DNA from: Octopus vulgaris
Taxonomy: Eukaryota
Direction of reading: 5' to 3'
DNA: 64,000 nt
Assembly (NCBI GenBank): GCA_951406725.2
Contig: OX597815.1
Span: 93,806,001 to 93,870,000, forward strand
This document shows, piece after piece, positions 1-64,000 of this stretch (the first letter of the stretch is position 1; the number at the start of each line of letters is the position of its first letter). A program made the position numbers and the translations under genes. The notes beneath the pieces are model-generated. The model did no database searches and was not told the origin of the DNA. It was given only the letters and a program-made list of their open reading frames with translations.

Positions 1-464
1 TTGGCCCTCCCGTGTAACTGCTGAAGTGGAAAAGAGCTATACCAGCACTCAGCAGATATTCATTTTAGCTGACTTCACTGGAACAATGTGAAATGAAGTG
101 CTTTGTTCAAGGACATAATGTGTCCATTCCACGAATTGAACTCACAACATTGCCCAAACATATGTACTAAAGAGACTTTTAAATCGCCCTGTAAGACACA
201 GCAGCTGTAAGTTGAGGTGATTAACCATAGTGATTACAGTCATAAGTTCAGATCTTACTCCTACTGTCATTGTGTTGTGTCTTTTTAAAAGGTACATAAT
301 TCTTGCTCCATTTTAGATTAAATCAACAAGTGCAGACAGTATTGCCATCTTAACAGTTGAATGTTCATTAGTGATAGGAAGGGCACTCAGTTACATTAAA
401 AATGTATGCTTATTATATGCAAGACATAATTGAATTTCTACAAAATTTCTCTGTTATTTCTTAG

Positions 465-563
465 GAAGAAAATGGAGATTATACCTATATGGAACATGTA
501 AATGTACCAGTTACTAATGGTTGTCTTCTCACTATGGAAGGAGCTTTACAACATGATTGGCAG
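465..563 (+). CDS. ALKBH3: ALKBH3 (AlkB homolog 3, Fe(II)/2-oxoglutarate dioxygenase), penultimate coding exon
   Basis: Acceptor ...tttcttag ends at 464 and donor gtaaga starts at 564. The 99 nt translate to EENGDYTYMEHVNVPVTNGCLLTMEGALQHDWQ, closely matching the ALKBH3 segment I recall (EENGDYTYVERVKIPLDHGTLLIMEGATQADWQ). Confidence 0.93.
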
Positions 564-1044
564 GTAAGAATTAACCACTGAAATGTTCTAAACATTTAAC
601 CATAATATTAGCAATTTACTCTTTGGTCAAAACAGTAGAAGTTAGCTTTTTGTAAGTACAATCTATCAGCTGTTTTCAATCCTAGTTGTAATCATTTTAT
701 ATCATTTGAATCACTAACATATTTGAGAAAAGCATGAATATTAGAACATCTTAAAAGCAGAGGCATGACCAATGGGTTAAGAAGTTGGCCAGGCTTGATC
801 CCATGGCTGCAGTAATCTTGAGCAAATGTTTCCGACCATTGCCTCTAAATGAACCAATCTTTGTGAGTGAAATTGTGTAAATAGAAACTGTGTCAACATA
901 TCAGATTGATTGTAACTGTTATTGAATGATAAATTCTATCACCTAGATCATGGGTACCTTTATCAATGTCCAGCCTGTTAGAATCATTTGGACCAGGTCT
1001 CCAGTTTGAGGATAACTTCCTTCAATCCACCAATTTAGAAAGTC

Positions 1045-2350
1045 ATAGTAAGTAGGAAGGCTGACAAATCACAAATCCCTTCAGGTAGATGGCCCTACTC
1101 AATCTATAGAAAGGCGTAGGTAGAAACTCTATAAGATGCACCCAATGTAAGCTTTGGACACATAAAAGGTGCCGCAACATCAGAGGAAGATTAACAGAGA
1201 AACTAACTTTTGTATGTGGTAGGTGCACAGGTACAATAAACGCTGAAAATGCACAGAAAATAGACTCCATCAACTACCAGGGAAGCAAGTAGATAGCTTC
1301 TGTTATCTAGGTGACCAAGTTAATAGTGGAGGTGGATGCTCTGAGTGTGTATCTGTGAGAATAAGATTAGGCTGGGCAAAGTTCAGAGAGCTCCTACTCC
1401 TGGTGGCAACAAAGGTCCTCTCTCTCAGAGTGAAAGACAGATTGTTTGATGCCTGTGTGCAAATAGCTATGCTACATGGCAGTGAAACATGGGCTATGAC
1501 AGCCGAGGACATGCGTAAGCTTAAAAGAAATGAAGCCAGTATGCTTCGCTGGATGTGCAATGTCAGTGTGCATCTTTGACAGAGTGTAAGCATCTTGAGA
1601 GAAAAGTTAGGTATAAGGAGAATCAGATGTGGTGTGCAAGAGAGATGACTGCACTGGTATGATCATGTGATGCATATGGACAAGAACAGCTGTGTAAAGA
1701 AGTGACACTCTCTAACAGGAAGACATGAGATGAGATGGTGAAGCATGAACTTCGAACTTTGAGCCTCACAAAGGCAATAACTGGTAACCGAGAACTTTGA
1801 CAATGTGCTGTGTTTGAGAGGACCCGTAAAGCCAAGTGCACCCATGCTGGTGGTATGTAAAGAACATCTTTTGAACATTGGATCTCACAGAGGCAAAGTG
1901 GCTGAGTTCCTCTTGAGCATTGGGCTTAACAGAGACAAAGTGGCTGAGCTCCTTTTGAGCATTGGGCCTCACGGAGGCAAAGTGGCTGTGTTCCTTTTGA
2001 GTGTTGGGCCTCACAGAGGCAATGACCAAGACCTTTGGCATTATGTCATGTTTGAGAAGACGACCTATCAAGCCAAGCAAAATCGTAGTTATGGCAGATA
2101 CCAGTGTCATGCAAATTGGCACCCGTGCCGGTGTCACATAAACGCACCCTGGTGTCACACAAATGGCACCCATACTGGTGGCACGTAAAAGCACTCCATT
2201 ACACTCCTAGAGTGGATGGCATTAGGAAGGGCATCCAGCCATAGAAAACCATGTCAAATCAGACTGGAGTCTGGTGCAGCCTTCCAGCATGCCAGCCCGG
2301 TCAACCATCCAACCCATGCCAGCATGGACAATGGATGTTAAATGATGGTG
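1045..2350 (+). mobile_element. 5'-truncated RTE-clade LINE in the ALKBH3 last intron, with ~42-bp tandem expansion (~1870-2030) and SINE-like 3' tail
   Basis: Broken ORF RIRLGWAKFRELL...MLHGSETW...MLRWMC (RTE C-terminal region). 3' region carries GGAAGGGCATCCAGC and CCATGCCAGCATGG...GATG tail. Confidence 0.85.
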
Positions 2351-2556
2351 GTGGCAGTGGTGTTGGTGTAAAGATCCATGAGCAATATCTGTTCTTTTCT
2401 GACTAAGCTATTAAAAATGTATATATAGAACATGCAGGACTTTTGCGACTCCACAAGATGTACTCAACTAGTTTGGGTAACATCCTAAACCAAACTGACT
2501 TATGTTTTAAATATTCATTGTTGTTCTTACTATGTATTCTCATTGTTCTTTTTCAG

Positions 2557-2631
2557 CATCGAGTTCCAAAAGAGTACCATGAGCGTGGAGCCAGGATTAA
2601 CCTTACTTTCAGACTGACTATTCCAGGATAA
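2557..2631 (+). CDS. ALKBH3: ALKBH3 last coding exon
   Basis: Polypyrimidine acceptor ttgttctttttcag ends at 2556. Reads HRVPKEYHERGARINLTFRLTIPG*, with the distal Fe-ligand His and the AlkB RxNLTFR motif. Joins the previous exon in phase 0. Confidence 0.93.
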   Translation, partial: HRVPKEYHERGARINLTFRLTIPG

Positions 2632-2937
2632 AATATGCTGTGATATTTTCTCTAGCTTCAAGATTTTTCTGAGAAACAAAAATTTGGTCAACATGTTAAA
2701 ACTGAGGTGCCAACAAAGAGAACTAGGCTCATATCCAACAAGCTCCTCACATTTTTATTCTCTCCTTATTTAAAATGTAAACATGTCTTTTATTGTATAT
2801 ACTTTGGCAAAATTATCATGCTGGATTTTGTTGAGATTTATTAATATTAATCTCAAATCAAAAATGTGCTTATCTTTTCATCTGTTATCTACCCGTAACC
2901 TTAACCTTCTTTGCAAAATATTTTGATTAGCTGAATT

Positions 2938-2943
2938 AATAAA
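2938..2943 (+). promoter_or_regulatory. Candidate polyadenylation signal of ALKBH3 (alternative AATAAA at 3201-3206)
   Basis: AATAAA hexamers downstream of the stop codon. The hexamer is common in AT-rich DNA, so this is weak evidence. Confidence 0.35.
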
Positions 2944-3399
2944 ATATGTCAAGATGAGATAAACTGAATAGTATTGTTATTCAGCTCCAAGTCAGCTCTG
3001 ATTGTGCAAACCTGCATATAATCAAAGGTGTTCCAGCTTTATCCCATCTTTTTGTACATTCAGAGATACATTCTCCAATGTGCATCCTTTTGTATTGAAG
3101 ATACTAATTTATAATTTGGCAAGTTAAGTGATCTTGTTGGCTTGCATTATCAAAATAGCATTTCTTTGACTTGGTTACATTTTTTTATATAATTCAGTTA
3201 AATAAAGACCCAGACTAAATGCATTACTGTATTTTTTTTTTTGCCCTTTGTTTATTTGCTGGGATAACCCAGCACTTTCTTGTCTTCTGGGTTATAATAT
3301 TCAGATTAATTTGTTGATGTCATTTCAGTGTATGTGCTGTTACACTGAATTCTTAAGATAACAAAGCAACACATTTAAAGTCCTTTGTGTTCTGTCTGA

Positions 3400-4245
3400 G
3401 TTGTTCTTTAAGGTAAAAGGTTTTCAGGTGTTTAAGACCACCATATCATTAATTCATAGCTTTCTGATGTAGAATGCCTTAATTTTCTTAAATGTATGTG
3501 AGATTGTGTTGACTTGGGATATGCAGTCAAGATCATCTAAGTGTAAATGATGGCTACTGCTTAACCACTCTCATCAGTAATGGCAATCATCTAAGCAAAG
3601 AACTTTGAAAACTTAGTTCTAATATGTACTGAAACTCGAGAATTTAATAAAAATATGTGTTTAACACCTTTTCTCTCTGATAGAATTATGAGGAGGATAT
3701 CCAAGTTCTTATTGATCACATTACGTACATCAATAAAATTTATCCTGTAAAAGGAAAGCATCGACCAACTGCCACTCATTAATATGCTGGCAACAAGAAC
3801 AGAAACGGTGTTTAGAAGATTAGTGTATTGAAAATCAGCTTCCACTAAACTACATAAATTATGAGTCGCGTTCATTGTTACAGATATTGCCAAATGCCAA
3901 CAACATTATATAAAGGAAATAGATCAATTGAAAATGCATTCTTGAATAACAAATACCCAGCCTATTGTATTAGATCTATAATTAATTGCAAGCAGAAAGC
4001 AGAGACCAAAACAAAGAATTACTGTAAGGAATTAACTGTGAAAATTCAGACAAACTAACATATATTACATCAGAATTGTGTTCAAAAGTAAAATCACATT
4101 TCACAGATTTCTCTCCAAAATTAAACTAACTCAGGGATGGCTAAAACATAAGAACTACATCTATAACAGTCAATGTGTTTGCAAAAGGTCATGTAAAGGA
4201 GAAGCTGAGAAGCTTTACAAAGTCAGAACAGAACATCAGAGTCTT
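3400..4245 (+). mobile_element. Highly degenerate Penelope-like element (RT C-terminus plus GIY-YIG endonuclease remnant)
   Basis: Peptides AFLNNKYP (cf. NGYP motif) and NYIYNSQCVCKRSCKGEAEKLYKVRTEH (cf. PLE GIY-YIG pattern NxIYxxxCxCxxxYIGETxRxxxxRxxEH). Many stops. Confidence 0.5.
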
Positions 4246-5550
4246 ATTATCATCATCAACATCATTTAATGTCCAAGTTCCATGCTAGCACAGGGTGAAC
4301 AGTTTGACAGGATCTGATTGGTCCAAGAATTGCATCATGCTCCAGTGTCTGCTTTTGCATGAATTCTATGATTGGATACCCTTCCTATTACAACATTTAC
4401 TAAGTGCTTTTTCTTCATAGCACTAGCTCTAGTGAGGTCACCATACAATTCACAAGACTACAAAACTTGAGACATGGGGTGGGCAGCTTTATGCTAGGAG
4501 ATAAGGAGAGAGCGAAAATGCTTAGTTTAAGCTGAAAAGAGATAAATTTTAAAAATGAGTAGAAAATGTTAAAGTCAGAACCCAGTATGAAAAGGAAGTT
4601 ATATACTACTATGGAATGCAATTTCCATAATTGATAGAAACCATCTTCATCATTTAACGTCTGTTTCCATGCTGGCATGGGTTGGATGGTTTGACTGGAA
4701 CTTGCAAGCCACAGAGCTACACCAGGTTCTAATTATCAGTTTTGGCATGGTTTCTACTGCTGGATGCCCTTCCTAACACTAACCACTTTAGAAAGTGTAC
4801 TGAGTACTTTTTATGTGACACCAGCACTGATGCTCTTTATGCGGCATCCACACAGGTGCTTTTTACATGGCACAAGCACCAGTGGGATCACCAAGTAGTT
4901 TGCAAGACAAAGACCTCTTAGTTGAGAGAAGGCATGGATTCAAAGGAAGTGGCTGTGAGCCAGGTGAGAGGCTAGAGTATAATAGACAGATAGAGATAGT
5001 TGTCTTACAATAGAGGAAATACTTGGGTACCCCAATAGGAGAAGGAAGGTGAAAAACCCATGGTAGAAACTTAGAAATATCAAAGAAGCAGTACATATAG
5101 ACATACTGAAAACCAAATCAGTAAGTTTAATTCTGATATCAGCTTAATATTGCCACTTACTCACGCCCTTAAAACTGCTGGCCTTGTGCCAAAATTTGAA
5201 ACCATTATTATTAGTAGTAGTTTAGAGATAAATGTTATTTGAATCAATCCAATATCATACAGATATTCAGGAAAAAAATAATGATCATAGAGCAAACTCA
5301 CCTACAACCTAATGCAGATGTTAAAAAATATTTCATCTCTATAAAGTTAATAATTTGAGAAATTAAATCATATGAAGAATAATTATCTCAAACATTTAAA
5401 CATTTAAGGCAACTACCAGAGACATGTAGAAATTATATTAAAAAACGGGGGCCTAAAAGACCCAAATTCCATACACAGACAAAACAAACAGTGCCTTGTT
5501 CCCAACTACTTCATTCCTACCTCTGCTACAAAACACAGCGTACAGTACTT

Positions 5551-7075
5551 GAATGAATGAATGAAATTATTGTGTACAGTGCTCAGGTGCACCACAACTT
5601 GTCAGAAAGTGCATATAAAGTATATGCAGTAATGTACAAATGTCTGGAAAGCGAACAATGTATGAGTCATATACATGCTTGTGTGTGTATGGAGGGGAGA
5701 AAATCAGGTGTAGTGTTGGCGAATCTCAGAAAGCATGGAAGTTTGGAAGGATGCAGTGCTCCGACAACTAACAACTGATGCCAGCAGTTTGTTCCATGCT
5801 TCAGCAACTCTTAGCATGAAAAAATGTTTCCTGAAGTCATGGGAGCTGTGCTGTTTTCTGACTTTGTAAATATGTCCACGGGTGTTAGACGGGTGGAGTT
5901 TGAAAAGGTGCTCAGAGTTATAGTTTGTAAGATGGTTAATAATTTTATGGGTGTCTGCCAAGTCAGCTGCCAGGGAAGTAAGGTGTTCATGCCCAGGGAA
6001 GTAAGGCGTTCAGAATATGGCAAATGCCTGATGGAGGGTATTCTTTTGGTTGCACTTCGCTGAACGGCTTCCAGATGATTAATATCCTGGGCAAGATAGG
6101 GGTTCCAGACCCGTGATGTAAATTCCAGATGAGGTCTTACCATAGCTATATAAAGCCGCAGATAGATAGCTGGAGAGCGGCTCACAAAGGACTTGGTGAG
6201 AGATGCCAAGACACCCTCAGCCTTCTTGGCAATTTTAGCGATGTGTTTTGTCCAACGCAAATCGCTGTTGACAATAACACCCAGGTCACGTTCACATGAA
6301 GACTTTTTGAGATTAGTGTTGTGGAGGGAGTAAGTGGACACTGGGTTTCTCCTCCCAAAATTCATGGTGGTACATTTGTCCACAGCCAGCTTGAGTTGCC
6401 AGTCCATGATCCACTGCTGCATTGTGTCCAGGTCTGCTTGCAATAGAGATCTATAGTGTACAGGATCTGACCTCTTTATTTCGAGGTACAGCTTGATGTC
6501 ATCTGCATATTTCAGCACTGTGGCATTCTTTAAGTTGGCATCTATGTCATTAACATATGCAACAAATAAAAGGGGGCCACGAACAGATCCCTGTGGTACA
6601 CCAGATGTCATCTCATAGGGTGAAGAGTGCTGTCCTAGAACTGTGACAACCTCTTTTTGGCCAAAAATAAAGGACTTTAACCAGTTATAGAGTTCGTCAC
6701 TTACGCCCAATGCAGAGAGTTTCACCATAAGTCTTTTGTGTGGCACAGAGTTAAAGGCCTTAGCAAAGTCCAGGTAAACAACATCCACCCAGGATCCGCG
6801 ATCAGTGATTTGGGTAATGTCCTCAAGAAACTCGATGAGTTGATTACAGCAGCTGGAGTTAGGAATAAATCCAAATTGTGTTGGCTGGATGAGGCAGTGA
6901 GACTTTCAGAAGTTCCAGAGGGTTTCCCTGACACAGGATTCCATCAGTTTGGCGATGCAGCTAGTAAGACTAACGGGGCGATAGTTGACAGATGATGTGC
7001 GGTTACCTTTTTTTGAACAGAGAGATAACACTGGCAGTTTTCCACTGCTCTGGAGTAACACCATTGTCAAGACAG
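5551..7075 (-). mobile_element. 5'-truncated CR1-clade LINE (ORF2 RT fragment, 3' UTR, (ATTC)n tail)
   Basis: ORF 5811-6788 has VYLDFAKAF, GVPQGS-GPLLF, YADD and RDLGV motifs. Upstream NYRPVSLTS; C-terminal TRGH...FF..RV...WNKL in a shifted frame. GAATGAATGAATG on + at the 3' end. Confidence 0.9.
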
Positions 7076-8134
7076 ACAATTATTTAAAGGTAATCACCCA
7101 AGTTGGACAGTTTTACCCAGCAACACAACCCTTACATTGCTACATAATTATCAATCATTAAATAAAAAAAAAAAGGAAATTATTTCCAGTTCATTTTTGA
7201 AATGAAAATTTTATGCATGGAATTCTGTGAGTAGGAATAGCTGATATTTTGATGTTAGGCAAACACAATTTCTCAGTGTTCTGTAACCTCAATATATATT
7301 GTGTATAATCTTAACAAGTTAACAGCACTTGAGTGAAGCTCCAGAATAACATAAAAGCTGAATGATTTCTGTTTTTTCATTCAGTGCCATTACAGAATAA
7401 GAAGGGAGAGAGAGAGTGTGTGTGTGTGTGTGTTTGCTTCTAATAATAATTTTTAGATACATTTTATATCATGTGAGTACATGAAATAGAAACACTATGC
7501 CTTATATATGTGTATGTGGGTATCAGTGTTTATGTTTGTTTACATGCATACATACGCACAACTCACTCAACTTTTATTATTCTTATAGATGTTTATACAT
7601 GTATATACATTTTATGTCAGCTTTCCATGCTGCCATGGATTGGATGTGCCTTCATAATGCTAGACAATTATTATTCAGAGTAAATATCTTCTTAAATGGG
7701 TTGAGTGGGGAGGGGACTTTTCACTCATGCTCTTATTTTTGGCATGCTTTCTATAGTTGTATATTTTTCCATCCCTTTAGAGAAAGTACTGGCACATTTT
7801 ATCAAGGTAAAATTAACAGAGTTGTCATGCACTCAACAAGACTAAAGGGTCCTCTTGACCCTACATTTTCCTCTACTTGTTCACCAACTGCTTTACAGAA
7901 TATGCTGGATGCATTTTATCATGGCACTAATATTGGTGAGGTTGCCTTGTACCCCTCAAAAAGAAGTGGTCTTCAATATTCAATGTTGTCTCTTTTCATT
8001 TCAGGAATATGAAGGGATAAACAGAGGGAATAAATCTCTCACTTTTCTCCTTTTGATAAAATGCTTATTGACAAAGAAACTAAACAGCTTCATAATGACC
8101 AGTTATTTGCAATGCACTTTTTAAATTTTCTTAT

Positions 8135-8428
8135 TGTGGGATGACGTCAGCAGCTGGACGTCAGCAGCCGGGTGCGTTGACCGGAAGCTGGGGCAACCGG
8201 AAGGGGTCAGCCGTCAGGCGTGCGCAGGGAGCAGGGAATTGCGCCTTTTCCAACGTGGGTCGTGCAGGTGACAAGATGTGTGAGGACGTTGCTAAGGGTT
8301 TGGGCTAGCAGCTGCTATCGTTAGTGTTTGGGTCGGGGCTGTGTGGAAGGACTAGTCACCACTGGAGGGTCTCCGTCACTAAGAAGAGAAGGTAGGTGCC
8401 TCTATATTCAAATCGCGCACACACTACA
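8135..8428 (+). repeat. 5' LTR, family A copy 1
   Basis: TGTGGGATG...CACTACA; direct repeat of 11638-11931. Confidence 0.97.
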
Positions 8429-8440
8429 AGCTATTTCGGC
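8429..8440 (+). promoter_or_regulatory. Atypical primer-binding site complementary to nt 1-12 of tRNA-Phe(GAA)
   Basis: AGCTATTTCGGC directly abuts the LTR CA. Its reverse complement GCCGAAATAGCT is the 5' end of metazoan tRNA-Phe as I recall it. Identical in copy 2. Confidence 0.7.
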
Positions 8441-8472
8441 CGTTCTTAAACATTTACATTTTTTTCAACACG

Positions 8473-9237
8473 CTGTCTGCAAAAATTAGGATCGCCAGTG
8501 ACGTCATCAGACCTTTTAATGGCGAAGGCGATGTAGTGGCCTGGATTCGCAAAATCAGGCTGGTGGCAAGACTGCAGGGCATAAGCGACGTAGCGAGTCT
8601 TATGGCGCTGTATTTAGAAGGGAGCGCGTTAACGCTATACCTAGAGATGGATGAAGAAGAACGGCTCAGCGAGGAGAATATAGAGCGACGCTTGCGTGAT
8701 GCCTACATGGAATGCGAGTACACAGCTTTTGCTAAGCTAGGTGCAATCAGGTGGACGGGAGGCCAAGTGGATGACTTTGCATCAGAAGTTAGAAGGCTAG
8801 CGACTCTGGCCGGGTTTGCGGGAGAAGGGCTGGAGAGAGCAGCCCAGCTGGCGTTTGTCAATGGTTTCCCCGACGATGTAGGGATTCACCTACAACGACT
8901 GCCCGGGATTAAAAAGATGCCGCTGAGCGAACTTGTGGCTCAGGCTCGCGTGTTGACGAGACACTCTGGGCGAAAGGCGATAGCGATGGCAGTGACGGAG
9001 GCGCGTAAAGACGGACGACGTCCCGAGAAAGAGGTACAGAAGCTTACCGTGCAACGAGAGCGGCCGTTCTCAGGACGGTGTTTTAGATGCCAGGGACCGC
9101 ACATGGCGCAGGACTGTACGCAGCCAGGGCCCGTTTGCTATCGATGCAGGCAGACAGGGCACATTGCCCGTGATTGCGACCAGGGAAACGACCGCGGGGA
9201 AGTTGCTGCCTCTCGAACTTTCCCCACAAACGAGTAG
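8473..9237 (+). pseudogene. gag: gag of family A copy 1 (start ATG mutated to CTG)
   Basis: Open frame with two zinc knuckles, CFRCQGPHMAQDC and CYRCRQTGHIARDC. Copy 2 has ATG at the equivalent position. Confidence 0.9.
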
Positions 9238-9241
9238 AGGC
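9183..9241 (+). promoter_or_regulatory. -1 ribosomal frameshift signal (G GGA AAC plus predicted H-type pseudoknot)
   Basis: Slippery heptamer at 9183-9189 in gag phase, with pol in the -1 frame. Stem 1 GGGGAAGTT/AACTTTCCCC; loop GCCTCT can pair with downstream AGAGGC. Confidence 0.8.
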
Positions 9242-11624
9242 GCTATTGGAGACGCTGCCATTGATTGACGTGGAGGCCGAGGGGGAGACGTTCAAGGCCC
9301 TTGTGGATACGGGCTGTACGACCACCCTGGTGACTTCGAGGGTGACGAAGGAATGGAACGGGGTGAGTAGTGTCCGGGCGGTCGACGGCAGCGAAATCCG
9401 TTGCAGGGGCAGCAGCAAGGTAGAGATAGTGGTGCGCGGCGCGACGCTAAGGCTGCAGGCAATTGTGGCCGAACGCGTGATAGATGGAGTTGATGTGGTG
9501 ATGGGGATGGACGCCATCAACTGCCTCGGTGGCGTCAGTGTTGTGGGAAATGAGGTCACGTTCGGAAGCGTGGGGGCGTCGTGCACTGCGAGTCAGGATC
9601 GCCAGAGAGAGCAGAGCCCCGCGAGGGACTGTGCCGCTTACACCATCGAGGACAAAGACTTTCAGGCGGCGTTCGATGGTCAGCGGTGGACGATAGAGTG
9701 ACGATGGAAGGACGAGCCCCCGACACTGGAGAACAGGGTGAGCTGTTACCAGCATACCCTGAAAGGCCACGCCAGGGTCGAGTTTGAAGACGAGGTGGAT
9801 CAAGGAAGGGGTCCTTGTCCCTTGGAAGGAGGAGGTAGCGGGCGGAGTGCTACCCCTGATGGCGGTGGTGCAGCTTACAAAGGGAAAAGTCAGACCGGTG
9901 CTGGACTTCAGGGAGCTAAACCAGCACATATCATGTCACACGGGAGGTGAGGCAACAGACGTTTGTGGTGAGGCATTACGTAAGTGGAGACAGTCGACTG
10001 AGGCAGTGACGATTGTCGACTTGAGATCGGCATACTTGCAGCTCCATGTGAGCGACAAACTGTGGCGATATCAGCTGGTGCGGTACAAGGGCCGGACGTA
10101 CTGTCTAACCAGGCTGGGTTTCGGGTTGAATTCCGCTCCGAAGATCATGGCGGCAGTGCTTAGGTCCGTCCTAGGGAAAGACGGCAAGATTAGAAAGGCC
10201 ACCAGCTCCTACATTGACGACATTTTGGTGGACGAAACTGTAGTGCCAGCCGACGAGGTAGTTAGACATCTGGAGAAGTTCGGACTGATTGCTAAGCCAC
10301 CGGAGTCGATTGAAGGGGGAGCCGTGCTGGGGCTGAAGCTGCAAAGAGATGGATCAAGTGAATTGGTGTTCCGGAGAGGAAATGAAAACCCAGAGCTGAG
10401 TTCTAGCGTCAGCAGGAGAGAGCTGTTCTCGGTGTGTGGAAAGTTGGTCGATCACTACCCGATCGCTGGATGGCTGCGCACGGAGATGTTAGTGAAGCGC
10501 CGTCTAGGAGTTCTAGGTAAATTGATCGCCGAGTTCGGACTGAAGCTGAACGTGGTTTTCGTACCTTCGGAGAAAAACAGGGCGGACGTACTGACCAGGG
10601 TGAAAAGAGCGTGGTTGGAAGAACCGGAGGAGGCCCGGAAAGGGATAGCTGCGGCGTGTCGGTTGGATGACTCTGAACTGAAGAAACTGCATGCTATGCA
10701 TCACCTGGGTGTGGACAGGACCCTGTATCTGGCGAAAAAAATTGATGCTGACGTCACTAGGAGAAGCGTCCAGAAGGTGGTCGGGAGCTGCTCCAGTGTC
10801 AGTCCATCGACCCTGCTCCGTGTGGGCATGAACAGGGAAGCCTTTCCGTGGAGCAGAACTGGAAAAGGCTAGCTGTGGATGTGACACACTACCGTCAGCG
10901 AATGTACCTCTCCATAGTCGACTGCGGGCCGGGCCGGCTGGCCATTTGGAGGGAGTTGAGATCGGGCATTGCTGACGAGATCACGCAGATCCTGAACGGG
11001 ATATTTTTAGAGAGAGGTTCCGTGGAAGAACTACTGATAGACAACGGGGCGGCGTTTCGTTCGGAAGCATCGAGGGTTATGCTTGATCGGTGGAATGTGC
11101 GACGCTTGTTCAGAGCAGCGTATAGGCTGAGCGGTTACGGGATCGTGGAGAGGCACCATCGGACAGTCAAGGCCATAGCGGAAAGAGGGCACATTTCGTC
11201 GCTTGAAGCAGTTTTTTGGTACAACTTGTCTCCCCGATCCGGACAGGCTGAGGAATCTGTGCCGCAGAGAGCTGTGTTCAAATATGAATGGAGCCACCCG
11301 AGCAAAGCGCCGGAGGGTCACGAGGAAGAGAAGGGACCCGTTCGCGTGAAAATAGGGGAGGAAGTCTGGGTCAAGCCACCAAAGGCGCGCTGTACGTCTC
11401 AATGGAGCAGAGGAACGGTGACGGCGATCAATTCCAGAAGTAACATATCCGTAGATGGAACACCACGACACGTCTTGGACCATTGCAGGATTGTTGCTTC
11501 GACGGACGATGATTCTGGAGAGGGGGAGAACGAGGAGCCCAGCTTGAGAAGATCTCGACGAGCAAGGCGCTCTCCCGGTTGGATGGTGGACTACAACATG
11601 GAGCGGAGAGATTGTGAACTTTAA
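9183..11624 (+). pseudogene. pol: pol (protease-RT-integrase) of family A copy 1, disrupted
   Basis: Protease ALVDTGC; RT DLRSAYLQ, FGLNSAP, YIDD; integrase HHCC and D,D,E core. Stop at 9699-9701. Deletions of 8, 1 and ~420 bp relative to copy 2. Confidence 0.93.
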
Positions 11625-11637
11625 GATCAGGGTGGCG

Positions 11638-11931
11638 TGTGGGATGACGTCAGCAGCTAGACGTCAGCAGCCGGGTGCGTTGACCGGAAGCTGGGGCAAC
11701 CGGAAGGGGTCAGCTGTCAGGCGTGCGCAGGGAGCGGGGAATTGCGCCCTTTCCAACGTGGGTCATGCAGGTGACAAGACGTGTGAGGACGTCGCTAAGG
11801 GTTTGGGCTAGCAGCTGCTATTGTTAGTGTTCGGGTCGGGGCTGTGTGGAAGGACTAGTCACCACTGGAGGGTCTCCGTCACTAAGAAGAGAAGGTAGGT
11901 GCCTCTATATTCAAATCGTGCACACACTACA
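11638..11931 (+). repeat. 3' LTR, family A copy 1
   Basis: Direct repeat of the 5' LTR with about 10 substitutions. Preceded by purine-rich AAGATCAGGGTGGCG. Confidence 0.97.
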
Positions 11932-12049
11932 CTTATGAGTGGGAATAATAATTACTCACCATGGGGCGAGTTGGGGGAAGGGGACTATAATCACTTAGGT
12001 GCAGATTTGAATTTGATAAATCAATTAAGTGGTCGTTGTTATTACATTA

Positions 12050-12380
12050 AGCATGGACTTTCTGCTTTCTGCTTGTTCCAAAGAAAGGAGGAGCATTCAG
12101 TGATCTGCTTTTCGTGAGCTGAAGGTGTATCAAGGATTGAAATCCATCAAAGACTTTTCGCACAATATAGAAACAGAGCATAGGTTCGAGAACTTGTCTA
12201 CAAATGGATTGAAAAATTTTGAAACTAGTTGCATAAGTGTCCTGCATCAAGAAGGAGCCAAATCCTTAGCCATGCCTTGTGTTGATGACATTGAATGAGT
12301 CCTTGATATGGTTCTGTTGAATAGACAAGTGAGTATTGATGAAGTAACAAATAATATATAAATCAGCCATGGTTGTAACT
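12050..12380 (+). mobile_element. Degenerate mariner transposase N-terminal fragment
   Basis: Translates roughly to KEEHSVICFS*AEGVSRIEIHQRLFAQY (mariner HTH start, EQRSVIRFL-like) with stops. Confidence 0.55.
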
Positions 12381-13029
12381 ATAAATCAACATAAACATAA
12401 TGACAAATTAATTGACATATCAAGATCAAACCTGCATTGTAGTGACTAGAGAGAAGTCACATCAAGAGATGTTTATGCAACTAATTTTCCCACCAGTTCC
12501 CACTTCCCAAATCTATTCACAAGGCTTTGGTTGTCCAGGGACTGTAGTAGGAGACACTTGTCCAAGATAACATGCTTTGGGACCAAACCTACAACCATGT
12601 CATTAAGAAACAACAAACTTCTCAATCACACAGCCATGCTGCACCCATACACACACAGACACACACACACACACAAACAAACACACACATATGTAGGCAA
12701 TTATGTGTATAAACAAATTAAACTTCTCTGCATCATGATCTGAAATGTAAGATTTTGTTTCTACCCTGATGATGGAGGCTTGAATTATCCAGTGTTTATT
12801 TGCTTCCACTACAGGCTGTATATTTTGGTGAACAACATATACCAACATTAGGATGGATCTCCAAACCCCCAGAAACAGTTGTTGGTTTTGCAACACCTTC
12901 TCTCCCCCACTTCAATTTTCTCTGTCGTTTGTATGCTGTGTAAGTTCGATTTATTGATATGTGAATATCTATATATTTATACTTAAATATTCATCATCTG
13001 AAATCTTCAGTCTTCGCTTTCTTTTTGTT

Positions 13030-14414
13030 TACAGAGGTATCAAGCTGTTGGATCAGGTAATGAAGGTTACGGAGAGGGTCATAGCCCAACTAATTAGAGA
13101 GAGAGTTAGTTTAGATGAGATGCAGTTTGGGTTCGTGCCAGGGAAGAGTACCACTAATGCTATATTCCTGGTAAGGCAGCTGCAGGAGAAATACCTAGCA
13201 AAAGATAAGTCCCTGTACCTGGCTTTCATTGACATGGAGAAAGCTTTCGACAGGGTCCCCCAATCCCTTATCTGGGATAGTTTTTGTATGTGGCAGATGC
13301 TCAGGAGCAATAAACACTGAAAATGCTCTGAGAGCACTTCCGCCACATTGCAGGAAGAAAAACTAGAAATAGTTGATAGCTTCCGTTACCTAGGTGACCA
13401 AGTCAGTAGCGGGGGCGGGTGTGCTGAAAGTGTAACTGCTAGAGTAAGAATAGCTTGGGCAAAGTTCAGAGAGCTCTTACCTCTGCTGGTGACAAAAGGC
13501 CTCTCGCACAGAGTAAAAGGCAGACTGTATGACGCATGTGTACGAACAGCCATGCTACATGGCAGTGAAACATGGGCCATGACTGCTGAGGATATGCGTA
13601 AGCTCGCAAGAAATGAAGCCAGTATGCTCCGATGGATGTGTAATATCAGTGTTCATACTTGCTAGAGTGTAAGTACCTTGAGAGAAAAGTTGGACCTAAG
13701 AAGCATCAGTTGTGGTGTGCAAGAGACGTTTGCGCTAGTATGGTTCATGTGGTGAGAATGGATGAAGATAATTGTGTGAAAAAGTGCCACACCCTAGCAG
13801 TTGAGGAAACCTGTGGAAGAGGCAGACCCAGGAAAACCTGGCATGAGGTGGTGAAGCACGACCTTCGAACTTTAGGTCTCACCGAGGAAATGACTAGAGA
13901 CCGAGACCTTTGGAAGTATGCTGTGCATGAGAAGACCAGGCAGGACAAGTGAGACCATAACCCGTGGCCTCTACCTGGGATGTAGCCAATCCACTTATGC
14001 ATACCTTTCTTTCTTGGGACACAAAACTCTACTTGTGAAGACCTGTTGAGGCAAGTGAAAATCAAAATCGATCTACATCAACAGAAATTGCAGCTGCGAT
14101 ACCAGTGCCGGTGGTACGTAAGAAAACCATCCGAACGTGGCCGTTGCCAGTGCCACCCTGACTGGCCTCATGCCGGTGGCACGTAAAAAGCACCATCCAA
14201 TTGTGGCCGTTTGCTAGCCTTGTCTGGCACCTGTGCCGGTGGCACGTAAAAAGCACCCACTACACTCACAGAGTGGTTGGCGTTAGGAAGGGCATCCAGC
14301 CGTAGAAACATTGCCAGATCAGACTGGGCCTGGTGTAGCCTTCTGGCTTCCCAGACCCCAGTTGAACCGTCCAACCCATGCTAGCATGGAAAGCGGACGC
14401 TAAACGATGATGAT
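13030..14414 (+). mobile_element. RTE-clade LINE, internally deleted, with intact 3' UTR/tail
   Basis: YRGIKLL...QFGFVPGKSTT...AFIDMEKAFDRVP is fused directly to the post-RT part (LEIVDSFRYLG...HGSETW...RGRPRKTW). Tail CCATGCTAGCATGGAAAGCGGACGCTAAACGATGATGAT. Confidence 0.92.
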
Positions 14415-14479
14415 ATATATATAGATAAAATTTACTTGGAAATGGATGCGTGGCGTTTGATCATATGATAATATAAATA

Positions 14480-14595
<116 letters not shown>

Positions 14596-14891
14596 GCGAC
14601 TTCATTAAAACAGTCCTTCCCGCAAAGCAAATTAAATAAAATTTGGGATTTTTTGCGTAGGGTCAAAGTGGTAACAAAAACAAGATGGTATATATATAGA
14701 TTATTTATATTATTATATATATATATTGTATATCAAATTCAAGTTGTTATTTTTAATTTGTTCATCCGCATAATTACCTCCATATCTGCTCACTTGGATT
14801 CCTGCAGAATTGGTCCCTGGTAAAGACATCAGAGTCTAAGTTTGAATCATTTGAGTGCTACCAAGTTTGCTCTATACCAAGAACCTGCACT

Positions 14892-15798
14892 GCCAATTGG
14901 GAAGCTTTCAGTCTTATCGTTAAAGGTATGAAACTGAAAAGTACCATTGGTCGATAACTGATGAAGAATTATGAACTTTCTATTTGTCTCCCGTTTGTTT
15001 TTACATTCAGTATACATTATGTTGTTTGTTTATACATTTTTCATTTATCAAGTAATGGAAAACAACACACATCGAATTTGTATTAACAACTAAGTTTTAT
15101 ATATACCCTTGTGACTCTCTCTCTCTCGCTCTCTTGCCTTCATTCTTTTCCCTTTTCTTTCTCTCACCTTGTCACTTCTATTCTACATACTCTTTCTCTC
15201 TCTCCCTCTTATACTCCTAACCTTTCCCCTCTTATATTCCTAGCCTTTCTTCCTCTTGTATTCCTAGCTTTTCTCCTTCCTCTTCATCCACTTCCCCTTT
15301 TTTCTCTGTCATTCTCTCTCCCTGCTGTCTATCTCCTCTGCTTGCAGCTGTCATGTGACCAGCAGCCATTTCCTCTTTTTCTTCCTTTCTTAGACTGGTC
15401 CGTAAGCTGATCAATCGCAAATTCTGTCTCTCCATTCTCCAGCGTTCAAAACATGGTCTAAGAGTTACCCACTATTCTCGTCTTCTTGGCCCCGAGGCCG
15501 TATTTTGTTTGACTGTTTGTCCTTGCCCACCGTCCTAGATCACACTCTGTGTCATTTTGCTTGTTTTGTTTGCTCTTATCCCTAATTCTACACAAGAAAA
15601 CTATTCTTTTGCAGTCTCCGCCAATTGGGAAGCATTCAGTCTTATCATTAAAGGTGCAAAACTGAAAAGCATCATTGGTCGATAACTGTTGAATTATGGA
15701 CTTTCTGTTTGTCTCCCATTTGTTTTTACATTCAGTATACGTTATGTCATTTGTTTACACATTTTCATTTATCAAGTAATGGAATGCATCACACACCG

Positions 15799-15802
<4 letters not shown>
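14892..15802. repeat. Diverged ~185-bp direct repeat pair (14892-15078 and 15620-15802)
   Basis: Both copies begin GCCAATTGGGAAGC and end ACACAYCGAATT. Confidence 0.85.
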
Positions 15803-15883
<81 letters not shown>

Positions 15884-15885
<2 letters not shown>

Positions 15886-16037
15886 TATTTGCAAAGGGAA
15901 ACCATCGTTCCTATCTCCAGCCTGACATGATACACACGGACCCGAGTTTCTGGATATTGATTCGTCATCAGAAACTCAGGTCCATGTATATCACATCAGG
16001 CTGGAGACGGGAACAATGGTTTCCTTTCGCAAATACT
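15884..16037. repeat. ~150-bp foldback (inverted repeat) element next to a (TA)n tract
   Basis: AGTATTTGCAAAGGGAAACCAT...GAGTTTCTG pairs with CAGAAACTC...ATGGTTTCCTTTCGCAAATACT around a ~16-nt loop. Confidence 0.9.
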
Positions 16038-17218
16038 GACAGTGTGTCAAAAGCCAGCTGGAAGAGATGTCTTCCTGGGACTATAAACTACAGTAGCATC
16101 ATCCCTTTATGGTCAGCCACATTTAGGTGGCAAATATACCTCGCAATGTCGTGCTGCTACTGTTTACATCTTGCTCAGTTCTGTCTGTTGTGTACACACG
16201 AATTTATGGAAATCTTAAAAGTCAAAACAATATTGCTCAATGACGAACGAAAAATTAAATGCAAACATAGGATAAATTGTTTAATTAATAAGATGAGTTA
16301 AAATTAAATTCTTTAGTAAATAAACTAAACCTTATTTATAAGGTATGAAAACTCAGTCATGCTTTTTTAGATAAAGTTATAATTATAATTATATACTAGC
16401 TGTTATTTACTAGAAAGTAGCACTTAGTCATACAAAAATATATTATATTAATTGGTTAATTTACGATACTTTAGATTTTTAATTAAATTGTTAGCCATAC
16501 GTTACACAATTGTAATTGTAATTGAAATTTTTAAACTTAAATTTTGAAATTTAGTTTAAATGGAACATCAAATATTTAAGAATAATAATATAAATAATAG
16601 ATATTAAATAATATAAAACATAACTCTTATGTATCCCAAAATATTCGAATTGAGATTGGCTGTTTGCTATAATTCATAGATTGAATAAAATAAACAACGA
16701 TAAAAGTGGCTTGTTCCCATGATGCATTCATTTCCAATTCCCCTGACCGTACTATATAAAGGAATAGATACACCAGTAGAACTTTCTGACATTTATCTGT
16801 AGTACCTTCTATACATAGGTATTATCAAGTACGGATTTTACCTTATTGCAAGATGTAGCTATGCCTAATTTTTGCCAAGGAAAGAAAAGATAAGTTAACA
16901 TTCGTTTTATTTTCGTCTCTATTTTTATTTCATTATTTTTTCATCATTATTTCATTTTTATTTCGTATTTGTTTATTTGTGATTCTTTATTCGTTATTCG
17001 TAACTTTTATCCGTAATTTTTACTTATATGTTTTTCTCTTTAAATTTTTTTCCTTAAATGTTTATTCCTTGAATTTTTATTCCTTAAATCTATACTCCTT
17101 AAATTTTTAATATCCAGTTATTATTTTTATTTATTATTTATATTTCTATTCATTTGTATATGTTAAGATATAGAGTATCATGGAGGTATATAAGGTAGTG
17201 AAAAATGTTGAGGAATCC

Positions 17219-17318
17219 AGACCTGAAGACTGGGAGTATGTCGACCTGATTAAGCATTGAAACTAGATACCTCGTATCTAATCAATACTGACGTTCTTTC
17301 ATGAAACACGTGTAGTCT
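17219..17318 (+). ncRNA. Putative type I hammerhead ribozyme (Penelope-type) with long stem II
   Basis: AGAC-CTGAAGA-[stem II TGGGAGTATGTC/GACGTTCTTTCA]-GAAAC-ACGT-GTA-GTCT. Both core boxes, palindromic loop III, GUA cleavage triplet and a 4-bp stem I are present. Confidence 0.6.
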
Positions 17319-17578
17319 TATAAACAGTAAATACGGGATTCAGAATAGATATAGTTAGTATAAGATTTAAAATTCAACATTTTATTGAGTGGTAGGGTAT
17401 AAAATCTTTCAAAGTTGAGTGAGTTGAAGGTGGTTCTGTCTCTAAAACTACTTTTATATATATGAATTAAACATTGAGAGATGTTCATTTTAGCACATCT
17501 AATCTGAATGTCTTTTTCTTGTGTAATCAGAAGTAATAATCCCTAATAATTATAATATATATATATATACATGCATGT

Positions 17579-17612
<34 letters not shown>

Positions 17613-19384
17613 TTATTTATTTATTTATATATATATAGAAACAAGAGACGTACAGGAACAGTACTTTAAAGTAAAGATTATTTGCCATCATAATGTGGCA
17701 GTCCTGGTTGGGATGAATGTTACTGTTGCTTTTGCCTCGGCTTTGATGAGGAGTATTATTGACCTTGGAACTTGTCTTTTTCAAATTAATACTTTGATCT
17801 AATTGCTCAATAAATTAAGCCCTATGCTATTGTTTCTTGAAAAGAGTTCACCTCTATAATTTTTCAGTACTTATCATCATCATCATCACGATCATCATCA
17901 TCATTTAACATCTGTGTTCTATGCTAGTATGGGTGGGACAGTACCACAAGAGCCGGCCAGGCCAAAGCCTGCACCAGACTTCTGTGACTTTTGGCAAGAT
18001 TTTTACAGCTGGATGCCCTTCCTAATACCAACCACTCAGCAGAGTGGACCTAATGCTTTTTAGGTGGCACAAGCACAGGCAAAGTGAGTAGTGCTTTTTA
18101 CGTGGCAGAAGCACAGGCAAGGTCAGTTTTGGCAAGGTTTTTACGTCTGGATGCCCTTCTGAACACCAACCACTTTACAGTGTGGACTGGGTGCTTTTAA
18201 GTGGCACCTGCACTGACAAGGTCACCAAGTACTCGAAAAACAAAAACTTTTAAGAGGCAAAGAGGCATTGGAGGAGGTTATGATGAAAAGGTTATAGTGA
18301 GACAGATAGAGGTGTCTTGCTGTAGAGGAAGTACAAGGTTACCTGGCTGGAGAGAGAAAGATCAGGAATGAAGACAGAAACAGATGTGCTACTGTAAAGA
18401 AAATACACGGTTGCCCGCCCTGAGGGAAATGCAGAAGGAGAGAGAGAAAGAATGGGAGACTGCAGAATGGAGACGGTGGCAAAATGCTGGGCATACTCAC
18501 AAGGAACGGGATAAGAGTATAAATGAGATGGTTGAGTAAAGGAAGAGAGAGAGAGATAGATAGTGACAAGTACCAGCGCATATCCTTGAGGTTCAAATGC
18601 CATAAGTGACAGCATATTGTGAAGGGAGTGTGAGTAAATGGTGAAAGACCTGGGTATATATAGGGTTGGAGGGGGCTACTGAATAGCAATGATAGAGAGT
18701 AAGGACTGGGGAGTGAGAGCTAGGCATAGTGAATGAAGGAGGGAATGTGTGAAAAGAGAAGAGATCTAGATTGGTTAGTTGGGATAGGAGGACGGGAAAG
18801 TTTTCTTGTTACATGTGGGTGGAACACCCAGGATAGGTGCTAGCAGATGGCAATAATAGAGTGAGACAAGGCATGTGAGTAGAACCCACAGGTCGGGGGA
18901 AAGCAGAGAGCAATGATACAGTGGCAACGGGCCAAGAGGACAAGATTCAGGAGTGGGAGGTAATCACAGTACATGAAAGGGAAATGCTCGATTTCGGTTA
19001 AGCGTTCTGTATCTAGTTCTGGAAATTGTGTTTTGTAAGTGACAGACTACGCTGATGATCTTGCAGATATCTGCATGTTTGCATACATAGATATTAACAA
19101 GTGAAACCATTGGTACATAGGTAATCGTTTTTTATTTCGTATATTTTCATTTGTCTTGCTCATTTTTACATTTTGGCATTTTGCTGAGATTTTTCTTGAC
19201 AACACATTCTTTGTGGTAATGGCGATTTGACATCTATGTTTAGCATATTAGATGTACACTTTAGTGGACATTCCTCTTAATTTTGTATGTAACGCAATTT
19301 TTAATCATCGGATTTTTTAAATATGCTAAGCCACTGGTTTTAATTGATTAATATTAATTTCTACCCTTATTATTTAATCATATG

Positions 19385-19438
<54 letters not shown>

Positions 19439-20149
19439 TGTGTGTGTGTATAGAAATATAATGCAAGTGTTAATGTGTATGCTACAACACAATACTTAGC
19501 ATAAAATTCTTATATAATACCCACTTCCAAAGATAATTATGTTACCTTGGTAGCATAATCAGATTATGTTTTCTAGGTAATTATTGTGAGACAACATTCT
19601 GAACAGTTGAAAGACTTCATTTCAGAACTGATTTTATTGCTAGCTATTAGAACTGAATAACTAATAAATTACTTATGTAATTTTGTTTATGAGTTTTCCT
19701 TTTAAAAATTTTAAATATTATGTATTTGTTTGTTAAGTCACGAGTACTTCATCCTATACACACACATGAACATATAATGTGGCAGAAACTATTTATTAAA
19801 ATTACACATAATGTTGCCAAATATTTATTGTTATCAAAACTAATGGGTTTGAAACACATTTAAAATGACTTTAAAATGTTCTGCTTATTAGAAACACAGC
19901 TCCAGATATTGTTCTCAAAATTTTCTCATGTAAACTGCTACACAACTATTATTATTACTCTATTCATATATTACCGCTAATCACTATCAAAATCAAAGCA
20001 ACAAACACACTAGTTATGAGATGTGGAAGGTGTAGGGTGATGGTGGTGGAGGAATCATTTATGTTGGTGCTGCCAGTACTTATGTTAAATTGTTCAGTAT
20101 GGTGTATGCATGTGAAGACACATACAAACACACACACATATATATAAAA

Positions 20150-21508
20150 TACATCTTATAGAAACTCCATAAGATGTACCTGGTGTAAACTATGGACACA
20201 TATATGTAAGCTATAGACACATATATACGTAAACCATGGACACATATATGTATAAAATATATTTTATAGAAACTCCATAAGATGTACCCGGTGTAAGCTG
20301 TAGACACATAAGAGATACAGCAATATCAAAGGAAGATTGACTAGTTTTTGTGTGAGAGAGATGCACAGGTGCAATAAACACCAAAAATGTACAGAAAACA
20401 CAGCCCATCACATGCCAGGGGGAAAATCTAGAATTAGTTGATAGCTTCTACTACCTTGGCCACCAAGTCAGTAGTGGGAGTGGATGCTCTGAGAGCATAG
20501 CTGCTAGAATAAGTGTGGGTTGGGCAAAGTTCAGAAAGCTCCTACCTCTTCTGGTAACAAAGAGCCTCTCACTCAGAGTGAAATGTAGACTATATGATGC
20601 CTGTGTGTGAACAGCTATGCTACACAGTAGTGAAACATGGTCTGTGACTGCTGAGGACATGCGTAGACTTGAAAGAAATGAAGCTAGTATGCTTCGCTGA
20701 TGTGTAATGTCAGTGTGCATGCACGACAGAGAGTGAGCATCCTAAGAGAAAAGTTGGACATAAGAAGCATCAGCTGTGGTGTGCGAGCTGATGACTGTGT
20801 TGGTATAGTCATGAGATGTGTATGTATGAGGACAGCTGTGTGAAGAAATGTCACACTCAAACAGTGCAGGGAACCTGTAGAAGAGGTAGACCCTGGAAGA
20901 TGTGGGATGAGGTGGTGAAGCACGACCTTCAAATGTTGGGCTTCACAGAGGCAATGACAAGCAACCGAGACCTTTGAAGATATGCCATGCTTGAGGAGAT
21001 TCAGCAAGCCAAGTGAGGTCGTAGTTGTGGCCGATGCCTGTGTTGCATAACTGGCTCATTAAAAGCACCCTCAATCGTTGGGTAATATGCCATGCTTGTG
21101 AAGACCTGCTGAACCAAATGAAATTGATGCGGTAACTGATGCCAGTGCCAGTCTCACATAAAAAGCATCATTTGAGTGTGGCCAATGCCTGTGACATGTA
21201 AAAAACACCATTTGAGTGTGGCCGATGCCAGTGTCATCTGACTGGTACCTGTGCCGGTGATACATAAAAAGCACTATTCAAGCGTGGCTGATACCAGTAC
21301 CACCTGACTGGCTCCCATACTGGTGGTATGTAAAAAGTACCCACCACACTCTCAGAGTGGTTGCCATTAGGAAAGGCTTCCAGCTGTAGAAACCTTGCCA
21401 AATTAGAATGAGGCCTGGTGCAGCCTCCTGGCTTACCAGTTCTCAGACAAACTGTCCAATACATACAAGCATGGAAAGCAGATGTTAAACAACGATGATG
21501 ATGATGAT
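20150..21508 (+). mobile_element. 5'-truncated RTE-clade LINE
   Basis: Same C-terminal RTE coding remnant and the same 3' tail (...AAACAACGATGATGATGATG) as 13030-14414. Its 5' end contains a local tandem duplication. Confidence 0.88.
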
Positions 21509-21519
21509 ATATTATCATT

Positions 21520-21840
21520 TACTTCTTACAGTCCAACCTTATTGGGGTGCCCTTGATGGGTTTAGTCAAGCAGATCAACCCCCAATACTTAATTTTTAAG
21601 TATGGTACTTACTTTATCAGGCTCTTTGCTGTACCGCTAAATTACAGAGATGTAAACAAACCAACACTGATTATCAAGTGATAATATATGACAGGCCTCT
21701 TTCAGTTTCTGCCTACCAAATCCACTTACAAAGGCTTTGGGCAGCCTGAGACTATAATAGAAGACACTTGCCCAAGGAGCAATGCAGTGGGTCTGAACCC
21801 AGAACCATATGGTTGGGAAGCAAGCTTCTTACCACACAGC
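21520..21840 (-). mobile_element. tRNA-derived SINE
   Basis: Minus strand begins GCTGTGTGGTAAGAAGCTTGCTTCCCAACCATATGGTTCTGGGTTCAGACCC (A/B-box-like). Related copies near 761-900, 12480-12640, 43150-43350 and 48256-48430. Confidence 0.7.
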
Positions 21841-24343
21841 TTTTTTTTTTTTTAACAGAAATGTTTCTTCCATCATTTTTAAGTGCATAGTGCCCAGAAA
21901 ATCGATCAAAATCAGTCCAGGATGGGGTAAAAAAAACTGTGTGTAGTGCCTGAAAAATTGACCAAAATTGGTTGGTGTGGGGGAACTACAAAACATCATT
22001 TATCAAAAAAGTTACTCCCTGTCATTTCCAAGAGCACTGGAGCACCACGAAAAAAAAAGATCTAAAAAATCCCGGCCAAAATGGGGAAATTCCAACTTGT
22101 GTGTGCTACCTATCACTGACATCTACCACTATGAAAAACATCACTGAAGCACAGTTCCAATAATCAGGATATTATTAAGCAAATATTGCTGTATATCAAC
22201 TAACAATACTACATAGGTAATATATGGATTCTGATGTTGAACTGTAATATGGAAATGATTTTATTAAGCCAACTGTTTTGTTTGTACCTATACACTTTTG
22301 TTTAAATACAGAAAAGAACATGAAACAAAGATATGATAGCTTATTTTTTAGAAAATAGCAGGTTACTAATAAAATACATCATCATCATTTAACATTCATG
22401 TTCTATGCTTGCATCATTGGATGATTTTACAGGATCCAACAGGTCCAAAGACTGCATAGCATGTACTTCTCCAGTGCATGTATCACATACAGAACTTGCA
22501 CTCTCTGTTAGTCTGCCTATGATTCCACTTCACCTCCTGTATGTTCCAGCATATGGAGTTTATCTATACTTTTCTGCAAACTAAGCAAGGTCATTTCCCT
22601 GAGGATACCAGGCACCTGCCTTCTTTCCTACTCACAAAAACCTTCGTCTCGACTCAGTTTACCTTCAAACCTCTTAATTCTGTTTAGCTGCCAAGCCTGG
22701 AATTTCCTCTCAGTTAACATACAGTTTACTAAGTAATATTCTGAAAGTAAATTGTCCTTTAAAAATGAAAGTATATAGAGACAGAAACCATAAGTGACAA
22801 CCAGCTCCATCACATGACTCTTAAAAGTCCCCTACAACTATATTACAAATTTCAATAAGTAAAACTTTCAGGAATTAATGAAAGAGCACTTTTATAATCC
22901 AGGCAACTTTCAAAGACAAACATGGAGCACTTTTTGCTTTGTAAGATCATTGATCAGTTCAGAATAATCAAGGTGAAAGCTAATTTTGTGTTCAATAAAT
23001 ATCGTAGACAATCCACAAAGTCTGGTACATGTTTGTTGTACAATGTAATTCTTTTACAAGAACTTCTGCAGGTACAATGTATTACCATTTTATTTCTTGA
23101 AATTTTCAGTTAGCATAGATAGTTTAATTCTTGTTCGACATCTTAACCAAAGTAAATAGATGACTTATCTACGTACTTTGATCTCAACATAGGGCCCTTC
23201 AACCATGGAGGCCACCTGTGACTGCAGGGGTTGCAGGAGCTTAATGATGGTCCTGGTGACAACACTGATAAGCCAAAATTTCATGAACTACGTTTGATAT
23301 CAGATGGAGGATTTTCTATGTAGAACTTGTCAACCATTCACTCAATTTTGTTGATCCAAGTGATGACAGCAACATACACAGACAATAGGAGGGTGATGAA
23401 TGCTCGACAGGAAGATTAGGTAACAATATGGGAAGAGCAATGATTTATTTACATCATCTTCATGAGCATATGGGGAGAAACAAATTCAGAGATCATGAAA
23501 AACTTTACAAATCTCTTTTCTTGTAGCAATGACTGTTATGCTTTCCCATAAATGTGATTGTTTTTATCTCTTATTATAAAAGGCAGATTTTATCTGCCTC
23601 CCTTTGTAAGTTATAGAAATCTACAATATAGGATTTCTTCAATTACAATTTACCTAGCATTTTTAAGAGTAGAATGCATCGGGTCATGCCAGGTCCAGTT
23701 TTTAAAATTTAAACTCCAATTAAGCAAAATTTACAGAAAACTCACATTCTGGTGTGTATGTCAAATGCTTTTCTTAGTCTGGTTTACAGCACACACAAAC
23801 ACACAGTGTGCAACGAATAAAGTGAAACTAGATGTAATATTTGTTTCTGTCTATCACGCTGATAGATACATGAGTAAAATGTATGGGAAGCTAACAGATA
23901 AGAGTGAGTGAAAATGTTCTTGGAAGAGAGTAAATTAGCGACAGAGTGATTTGAGGAAGACTAAACTGAAAGTATGAAACAGTGTTTATGTATAAACAGA
24001 CGACACTTATATAAACCCTTTCGTTACCAAACCGCCCGAATTTACCTATTCATATTTAAATGAGAATATCAGAGTAAATCTCTTTAGTAAATTCGTGAAA
24101 ACACGTATTATACTTCGTAAACACTTCAAATACAGTTTTGTTACAAAAATCGAAGTGTAATTTTAATTCCGTGAATTATGGGAGATTTTTTTCCGAAATT
24201 TGTTCCTATTGTGTTTTCAAAATTTGTAATTCTGACAAAAAATGGATACGAATTTCATTATATCAAGCAGCGAGTCAGAATTCGAAGGATTTTCTACTGA
24301 AGACCTTCATAAATCTAACTCTATGACTGAAAAAAAAAAAGCA

Positions 24344-24738
24344 TCTTTATATAAGAGTGAAGTTGTGTGTCTGTCCCCTTCGATTTAGATTCGTAACTAC
24401 TCCCACATTTTGCGGTGCAGTTTAACCAAAAGCGGGTATCTTATAGTCGTGATTCATATCGAGCCCTTCTGGGTATTAGCGCGCGTCTACGATGAGTCTA
24501 CGATTTTTAAAAAATTTACCATCATATTTTTCCATTTTAATGCATTTTTTTCGCTTTTATATAAGGGAAGTTACTCTCTAAAAATATCTACGATGTGTCA
24601 ACGATTTTTTTAAAAAAATTACCTTAATTTTTTTCAATTTTTAATGCATTTTTTTGCTATTTTTTGGCTATAACTCTCTAAAAATGCTTATATAGTTATT
24701 TCCCTTACAACCCGAGCAACGCCGGGCGATACTGCTAG
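24344..24738 (+). mobile_element. Non-autonomous Helitron
   Basis: A|TC 5' end; 3' hairpin CCCGAGCAACGCCGGG followed by CTAG|T; no TSD. Confidence 0.8.
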
Positions 24739-24929
24739 TCTTATATAAAACATGTACGGTTTTCATGTTATATTAAATATATGTACATTTATGTATTGGA
24801 TATATTAGCATATCACATAGTGTTTATATGAAATTACAAGATGCCTGTCATCACTTCCACCTTCCAGTTTCTATTGCAGTATACTTTTGTAGCATAGATT
24901 CGGGTGAAATTCCTCTCTCTCATTATATA

Positions 24930-25293
24930 CTAGCACTATGACCCGGCAACGCCGGGTCATACTTCTAGTGCATGCATATACAGCTGCATGCGTGCGCACA
25001 TACACGCGAGTACTGTCCAAATCTCCAACCAATCACATACAGCTAGCTGGCATTCAATTGGCATATCAAGTTTCGGGCATTTTGATTGGGTTTTGGATAG
25101 AAAATTCACAAAAATGTAACTTCTATTGATTTTTTAATGGCTTTGTGAGGTGACTGGGGAAATGTAAAGATGTGCACGACCACCCTTGGACGGTTTTGAA
25201 TGACCATAGAAAATGTGAGTCCTCTAACTGAAAACTTTTTGATTTGTATAAAGGACACACACACAGACATTTTGCCATTTATATATATAGAGA
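24930..25293 (-). mobile_element. Non-autonomous Helitron (second family)
   Basis: Minus strand reads A|TCTCTATATATATAAA ... GACCCGGCGTTGCCGGGTC hairpin ... CTAG|T. Confidence 0.8.
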
Positions 25294-26559
25294 TATGTGC
25301 ATTTGAACATAGCAGGGAATAACTAGCCTTTCACTGCTATTTGGATCCCGTTATGTCCACTACTCTGATTGGTTGGTATTGGCACAATTTGTCTCTTACT
25401 CTGTCGCACGAACTTGCCATGTATAACCAGTCGGAGGCCCTAAGTAGTATCACACGGGACAGTCTGTTTACCACCCTGTTTGAGCCTACAGCTTCTTGTA
25501 AAACTCAGCTTTTCCTCATTCTGAGGTCTTTGGTTCCAGATCTTTTAAGGTCTAGCCACTGACCACAAAGACACAGCTAGTTCCAGTGACAATGCCAGAC
25601 AACACTACAACCACAGCAGCTACATTGAGACTCACCAACTTCGTCCAACAGCATTGCGGCAACCTCCATTTTCATCGCTACCATCGTGTCCTTAACATCG
25701 TCAACATCTCTCTTCGTACACAGCTCAGCAAGCAATTCACCCAGGTTCCAACAGCTCACTGTTCAGAAATTGTTTCACTCTGGATCAACAGCGAACATAC
25801 AACCTGCATGAACTTCTGTATCAAGTGACCCAGGCAGCAGCATTACAGCCACGACTTCCCATATGACATGTACCTGTAACCAGCTCATTACAAGTAGTTG
25901 TAATGGCCACAACTTCTTGATACAGTATTTCAACTACTATGTAGTATTGACTGCAAACTGGTAGTATTTTTCTTGTGTCTATGAACTTCTCACTTCGATG
26001 GCTATAGACTCTTTCACTTGTAACAGGATCTGGAATCGGTATCACTGATCCGATCCCGCCACATTCAATTTAGTTAGATATAACAGACGAAGTCAGGTTA
26101 TCTGGGAAAGACAGCAGTGTTGTTTATTATTCGTGATGGTGTACGTATTTCTGAGGGGAAACGACAGCTGAATCTGTTGTACAGCTTCTTGTTGGTTGGT
26201 TGAAGTGATTCGATGTCGTCCGCGGCTAAGTCAGTATAGTTATCAGAGACTACCAAATGCACATCTGTTCACGAGGGCTGAAATGGCCAGAGAGAGTGAT
26301 CAAGTTTACTGTTCCTTAGGGGTCGGTTTCCCGCACATGCGCATGGGGAAGACTTCCGGTGGCCACCCGGAAGTAGTCCCATTCTGCGCATGCGCGCTGA
26401 ACCTTACACAGTAGCATCACTACATGGCCCCCCCCCTCGAGTGCAGAAGTACGAAAACAAGAAAATTTGTAGTGGTGCTGCAGAAAAACAGATGGCTTGC
26501 CGATCCCCCAGAAGATTTGGTACATAATATCATACAAATATAAGAAATTTGAAAGAAAG

Positions 26560-29500
26560 TTAAATATAAATTGTCTTTGAAAGTTTCTTGGGCCAATGCA
26601 CTGTTCTGCCCGATCTTGTAATATACGGTGTGCTCGGGGCACCCATTGACGGCGAAGGTGGTGTTGTAGGAGCCGGTGAAGGCAAAGGTGTCTGTGCAAG
26701 TGAAGGTGTTTGTGCAGGTGAAGGTGTTGTTAAAGGTGCATAGGTGGGTGTGGCAAGGTTGTCATCAAAAGATGAAGACGTCTCAAAGTATGCTTTCTTC
26801 AGTCGGTCCACGAAAAAGGTCTCTGAATGACCATTTATTTCAATGGTGAAAACCTTAGGTGTGCGAGAAAGCACACGGAAAGGTCCTTTATAGGGAGAAA
26901 CAAGTGGTCCCTTGACAGAGTCGTCCCGAACAAAAACATGCGACCAAGTGTCCATATCCGGTGGGAGATGGGATGGTGGAGATTGTTTCCTGGGAACGAT
27001 GGGTGGAAGATTCGAGAAATATGAACGCAGTCTGGCGACATAGGTCGCCGGATCATGGGGCTGGGAAGTGTCTGGCACCAACATCGTACCAGGCAATGCC
27101 AGTGTGGTACCATACAGCAGCTCTGCAGAAGAAAACCCCAGGTCTGCCTTGACAGCAGTCCGACAACCGAGAAGCACAATTGGCAGAAATTCAATCCAGG
27201 ACTGTGGATCTGAAGAGGCATGAAGAGCGGCCTTGAGCTGTCTATGGAACCGTTCAACTAATCCATTAGACGCTGGATGATAGCTGGTAGTGTGGATATG
27301 ATGCACACCTAAAATGCGCGACAATTCGCGAAATAGCGAAGCTTCAAACTGACGTCCACGATCAGTAGTCAATCTGGACGGGACTCCGAAACGGGAAATC
27401 CAGTTTGAAACGAAGGCTCGCGCAACAGTCTCAGCAGAAATGTCTGCTATCAGAATGGCTTCTGGCCAGCGGGAGAAACGATCGACACAAGTTAACAGAT
27501 AAGAAAACCCGCGACTCACAGCCATGGTCCAACCAGATCGATGTGGACATGGCGAAAACGGGCCTCCGTAGGGGGAAAATGTCCAAGCGGGGCACGAACG
27601 TGCCGTTGAATCTTGGACCGTTGACACTTGGAGCAGGTGCGTGTCCAAGAAGTAATAGTGCGACGCATATTCGGCCAGAAAAACCGAGCAGTGGTTAGCT
27701 TATGGGTGGCAGCGATGCCAGGATGTGATAAGGAATGCAGTGCTTCAAACACTGAGCGTTGATGATTCTCAGGCACGAGTGGCCTGGGAGAACCAGTGGA
27801 AGTATCACAAAGAATGGTGCCTTCGGCTGACGGAAGCGGAAGGTAGGAAAACTGGCAACAGGAGAACTTGGGAGAAGTTAAGTCTAACGACGCCAAAGGT
27901 GACTGCTCCTGCGAGATGGCAGTTAAGTCGATAGCAGCAGGAGACGAAAGGGCGCAGACTGGAAGGCAAGAGAGAGCGTCAGCGGGAACGTTCTCTTTTC
28001 TAGGTATGTGTCGAATGTTACTAGTGAATTGAGAGATAAAATCCAGGTGCCGGAAAGCACGAGGTGAGAGTTTGTCCGTTTTTGAACACAGGGCAAACGT
28101 AAGGGGCTTGTGATCCGTATAGATCACAAAATCTCGCCCTTCAAGTTGATGCTGGAAATGACGAACCGATCGCTAGGAGCTCACGATCAAAGGTGCTGTA
28201 TCGTCGTTCAGCTGGTTGCAGTTGGCGGGAAAAGAAAGCCAGAGGTCGAATATGTTCATCCACTGTGTGTTGTAACACAGCGCCAATCGCAGTGTCCGAT
28301 GCATCTACAGTCAAAGAGAGAGAAGCACCAGGAACCGGATGTGCAAGCAAAGAAACAGAAGCCAGCTCCTTCTTAATGGACTCAAAGGCTGTCAGTGCCT
28401 CAACAGAGAGGGTGACTTGACCGTCCTTTCTAGGAGTGTCCTTTAATAGCCTAGTGAGAGGAAGTAGCTTATCTGCACAACCGGGAATAACGTCTGTAGA
28501 AATTGATCATCCCTAGATAATGCCTGAGCTGGCGCAAGGAAGTGGGGGGTGCGATGCGTTGAATGGCATCGACATTTGACGACAGAGGGCTGGTTCCACT
28601 TGAATCAATATGATGGCCTAGAAAATCTAGGGAAGAGCGTCCGAAAACACACTTGTCGGGATTTATACGTATACTATAACCGCGAAGACGCTGAAAAAGC
28701 TGAGAAAGGTGCTGGAGATGATTTTCACGTGTGTCGCTCGCAATGAGTATATCATCGACATAGGCAAACACAAAATCAAGACCGCAGACAACCTCATCAA
28801 TGAAACGCTGGAAAGTGCTAGTAGCATTCCGCAATCCGAAACTCATATACAAAAACTCAAAACACCCAAAAGGGGTAGTGATCGCAGTTTTCGGAACGTC
28901 GGCTGGGTTGACCGGTATTTGATGGTACGCGCGTATAAGGTCGACCTTCGAAAAAATGGTACAACCATGGAGATTTGCCGTAAAGTCCTGTAGATTTCTG
29001 ATTGGATATCTGTCGGCTATTGTTACGGCATTGAAGCGTCGATAGTCTCCTACCGGGCGAAAATCAGACTCGCCCTTTCATGCCAAATGAAGGGGAGACG
29101 CCCATGGGCTGGTGGAGGGGCGTATAAGGCCAAGTTGAAGCATGTGCTCAAACTCGGCCCTAGCCGTTTTTAGTCGGTCAGGCGCAAGGCGCCGTGGGCG
29201 CGAAAATACAGGCGGCCCAGTGGTGGTGATAAAATGGAGGGTCGAGTGGGTAGGCTTTTTCGGTTGAAAGGCAATGTCCACTAGCTCCGGAAATGAAGCC
29301 AAAAGAGAGTGAAAAGCGTCTCCAGAGGTGGCAACAAAGAATGTCGGGCTAAGGACCGCATTGGTGGAACTCCCAGTCGGCGTAGAGAGCGACGTCGTGC
29401 TATCAAGAAGCCTCCGACGCCTGACATCCACCAATAGATTAAACCTATCCAAGAAATCAGCGCCGAGAATAGGATGCGGGATGTCAGCGATGACGAAAAC

Positions 29501-29800
29501 CCATTGAAAATCTCGACAAAGGTTGATGTCGAGGCGCAGCGAAATCTGACCGAAGGTGGTTATGGGAGACGAGTCAATGGCATGCAAGACAATTGAAGAG
29601 CGCTTGGGCTTGTCTGCAGTCAGACGAAGGGGCCAGATGCTGCAACAAGAGCCGGTGTCCACCATGAAGAATTTCTTCGACACCAGATCTTTTACAAAGA
29701 ATGCACGATTTTTGGGAAACGAGAAGGAAGAAGGTGACGTGCTCACCTCCTCCGGATTTAGCTTCCCGAGGGCTGAAAAGTGCACAGCTGGGTACACCAT
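26560..29800 (-). pseudogene. pol: pol (PR-RT-RNaseH-IN) of the CsRn1-like element, frameshifted
   Basis: Protease FMVDTGS; RT FGLRNA, YVDD; RNase H VDASD, RYSTFDRELLA, YTDHKPL; integrase [30 protein letters not shown]; GPY/F-like PYKGPF. Confidence 0.93.
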
Positions 29801-30449
29801 TCTGCCTTTTCGGCAGAGCCACTGTGACTACGACTGCGTGGTCGGCGCCCGATCGCACGGCACAGATCATCGATTCGCCACGTGAGCGTATCGAGCCACT
29901 CGGCTAGTGAATTTTGCGTCGGAGAAACTGTCGGGGGGGGGGGGGCTCTGTACATGCGCACAGGCCTCGCGATGGAGATGGTTTCGGAAATTCCAATATT
30001 TTATCGGCCATCGTGGCAATCTGGTCTACTGACACAGACACCAGTACCGTGGCCAACATTGTCTGCATGTGGGCAGGCAACCTGGAGAAGAAAATCCTCT
30101 GTAAGAGCGGAGCGTCCGCTGCGTTGCCGCTTGGCTCCCTTAGGTGGCGCAGGAACTGGGATGGAGTCCTGTCCCCCAACTGTTCGTCGGCTATCAGCTC
30201 ATTGAATTGACTCTCCTCCGACCGCGTGTTGCGGCGGAGGATTTCGGCCTTTACTGACGCGTATGTGGCGTCAGGGTGGGGACTCATTATGAGATCCCTG
30301 ACCGATGTGGCAAGTTGGGAAGGCAAACTCGAATATAGCAGATGCAACTGCTGCTGTGGAGGAATGGCATGTGCGGCAAAATGCGACTCCACCTGGGCAA
30401 GCCACAGACCTGCATCCCCTGTGAATGAAGGCAAACCTGATGCAGCCAT
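29758..30449 (-). pseudogene. gag: gag of the CsRn1-like element
   Basis: LPSFTGDAGLWLAQVESHF...LGDRTPSQFLRHL...ATMADKI, typical of CsRn1/Kabuki-type Gag. Frameshift at a homopolymer run near 29940. Confidence 0.85.
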
Positions 30450-33400
30450 GTTTGTCCGAAGAATCGCCTGTCAGAAAGGGGCAGAAGGTATGAACGAGAA
30501 GTGGAGAACACGTGGAACCAACAAAGCAAATCAAAAATCGTGTTTTGTGTACTGGTGTGTGTGTGTGTGTGCACAAAGGAAAAACAAAAGGTACAGAAAA
30601 GAAAAAAAAATAATGTGTGTGTTTCTTTTTTTTTTCTTTTTTTTTTCAGTGTACTGAGTGCGATGAATAAAACTTTTGTTTGTACGCACCTTCGCCGTCC
30701 TGAAAAGAAAAATGAAAGTGAAAACTGAGTGTTCAGTGCTCTAACTAGCAAAACCTGTTTGCTGCGTCTTCTGTTCTTTTTTTTTTTTTTTTGTACTTGG
30801 GGTCACCAATTGTAACAGGATCTAGAATCGGTATCACTGAAGGGGTATCCAATCCGATCCCGTCACATTCAATTTAGTTAGATATAACAGACGAAGTCAG
30901 GTTATCTGGGAAAGACAGCAGTGTTGTTTATTATTCGTGATGGTGTGCGTATTTTCTGAGGGGAAACGACAGCCGAATCTGTTGTACAGCTTCTTGTTGG
31001 TTGGTTGAAGTGATTCGATGTCGTCCACGGCTAAGTCGATATAGTTATCAGAGACTACCAAATGCACGTCTGTTCACGAGGGCTGAAATGGCCAGAGAGA
31101 GTGATCGAGTTTACTGTTCCTTAGGGGTCAGTTTCCTGCACATGCGCATGGGGAAGACTTCCGGTGGCTGAACCTTACACAGTAGCATCACTACACATTA
31201 TCTCCTTCTTCATTGCCATCCTTATATGTTCTTAACATGTGCATACATCTATGGTCACAGACACACACATACATCTTGTTCTCATGACAGCCTGTCTATT
31301 ATTCTGTATACATGATGCACACACATAATAACATATCAATAAATCTTCTCTTAATAATTCTATGCAGTTGTGTCTCTTTTTCCTTCTTGCACTTATGTGT
31401 TCTATTAATTCTTCTTTATTGTAATGGCTGTGTGATGTGGTATGAAAGAACCAGTTTCATCACCTTACATTGCACAACCCTTACACTTTCATTTTCTAAG
31501 AATTTACTGCGACTATTTTGCAACAGTAAATTGCATGTTAACCTTCTTTCTCTAATTCCTCCTATAGATTCAGTGGTATGTCTCTGCATGTGGTGATCGC
31601 TCAAATTTTTGCCATAGCATGTACTAGCCATCCCAACAATAAACCCATCTTCAATATAATAACTTCTAAATTAAATAAGTCAAAGAGCTTAGGTAATAAA
31701 ATTTGAGAACAACACATCCTCAATCCACCATTCTAAAGTTAATATAGAGAGTTTGTAGATTGATGAGGTTTTTACAAACTAATCATAATTGATCTAGAGA
31801 AGTATTCTAAAAAGAAACATGATGGTTGATACAAAAAGAAAAAAAGTTTCTTCATATAAAAAACAATAATGTACTAGCTAGACGCTAACTATGCTGGGGC
31901 AAGTTTTTGAATGGTACAAATCAACAGAAAAATTGTGTTTTTAAAGAAACAAGACAAAATGAAACAAAAACACTTCTCAATAAATATTGAAGGAAGAAAA
32001 AAATTAGGGGAAACCTCACCTTGGCCAAATTCTTGCAAGACTGAACAGAGAAAATGATATAATATAGAAACCTCCAAAACCTCGTAACAAGTTCAAAAGT
32101 TCTGAACTAAATAAAGTCTTTTAAAAATAAAATAATAAAACAAGAGGCAATGTCAATTGTAGAATATGGAATAAACATAAAGAAACAAACTGCTACATCA
32201 CAGTTGCCTAGATTTTGCAAAATCAGAATATATCCAGAGATAACCTCTTTGGTAGATATATCTATTGAGCAATAAAGGTGACACTTCAACAGGAAAACTA
32301 AAAATAAATATTCTAAGCACTTGAACCTAGTGACAATGACTTGACTGCAATAATCTGAGAGGATGAGATTAAAGCAAATCAAGCTGATATCATTATCAAA
32401 ATAAAGAGAGATAAGCATACTGGTAGATATAGTGATCTTTTTCAATCAAAACATCACTCGTGGATGATGTCAAAAATAAGCAAGAATTAGGGCCCATGGA
32501 AATGAATTATTATACTTGAGTTTACAATTTTGTATATCTGAGAGTTAAGTAGGGAGCCTTCAAGTGGTGACTTTACTCACTAAAAGTAGCAGCCAAATCT
32601 TACACTGTATCATCTTTAATAGTTATTTCTGATTTAAGTACAAAGCTTGCACTTTCTTTAGGGGTAGGGGTAGAAAGGATGAAAGCAAAGTTGACTTCAG
32701 AGGTATTAGAATTCAGAATGCAAAGAGCTGAAAAATACAGCAAAATATTTTGACTGATGCCTTAACAATTCCTCAAATCCACTACCCTTTTATCATCTTT
32801 AATAATTCTTTCTACTATAGGCATTTAGTGGGAGCGATCACTAATTTAAAGTATGAAAGTGTTCGTGAAAAGTTCATTAAATGCACTTTTGAGAAGCGTG
32901 TGTAAATGAATATTAATAGGCAGTTTTTAAACGAAACATTGTAATTTTATCAAAATAAGAATGAGAGCTGACAAGTAGCAAGATGTGTAGCCTGTATGTG
33001 TATGTGAGTCAGGTGAAGCATTATAACTTACTTTTAAACAAAATGATTCTGTTAGAAGCTGTTATAAGCTAATAGGAATGAAGATAGTTTAAACAAAAAT
33101 ATACTGTTCATTATGAGGCAGAGTTGTGGCTGATATCATCCAGACTTTTGAGGAGCAAAGTTAACATAAATGAACTAGGTTGTTCAGGAGGTGATAAGTC
33201 AAGAGCCGAAATAACTCCAAGTCAGCTGCTTGAAGTTGGTGGTGAAAAACCAAATGCTGTTTTATGTTGAAATAAGAAATGTTGCTGCTGTGCAGTCCTT
33301 TCACCAACTGCTTAAAACTCCCGCTTCTCTACTTGTGCAGAGACCGGCTCTTTGTATTCCTACATATCCAGCCCTGATTGGCTGGAGTATGGCATAGTAC

Positions 33401-33596
33401 AACTGTGCTGTGCTGCGGCAACACAAATAGCTTTCCTGACTCACTACATGACATCTTTTTAGGAGAAAGATTAAGTCTATCACATCGATTCCTAAAGGAT
33501 GGAAGACAAAGTCAAACTACAGACGGATGAAATGCCACAAAGCATTTAGTCCGGTGTTCTAACGATTCTATCAGCTCAAATCAATAATAAATTTAA

Positions 33597-33810
33597 GGCA
33601 GTGAGCTGGCAGACTTGTTAGCATGCCAAACAAAATGTTGAGCAGCATTTCATCGTCGTTACATTTTGAGTTTAAATTCCGCTGGGTCAACTTTGTATTT
33701 CATCCTTTGGGGCCAATAAAATAAGTACCAGTTGAATCCTGGAGTCGAGTAATTGACTATTCCCCTGCCACCATCACCACCAAAAAAATTCAGACCTTGT
33801 GCCTGTAATA
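33597..33810 (+). mobile_element. CORE-type SINE remnant
   Basis: AAGGCAGTGAGCTGGCAGA...TTTCATCCTTTGGGGCCAATAAAATAAGTACCAG. Inverted related fragments near 32650-32780 and 63200-63320. Confidence 0.6.
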
Positions 33811-33886
33811 AAGAATAATGAATGTTGTATTAAACTTTTCAATGGTGCATCCTCGCAATTATATATAGTTTTTATATTTAAAAAAT

Positions 33887-34944
33887 GGATCTTTTCGGTT
33901 TGAACGGCAGTTTTTAAAAATAAATTCTACGTAACTAAACACTTTTAAACTTCGTATACTGGTAGAATGTGTTTATAAAACATCTTTTCTCTTGGCTTTA
34001 TTGAGAAAATTCAGATGTTTTCCTTTTGAACGGCACATGTCAACACAATTTCTAGTTAACTAAACACTTTTAAACTTCGTAGACTGGTAGAATGTGTTTA
34101 TAAAACATCATTTTTTCTTGGCTTTATTGAGAAAATTCTATATGTTGTAACATATTTCCACTTTAATTTCAAGCATTTCGGCAATTTTAACCAATCGCTG
34201 ACCTCCATTTGGGGTGAAGACATTCCGTGCTGTATGAATATGTCCCTCGTTTAAGAAACAGATTGGGTTTATTTACATTTGCGAAGAAAAAAAGATACCC
34301 ATCCCCAACCCCTAGCCCTAACCCTAAATCTAAAATAGATTGAAATGCAATAGATCGATACTAGGGTTATAATTATGGGTGACAATTTCATACGACACCG
34401 CTACGGAAAATGGAATTTTTTTCTAGTGGTCAAATGAAAATGTCACCCATAATTATACCCAAATGGAGGTCAGCAATTGGTTAAAATTGCCGAAATGCTC
34501 GAAATTTCAGACGAAATATCTTACAAACTATAGAATTTTCTTAATAAAGCCAAGAAAAAATGATGTTTTATAAACACATTCTACTAGTATACGAAGTTTA
34601 AAAGTGTTTAGTTAACTAGAAATTGTATTGACATGTGCCGTTCAAAAGGAAAAGACCCGAAAATTCTATAGTTTGTAAAATATTTGTTGTTTTTTTTCTG
34701 CAATTTCAACCAATCAATGACGTCTAACTCATGTTTTCACATGAGGTGAAAACATTCTGTGCCCTATGAATATGTCCCTCGTTTAAGAAACAGATTGGGT
34801 TTACTTACATTTCTGAAGAAAAAAAGATACCCTTCCCCCCAACCCTAAAACAGATTGAAATGCAATAGATCGATACTAGGGTCATAATTATGGGCGACAA
34901 TGTCATATGACATGAAAAAACTGCCGTTCAAACCGAAAAGATCC
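33887..34944. mobile_element. Non-autonomous DNA transposon (TIR GGATCTTTTCGGTTTGAACGGCAG), possibly Merlin-type
   Basis: Perfect terminal inverted repeats at 33887 and 34944. No clear TSD for this outer element. Confidence 0.8.
34013..34658. mobile_element. Nested related MITE with ~200-bp TIRs and 8-bp TSD
   Basis: GAAAATTC duplicated at 34005-34012 and 34659-34666. TIR core TTTTCCTTTTGAACGGCACATGTCAA. Confidence 0.85.
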
Positions 34945-35192
34945 ATCAAATATATTGTCTGGAAGTCTTTAGTCCAAATAATTAATGACTATGTCTTCTA
35001 TTTTAAACTATACACTTCACAAGGGGTACGCCAAAACAGCCGAACATGATGAAGGATATGTAGGAAGGAAAAGTTTGATAATCCCAGCATTAGCCAATAT
35101 AATTCCTGATATGAAACACACGCTCACACGAGAAAAAGGAAGGCCACAATGGCTGGAATTCCCTTGGTGTTAGGTCTGTTCGACCAACGATG

Positions 35193-35253
35193 ACTTGCAC
35201 TAAACAACTTTACGTATAATATTTTATTATACGTAAAGTTGTTTAGTGCAAGT
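35193..35253. repeat. Perfect 28-29-bp-arm hairpin
   Basis: ACTTGCACTAAACAACTTTACGTATAAT-ATTTT-ATTATACGTAAAGTTGTTTAGTGCAAGT. Confidence 0.95.
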
Positions 35254-35458
35254 AACCCAATTATGTATATTACAGAATTCACAAAGTGCATATCCTACAT
35301 ATTAACCTTTTGATAAAATAACCCTTCTGACACAGCGTATATCTGCAACTTGTTTTCTATTAATAATGGTTTCTAAATTTAGGAACAAGACCTGCAATTT
35401 CGAGGGGACGGAGTTAGTCGATAAAATCAACCTAGGTACTTGAGTACTGTGTGTGTAT

Positions 35459-35489
<31 letters not shown>

Positions 35490-35893
35490 CACATTGTATG
35501 TGCATAAACACCCACACAGGTACCCAATGACAGAATTAGTGTTGTACAAATGCCTTGGAGTATTTTTACAGTACTTTGCGTTGCAAATTCAAGTAACTTT
35601 GCTTTTCGAGTTCCGGGTATGGGTAAAGAACCATTCAAGTACTGGAGAAATTCCTTCTTTTTCTCACCTACTCAGAATGGACTAGTGTGAGATGCGCATG
35701 TAAGGCAACTCGCAGTATTCAGTCTCTAAGAAAAGGAGATGGATTAAGCAAAAGGTTATAAACCGCATACTACAATTAACTATATATATATATATATAAG
35801 GTTAATCCAAACGGGAAAACAGAAAAAACAACAACACGTGGAACAGTTACAGTATTATTATTATTAGGCGCTCAGGAAAATGGAAGAAGGAGG

Positions 35894-35928
35894 GTATGAC
35901 GTTTCGAGCGGAGCTCTTCGTCGGAAAC
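35894..35928 (-). ncRNA. Minimal hammerhead-like motif (Penelope terminal-repeat type) with variant core
   Basis: Minus strand reads GTTT-CCGACGA-A-GAGC-TCC-GCTC-GAAAC-GTC-ATAC. Confidence 0.45.
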
Positions 35929-36471
35929 ATAGGAGAAAGAAAGATCCCGAGACGGGAGGACAGAGGAAAAAAAATTGCAGGTAGTCTTCACGAGGTCACA
36001 TACTAAAAAAAATATATATAAAACCCAAAAAACTAAAGACAAGGCATGGACTAGCACGTTTTGGGTGGCGCGAAACGATATCAAGTAATCTCTGTATGAG
36101 TACATCTATATGTGCGCTTTTGAACGAGAGTGTGTGTGTCTGTGCGTTATATAATTGCTACTTTTAAACTAAAGATACCTTATCGCCCCTCATACCTCAC
36201 TCCATAGATTTAACTGTCCAATTCAGCTGTCAGTACAAACAATATTATATCACGAGACACCTTTCCTTGTCTCATTACAACTGGCTTAATTTTATATCTA
36301 TGCATGTACACACACACACACGCACACATACACGCACACAAACATTCAGCCAGTAGAATCATTCGCTGGCAAACTAAGCTGTAAGTTATTAACGAAAGCT
36401 GTCGCCTTTCTATTAAATCGTGATTTCCAACTTTTCTCCATACCAGTGGCTCATTGTCAGTTCATCTCTTC

Positions 36472-36561
36472 ATGATGACTAACAAAGGAAAACCTATTTT
36501 ACCTAAAAATGGAGAGAAGAGCGAGAAAAAGAAGGAAAATATAGTCTTCGCAAACGGACAG
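36472..36561 (+). CDS. Candidate first coding exon of an unidentified gene
   Basis: ATG-initiated 30 codons, MMTNKGKPILPKNGEKSEKKKENIVFANGQ, ending at CAG|GTAAAC. Non-repetitive, CpG-retaining region. No homology recognised and no downstream exon found. Confidence 0.35.
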
Positions 36562-38669
36562 GTAAACTGCATTTTGTTTTCGCTAACCGTGAGGAAATTC
36601 TCTCTCCCTCTCCTTCACACCTCATAAACTAAGAACCAACAAGGGATCCCCCTCGCGGTTACTTGGCCTGCTAGAATTAACAGTCACATCTTCAAAATAA
36701 AGGAAGTTAAATTAGATAATGCAAAATAGATATACTGTTTGAAACAGGTGGGTTAGTCATGACTAAACTGCCTTTGATCATAGGTCGGCAGAATCCTTGC
36801 TAGCCTGGATCTAATTGTTTATAAAGTTCATATTCCATTACGCTACAGTTTCAATAATGACTATTCTAGTCGTTCAATCAACTAAATTGCTCATGGAAGT
36901 ATTTCATTGACACTTTGTACTCTTAACTTAATCTTCCGTCAGAACTAGTGTGATAGTGTATGACAAGGCTAGCCCTTTCTATTACAGATACAGTTCATCG
37001 TGCTAACTTTCTCTTAATTTCTGTGTGCCCAATTTCACTGACAAGCTTTGTGTTGGCAGAGTTTATTGTAGAAGGCGTTTGCTAAAAGAGCTGCACAATG
37101 TGACGGAAATGAGTATTTGGAACTTGAGGCTGAGGTTGGGATCAGTCGCTTTAAATCTCCCCATCTCCGTGAGTCGAAAAGTGGAGGAACACTGTCCCTC
37201 AACATTTTCCGTGGTTGAACACGATTGCCGAGCGAACATCAGCGGGGCATCTGTTGTTACGAGTCTAAACAATAACACTCACCCTATATATTCCAAAGTT
37301 AGAATTTTGTGTTCATACTTCCTTCTTTTGTGGAATAAGATTTATCTGTGAAACAGCTTTTCGTCCCCCAATTTCTTTAACTTTTATTATTGTTTTTCAT
37401 CTTGTGGGAAAATAAACATGTAGCGTTTACGTACGTATGTTACATTCATACCAGCTTGCCTAAATACATAGACACACACACATACACACACTGACTACCT
37501 GTTGAGTTGTACTTTCCTAGTTACTGAGTTGTACTTTACCAGTAATTTTGATGTATCGAATGTAAAAGTGACGAAATGTAGTCATTGACTTATTGCAGAT
37601 TTTATTCTTTTGTTATGTACGTAAACATAACTACGATGTGTTGGAAAAGAAGTATAAGTTTGTTTACATGGAAAATTTCTTTTGTTCAGTCAGTATACTT
37701 ATTGTAATTTAAACAAAAATAAAGAGAACTAATTCGGAGCGGCCAGCGACATGTACTTGGTATGTAACCAGTGCCGGAAGCACACGGCCCCGTTTCACCA
37801 GGTGTATATGTGGGGGGGGGGGGGCATCTTCCCGTCCAAGATCTTTTTTAAGATGAATTTCCTGAGCACGTATCATAACTTAATTAGCATAGGGCCTCAT
37901 TTGTCCTAAATTTGGAACTGTGTACCATAGATAAATATACGTATATCAAATACCTTACTTCATCCTTCGCAAAATCATCCAATTCCTTAATTTCCATTGT
38001 TCCAGCCAGAATACTGAACTTCTCATACAGTATTATAAATTAATCTTTTCATGTGTTTTATTATGATAACTGAATAAAATATGCATGCACATTTATAATA
38101 AATAAAATAAGTAAATCTACAGTAATAGAAACTTGACAAAGGATAGCTAATAATAGTTTAATAATAATAATAGATAATGAACGAATAAAATCCAGAAACT
38201 GAGAAGTGGGTATACGTCGTACCCCAATATATCCTCTCTATTTCCAACATTGCTCCATTGTACACACACACACACCTACACAGGTGTGAAATTTGTTGTG
38301 AAGGTTTTTTCCTTGGATGAAAGACACGAGTTTCTGAAAATCGATTTTATTTCCTCGTAACTTTCCGAAAAATGAATATTTTTTAAATGAAATTTTCTAC
38401 AAATACCCTTCTGGCGTGTAGATTACGATTATATCGAAATGTAATGTGAGAAGAAAATTGGTAGACACACACACATACAAAATGACATACATTACATATA
38501 TATCTACAATATGAAACTTGAAATTTTGGAAAAATTGTAGTATCCGGTTTTCTGAAAGATATGAAGAAACAAAGTTGGTGAGGATGTTACACTTCTGTAG
38601 GTATGCTTATATATAGTGTAAAGAGAACAGAATAAGAATATTAGGAATGACAAAGATATTAAATAGAAA

Positions 38670-39320
38670 AAATGGTTAATGTTGACAATGTTACCCGCAA
38701 ATGAAATCGAAAATAAAATATGGCAACGGGTGTAAAATAAAGGTGTAGGAAATCTATCTATTTATATAGTAGAAGGACTCGAACCCTTCAAAGCCTAATT
38801 TGTGATTTCAAAAGGATTCTATTTTCCTCAAAGTTACGAGTGAAAAATTTGGATCTTGTGAATTTTCCGAAGTCCTCTCCCACCCCTGTTGCTTTTTGTG
38901 TATTTTTTTTTCAGATTTGTTTCCTATGTGGCTGTGAAGTAGAAATATATCCATTTTCCTCAAAGTTACGAGGAAAAAACATCGGATCTTTGTGAATTTT
39001 TCGAAGTCCTCTCCCCATCTCCTCGAAAAAGATTTTTTCCCACAAATTTCTTTATAATCGTAATCTATACCGTTTGAAAGGTATTTATATAAAATTTCAT
39101 CAAAAAAAAAAAACAAAAAAAAACATTTTCCGAAAAGTTATGAGGGAAAAACATTGGATCTTGTGAATTTTCTGAAGGCCTTTCTCCCTCCACCACCACC
39201 CCCCGTTGCTTTCCAGGAGTTTTTGTTTTTATATTCGTTTCCTACACCTTTTTTTTACATCCGTTGCACTATTTTATTTTCGATTTCGTTTCCGGGTAAT
39301 AATGTCAACATTAACCGAAA
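38670..39320. repeat. Inverted-repeat element remnant with internal ~130-150-bp tandem units
   Basis: GGTTAATGTTGACAATG...GGTGTAGGAAA (~38673-38752) is inverted at ~39238-39316. Repeated AAAGTTACGAG...GGATCTTGTGAATTTT units lie between. Confidence 0.55.
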
Positions 39321-39419
39321 AATATGTAACGACAAAAAAAATGTGTTACTAGATATATTAAAGAAACAGAATTTTCAATAGAATAGTTCTCAGCCAAAAT
39401 CTAGTGATACTTGTTTGTG

Positions 39420-40020
39420 TTGCCCATTACATCTACAATAGCAGCCTTCAATGAGCTGCCGGTATTGAGGCTGCTGGTTAATAATTCTCTCGGTCACACC
39501 TCAGATATAGTAGTCCTATGAGTTCTGATCAAGAAGACTAAGAGGCCACATAAAAATTTCTGGTCAGCTCCTCCTGGGTCATGAGAGCCATGCTGGAGGA
39601 AGTAGAGTTCTACCAAAACACAGTCTTTTTTGGATCACTCCTCAACCCAAGACTTGACCATCAGGTGTAACATCTTGATATGGGTGGTGGCATTAATCCT
39701 GAGGTCCTGCAGGAAGAAGTGAGGTGGCATGACATGGCTATTGTTTCTCACGACACTCAGGCTCATCTGAGACAACAGGAACTTGGTTTGTATCACCATG
39801 AGTTCTTCTGTAAGGTCCACGTATAGCCATCTGTCATTCTTCTTGTTCACATTCTGGTTCTGGTTGAAGTTATTCTCATTGAAGAAAAGACAGGGCATGA
39901 AAGGATGTTTGGAGTGCTTGAGTTTATCTAACAAGCAATTTCATGGTTCCTACAGGACACAAACTGCCCTCATCATATAGAAGTTGTATTTGATGTACTT
40001 GTGCATCACACATCTGAGAG
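39420..40020 (-). mobile_element. Degenerate mariner/maT-like transposase fragment
   Basis: VVRNNSHVMPPHFF..LRINA...VKSWVE and WPLSLLDQNS*DYYI*G (cf. WPPNSPDLNPLDYYVWG). Confidence 0.65.
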
Positions 40021-40029
40021 TGTTATTAA

Positions 40030-41635
40030 CCATGCTCTGTACATCATTCCATGCCGCTGCTATGTTCTGTACAGCCTTGTAGATATTGTATCTCTTACAA
40101 AAGTCACGAAGTGTGATGGACTCATCAAGATCAGTTGCAGCTATTGCTTGCTGTAGCGTACGCTTCATATAGTAATGCTTGAAGATAGCAATTATTCCCT
40201 GATCCATTGGCTACAGAAAAGAAGTGGTGTTCAGAGGGAGGTATACAATGGTAATGTTGGGGTCAAAATCTACGATGTTTTGCGGGTAGCCAGGAGTATT
40301 ATCTAAAATAAGTAAAACCTTGAAAGGAATTCCCTTCTGGGATAAAATGACTGAAGGAGCAATCTTCAAAAACAATAACAGTAACCCATGCTTTTGAATT
40401 AGCCATCCATATAACAGGGAGAGATGCCTTGGGTATGTTCTTCAGGGCATGTGGGTTGTGTGCATGATGCACAAGCAATGGCTTTAACTCCTGCATAATT
40501 ACCTCCCAACATAATGGATACACGTTCTTTTGAGACCTTGTAGCCTGGAATAGTTTTCTTCTCCTTTGGAAATGAATGAACGGTCTGGCAATTTTATCCA
40601 ATCTAATCCAGTTTCGTCTATGGTAAAAATTTGTTCAGGAAGAAACCCGTTTTCTTCAATGATTTTCTTTAATGCATTAGGAAATTCCTCTGCTGCTTGT
40701 TCATCAGCTGATGCGCTTTCACCTTGCTTCTTAATGGAGTGATAACTTCTTCACTCCCTAAATCTCATGAACCATCTTTGACTTGCCTTGAACTCTACAT
40801 CTTTCTCATCTGAATATTTTTTCTTCGGGTCTTCAAACAAAGACAACGCTTTCTCTTGAATAATTTCTTAACTAATAGTAGCATGCTGATGATTCAACCT
40901 AAAAATCTAAAGAAAAAGAAGACTTTCCATTTCTTCAAAGATTTTGCCGCTTTTCTTATTGATGGCAATATTCTTCATCCCTGGAGCTTCAGATTTGATA
41001 TGTGCTAAAATCTTGTCCTTATTATGTATAGTGGTTGATAAAGTTGTCCAACTCATCCCAAAAGATCGTGCAATTGCTACCACTTTTTCACCTTTTTCAT
41101 GGCATTTTATCATAGCCAGTTTATCTTCCAGCATTATAACATGATGTTTAGCACTTTCACTATGAATTTTCTAAGGAGTCATGGGGGTAGAAAATAATGT
41201 CACAAATGAATGAGAATGAGAAAGTAGCTGATAAACAGATGTAAACAAATCTTAATTCAAAACAATTGCGGGAATCACGTGTGACAACACCTAATGTATT
41301 GGAAATACAGTGCAAAATGAGCTCCAAAAGACCGATAAATAAGACAACACAACTGATTTCATGATTCCGTTCACTAAGCTACACTACTTTATGATGTGTA
41401 TCTTTACATTTACTTACTGTATGTATTTTAATAAGATTTTATATGCTTTTATTCTTATTTATTGTACAGTAACATGATTTTATGTGCTTTTAATGGGTTT
41501 TTTAATGATGTAGCAGGCAGACGTAAAGTCAAGTAAAAGTAAAACTTGATTTTTATTTTTCTATATATTATTTATGAAAATGACGTATAATCGAGAATGA
41601 CTTAAATCAAAACAACTTACATTGACGTATGCCTG
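40030..41635 (-). mobile_element. Tigger/pogo DNA transposon, 3'-truncated, pseudogenised transposase
   Basis: TA|CAGGCATACGTC terminus at 41635. CENP-B-like HTH (LEDKLAMIK...MSWTTLSTTI); DDE-region peptides KPLLV, LPVIWMANSKAWVT, MDQGIIAIFKHYY. Confidence 0.88.
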
Positions 41636-41696
41636 TATATGAAAGAGAGAGAGAGAGCAAGTGACAAAGGTGCACACTATATATATATTGTATGTA

Positions 41697-41760
<64 letters not shown>

Positions 41761-41811
41761 CATTATTGTATATAATGTGTATATATTCATGTATGTTTGT
41801 GTATATATATT

Positions 41812-42095
41812 TTAAGAAAATCAGGTAGTTAGGATTTTGGATAATTATTTAGCACTTTCATCTCTTATTGAGAGATTCATCATGAATGATTTATTTACAG
41901 AAAATTCATACCGTGTTTGTGAGTTAGCTGAAAAAAATCCAGAGTCAAATTCTACTTCAGATTTTTTCAACTAACTGACATATATATATAAAAAGCATGA
42001 ATTTTCTGTAAATAAATCATTTATGATGAATCTCTCAAAATGAGATGACAACACTAAAGTATTATCCAAAATCTTGTCTACTTCCTTATTCTTAA
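41812..42095. repeat. ~280-bp foldback element (TTAA...TTAA)
   Basis: Arms TTAAGAA...GGATTTTGGATAAT...GAGAGATTCATCAT...TTTACAGAAAATTCAT mirrored by ATGAATTTTCTGTAAA...ATGATGAATCTCTC...ATTATCCAAAATC...TTCTTAA. Confidence 0.85.
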
Positions 42096-43362
42096 TATGT
42101 ACAATTTTCTACAGCTCTGGGATAACACAGAATTGGAAGAAGAATGAAAGCTAACAAGGAAATTCATTAGAAGTTAAACTATTAACAAAATTCCATAGAT
42201 TAAAATCTGCACTTAGTAAGCAACAATAAATATTATTTTACAATTTGATTCACATATGTTAAATTGCTGTATATCTTCAATGTTAGAAACAAATGGAATG
42301 AATATTTTGCTTCTGACAAATACTGATACTACTTCATTAGAATTTCTTTTTTTCTTCAAAACCATCAATCTCTGTAAAAATAATTTTTCAACAAATTTTT
42401 CAATTTCTATATTTCTCTTACAATAGCATTATTTTTTTAATGTCAAACATTTAGTGTTGAAAATGTGGAATATTTCTTGTGGCCCTAGTTATCAATGAAC
42501 TATATACGTATATTCCTTGCTGCTGTTAAATACAATTAAAATAAACATTATATTTGATACAGCTGTTGGGTTTGACCTGAAAGAAAACTGAAATTTTAAT
42601 CTTTTATTCTGCAATCCACTTTTGTTATGTCTTATTAACATCTTGTCTGAGAATGAAAGGGTTGAGGGATTGTGCTTAGGGCATCTGTTGACCTTAATCT
42701 GGCCTTGATTTGTGTGTGTGTGTGTGTGTTTAAGTACATATTTTTGTTGATATATAGATTAGTATATGTGTACATTGGAACAATATTTTCATATATATAT
42801 ATATATTCACTCACACACATACACACACTCATACACACTTATCATCATCATCATTTAGCGTCCATTTTCCATGCTGGTATGGGTTGAACAGTTTAATGAC
42901 AGGAGCTGAACTAGGCCCAATATTTCTTTTCTTTTACTTTACTGGTTTCAGTCAGAGGCTGAGGCCATGCTGGGGCACCACCTTTTGCATGATTAGTTTT
43001 CTTTCTGGAATTGTTTCTAGTGAAACAGTGAATTGGATTGAGCTGTTCCTTTTTGTTTCCTGCTACAAAGTTCAGACTGGATAGGTTTAGGTGTCATCTA
43101 TGTGAAAAATACCTTTGATTAATATTGGACTACATATTGCTTGTTCTACTAATCTTTTACTCTTTTACTTGTTTCAGTCATTTGACTGTGGCCATGCTGG
43201 AGTACTGCCTTTAGTCGAGCAAACCGCTCCCAGGACTTAATCTTTGTGAGCCTAGTACTTATTCTGTCAGTCTCTTTTGCCGAGCTGCTAAGTTATGGGG
43301 ACGTAAACACACCACCATCGGTTGTAAAGCGATGTTGGAGGGACAAACACAGACACACAAAC

Positions 43363-43413
<51 letters not shown>

Positions 43414-43546
43414 CATATATTAATATATCAATATATATATATGTATATATATGTATATCATCATCATCATCATCGTTTAGCGTCTGTTTTCCATGCTAGC
43501 ATGGGTTGGACAATATATGTATATATATATATATATATATATGTAC

Positions 43547-43579
<33 letters not shown>

Positions 43580-43599
43580 TGTATATACATATATATACA

Positions 43600-43636
<37 letters not shown>

Positions 43637-43726
43637 GTGTGTATATATATAGGGGTTGTAAATCCAACCCTCTATGGGATAACGTATATCCAATATACTG
43701 CTAGTGAAGTACCCAACAAAGTATAT

Positions 43727-43891
43727 CATCATCATCATCATCATCATCGTTTAACGTCCGCTTTCCATGCTAGCATGGGTTGGACGGTTCAACTGGGGTC
43801 TGGGAAGCCCGAAGGCTGCACCAGGCCAGTCAGATGTGGCAGTGTTTCTACAGCTGGATGCCCTTCCTAACGCCAACCACTCCGAGTATAT
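43727..43891 (-). mobile_element. Severely 5'-truncated RTE/SINE tail insertion flanked by a 34-bp direct repeat
   Basis: ATATACTGCTAGTGAAGTACCCAACAAAGTATAT at 43693-43726 and 43892-43925 flanks a near-consensus tail. Confidence 0.85.
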
Positions 43892-46800
43892 ATATACTGC
43901 TAGTGAAGTACCCAACAAAGTATATATGTGTATGTGTTTTTCATGAGTATTTGGAGGATATAATGAAAATAATAATATTAATAATGATAATAGGTTAAAC
44001 AGAATCAGAACAAAAGAAAGTGATAAGGGATAGTGGGTTTTGAAACAAGTAGGGCTGAGTCTTTGAAGGAGATAGTGGGGGTGGGGAAGATGCAGCCATC
44101 TAAATAAAAATAAACTGTTACCTCCTCTGGCAACAAAGGAATTCTCTCTGTGAGTGAATAGTAGATTGTATGAGGCTTGTGTATGGAGTGGCATATTTCA
44201 TGGTGACAAAACATGGGTGCTAAATGCAGAGAATATGCAAAAACAGAGCATTACTTGCTGAACATCCCATTGAATGATTGAGCACAAATGAGCTGAGAGA
44301 AAATCTGAGTGTAATTGAAAACATCTGTAGTGTGCTGCTATGAATATGTGATGTATACTAATGATGTTCTCAGGTTGTGAACCTTGTGAACTAGGTGGAT
44401 GAACACATCAGTTGATCAACCTCTTGCAAAAATATTGACTCTTGCATTACTTTTGTTATTGGAGCCTTCTAAACTATATTGTATGTGCTAGAGGGTTGAT
44501 GACTAAATGTTTGAAAGTTTCCACTATTAAATTGCATGTTGTTTACATCTGTACACTTATTCAGCATCATGATTTTAGTTACTTTTGATATGTTGGGATG
44601 ATCAGCGCATATAGAAAATGTCTAACAGAGCTATTACATACAGTTATAGGTCCAAGAGTGTTCCTACTCAGAATTGTTTGAATGTTTTTAAAGGGTACTG
44701 TTGTTTGAAAAATCTTTATCTATCTCTCTTAATAAGATGTATAACCACTCCCTTTACTTTTAGTTAAAGGTTAAGTTTATCATATCTTTATTTTGACTGT
44801 TTGAGTAGCTTTATCTTGTTTACCAATTGGCAAGTCATTCTCCTTAAAGAACATAATCAATTTCTCTTTGATAATTTTACACCATGATTTGCTGCTATGT
44901 CAAATTAATTTAGAAGCTTGCTGTTTCCAAGAATGCTTTAGTTGAGTATCTCAAGTGGTTTGATTGGCCTCTTTTACAAGTCACTTTGTAGTCTTTCACC
45001 CAAGTTTTTATAACTTCAGCTGGCTGCTGAAAAGTCACATTCACCTTCTCAGCTCACAAATGAATAAAGTCCATAAAAGCATAAAGTCACTCATGTAAAA
45101 GTTCAACATATTTTGACAGACATTGACCCAATTGTCTATGAAAATGAGGACTATTAGAAGACAGAGTAAGTTTGATAGGTATCCTGAAAGTGTGACTTTG
45201 ATGGGCCTCCTTAAGATAGCTTTGCAGTTACCTAAACAGTTTCCTACAGATCGACTGATTTCAGTTTCTTGCAAATTCTGTTGTAATAGACTGTTCTTCA
45301 GTGTTCCTTAGATGTTAAGGACTAACATGTATTTCCTTATCCATGTCTGAGTGATTGTTCCATATCTGAGAAAGGATAGTGGGACCTGTTGTACTCTAGT
45401 ATTGTCAGAAGCCAAATTGTCATCAAGAAATGAGTTCATTTTTCAGCAGTTATTTACTGATTACTGATTCCATTACTTTACTTGTGACTATTAAATAAAA
45501 GATTAAAGGGTTAGATGGGTGCTGATGGAGGGGCAAAACCCCCTGAAATATGGCATATATGCCCATTACCTTTTTTCGTTTTTGATCTCAATGTTTGTTT
45601 ACATTTGACATCTTGGAAACAAAATGTCATAACAAAAATTAGTGCTGGCTATAATTTCTATAGAATATCTGTCGAGATAACCTTAATAAGTGATCTCAAG
45701 TAAAGATATGTGTTAGTCGTTTGGGGCTCTTCTTTAAAATCCACCTTATGTATAGATGTCACAGGAAATATAGGTTTGGACATGTGCTGTAAGGCAGCAC
45801 TTAAATAGGTAACATGAGAAACTAACCCATCCTTACAGTACTTCTTCAGGACTTTGGTTGTTGTATGACCAGAATTGGTGGTTTTGCTGACTTGTCTTTA
45901 TGATGTCTTTTGAGTTGAAAATTATCCCTTATTATGTTGCCTGGTGTTGGTGGGGGATCCTTTTTACAATTACTTTTGTAGATTTTTCCTTTTGTTGCTA
46001 AGTATGCAGGATCAGTGGCTAATATGGGAGTGTCCTGTTCTAGAAGAAGGAGAGAGAGAGTTTACAATGCTCTACCAGTTTAGCTGCTAATATTGTCATT
46101 CATCAAGTCTATCTTCATTCTGGTATTGTTTTCTTTTCATCAGATTCTTTTCCTGTTTGTGGCTGTATCTTGCTTGTGTGACCTTTCATTTATTCTTTTT
46201 CAGTTGATGGCAGAGGAGATAATTCTTTCAGGTTCTCTGTGCTTGTCATTTGAAAGGATAAACCCATAACATTTTATATAGTTGTTATATCCCAAATGCA
46301 TACCTTTTTTAGGATCCTTTACCAGTCATTTAATTTAAAGTGTCATTTCATCTCCCAAAAGTTTGCTCTTTTGTAGTATCAACCCTTTCTGTTCATAGTA
46401 TTGTAGGACATACGAGTTCACCTGCACTGAGGTGCCCAGATATAATTGAGTTGTGGTAAGTGCAGGTAAGTTTGTCAGACAAAATCAAAAATAGTCTTCC
46501 CTTTTTAGTTATTAAGGATCTGCTGTAGTGTTCAATAGCCAGCAGTATCCACTGTTTGCTTCCCAAGTCAGTCCTGATGATAGACATTAATGTTTCCTCA
46601 AAGCATAACATATAATGCTCCAAACTCATTCCTATGAAAGATTGGTCAGATAAGAAGCTTGTGAAAGCAGATAGCAATAGTGTACCATTTAAGTACCATG
46701 TCCTTTGGATCTCTACTTGCCTTTGAGTATGTGAACTTCTGATACCCTAACTGAATCTTAATATCATTACATAAAGTAATTTGGATCCAATATCATCACA

Positions 46801-49800
46801 TAAACTAGTTTGGATCTATGATATACTCGGCTCTATCAGTTAAATCTCTATTGCTTTTACTGTTGACAGTTTTACTGAAGACATAAATTTCAATGTCTGC
46901 CCATTTTAGATCTTAGGCTATAAACATTCTGGTACCTAAGTGGTTATTTAGTCACAAGTCAATCCTGATTGAAGGCTTCATTTATGGTCAAATGCATTCC
47001 AGCTAAAACTATCCCATTTTGTTACATATTTAGGACTACATTTTTCCAATGTGTCCTTGCCTGTTTAAGACACTGATGTATGTAACCTGAAACTGTTGCT
47101 TCTATTTATAGTAGGGCAAGGAACTATGTAGCAACTTACTTATTGACTCATCATTTAATGATTTGAAATGGGTGAAGGAGAAAAATAGAAAAATTCTTCT
47201 CCCTTTTCTAGTTTAATGAAAGAAATAATATCAGGCAAAGTCATTTTTACAAAAGACCAGATTCACTAATCATGACATGTTCCCATTCAAGTTTTACTGT
47301 TTTGATTTTTCAATTATGTCCCCTATTGTTCATGACAAGAATTATCACTAGCACTAATATTTTTTTACTTTTCATTAGAGTTGTAATTTTAGTTGATTTA
47401 AATGTATATTTCCTCACGGATTTATGAAAGTCTTTATCTACTCTTAAAAACCCTTTTGATAACTGAAGAACATAGATAAAACACTTCATATGTATGATTT
47501 CCTCTTCCCTTTCATATCTGGTTCAAATTTTCTTAGTAATAATTGCATTACAAGTTAACCAAAGAGATAACAGTTTGACAGATCTATTCATGTAGATCAT
47601 TCGATACCAAAGTTATCAATTTTTTTATTTGGTGGGGTTGGGGGTTTGTTTAATTTCTTATCATATCTCTCCTTTTCACATTATTCTCATATAGTAAATA
47701 TACATTTTAAAATATTTGTATATTATGGCCAGAAAAAAGATGGAATGGTCATGAGTGGAATGTTTTTGATCATAATTCTGCTTAATTAGGACCAATTAAG
47801 GACTAACCAACAACATTTATAGTCACCATTTATTAATAAATGGGCTTCTTTAATATCACTTTTCCAGTTAGGAATGGCGGCCAAATCTCCTTCAAAATCT
47901 CAAATCTCTGTATCATCTAAAAAAAAAAAAAAGGGTGGGGGTAGCATAATGTAGTTTGTCTGGATAAATGACAGGATAGCCATATCTTGAATAGTTTTCA
48001 GAGGTGTGCTGGATTAGGGCTAAATAACAGCTCAATGAGTGAGAAAAGGGTTGGAGAGAAGGGAAAACTAGCAGATGTTTGAAAGACAGAAAGGGTAACA
48101 AGATGTCTCAAATTAGTGTTTATAACATTTAATATCATTTATATTATTATCTTTTTGACAGGAAGATTTTCTGCACATTGATATGTATGTATTTATATAT
48201 ATGTTTGTATGTATATGTATGAATGTGTGTGAACACGTTTATACATAGTAGATGCAGGCATGGCTGTGTGGTAAGAAGTTTGTTCCCCAACCACATAGTC
48301 CCAGATTCAGTCCCACAATGTGACACCTTGAGCAAGTATCTTTTGCTATATTCCCAGTTTGACGAAAGCATTGAAAGTGGATTTGGGAGCATTCAATCCA
48401 TGCCAGCATGGAAAACGGATATTAAGTGATGATGATGATGAGGAGGATGATGATGAAAGAATCCTGCATTGTATGTGTATACATGTATGTGAGTGTGTGT
48501 GTGAGTGTGTGCATGTGCTTATGCCTTCTTGTCTTGACATTGTGTGATAATTGAAATGAGTGTCATTGTTATACAAGTGTCAGTCATTTCCAGTATTTTG
48601 CTATGGGGAAATATTACCTTACTTGGCAAACAGAGAACAGTTGGTGACATGAAGGACATCTGATGAAAGAAAATCATCCTCAAATAAACTCTGATACATG
48701 CAAGCATGAAAAGGTGGACATTACATTATGATGAGGATATATACACAAATACACACACACACACATGTGCATATAAAATTAGGAAGGGCATCTAGGCATA
48801 GAAACTATGCCAAATCAGACTAGAGTCTGATGCAGCATTCCAGCTGGCCAGCCCTGGTCAAACTGGCCAACCCATACCAGCATGGATAACGGATGTTAAA
48901 TGATGATGATGATGATATATAAACTTCTGTATAATTATGTATTTATAAATGTGTATACATGTATCATCATCATTATCATTTATCATATGTTTTCCATGCT
49001 GGCAGTTTGACTGGAGATGGTAAGTCAGAGAGTTGCACCAGGTTCCAGTCTGTTTTGGCTTGATTTCTATAGCTAGATACCCTTCCCAACACCAACCACT
49101 TCATAGAATGTACTGGATGTCTTTTACATGTCATCAGCATGGATGCCTTTTACATGTCACTGGCACGAGTGCCTTTGATATTGCACTAGCATGGATGTCC
49201 TTTGTGTGCCTCTGGCACGGGTGCCTTTCATGTGTCACCAGCACTGACCAAGAAGTCATAGATCAATCCCACTGTGTGACATCTTGAGTAAGTGTAAATG
49301 ACTGCAACCTCTGGTCAACTCAGGCCTTAAGAGTTAAACTGAGTAACTAGAAACTTTGTGGAAGCTGCCAGATGGACTGTACTTGTAATTGAAGCAGCAA
49401 GTCTTATTACACACTGTGTCATGCCAATTCTGTAAAACACTACACCACTTACAATTTCAGTGAGTTGGCTGTTCAGTTTACTGAGATATAGGAAAATACT
49501 CATTGTCAAAAAAACTAAGTAGACCCATTGCCTTACAAACATTTATGTCTGTATTTGAGGTCAGAGAAGGTTAGAGAAAGGGAAAGCAAGACAGGATTTG
49601 TTGTGTATGTGTGTTTATATATGTGTATGTACAAATACATACACATGCATGCACACACATGCACATGCAAATATATGGGTGTATGCATATAGAGATGTCC
49701 TCATCTATCTGTATTTGTGTGTTAGTATGTACATTTGTGTATGTGAATGCTGTTTGCTTCAAGTCTCATCCATCTTGACTTAAGAGAGAAAGGGGAGTGA

Positions 49801-50709
49801 CAATATAGAGGAGAAACACATTTAGCACTATCAAGAGAAGAGATAAAATACTCATCCATGTAGAAAAAGCACCTGTACTTGTGCCACATAAGAAACACCC
49901 ATGCTGGCCCTACAAAAAAAGCAACTGTGCTACTACCACCTAAAATGCTAGAAGGGTGCTGTGTTGGTGCAACATAAAAAAGCACCCGTGTTGGCCCCAC
50001 ATGAAACAGCATCTGTGCTGGAGTCACATAAAAAAGCACCTGTGCTTGCTCCACACAAAAAGTACGCATGCTGGTGTCATGTAAAATGCATCCACTACAC
50101 TCTGTAAAATGGTTGGCATTAGAAAGGGCTTCCAACCATAGAAACTATGCCAAAACTGACAGGTGCCTACTGCAGCCCTCTGGCCTGTCACCTCCTGATG
50201 AACCGTCCAACCCATGCCAGCATGGAAAATGATGATATTTACATTCCCTATAAGAAAATACTTCAGGAGCATTCTGCATAATAAATACAGATACATTAGA
50301 GTTTCATCTATCCGATATATTAAGTTGAAAAATCTTAAATGGTTCATATTATCAAAGCTATTTCTAGTTAAAAACTTCTTTTCAGAATATTTTTTTAAAA
50401 AACAGATGTTGCTCCATTCAACTACTTAGAGCTGGCTAGTTATCAGCATGCACGCATGTCAACCTGCATTTGCATTTTACCATACTCATATCACAATACA
50501 AAACATGTGGCTACTGACATTAAAAAAAAATTTTTAAGTGAGCTTCTTCACCACACAGCCGTACTTGTGTGTGTGTGTGTGTGTATACATCATCAGCAGA
50601 AGTAGCATTTAAAGTCTATTTTCAAGGTTGACATGGGTCAGACATTTATCTGTTTGTCTGTCCGTCCATATGTATGTATGTATATATGTATATATATATA
50701 TGTATGTAT

Positions 50710-50750
<41 letters not shown>

Positions 50751-51499
50751 AGCATTGTAATTTGCTTGAATCATTGTATATTTGCTGTTTCACTTGTATA
50801 CTCCCTCTACCCTTCTTTTATCCTTTTTTCCTCTAGAATGTCAATTTTGTATTTTCTTTCTTGCTCACCGTATTCCTACAGTCTATAGTTATTGACTTAC
50901 AGTTGTTCAATCTAAATATCAACTCATCATTTTCACTTGTCTCAGAAGGCCTGCAAGTAATATGTGTACAGTTCTTGTTCTCTTATTTAAACCATAAAAA
51001 AAAAATCATTGCAATCTGACACACTTTTAAATCTTTACATGAGTTGAACATGAATGAACCATGGATTAAGGTTGCATCAGTTGTTGTTTTCTACACAGAA
51101 CTGACATATTTTAAAAATTCACCTCTAAAAGATTAGTAGGTGTAAATCAGCTTTAAGACTGTGTAAATGCTCTTAAGTTATTAGTCTATGGAAACAATTC
51201 AATTGTCATTAGAATGAATTACAAAATATCACATCAGCAGTATGTATCATTTGCTTATATTTTTTTCACTTCTTTCAGTATGGACTGCAACCATATTGGA
51301 GTATCAATGTTAAGAATTCATTGAATATAGTGATTTCGGTAATTTTATCTGATACTTATCGTTTTATTAATCTCTTAAGGAGCAACGTTGATGTTGGGTA
51401 CAAAAGGACATCACCAAAGTGTGAAAAAAAATACATAAACACCTCAAAATATTTGTCAGTTCACCGCTGATTCACTCATTGATTTTTTTCACACACACG

Positions 51500-51530
<31 letters not shown>

Positions 51531-51559
51531 TCAAACATACACATATATACATATATATA

Positions 51560-51968
51560 CACACATCAATGGAAATAGTAGTTGTGATACCTGTGCCAGT
51601 GGCACATAAAAAGCACCATCCGGACATGGCCAATGCCAGCACCGCCTCGACTGGATTCTGTGCCAGTGGCACGTAAAAAGCACCATCCGAACGTGGCCGA
51701 TGCCAGCGCCGCCTTGACTGGCTTCCGTGCTGGTGGCATATTAAAAGCACCAACCAATCGTGGCCACTGCCAGACTCCCCTGGCACATAAAAAACACCCA
51801 CTACACTCGCAAAGTGGTTGGTGTTAGGAAGGGCATCCAGCTGTAAAAACACTGCCAGATCAGACTGGAGCCTGGTGCAGCCTCCTGGCTTCCCAGACCC
51901 CGGTCGAACCGTCCAACCCGTGCTAGCGCGGAAAACGGACGTTAAACGATGATGATGATGATGATGAT
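51560..51968 (+). mobile_element. RTE 3'-UTR/SINE-like element (tandem GTGCC-GGT-GGCAC units, core, (GAT)n tail)
   Basis: Colinear with 14075-14414. Similar tail-only copies occur throughout the window. Confidence 0.8.
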
Positions 51969-52672
51969 ACATCATTATCATCATTTAACATTTGCCTTTC
52001 ATGCTGGCATGGGTGGGTGGGTTTGTCAGGAGTTGGCCAGGCAGAAACCGGTGTGATTGCTGATTTTTCAATGATGTTGTTAAGTAGGTTTGAGAGACCA
52101 AATCTGGCCAGTTTGAACATAAAACAGGTAGAAAATTTGGGGCTGGATTTGACCAGTTTAAATGGTAATGGGTTAATGATTTTTATTAAGGATTTTCATG
52201 TTTTTATTAGTCTTTTACATTTTGTTTGAAACATTAAAATTCCTAAATCTATTGACATTCTTAGACCTTCATAAGTCTTATGAATGAAAATAAAACTTTC
52301 ACCAAAATATGGTTTCATGTTAAATCACCAAAAAAGGAATCTGTATTTGAAATAAAAGAATGTAATGTAGTGTGTGCGCGATTTGAATATAGAGGCACCT
52401 ACCTTCTCTTCTTAGTGACGGAGACCCTCCAGTGGTGACTAGTCCTTCCACACAGCCCCGACCCGAACACTAACGATAGCAGCTGCTAGCCCAAACCCTT
52501 AGCAACGTCCTCACACGTCTTGTCACCTGCACGACCCACGTTGGAAAAGGCGCAATTCCCTGCTCCCTGTGCACGCCTGACGGCTGACCCCTTCCGGTTG
52601 CCCCAGCTTCCGGTCAACACACCCGGCTGCTGACGTCCAGCTGCTGACGTCATCCCACACGCCACCCTGATC

Positions 52673-55543
52673 TTAAAGATCACAATCTCTCCGCTCCATG
52701 TTGTAGTCCACCATCCAACCAGGAGAGCGCCTTGCTCGTCGAGATCTTCTCAAGCTGGGCTCCTCGTTCTCCCCCTCTCCAGAATCATCATCCGTCGAAG
52801 CAACAATCCTGCGAAGGTCCAAGACGTGTCGTGGTGTTCCATCTACGGATACGTTGCTTCTGGAATTGATCGCCGTCACCGTTCCTCTGCTCCATTGAGA
52901 CGTACAGCGCGCCTTTGGTGGCTTGACCCAGACTTCCTCCCCTATTTTCACGCGAACGGGTCCCTTCCCTTCCTCATGACCCTCCGGCGCTTTGCTCGGG
53001 TGGCTCCATTCATATTTGAACACAGCTCTCTGCAGCACAGATTCCTCAGCCTGTCCGGATCGGGGAGACAAGTTGTACCAAAAAACTGCTTCAAGCGGCG
53101 AAATGTGCCCTCTTTCCGCTATGGCCTTGACTGTCCGATGGTGCCTCTCCATGATCCTGTTACCACTCGGCCTATACGCTGCTCTGAACAAGCGTCGCAC
53201 ATTCCACCGATCAAGCATAACCCTCAATTCTTCCGAACGAAACGCCGCCCCGTTGTCCATCAGTAGTTCTTCCACGGGACCTCTCTCTAAAAATATCTCG
53301 TTCAGGATCTGCGCGATCTCGTCAGCAATGCCCGATCTCAACTCCTTCCAAATGGCCAGCCGGCCCGGCCTGCAGTCGACCATGGAGAGGTACATTCGCT
53401 GACGGTTGTGTGTCACATCCACAGCTAGCCTTTTCCAGTTCTGCTCCACGGAAAGGCTTCCCTGTTCATGCCCACACGGAGCAGGGTCGATGGACTGACA
53501 CCTGGAGCAGCTCCCGACCACCTTCCGGACGCTTCTCCTAGTGACGTCAGCATGAATTTATTTCACCAGATACAGGGTCCTGTCCACACCCAGGTGATGC
53601 ATAGCATGCAGTTTCTTCAGTTCAGAGTCATCCAACCGACACGCCGCAGCTATCCCTTTCTGGGCCTCCTCTGGTTCTTCCAACCACGCTCTTTTCACCC
53701 TGGTCAGTACGTCCGCCCTGTTTTTCTCCGAAGGCACGAAAACCACGTTCAGCTTCAGTCCGAACTCGGCGTTCAATTCACCTAGAACTCCTAGACGGCG
53801 CTTCACTAACATCTCCGCAGCACCTTTCGTCCGCACTCTCCTGTCACCGGTGATCACCGATCCTACCCAGCCAAGCACAGTGGCCGAATCCGTCTGGATT
53901 TCAATCGTGCGCAGCCCCCATTTCAAGGCCAAGTTCACCCCTTTCAGCAGCGCGTCTAATTCGGCGACATTGATGTGGTTGAAATCATCTGCTTTCCGAA
54001 GCCAGGCCGCATCCTCCACCGCAGTGCCTTCAATTGCCAACACCACCCCTATCGCTATACTGCTAGCATCACACCAGACGGTCCCGCATTTCGTCTTGGG
54101 CACGTACCAGTTCCCCCTGACCGGGTCTTCCGCTCATGTCCTCTCTAGGATTTCCTGCATCATCGCCACCGTCCCTTCTCCCACCTTGTCGCCCCACCTC
54201 TCTCCTTCTGCTCGTCTCTTGGTGTAACTACACGCCGTGCGCAGCCATCCAGCGATCGGGTAGTGACCGACCAACTTCCCACACACCGAGAACAGCTCTC
54301 TCCTGCTGATGCTGGAACTCAGCTCTGGGATTTCATTTCCTCTCCGGAACACCAATTCACCTGATCCATCACTTCGCAGCTTCAGCCCCAGCGCAGCTCC
54401 CCCTTCAATCGACTCCGGTGGCTTAGCAATCAGTCCGAACTTCTCCAGATGTCTAACTACCTCGTCGGCTGGCACTACAGTTTCGTCCACCAAAATGTCG
54501 TCAATGAAGGAGCTGGTGGCCTTTCTAATCTTGCTGTCTTTCCCTAGGATGGACCTAAGCACTGCCGCCATGATCTTCGGAGCGGAATTCAGCCCGAAAC
54601 CCAGCCTGGTTAGACAGTACGTCCGGCCCTTGTACCGCACCAGCTGATATCGCCACAGTTTGTCGCTCACATGGAACTGCAAGTATGCCGATCTCAAGTC
54701 GACAATCGTCGCTGCCTCAGTCGACTGTCTCCACTTACGTAATGCCTCGCCACAAACGTCTGTCGCCTCACCTCCCGTGTGACACGATATGTGCTGGTTT
54801 AGCTCCCTGAAGTCCAGCACCGGTCTGACTTTTCCCTTCGTAGGCTGCACCACCGCCATCAGGAGTAGCACTCCGCCCGCTACCTCCTCCTTCCAAGGGA
54901 CAAGGACCCCTTCCTCGATCCACCTCTCCACCTCATCTTCAAACTCGACCCTGGCGTGGCCTTTCAGAGTATGCTGGTAACAGCTCACCCTGTTCTCCAG
55001 CGTCGGGGGCTTGTCCTTCCATCGCCACTCTATCGTCCACCGCTGATCATCGAACGCCGCCTGAAAGTCTTTGTCCTTGATGGTGTAAGTGGCGCAGTCC
55101 CTCGCGGGGCTCTGCTCTCTCTGGCGATCCTGACTCGCAGTGCACGACCCCCCCACGCTTCCGAACGTGACCTCATTTCCCACAACACTGACGCCACCGA
55201 GGCAGTTGATGGCGTCCATCCCCATCACGACATCAACTCCATCTATCACGCATTCGGCCACAATTGCCTGCAGCCTTAGCGTCACGCCGCGCACCACTGT
55301 CTCTACCTTGCTGCTACCTCTGCAACAGATTTCGCTGCCGTCGACCGCCCGGACACTACTCACCCCGTTCCATTCCTTCATCACCCTCGAAGTCACCAGG
55401 GTGGTCGTACAGCCCGTATCCACAAGGGCCTTGAACGTCTCCCCTTCGGCCTCCACGTCAATCAATGGCAGCATCTCCAATAGTGCCTCTACTCGTTTGC
55501 GGGGAAAGTTCGAGAGGCAGCAACTTCTCCACGGTCGTTTCCC
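52673..55543 (-). pseudogene. pol: pol of family A copy 2 (single frame, two premature stops)
   Basis: In-frame ORFs 54134-55552 (PR, RT FIDD), 53558-54103 (RNase H WCDAS, INVAELDA, QTDS) and 52673-53521 (integrase). Slippery site GGGAAAC at 55537-55543. Confidence 0.93.
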
Positions 55544-56253
55544 TGGTCGCAATCACGGGCAATGTGCCCTGTCTGCCTGCATCGATAGCAAACGAGCCCC
55601 GGCTGCATACAGTCCCACGCCATGTGCGGTCCCTGGCATCTAAAACACCGTCCTGAGAATGGCCGCTCTCGTTGCACGGTAAGCTTCTGTACCTCTTTCT
55701 CGGGACGTCGTCCGTCTTTACACGCCTCCGTCACCGCCATCGCTATCGCCTTCCACCCAGAGTGTCTCGTCAACACGCAAGCCTGAGCCACAAGTTCGCT
55801 CAGCGGCATCTTTTTAATCCCGGGCAGTCGTTGTAGGTGAATCCCTACATCGTTGGGGAAACCATTGACAAACGCCAGCCGGGCTGCTCTCTCCAGCCCT
55901 TCTCCCGCAAACCCAGCCAGAGTCGCTAGCCTTCTAATTTCTGATGCAAAGTCATCCACTTGGCCTCCCGTCCACCTAACTGCACCTAGCTTAGCAAAAG
56001 CTGTGTACTCGCATTCCGTGTAGGCATCACGCAAGAGTCGCTCTATATTCTCCTCGCTGAGCCGTTCCTCTTCATCCATCTCTAGGTATAGCGTTAACGC
56101 GCTCCCTTCTAAATACAGCGCCATAAGACTCGCCACGTCGCTTATGCCCTGCAGTCTTGCCACCAGCCTGATTTTGCGAATCCAGGCCACTACATCGCCT
56201 TCGCTATTAAAAGGTCTGACGACGTCACTGGCGATCCTAATTTTTGCAGACAT
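55489..56253 (-). CDS. gag: gag of family A copy 2 (intact ORF, 254 aa)
   Basis: ATG to TAG with two C-terminal zinc knuckles. Confidence 0.9.
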   Translation of the reverse strand: MSAKIRIASDVVRPFNSEGDVVAWIRKIRLVARLQGISDVASLMALYLEGSALTLYLEMDEEERLSEENIERLLRDAYTECEYTAFAKLGAVRWTGGQVDDFASEIRRLATLAGFAGEGLERAARLAFVNGFPNDVGIHLQRLPGIKKMPLSELVAQACVLTRHSGWKAIAMAVTEACKDGRRPEKEVQKLTVQRERPFSGRCFRCQGPHMAWDCMQPGLVCYRCRQTGHIARDCDQGNDRGEVAASRTFPANE

Positions 56254-56285
56254 CGTGTTGAAAAAAATGTAAATGTTTAAGAACG

Positions 56286-56297
56286 GCCGAAATAGCT
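56286..56297 (-). promoter_or_regulatory. Atypical PBS (complement of tRNA-Phe 5' end), copy 2
   Basis: The + strand reads GCCGAAATAGCT immediately before the LTR (TGTAGTG...). Confidence 0.7.
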
Positions 56298-56746
56298 TGT
56301 AGTGTGTGCGCGATTTGAATATAGAGGCACCTACCTTCTCTTCTTAGTGACGGAGACCCTCCAGTGGTGACTAGTCCTTCCACACAGCCCCGACCCGAAC
56401 ACTAACGATAGCAGCTGCTAGCCCAAACCCTTAGCGACGTCCTCACACGTCTTGTCACCTGCACGACCCACATTGGAAAAGGCGCAATTCCCCACTCCCT
56501 GCGCACGCCTGACGGCTGACCCCTTCCGGTTGCCCTAGCTTCCGGTCAACGCACCCGGCTGCTGATGTCCAGCTGCTGACGTCATCCCACATGTAATATA
56601 GTAAAATTAATATAATATTGATAAGTATACATATGATAGTGGTTGTCTAATATGCATGCAATATAAAAATGACAGCTGACCAATTGATAGGTTGATAGAT
56701 AGATGGGGAGAGAGGGAGAGTGTGTATGTGTTTGTGTACACATATA

Positions 56747-57992
56747 CAGGGGTTGGACAAAATAATGGAAACACCTTAAAATTTCAAATAAATTTATTTT
56801 AATATGAGGCAGGACCACCTTTGGCAGTAATTACAGCTTGAATTCTATGAAGTATGGATTCGTACAAAGTTTGAATTGTTTCCAAAAGAATTTTTGTCCA
56901 TTCTTCAGCTAAAACAGTTTCCAGTTCTTATAGTGATGATGGTGGAGAATATCAACTCCTTACTTGGTTTTCTAAAATGCACCATAAATATTCCATAATA
57001 TTGAGATCTGGGGACTGTGGTGGCCAACTTCACTAGAATGTTCCGCGTGCCATTCAGTAACAACTTTAGCTGTGTGAATTGGTGCATTATCATCTTGAAA
57101 GGTTGCATTTCCCTCCGGAAACAGTTCCGCAACCATAGGATGAATTTGACCAGATAAAATGCTTAGTCTTGACTATTAATTCTGCCATGAAGGGAAACCA
57201 TTGGGCTGGCGGATTTCCAAGATATAGTGCCCCCCCCCCCCCCCGATCATCACAGATCCTCATCCATGTTTAACAGTTGGAAGAAAGCAGTCTGGGTCGA
57301 ATGCTTCTTTTGGCTGTCTCCACATGTATACTTGGCTGGTAGTTGGAAATAGGGTAAAGGATGACTTGTCCAAGAAAATAACATTTTTCCACTGCTCTAG
57401 GAACCAATTCTGTAAGTTTTTACTCCACTCTAAACGCTTTGCAATGTTTGTTTTTGAAAGTAGTGGTTTTCTGATTGCAGCCCTCCTGTGAAATCCAGCT
57501 TTGTGCAGCTCCCAGTGAACAGTTTTTGTTGAAACTGGGTTCTCAAGGTGGTCATTACGCTCTGCAGTAATTTTGGGAGCTGTACTTTTGTGATCCTTTC
57601 TAACAATTCACATAAGAGTCCAATGGTCCCTATCTGAAAGTTTTGGTTTTCTTCCGGAGTTTTGCTTCAACGAGGAGGTTTCACTCTCTTTCTCAAAGGC
57701 TGTCATTACTTTTGAGATGGTACTTCTTGATACACCAAACATTTTTGCGCCATATGAGCACCAACAATTTGACCTCTTTGAAAATCCGATAGATCTGTCA
57801 TTTTAATGAATTTTAATTACCTTTTTCTAATGATATCTGAAAAGAAACAGCAATTTAAGCAAAACATATTTAGCAACACCAATAATGAATAAAAAAAAAC
57901 ATAGAAATAAACAAGCTTTTGACAGTTTTATAGATATTTCAAAATTTTGATGCTATGATGCTAGATGTTTCCATTATTTTGTCCAAGCCCTG
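56747..57992 (-). mobile_element. Tc1-family DNA transposon with decayed transposase
   Basis: TA-flanked TIRs CAGGGGTTGGACAAAATAATGGAAACA. Transposase starts MTDLSDFQRGQIVGA at 57801; FQDDNAPIH and WPPQSPDLNIME motifs; frameshifts. Confidence 0.92.
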
Positions 57993-60900
57993 TATCTACA
58001 AATGAAAATATGCAAAAATAGGATCAGTAAAGAAGAGTGACAAAAATTTAATGTTCAATGCTTGAATTCTGCTAAACTGAATATTCAGTAGAAAAGATTA
58101 ATTCTGATGTTACACAAAACATAGTAGCTATAATGGATATATTACAATATTGTTGTTTAAGTGGTACCACAGTGTGTTGTATCACATCATGCCTAAGGGA
58201 CATTTTTATGATAGAAAGTGGTCTATCTCCACATAATGATAATCAAACAAAATTTATGCCAAATATTTCATTAATGATCATATCCTTTGCTGTGATAAAA
58301 AAAATTGTTAGGGGATTAATAAAATATACTTTGTATAACATCATCATCATCCTTTAACATCCATTTTCCATGCTGGCACGAGCTGGACAGTTTGACCAGA
58401 GCTAGCAAGCAGGAGAGTTGCATCAGGTTCCAGTCTGATTTGGCTTTGTTTCTACAGCTGGATGCCCTTCCTGACACCAACTACTTTACAGTGCATACTG
58501 GATGCTTTTAACATGGCACTGGCATGAGCAATTTTTACGTGATGCCCCCATGAGTGCTTTTTACGTGGCATTGGCACAGGGCTCTTGCAGGTCAATCCTC
58601 TTCATCAGGAGGAGTGGCATTAACATTTCTGCTGTGGAAGACAGTTCTTATTTACCTTTAAATTCTTTAATGATATACCACAAATAAATCATTTGCCTTT
58701 TGTTTTTCACCACTTTCTAGCAAATATGATGAAGGTTTGATTGAAATATCTGACTGCAAATAACTCACTTTTTAAGAATGTGTTTGCATGTATGCTCATG
58801 CCACTTGATCCACACAATTTTCTTGATGATTCGTTATAAGATAGTAGTAACCAATGGCATTTTGATTCTCATATGCTTACCATTCAGTTGAATGAATTCC
58901 TGAATCAGTTTTGCATACCAGCATAGTGATGGTGGGGTGTGAAAGTGTTTCTGTCATGCTCATAAAAATACTTCAATAGAGCATTGTTTGAAATCAAAAA
59001 CCTAAGACCCATCAGTTCTAGATCCATCATTCCTCCTGTTTTGTACAAATGTGCCATTAACTTTAGGCAGAGGAACCTGGTCAATATTTTCTATTCTTGC
59101 TGAAGGATATTTTTATTGACCAGAAAATCTTGCTCTATTTTTTTATTTTTTTGAATAGAGTAAACATCTGTATCAATCATCTTACCTCATTTATATATGA
59201 TCAGAAACAAGGATTCCACACACTTCTCAGCACATATTATACAAGTCAGTTACTTGTATAATATGTATAATAATATATCAATATTAATACACTTTCCCTT
59301 TACAATCATTTGCACGTTGATGGGTATTTCAATGACAATAAAGAGCACCAGCTCTAAAATTTCATACAAATTCAGATTGTAGTGTGATTTTTGTTGATGT
59401 CTATATAGTGGAAGAATGCATTTCTCTTCTCAACAGAATGTGAAGTTTGGTTTCCTTTATGAGTATAGTGAAATAAAGAACTATAATCACCCCATATCTC
59501 ATTTTAGAAGGACGTTATTTTTGGTTCTTGTTGATCACTCTTTATATGATCAAGTTCGGTGAGAGCTTTTACTAATCCACTTTAGTAACTGTCTCAGCTG
59601 AAGTTGATAGACTGTGCAATTACAGTACCATAGGCTACAGACACTACACTAGGCCACATTATATAATAGCATTGTTGTTTATACATTACATGTGTATGAA
59701 GAGCAATTTTTCATTTAACTATCTATTATTAAAAACACACTTGTGCTTAACTTTCATCCTTTTTATTAAAGATTTTCATATTGTTATATGAATTTTATAT
59801 TTTGTTTGGAATATTAATGTTCCTGAGTCTATTAACATTTTTAGATCCTTACAATCTTATCTTCTGCATGACGTTGGTGTTTAAACCTGAGTCAGCTCTA
59901 ATTAAGCAGACTAATGACCAAAGATTGTCTAGCTGTGACCATCATGTCTTTTCTCAGAGTACCTTGGACATTGCTATCCAATTTGTCCTATTTTTTTAAA
60001 AAAGATGTAGGATGAAATTTGAGACTGAGTGGCAACTATTTCTAACAAATTGAGTAACCACATTGACTAATTTGGATGAAGTCATTGTTGATCAAGCAGA
60101 CCTATGGTATCAAGCTGTGACTGTTCCATCTTTTTAGACAGCTAGGACTACACTAGCTAGTGAATCCTTCTTTTAAGATAGCAGGTGGTAGTTTTAAAGA
60201 GATTTGGCTGCTATTTCTACCAGTTCAAGTAAGCATGCAAAAGCTCCAATGCTGGCTTGTCTGGATGGTGTATCTGATAGTGTCATTATCAATGGGTTTG
60301 AACTTTTGACTTTTGACTCAAGCTTTCTTTCACTAGCCATGGACTAATCTCAGTTAGTTAGAAGGATGTGTTATCATACTGTTCAATTTTGCTTTGATTT
60401 GTACAATTACTATTGCTTTTATGATTAAGCTTCTATTTTTTGTGTATTTATTATTAGTATTTATTTTTTGTATGCGTGAAAAATTCTATATCCAGTGGTT
60501 GTGTTATCAACTGTTTCAATAATTGGTTTAGTCTTATGCTATGTGATTATAATGTGTTGTATAATTATATTTTATCTGACATCTGTTACTGTGTTAGCAT
60601 ATATCAAATGAAATGTTGTGGTCAATGTATGGTGAGCCAATGAAATGAATATCCTACTTGTATTCCCAATTCAACTGCTGAAGTCATGAAGTTTATAACT
60701 TTCATTTAGATACAAATTTGTTGATAACAAGGATAAGCTGAACAAAAAGTCCACAAAGTTGAATAAGTTAGTGTCCATGAGGAGCAGAGTAAAATCTAAT
60801 GTTTCAGACAGGGTCCTTCATTTATTTAATGGATTCCATCTGAAATGTCTATCTTATTCCATTCTTCACAACAAACAAATCTGACTTTGTTAACTTTTTA

Positions 60901-61069
60901 TACTTACTATAAAGCTATATCAAGTTAAAACCAGTCCCGTCACAAGCTGATGGAAACCTGCCAGAGATACCATGTGATATAGTGCTACCTGCTCATGGTT
61001 GAGTGATTGGTCATTAAACTGGTCCCTTACTCAGTTTGTCCAGTGGAGAGGTTGTGTGGGTGTTGAGCA

Positions 61070-62538
61070 GGATTGCTCTAACTGCCGAGTCACTATCATA
61101 CCTAGAGGAAAAGTTTCTGGTGTGGAAGCACAGATTAGAATCGAAGGGCCTTAGAGTCAACCTAGCTAAAACCAAAGTCTTAATGAGTAGGAAAGCAGAC
61201 AAACCACAAATCCCTTCAGGTAGATGGCCCTGCTTGATCTGTAAAAAAGGCATAGGTAGAAACTCCATAAGATGGACACATAAGAGGTGCAACAATATCA
61301 AAGGAAGGCTAACTGGGAAGATAGTTTTGGTATGTGGCAGATGCTCAGGAGCAATAAACACTGGAAATGTGCAGAGAACAGCTTCTGTCACATTCCAGGG
61401 AGAAAAACTATAAGTAGTTGATAGTTTCAGTTACCTAGGGAACCAAGTCAGTTGCGGGGTTGGATGCTCTGAAAGTGTAGCTGCTAGAATAAGAATAGCC
61501 TGGGCAAAGTTCAGAGAGTTCCTACCTCTGCTGATGACACAGGTCCTCTCGCTCAGAGTAAAAGGTAGACTGTATGACGCATGTATATGAACAGCCATGC
61601 TACATGGCATTGAAACATGGGCCATGACTGCTGAGGACATGCGTAAGCTTGCAAGGGATGAAACCAGTATGCTCCACTGGATGTGTAAAGTCAGTGTGCA
61701 TACACGACAGAGTGTAAGCACCCTGCAAGAAAAGTTGGATTTAAGAAGCATCAGACGTGATGTGCAAGAGAGACGACTGTGTTGGTATGGTCATGTGTTG
61801 TGAATGAATGAGGACAACTGTGTGAAAAAGTGTCACACCCTAGCAGTTGAAGGAACCTGTGGAAGAGGTAGACCCAGGAAGACCTGGGATGAGGTGGTGA
61901 AGCATGACCTTCAAACATTGGGCCTTACTGAGGCAATGACTAGTGACTGAGACCTTTGGAGATGTTCTGTGCTTGAGAAGACCTGGCAAGCCAAGTGAGA
62001 CCATAACCCATGGCCTATGCCAGTGGGTATAACCAGCCCACTTATAAGTGCCCCTCATTCATTGGACAATAAACTTTGCTTGTGAAGACCTGTTGAGGCA
62101 AGTGAAATCAAAATCAAAATTGCTGATGCAGCCAATGACAGTACCGCCTGATTGGCACTTGTGCCAGTGGAACGTTAAAAGCACCATCTGAACGTGATTG
62201 TTGCAAGTGTTGCATATGCCGGTGGCACATGAAAAGACAACATTCGAGTGTGGTCGTTGCCAGTGCTGCCAGACTGGCTCCCATGCAGATAACACGTAAA
62301 AAACACCTTTTGAGCATGGTCGTTGCCAGAACAGCCTGACTGCTCCTTGTGCCGGTGGTACATAAAAGCACGAACTACACTCTCAGAGTGGTTGACATTG
62401 GGAAGGGCATCCGGCTGTAGAAACTTTGCCAGATCAGATTGGAGCCTAGTGCAGCCTTCTGGCTCGTCATTCCTCAGTCAAACCGTCCAACCCATGCCAG
62501 CATGGAAAGTGAACGTTAAACAATGATGATGATGATGA
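61070..62538 (+). mobile_element. 5'-truncated RTE-clade LINE
   Basis: LESKGLRVNLAKTKVL, a Cys-rich insert, VVDSFSYLG, HGIETW and RGRPRKTW; 3' UTR and (GAT)n tail. Confidence 0.9.
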
Positions 62539-64000
62539 ATTCAAAGGAAGATAAACTCCTTGAATACCAATACCAACCATATCCTGGAGAAGAGGTAGGC
62601 ACTACCAGAATTATCAAACCCAATTAAGCACTTGAGTGAAAGTTATACCAATATTTAATTCTATGTCAGATTGGTTGAAAGTCCAAGACTGAAAAGGGCA
62701 GAAAAGATTGGTTGAGAAATTCAGGTGCCTCACTGACAGAAATGCTGCAGAATCAAATAGACTATATAATGGCACAAACATTCCCTTAGATTCTACTTGT
62801 TTGATTCCATAATCTGAAACATGTTTAGCAGCTTGTTAGTTAGTAGTTTGATATCATCAGCATTTCTTTGTTAAGGGTGTTTCCAAGTTTTCTAAAATCT
62901 AGGAGCCATTTGCTTGAGAGTTTGACTAGTTTGGAGAAAGAATTGTGAGTTTAGTCCCCACAGTGTTTGATTTTCAAAGTCCCAGAATCTTTGGCACAAC
63001 TGTTTTTAAATGATAGTGGGCAAGGTCTGTCTGTCTGCAGATAGATTCCAGTGCCATAGTCTGTCATGTTCCACTTTGAAACCTTCTCTGTATATGGCAT
63101 GATCATCTGTAGGTGGAATTTGAACTCAGAGTTGGAACAGTTACTACAAGGCATCTCAGCCAACACTCTAAAATTTCAATGAACCATTCTCCTGAACTGC
63201 TACTTTATTTATTGACCCCCTTAAAGAATGAAAAGCAGAATGTACCTCAGTGAAATTTGAGCCTAGAATGCAGAGCAGAAACAAATATGCTCTTGTAACT
63301 CTATCAGTTCACCACCATATATGGTATAAATGTTTGCAAAATATCACAAATATAATCTAAGATTTACAAAAATAGTCAGCAAACATTGAATATCTTAGAT
63401 ACATTTGTTTGGTCTTTGTTACATATCTACATAAATTTATGTCAAATGGCTGACTATATCAAATATGATTGCACTTGCTTTATTATTAAATACGAAAAGT
63501 TTGCTTTGTAAATATCCTGGAAGCAAAATGGTGGATTAATTAGTGTTCTAGCAATCCTTTTGTTAAATTAAAAAACACAAATAAATATTTAAATGAATGC
63601 TTTCTATGTTAATCTATTTACTATTCTTCTCAACACCTGTGTGTCAGTATCCCATATGCCAGTTATTCATGTATCAATGCCATATATGCCAGTGAGCTAC
63701 AATAAGTCAATTTATGATTATTATCTTGTATTAGCTTATATGTCAGACAGGCACAACATGCTCAAATTGAATTTTAAAAAAATTTAAAGCACATGATCAG
63801 GAATTTATATCTGGTGAGCTTTGAGCTTGAATCTGATGTCTAAGAGCTCTCTCTCTCCCTCTCTCTTTCTCTCTCTTTCATGGGTCAGATACGATTGGTC
63901 CAGGACTCATGCTTGGCTTCAATTGTGTTTTTTTACTTTTTGCCCTGTCTGTCACTGTTATGTTGTAAAATATTGGTGGAATTGGTAAAATGTTTGTAGC

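Follow-up and report, generated by a model that had tools for sequence, protein, structure and literature searches.

Primers for the minus strand of LTR retrotransposons were sorted into three types in a survey of plant elements: a whole tRNA, a half tRNA cut in the anticodon arm and a self-primer (PMC6317226). As far as this survey and the account of Kojima 2024 (PMC10886601) describe them, half tRNAs are used only in Ty1/copia lineages, with Drosophila copia, yeast Ty5, Osser, Bryco, Bianca and the fungal Helenus as users (PMC6317226, PMC10886601). In Tf1, which primes itself, the first 11 bases pair with its primer-binding site (PBS); RNase H makes its cut between bases 11 and 12 (PMC7175516, PMC4600332). 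Ty1 and Ty3 are described as inheriting their PBS instead of recopying the primer (PMC7472051). Further literature cited here is PMC3601003 and PMC12859917.

The window (the whole stretch of 64,000 nt that was analysed) holds two copies of one LTR element with a putative PBS of another kind. Copy A lies on the plus strand (8135-11931, 3797 nt) and copy B on the minus strand (56591-52366, 4226 nt). They are 96-97% alike and were therefore counted as one family, not as two tests. The family has direct TG..CA LTRs, target duplications of 5 bp (CTTAT for copy A, TTACA for copy B), gag, pol with protease, reverse transcriptase (RT), RNase H and integrase, and a polypurine tract (PPT), as LTR retrotransposons do. 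Within the 294 nt of the LTRs, the pair of copy A differs at 10 positions and that of copy B at 8. In copy A, pol is broken by a stop and by shifts of frame and has lost ~420 nt that cover most of the RNase H region; the pol of copy B carries two in-frame stops. Contigs of four public sequencing runs were used to check the LTR edges independently of the PBS: contigs (10 and 15) exit past 8428 into unrelated flanks, and contigs enter copy A at 8135, again with unrelated flanks. Among the 40 matches listed (109 more exist), no variant fell inside 8429-8440; this was not used as evidence. No RNA run was among the sequencing runs listed as carrying the stretch. The features of both copies are collected in Table 1.

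Table 1. Features of the two copies of the element in the window
Feature	Positions	Strand	Remarks
5′ LTR, copy A	8135..8428	+	294 nt, TG...CA; edges also loose ends in public runs
Primer-binding site, copy A (putative)	8429..8440	+	complementary to nt 1-12 of tRNA-Phe(GAA), flush with the LTR
gag, copy A	8473..9237	+	~254 aa, CCHC zinc knuckles
GGGAAAC, candidate −1 frameshift site	9183..9189	+	end of gag, inferred
pol, copy A	9261..11624	+	protease, RT, DUF7047, integrase
Polypurine tract, copy A	11623..11637	+	purine-rich, flush with 3′ LTR
3′ LTR, copy A	11638..11931	+	followed by second CTTAT target duplication
5′ LTR, copy B	56298..56591	-	LTR pair comparison
Primer-binding site, copy B (putative)	56286..56297	-	same sequence as copy A
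gag, copy B	55489..56253	-	ORF and domain search
pol, copy B	52673..55465	-	protease, RT, DUF7047, RNase H with acidic motifs, integrase
3′ LTR, copy B	52366..52659	-	TTACA target duplication

Copy B has GGGAAAC at the equivalent place, and the heptamer also stands at the end of gag in three of eight relatives checked; the G and N of QGN are nearly invariant in the Gag alignment. This motif is likely to direct a −1 ribosomal frameshift into pol, and in some relatives gag and pol lie in a single frame. Tracts like the PPT of copy A precede TGT in relatives.

The window also contains an unrelated Ty3/Gypsy element (31195-26019, minus strand) with a typical RT, whose two LTRs differ by indels. 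This third element carries an ordinary primer site, CA-AT-TGG at 30808-30799, which we take to be of the tRNA-Trp type, and the presence of such a site indicates that the host supports canonical priming. Other repeats of the window are a non-LTR (LINE-type) RT fragment (5811-6905, minus strand), dispersed old repeats (1288-1640, 13371-13975, 20436-21039 and 61416-62021) and a short interspersed repeat family beginning in CAT runs. No tRNA genes were found in the 64-kb window.

In both copies of the family, the terminal CA of the 5′ LTR is directly abutted by AGCTATTTCGGC (8429-8440 on the plus strand, 56297-56286 on the minus strand), which occurs nowhere else in the 64-kb window, and no TGG follows the 5′ LTR in either copy. 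A sequence-only reading had pointed to this junction and had claimed a 12/12 complement with the 5′ end of metazoan tRNA-Phe(GAA), and both points were borne out, the second for human and Drosophila tRNA-Phe. AGCTATTTCGGC is the exact reverse complement of nt 1-12 of human tRNA-Phe(GAA), a comparison tRNA that may not equal that of the host (start sequence in PMC11706605 and PMC10505166), and it is identical to the last 12 letters of a Drosophila 5′ tRNA-Phe probe (PMC7038984). It is in this one paper that AGCTATTTCGGC and the word "retrotransposon" co-occur, the sequence being there a northern probe (PMC7038984). A given 12-mer is expected at a given site with a chance of 2e-8 to 6e-8, or ~3e-6 by simple arithmetic when ~50 tRNA 5′ ends are allowed.

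The last three bases of the LTR cannot pair with nt 13-15 of the human tRNA-Phe sequence, so pairing ends at the LTR edge. The perfect 12-bp duplex amounts to −18.7 kcal/mol, and the predicted fold of the leader has 7 of these 12 bases mostly in pairs. The PPT end does not mirror the AG with which the site opens, so that integrase end-symmetry would not explain these two bases. The sequence-only reading had given its finding the range 8429..8444 and had proposed a primer fragment of 10-12 nt. The first 12 positions of this range (8429-8440) coincide with the conserved site but 8441-8444 lie outside it, and of the pairing lengths only 12 nt stands, as conservation runs to base 12.

Evidence for this conservation came from relatives whose DNA was chosen by Gag or Pol protein likeness alone, blind to the motif. 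Five loci were obtained by Gag alignment (metagenome contigs) and eight by Pol alignment (stray contigs in genome bins). Three of these loci (L011-L013) are one repeated unit that was counted once, giving 11 distinct elements, and two (L006 and L009) stop short of the junction and were left out, giving nine informative relatives. AGCTA starts the junction in all nine, 11-29 nt 5′ of the first ATG near gag, and is preceded by ACA in seven of them. At the ten junctions (nine relatives and the window), the commonest base is found in 10/10 at +1 to +5, in 9 at +6, 5 at +7, 4 at +8, 8 at +9, 10 at +10 and 9 at both +11 and +12; beyond the site, the counts at +13 to +15 are 5, 5 and 6. The drop after +12 coincides with the point where the mature tRNA begins (tRNA nt 1). 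The LTRs had no detectable DNA likeness, with no mutual blastn match among the 300 nt upstream of the ten junctions, and pairs of Gag proteins among the relatives are 25-54% identical. Conservation of the 12-mer in divergent relatives had been named in the sequence-only reading as a test of its proposal, and the proposal came through it. Collectively, these results suggested that the site is a real, conserved and unusual primer-binding site, its priming role being putative.

The 12-mer of the window recurs in L002, L005 and L011, while L010 has AGCTATTCCGGC, L001 and L003 have AGCTATCACGGC, L004 has AGCTATCCCGGC, L007 has AGCTATCCGGGC and L008 has AGCTAGCCGGTA. Seven of the nine relatives have at most two mismatches to the 12-mer of the window, a likeness equalled by 0-3 of 300 shuffles each; for L007 and L008, 30 and 55 of 300 shuffles did as well, which is no better than chance. 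In L011, the edge of the LTR pair falls right on the junction. In L004, L005, L007 and L010, a purine tract followed by TGT is found 234-334 nt upstream of the junction, an LTR-like length for which the right edge was read from the motif; the junctions of L007 and L008 were placed by means of AGCTA and not from paired LTRs.

The variable bases of the site oppose tRNA positions 4-7 in the acceptor stem, and the constant AGCTA opposes U8-A9-G10-C11-U12. The 12-mer of L007 complements human tRNA-Lys3 over nt 1-12 without a mismatch (sequence in PMC8715211), and that of L008 matches tRNA-Lys(CTT) at 10/12 positions, departing at the last two bases (sequence in PMC10878346). Thus, the earlier attribution of the primer to tRNA-Phe is kept for the family of the window but does not extend to these two relatives. 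The lineage seems, from these complements, to be tied to a position on the tRNA rather than to one particular tRNA.

The remaining variants were not assigned. In viral contigs, GCCnnnnTAGCT opens Thr, Val and Phe tRNAs alike, and a scan of these contigs for tRNA starts yielded 11 matches, four in Thr, five in Val and one in Phe tRNAs, and one in none. Since the matches span several tRNA types, the motif is generic and assigns none of the variants of L001/L003, L004 and L010. L001 and L003, both from a single assembly, have their variant in common at 45% Gag identity; a host tRNA common to both would fit this, as would kinship. L005 and L010 are 54% identical in Gag and have different 12-mers. 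In a literature text search, the L001/L003 variant AGCTATCACGGC was not found among the matches listed, and the variants of L004 and L010 had one match each among those listed. Among 90 Gag-bearing proteins, one (P0212) possibly shows a translated trace of the site, which was not used, and the viral contigs contained no relatives and no LTR-plus-site match. A search of the four genome bins with relatives among their stray contigs found no host tRNA-Phe: its 20 pattern matches lay on bacterial contigs and were called Thr, Arg, Lys and similar by ARAGORN; contig G004:C16 has tRNA-Ser genes only.

Several side observations were made on these loci. Contig G004:C16 (L011-L013, L072-L073) is a eukaryote-like contig in a bacterial genome bin and carries three repeats of an 8.2-kb unit, each with one internally deleted member of the family. 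To each unit also belong a pair of tRNA-Ser(TGA) genes and an additional LTR end with primer site and gag start, which follows directly after the 3′ LTR. L006-L010 are animal-type retrotransposon contigs in three bacterial genome bins, most likely through contamination of the bins by host DNA. A different Gypsy-type element on the minus strand near 1572 of L022/L060 has a canonical TGG site with a match of 10 bases to the 3′ end of tRNA-Phe. A viral contig of 134 kb (L071) carries a eukaryote-type tRNA-Phe(GAA) flanked by two tRNA-Ser genes.

Where minus-strand synthesis starts determines the right end of an LTR, so the 3′-OH of the primer must stand opposite base 8428. With nt 1-12 of the tRNA paired, U12 opposes 8429. 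Judged from this geometry and from the conservation of the site, the primer is quite probably a 5′ piece of a host tRNA that ends at about nt 12, whoever cuts it, with tRNA-Phe as the putative source for the family of the window and a tRNA-Lys-type in some relatives. In the particle, a tRNA or its 5′ half or fragment would anneal to the site through nt 1-12. Opening a folded tRNA at nt 1-12 displaces the acceptor stem and most of the D stem, and a 5′ half or fragment already without the 3′ acceptor strand may anneal more easily than the folded molecule. Between U12 and C13, the point at which the duplex gives out at the LTR edge, the RNA would then be cleaved or trimmed back, and the new 3′-OH at nt 12 would prime minus-strand strong-stop DNA, giving a cDNA that ends flush at CA.

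The cut might be made by the element's own RNase H, in a trans version of the cut in Tf1. This cutter is favoured over host nucleases because the family keeps the acidic motifs of RNase H and Tf1 makes such a primer, but our confidence in it stays short of even; copy B has these motifs, as do 32-44 of the 64 rows in the Pol alignment, many of which are partial. Cutting or 3′ trimming of a 5′ half or fragment by host nucleases comes only a little way behind, likewise short of even. Pieces of tRNA-Phe of ~35 nt from the 5′ side are described in flies (PMC7038984), and a 14-nt 5′ tRNA-Lys fragment appears in a mammalian list (PMC10878346). In its most complete version, the proposal describes a fourth priming mode of a deep-branching lineage that stands apart from ordinary Ty3/Gypsy and occurs in several animal phyla: once the 5′ end of a host tRNA has paired with the element RNA, the lineage's own RNase H would cut the tRNA between nt 12 and 13 and so generate a 12-nt primer in trans. 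Taken as a whole, this version is rather unlikely.

Other explanations of the site have to be weighed against a 5′ tRNA piece as primer. The 12-mer may bind a tRNA for packaging, dimerisation or docking of a tRNA that primes from its 3′ end, or may be a small-RNA target, with something else as primer, and multipartite tRNA binding in Ty3 speaks for such a role. However, the 12-mer sits at the junction where minus-strand synthesis starts, none of the ten junctions has a TGG within 8 nt of the LTR, and a second site for nt 13-73 of tRNA-Phe (a stand-in from locus L071) did not go beyond shuffles in 10 of 11 sequences, the remaining one giving 2/40 shuffles; we consider this role improbable. Internal priming by an intact or long tRNA, e.g., from the 2′-OH at nt 12 or 13, would produce a branched RNA-DNA of the kind made by retron RTs. 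It would need no nuclease and fits the same sequence evidence, and the RT of the family is very divergent from ordinary Ty3/Gypsy RTs. The branch would nevertheless need resolving before integration, both Tf1 and copia/Ty5 use a cut and a 3′-OH (PMC7175516, PMC10886601), and branch priming of an LTR element is not reported in the accessible portions of PMC6317226, PMC10886601 and PMC7175516, all of which makes this route very improbable.

Ordinary 3′-end priming would be kept if the primer were the true 3′ end of another host RNA, such as a small RNA or the transcript of a tRNA-derived repeat, ending in the 12-mer. Yet the variants follow different tRNA 5′ ends and conservation ends at tRNA nt 1, and an RNA of this kind would need to mimic both, so that we give the idea very little credence. 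Self-priming from the 5′ end of the element's own transcript, as in Tf1 and sushi, has in its favour that a flush site of 11-12 nt without TGG resembles that of Tf1 (PMC7175516). The sequence-only reading had seen no complement to the 12-mer in the LTR and had named a better match there as a point against its own proposal; in the four LTRs of the window, the longest Watson-Crick run is indeed 4 nt. In the 190-600 nt upstream of the ten junctions, the complement reaches 4-7 nt at unrelated places, with the proviso that the contigs of four relatives may lack part of the LTR. Furthermore, a self-primed element would be free to change the site along with its LTR, but here the LTRs diverge and the site stays conserved. 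For the family of the window, self-priming is largely refuted by the absent complement in the LTRs, and we allow it hardly any weight.

A protein search gave 285 related proteins, with named matches in Palaemon, Oratosquilla, Trinorchestia, Aplysia, Plakobranchus, Argonauta, Hydra and Trichuris, i.e., in crustaceans, molluscs, Hydra and whipworms, and 351 clusters (50% identity) were found at E 1e-30 or better. The elements are compact (~4.2 kb). The sequence-only reading had called the family Gypsy. The order protease-RT-RNase H-integrase in Pol agrees with this label, but it is common to Ty3/Gypsy, BEL, Troyka and retroviruses and hence not diagnostic, and the RT and RNase H domains do not confirm it. 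In eight long relatives, RVT_1 was matched at 1e-4 to 1e-7, compared to 1e-30 for the ordinary element of the window. The Pfam profiles RT_RNaseH and RT_RNaseH_2 were matched in 0/8 of these relatives at E 0.1, RVT_3 in 8/8 and RNase_H weakly in 6/8; the third element of the window does match RT_RNaseH. A PDB profile search placed Ty3 at 2e-7, no better than HIV-2 RT or a betaretroviral integrase. In an RT tree with ordinary Gypsy-type and LINE sequences as its only references, 23 family rows split from four ordinary Gypsy-type rows, on a saturated branch of ~10 changes per column and with the LINE outgroup inside the family. The best match in the ESM Atlas was the family's own cluster, followed by retroviral Pol clusters, which is a lead only. 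No Peptidase_A17 and no BEL-type Gag or Pol profile was found in the ORFs of the window or in the eight relatives, as sought for BEL/Pao. DUF7047 lies after the RT in the Pol of the family, and some of its RT/RNase H motifs presumably recall DIRS elements. Thus, the Ty3/Gypsy label is unconfirmed, resting on domain order with an atypical RT and RNase H, and the family may be an unnamed deep LTR lineage. It may also be among the clades of the mollusc and annelid LTR surveys (MolGy, PolGy or MolAn); the main text of these surveys (PMC6238403, PMC8556966) has no mention of PBS or tRNA, and a motif search of their readable supplements gave no match.

A conserved site for nt 1-12 of a tRNA would represent a fourth type of LTR primer, in a large lineage, and would give short 5′ tRNA fragments a concrete job. 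It explains why PBS finders that seek TGG would miss the family, and elements with such a site might escape silencing by 3′ tRNA fragments, which acts on canonical PBSs. The family also offers a direct test of the relation between tRNA priming and RNase H self-priming. If RNase H does cut in trans, tRNA priming and the self-priming of Tf1 would be joined in one chemistry, and there would be an element-encoded source of 5′ tRNA fragments. A published description of priming by the tRNA 5′ end (nt 1-12) was not found in a search that left most subscription journals and Repbase outside, and neither was a report of a Gypsy group with a non-tRNA small RNA as primer, sought by name; a prior description is possible.

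Compared to other LTR elements of aquatic animals, the family resembles Troyka (Kojima 2025, PMC12440569), a lineage that is likewise Gypsy by domain order with a divergent RT. Troyka elements, however, have CG..CG ends and 3-bp target duplications (PMC12440569), and the TG..CA ends and 5-bp duplications of the family rule out that it is Troyka. PBS, tRNA and primer are not mentioned in the main text of the Troyka paper (PMC12440569).

Compared to canonical 3′-end priming, as in most Ty3/Gypsy elements, BEL and retroviruses, the family shares a tRNA complement just 3′ of the 5′ LTR and the switching of tRNAs between families. The canonical PBS starts with TGG and pairs with CCA, whereas 0/10 family junctions do so. 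With the half-tRNA priming of copia and Ty5, the family has in common a PBS without TGG and, as proposed here, a cleaved 5′ piece of a tRNA as primer. Their tRNA is cut in the anticodon arm and their PBS pairs with that arm, while the PBS of the family pairs with nt 1-12, a partner that spans the 5′ strand of the acceptor stem to the D stem; in addition, the integrase of the family follows RT and RNase H, whereas that of Ty1/copia precedes the RT. With Tf1, Tf2, Tj1 and sushi it would share a 5′-terminal RNA of 11-12 nt on an LTR-adjacent PBS, cut at the end of the duplex to give a 3′-OH (PMC7175516, PMC4600332). Unlike in Tf1 and sushi, where the partner is the element's own transcript, the complement of the family is the 5′ end of a host tRNA. 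Collectively, the comparison suggests a primer whose source would be most like that of the truncated-tRNA priming of copia and Ty5 and whose geometry would be like that of Tf1, in a family that by these features belongs to neither.
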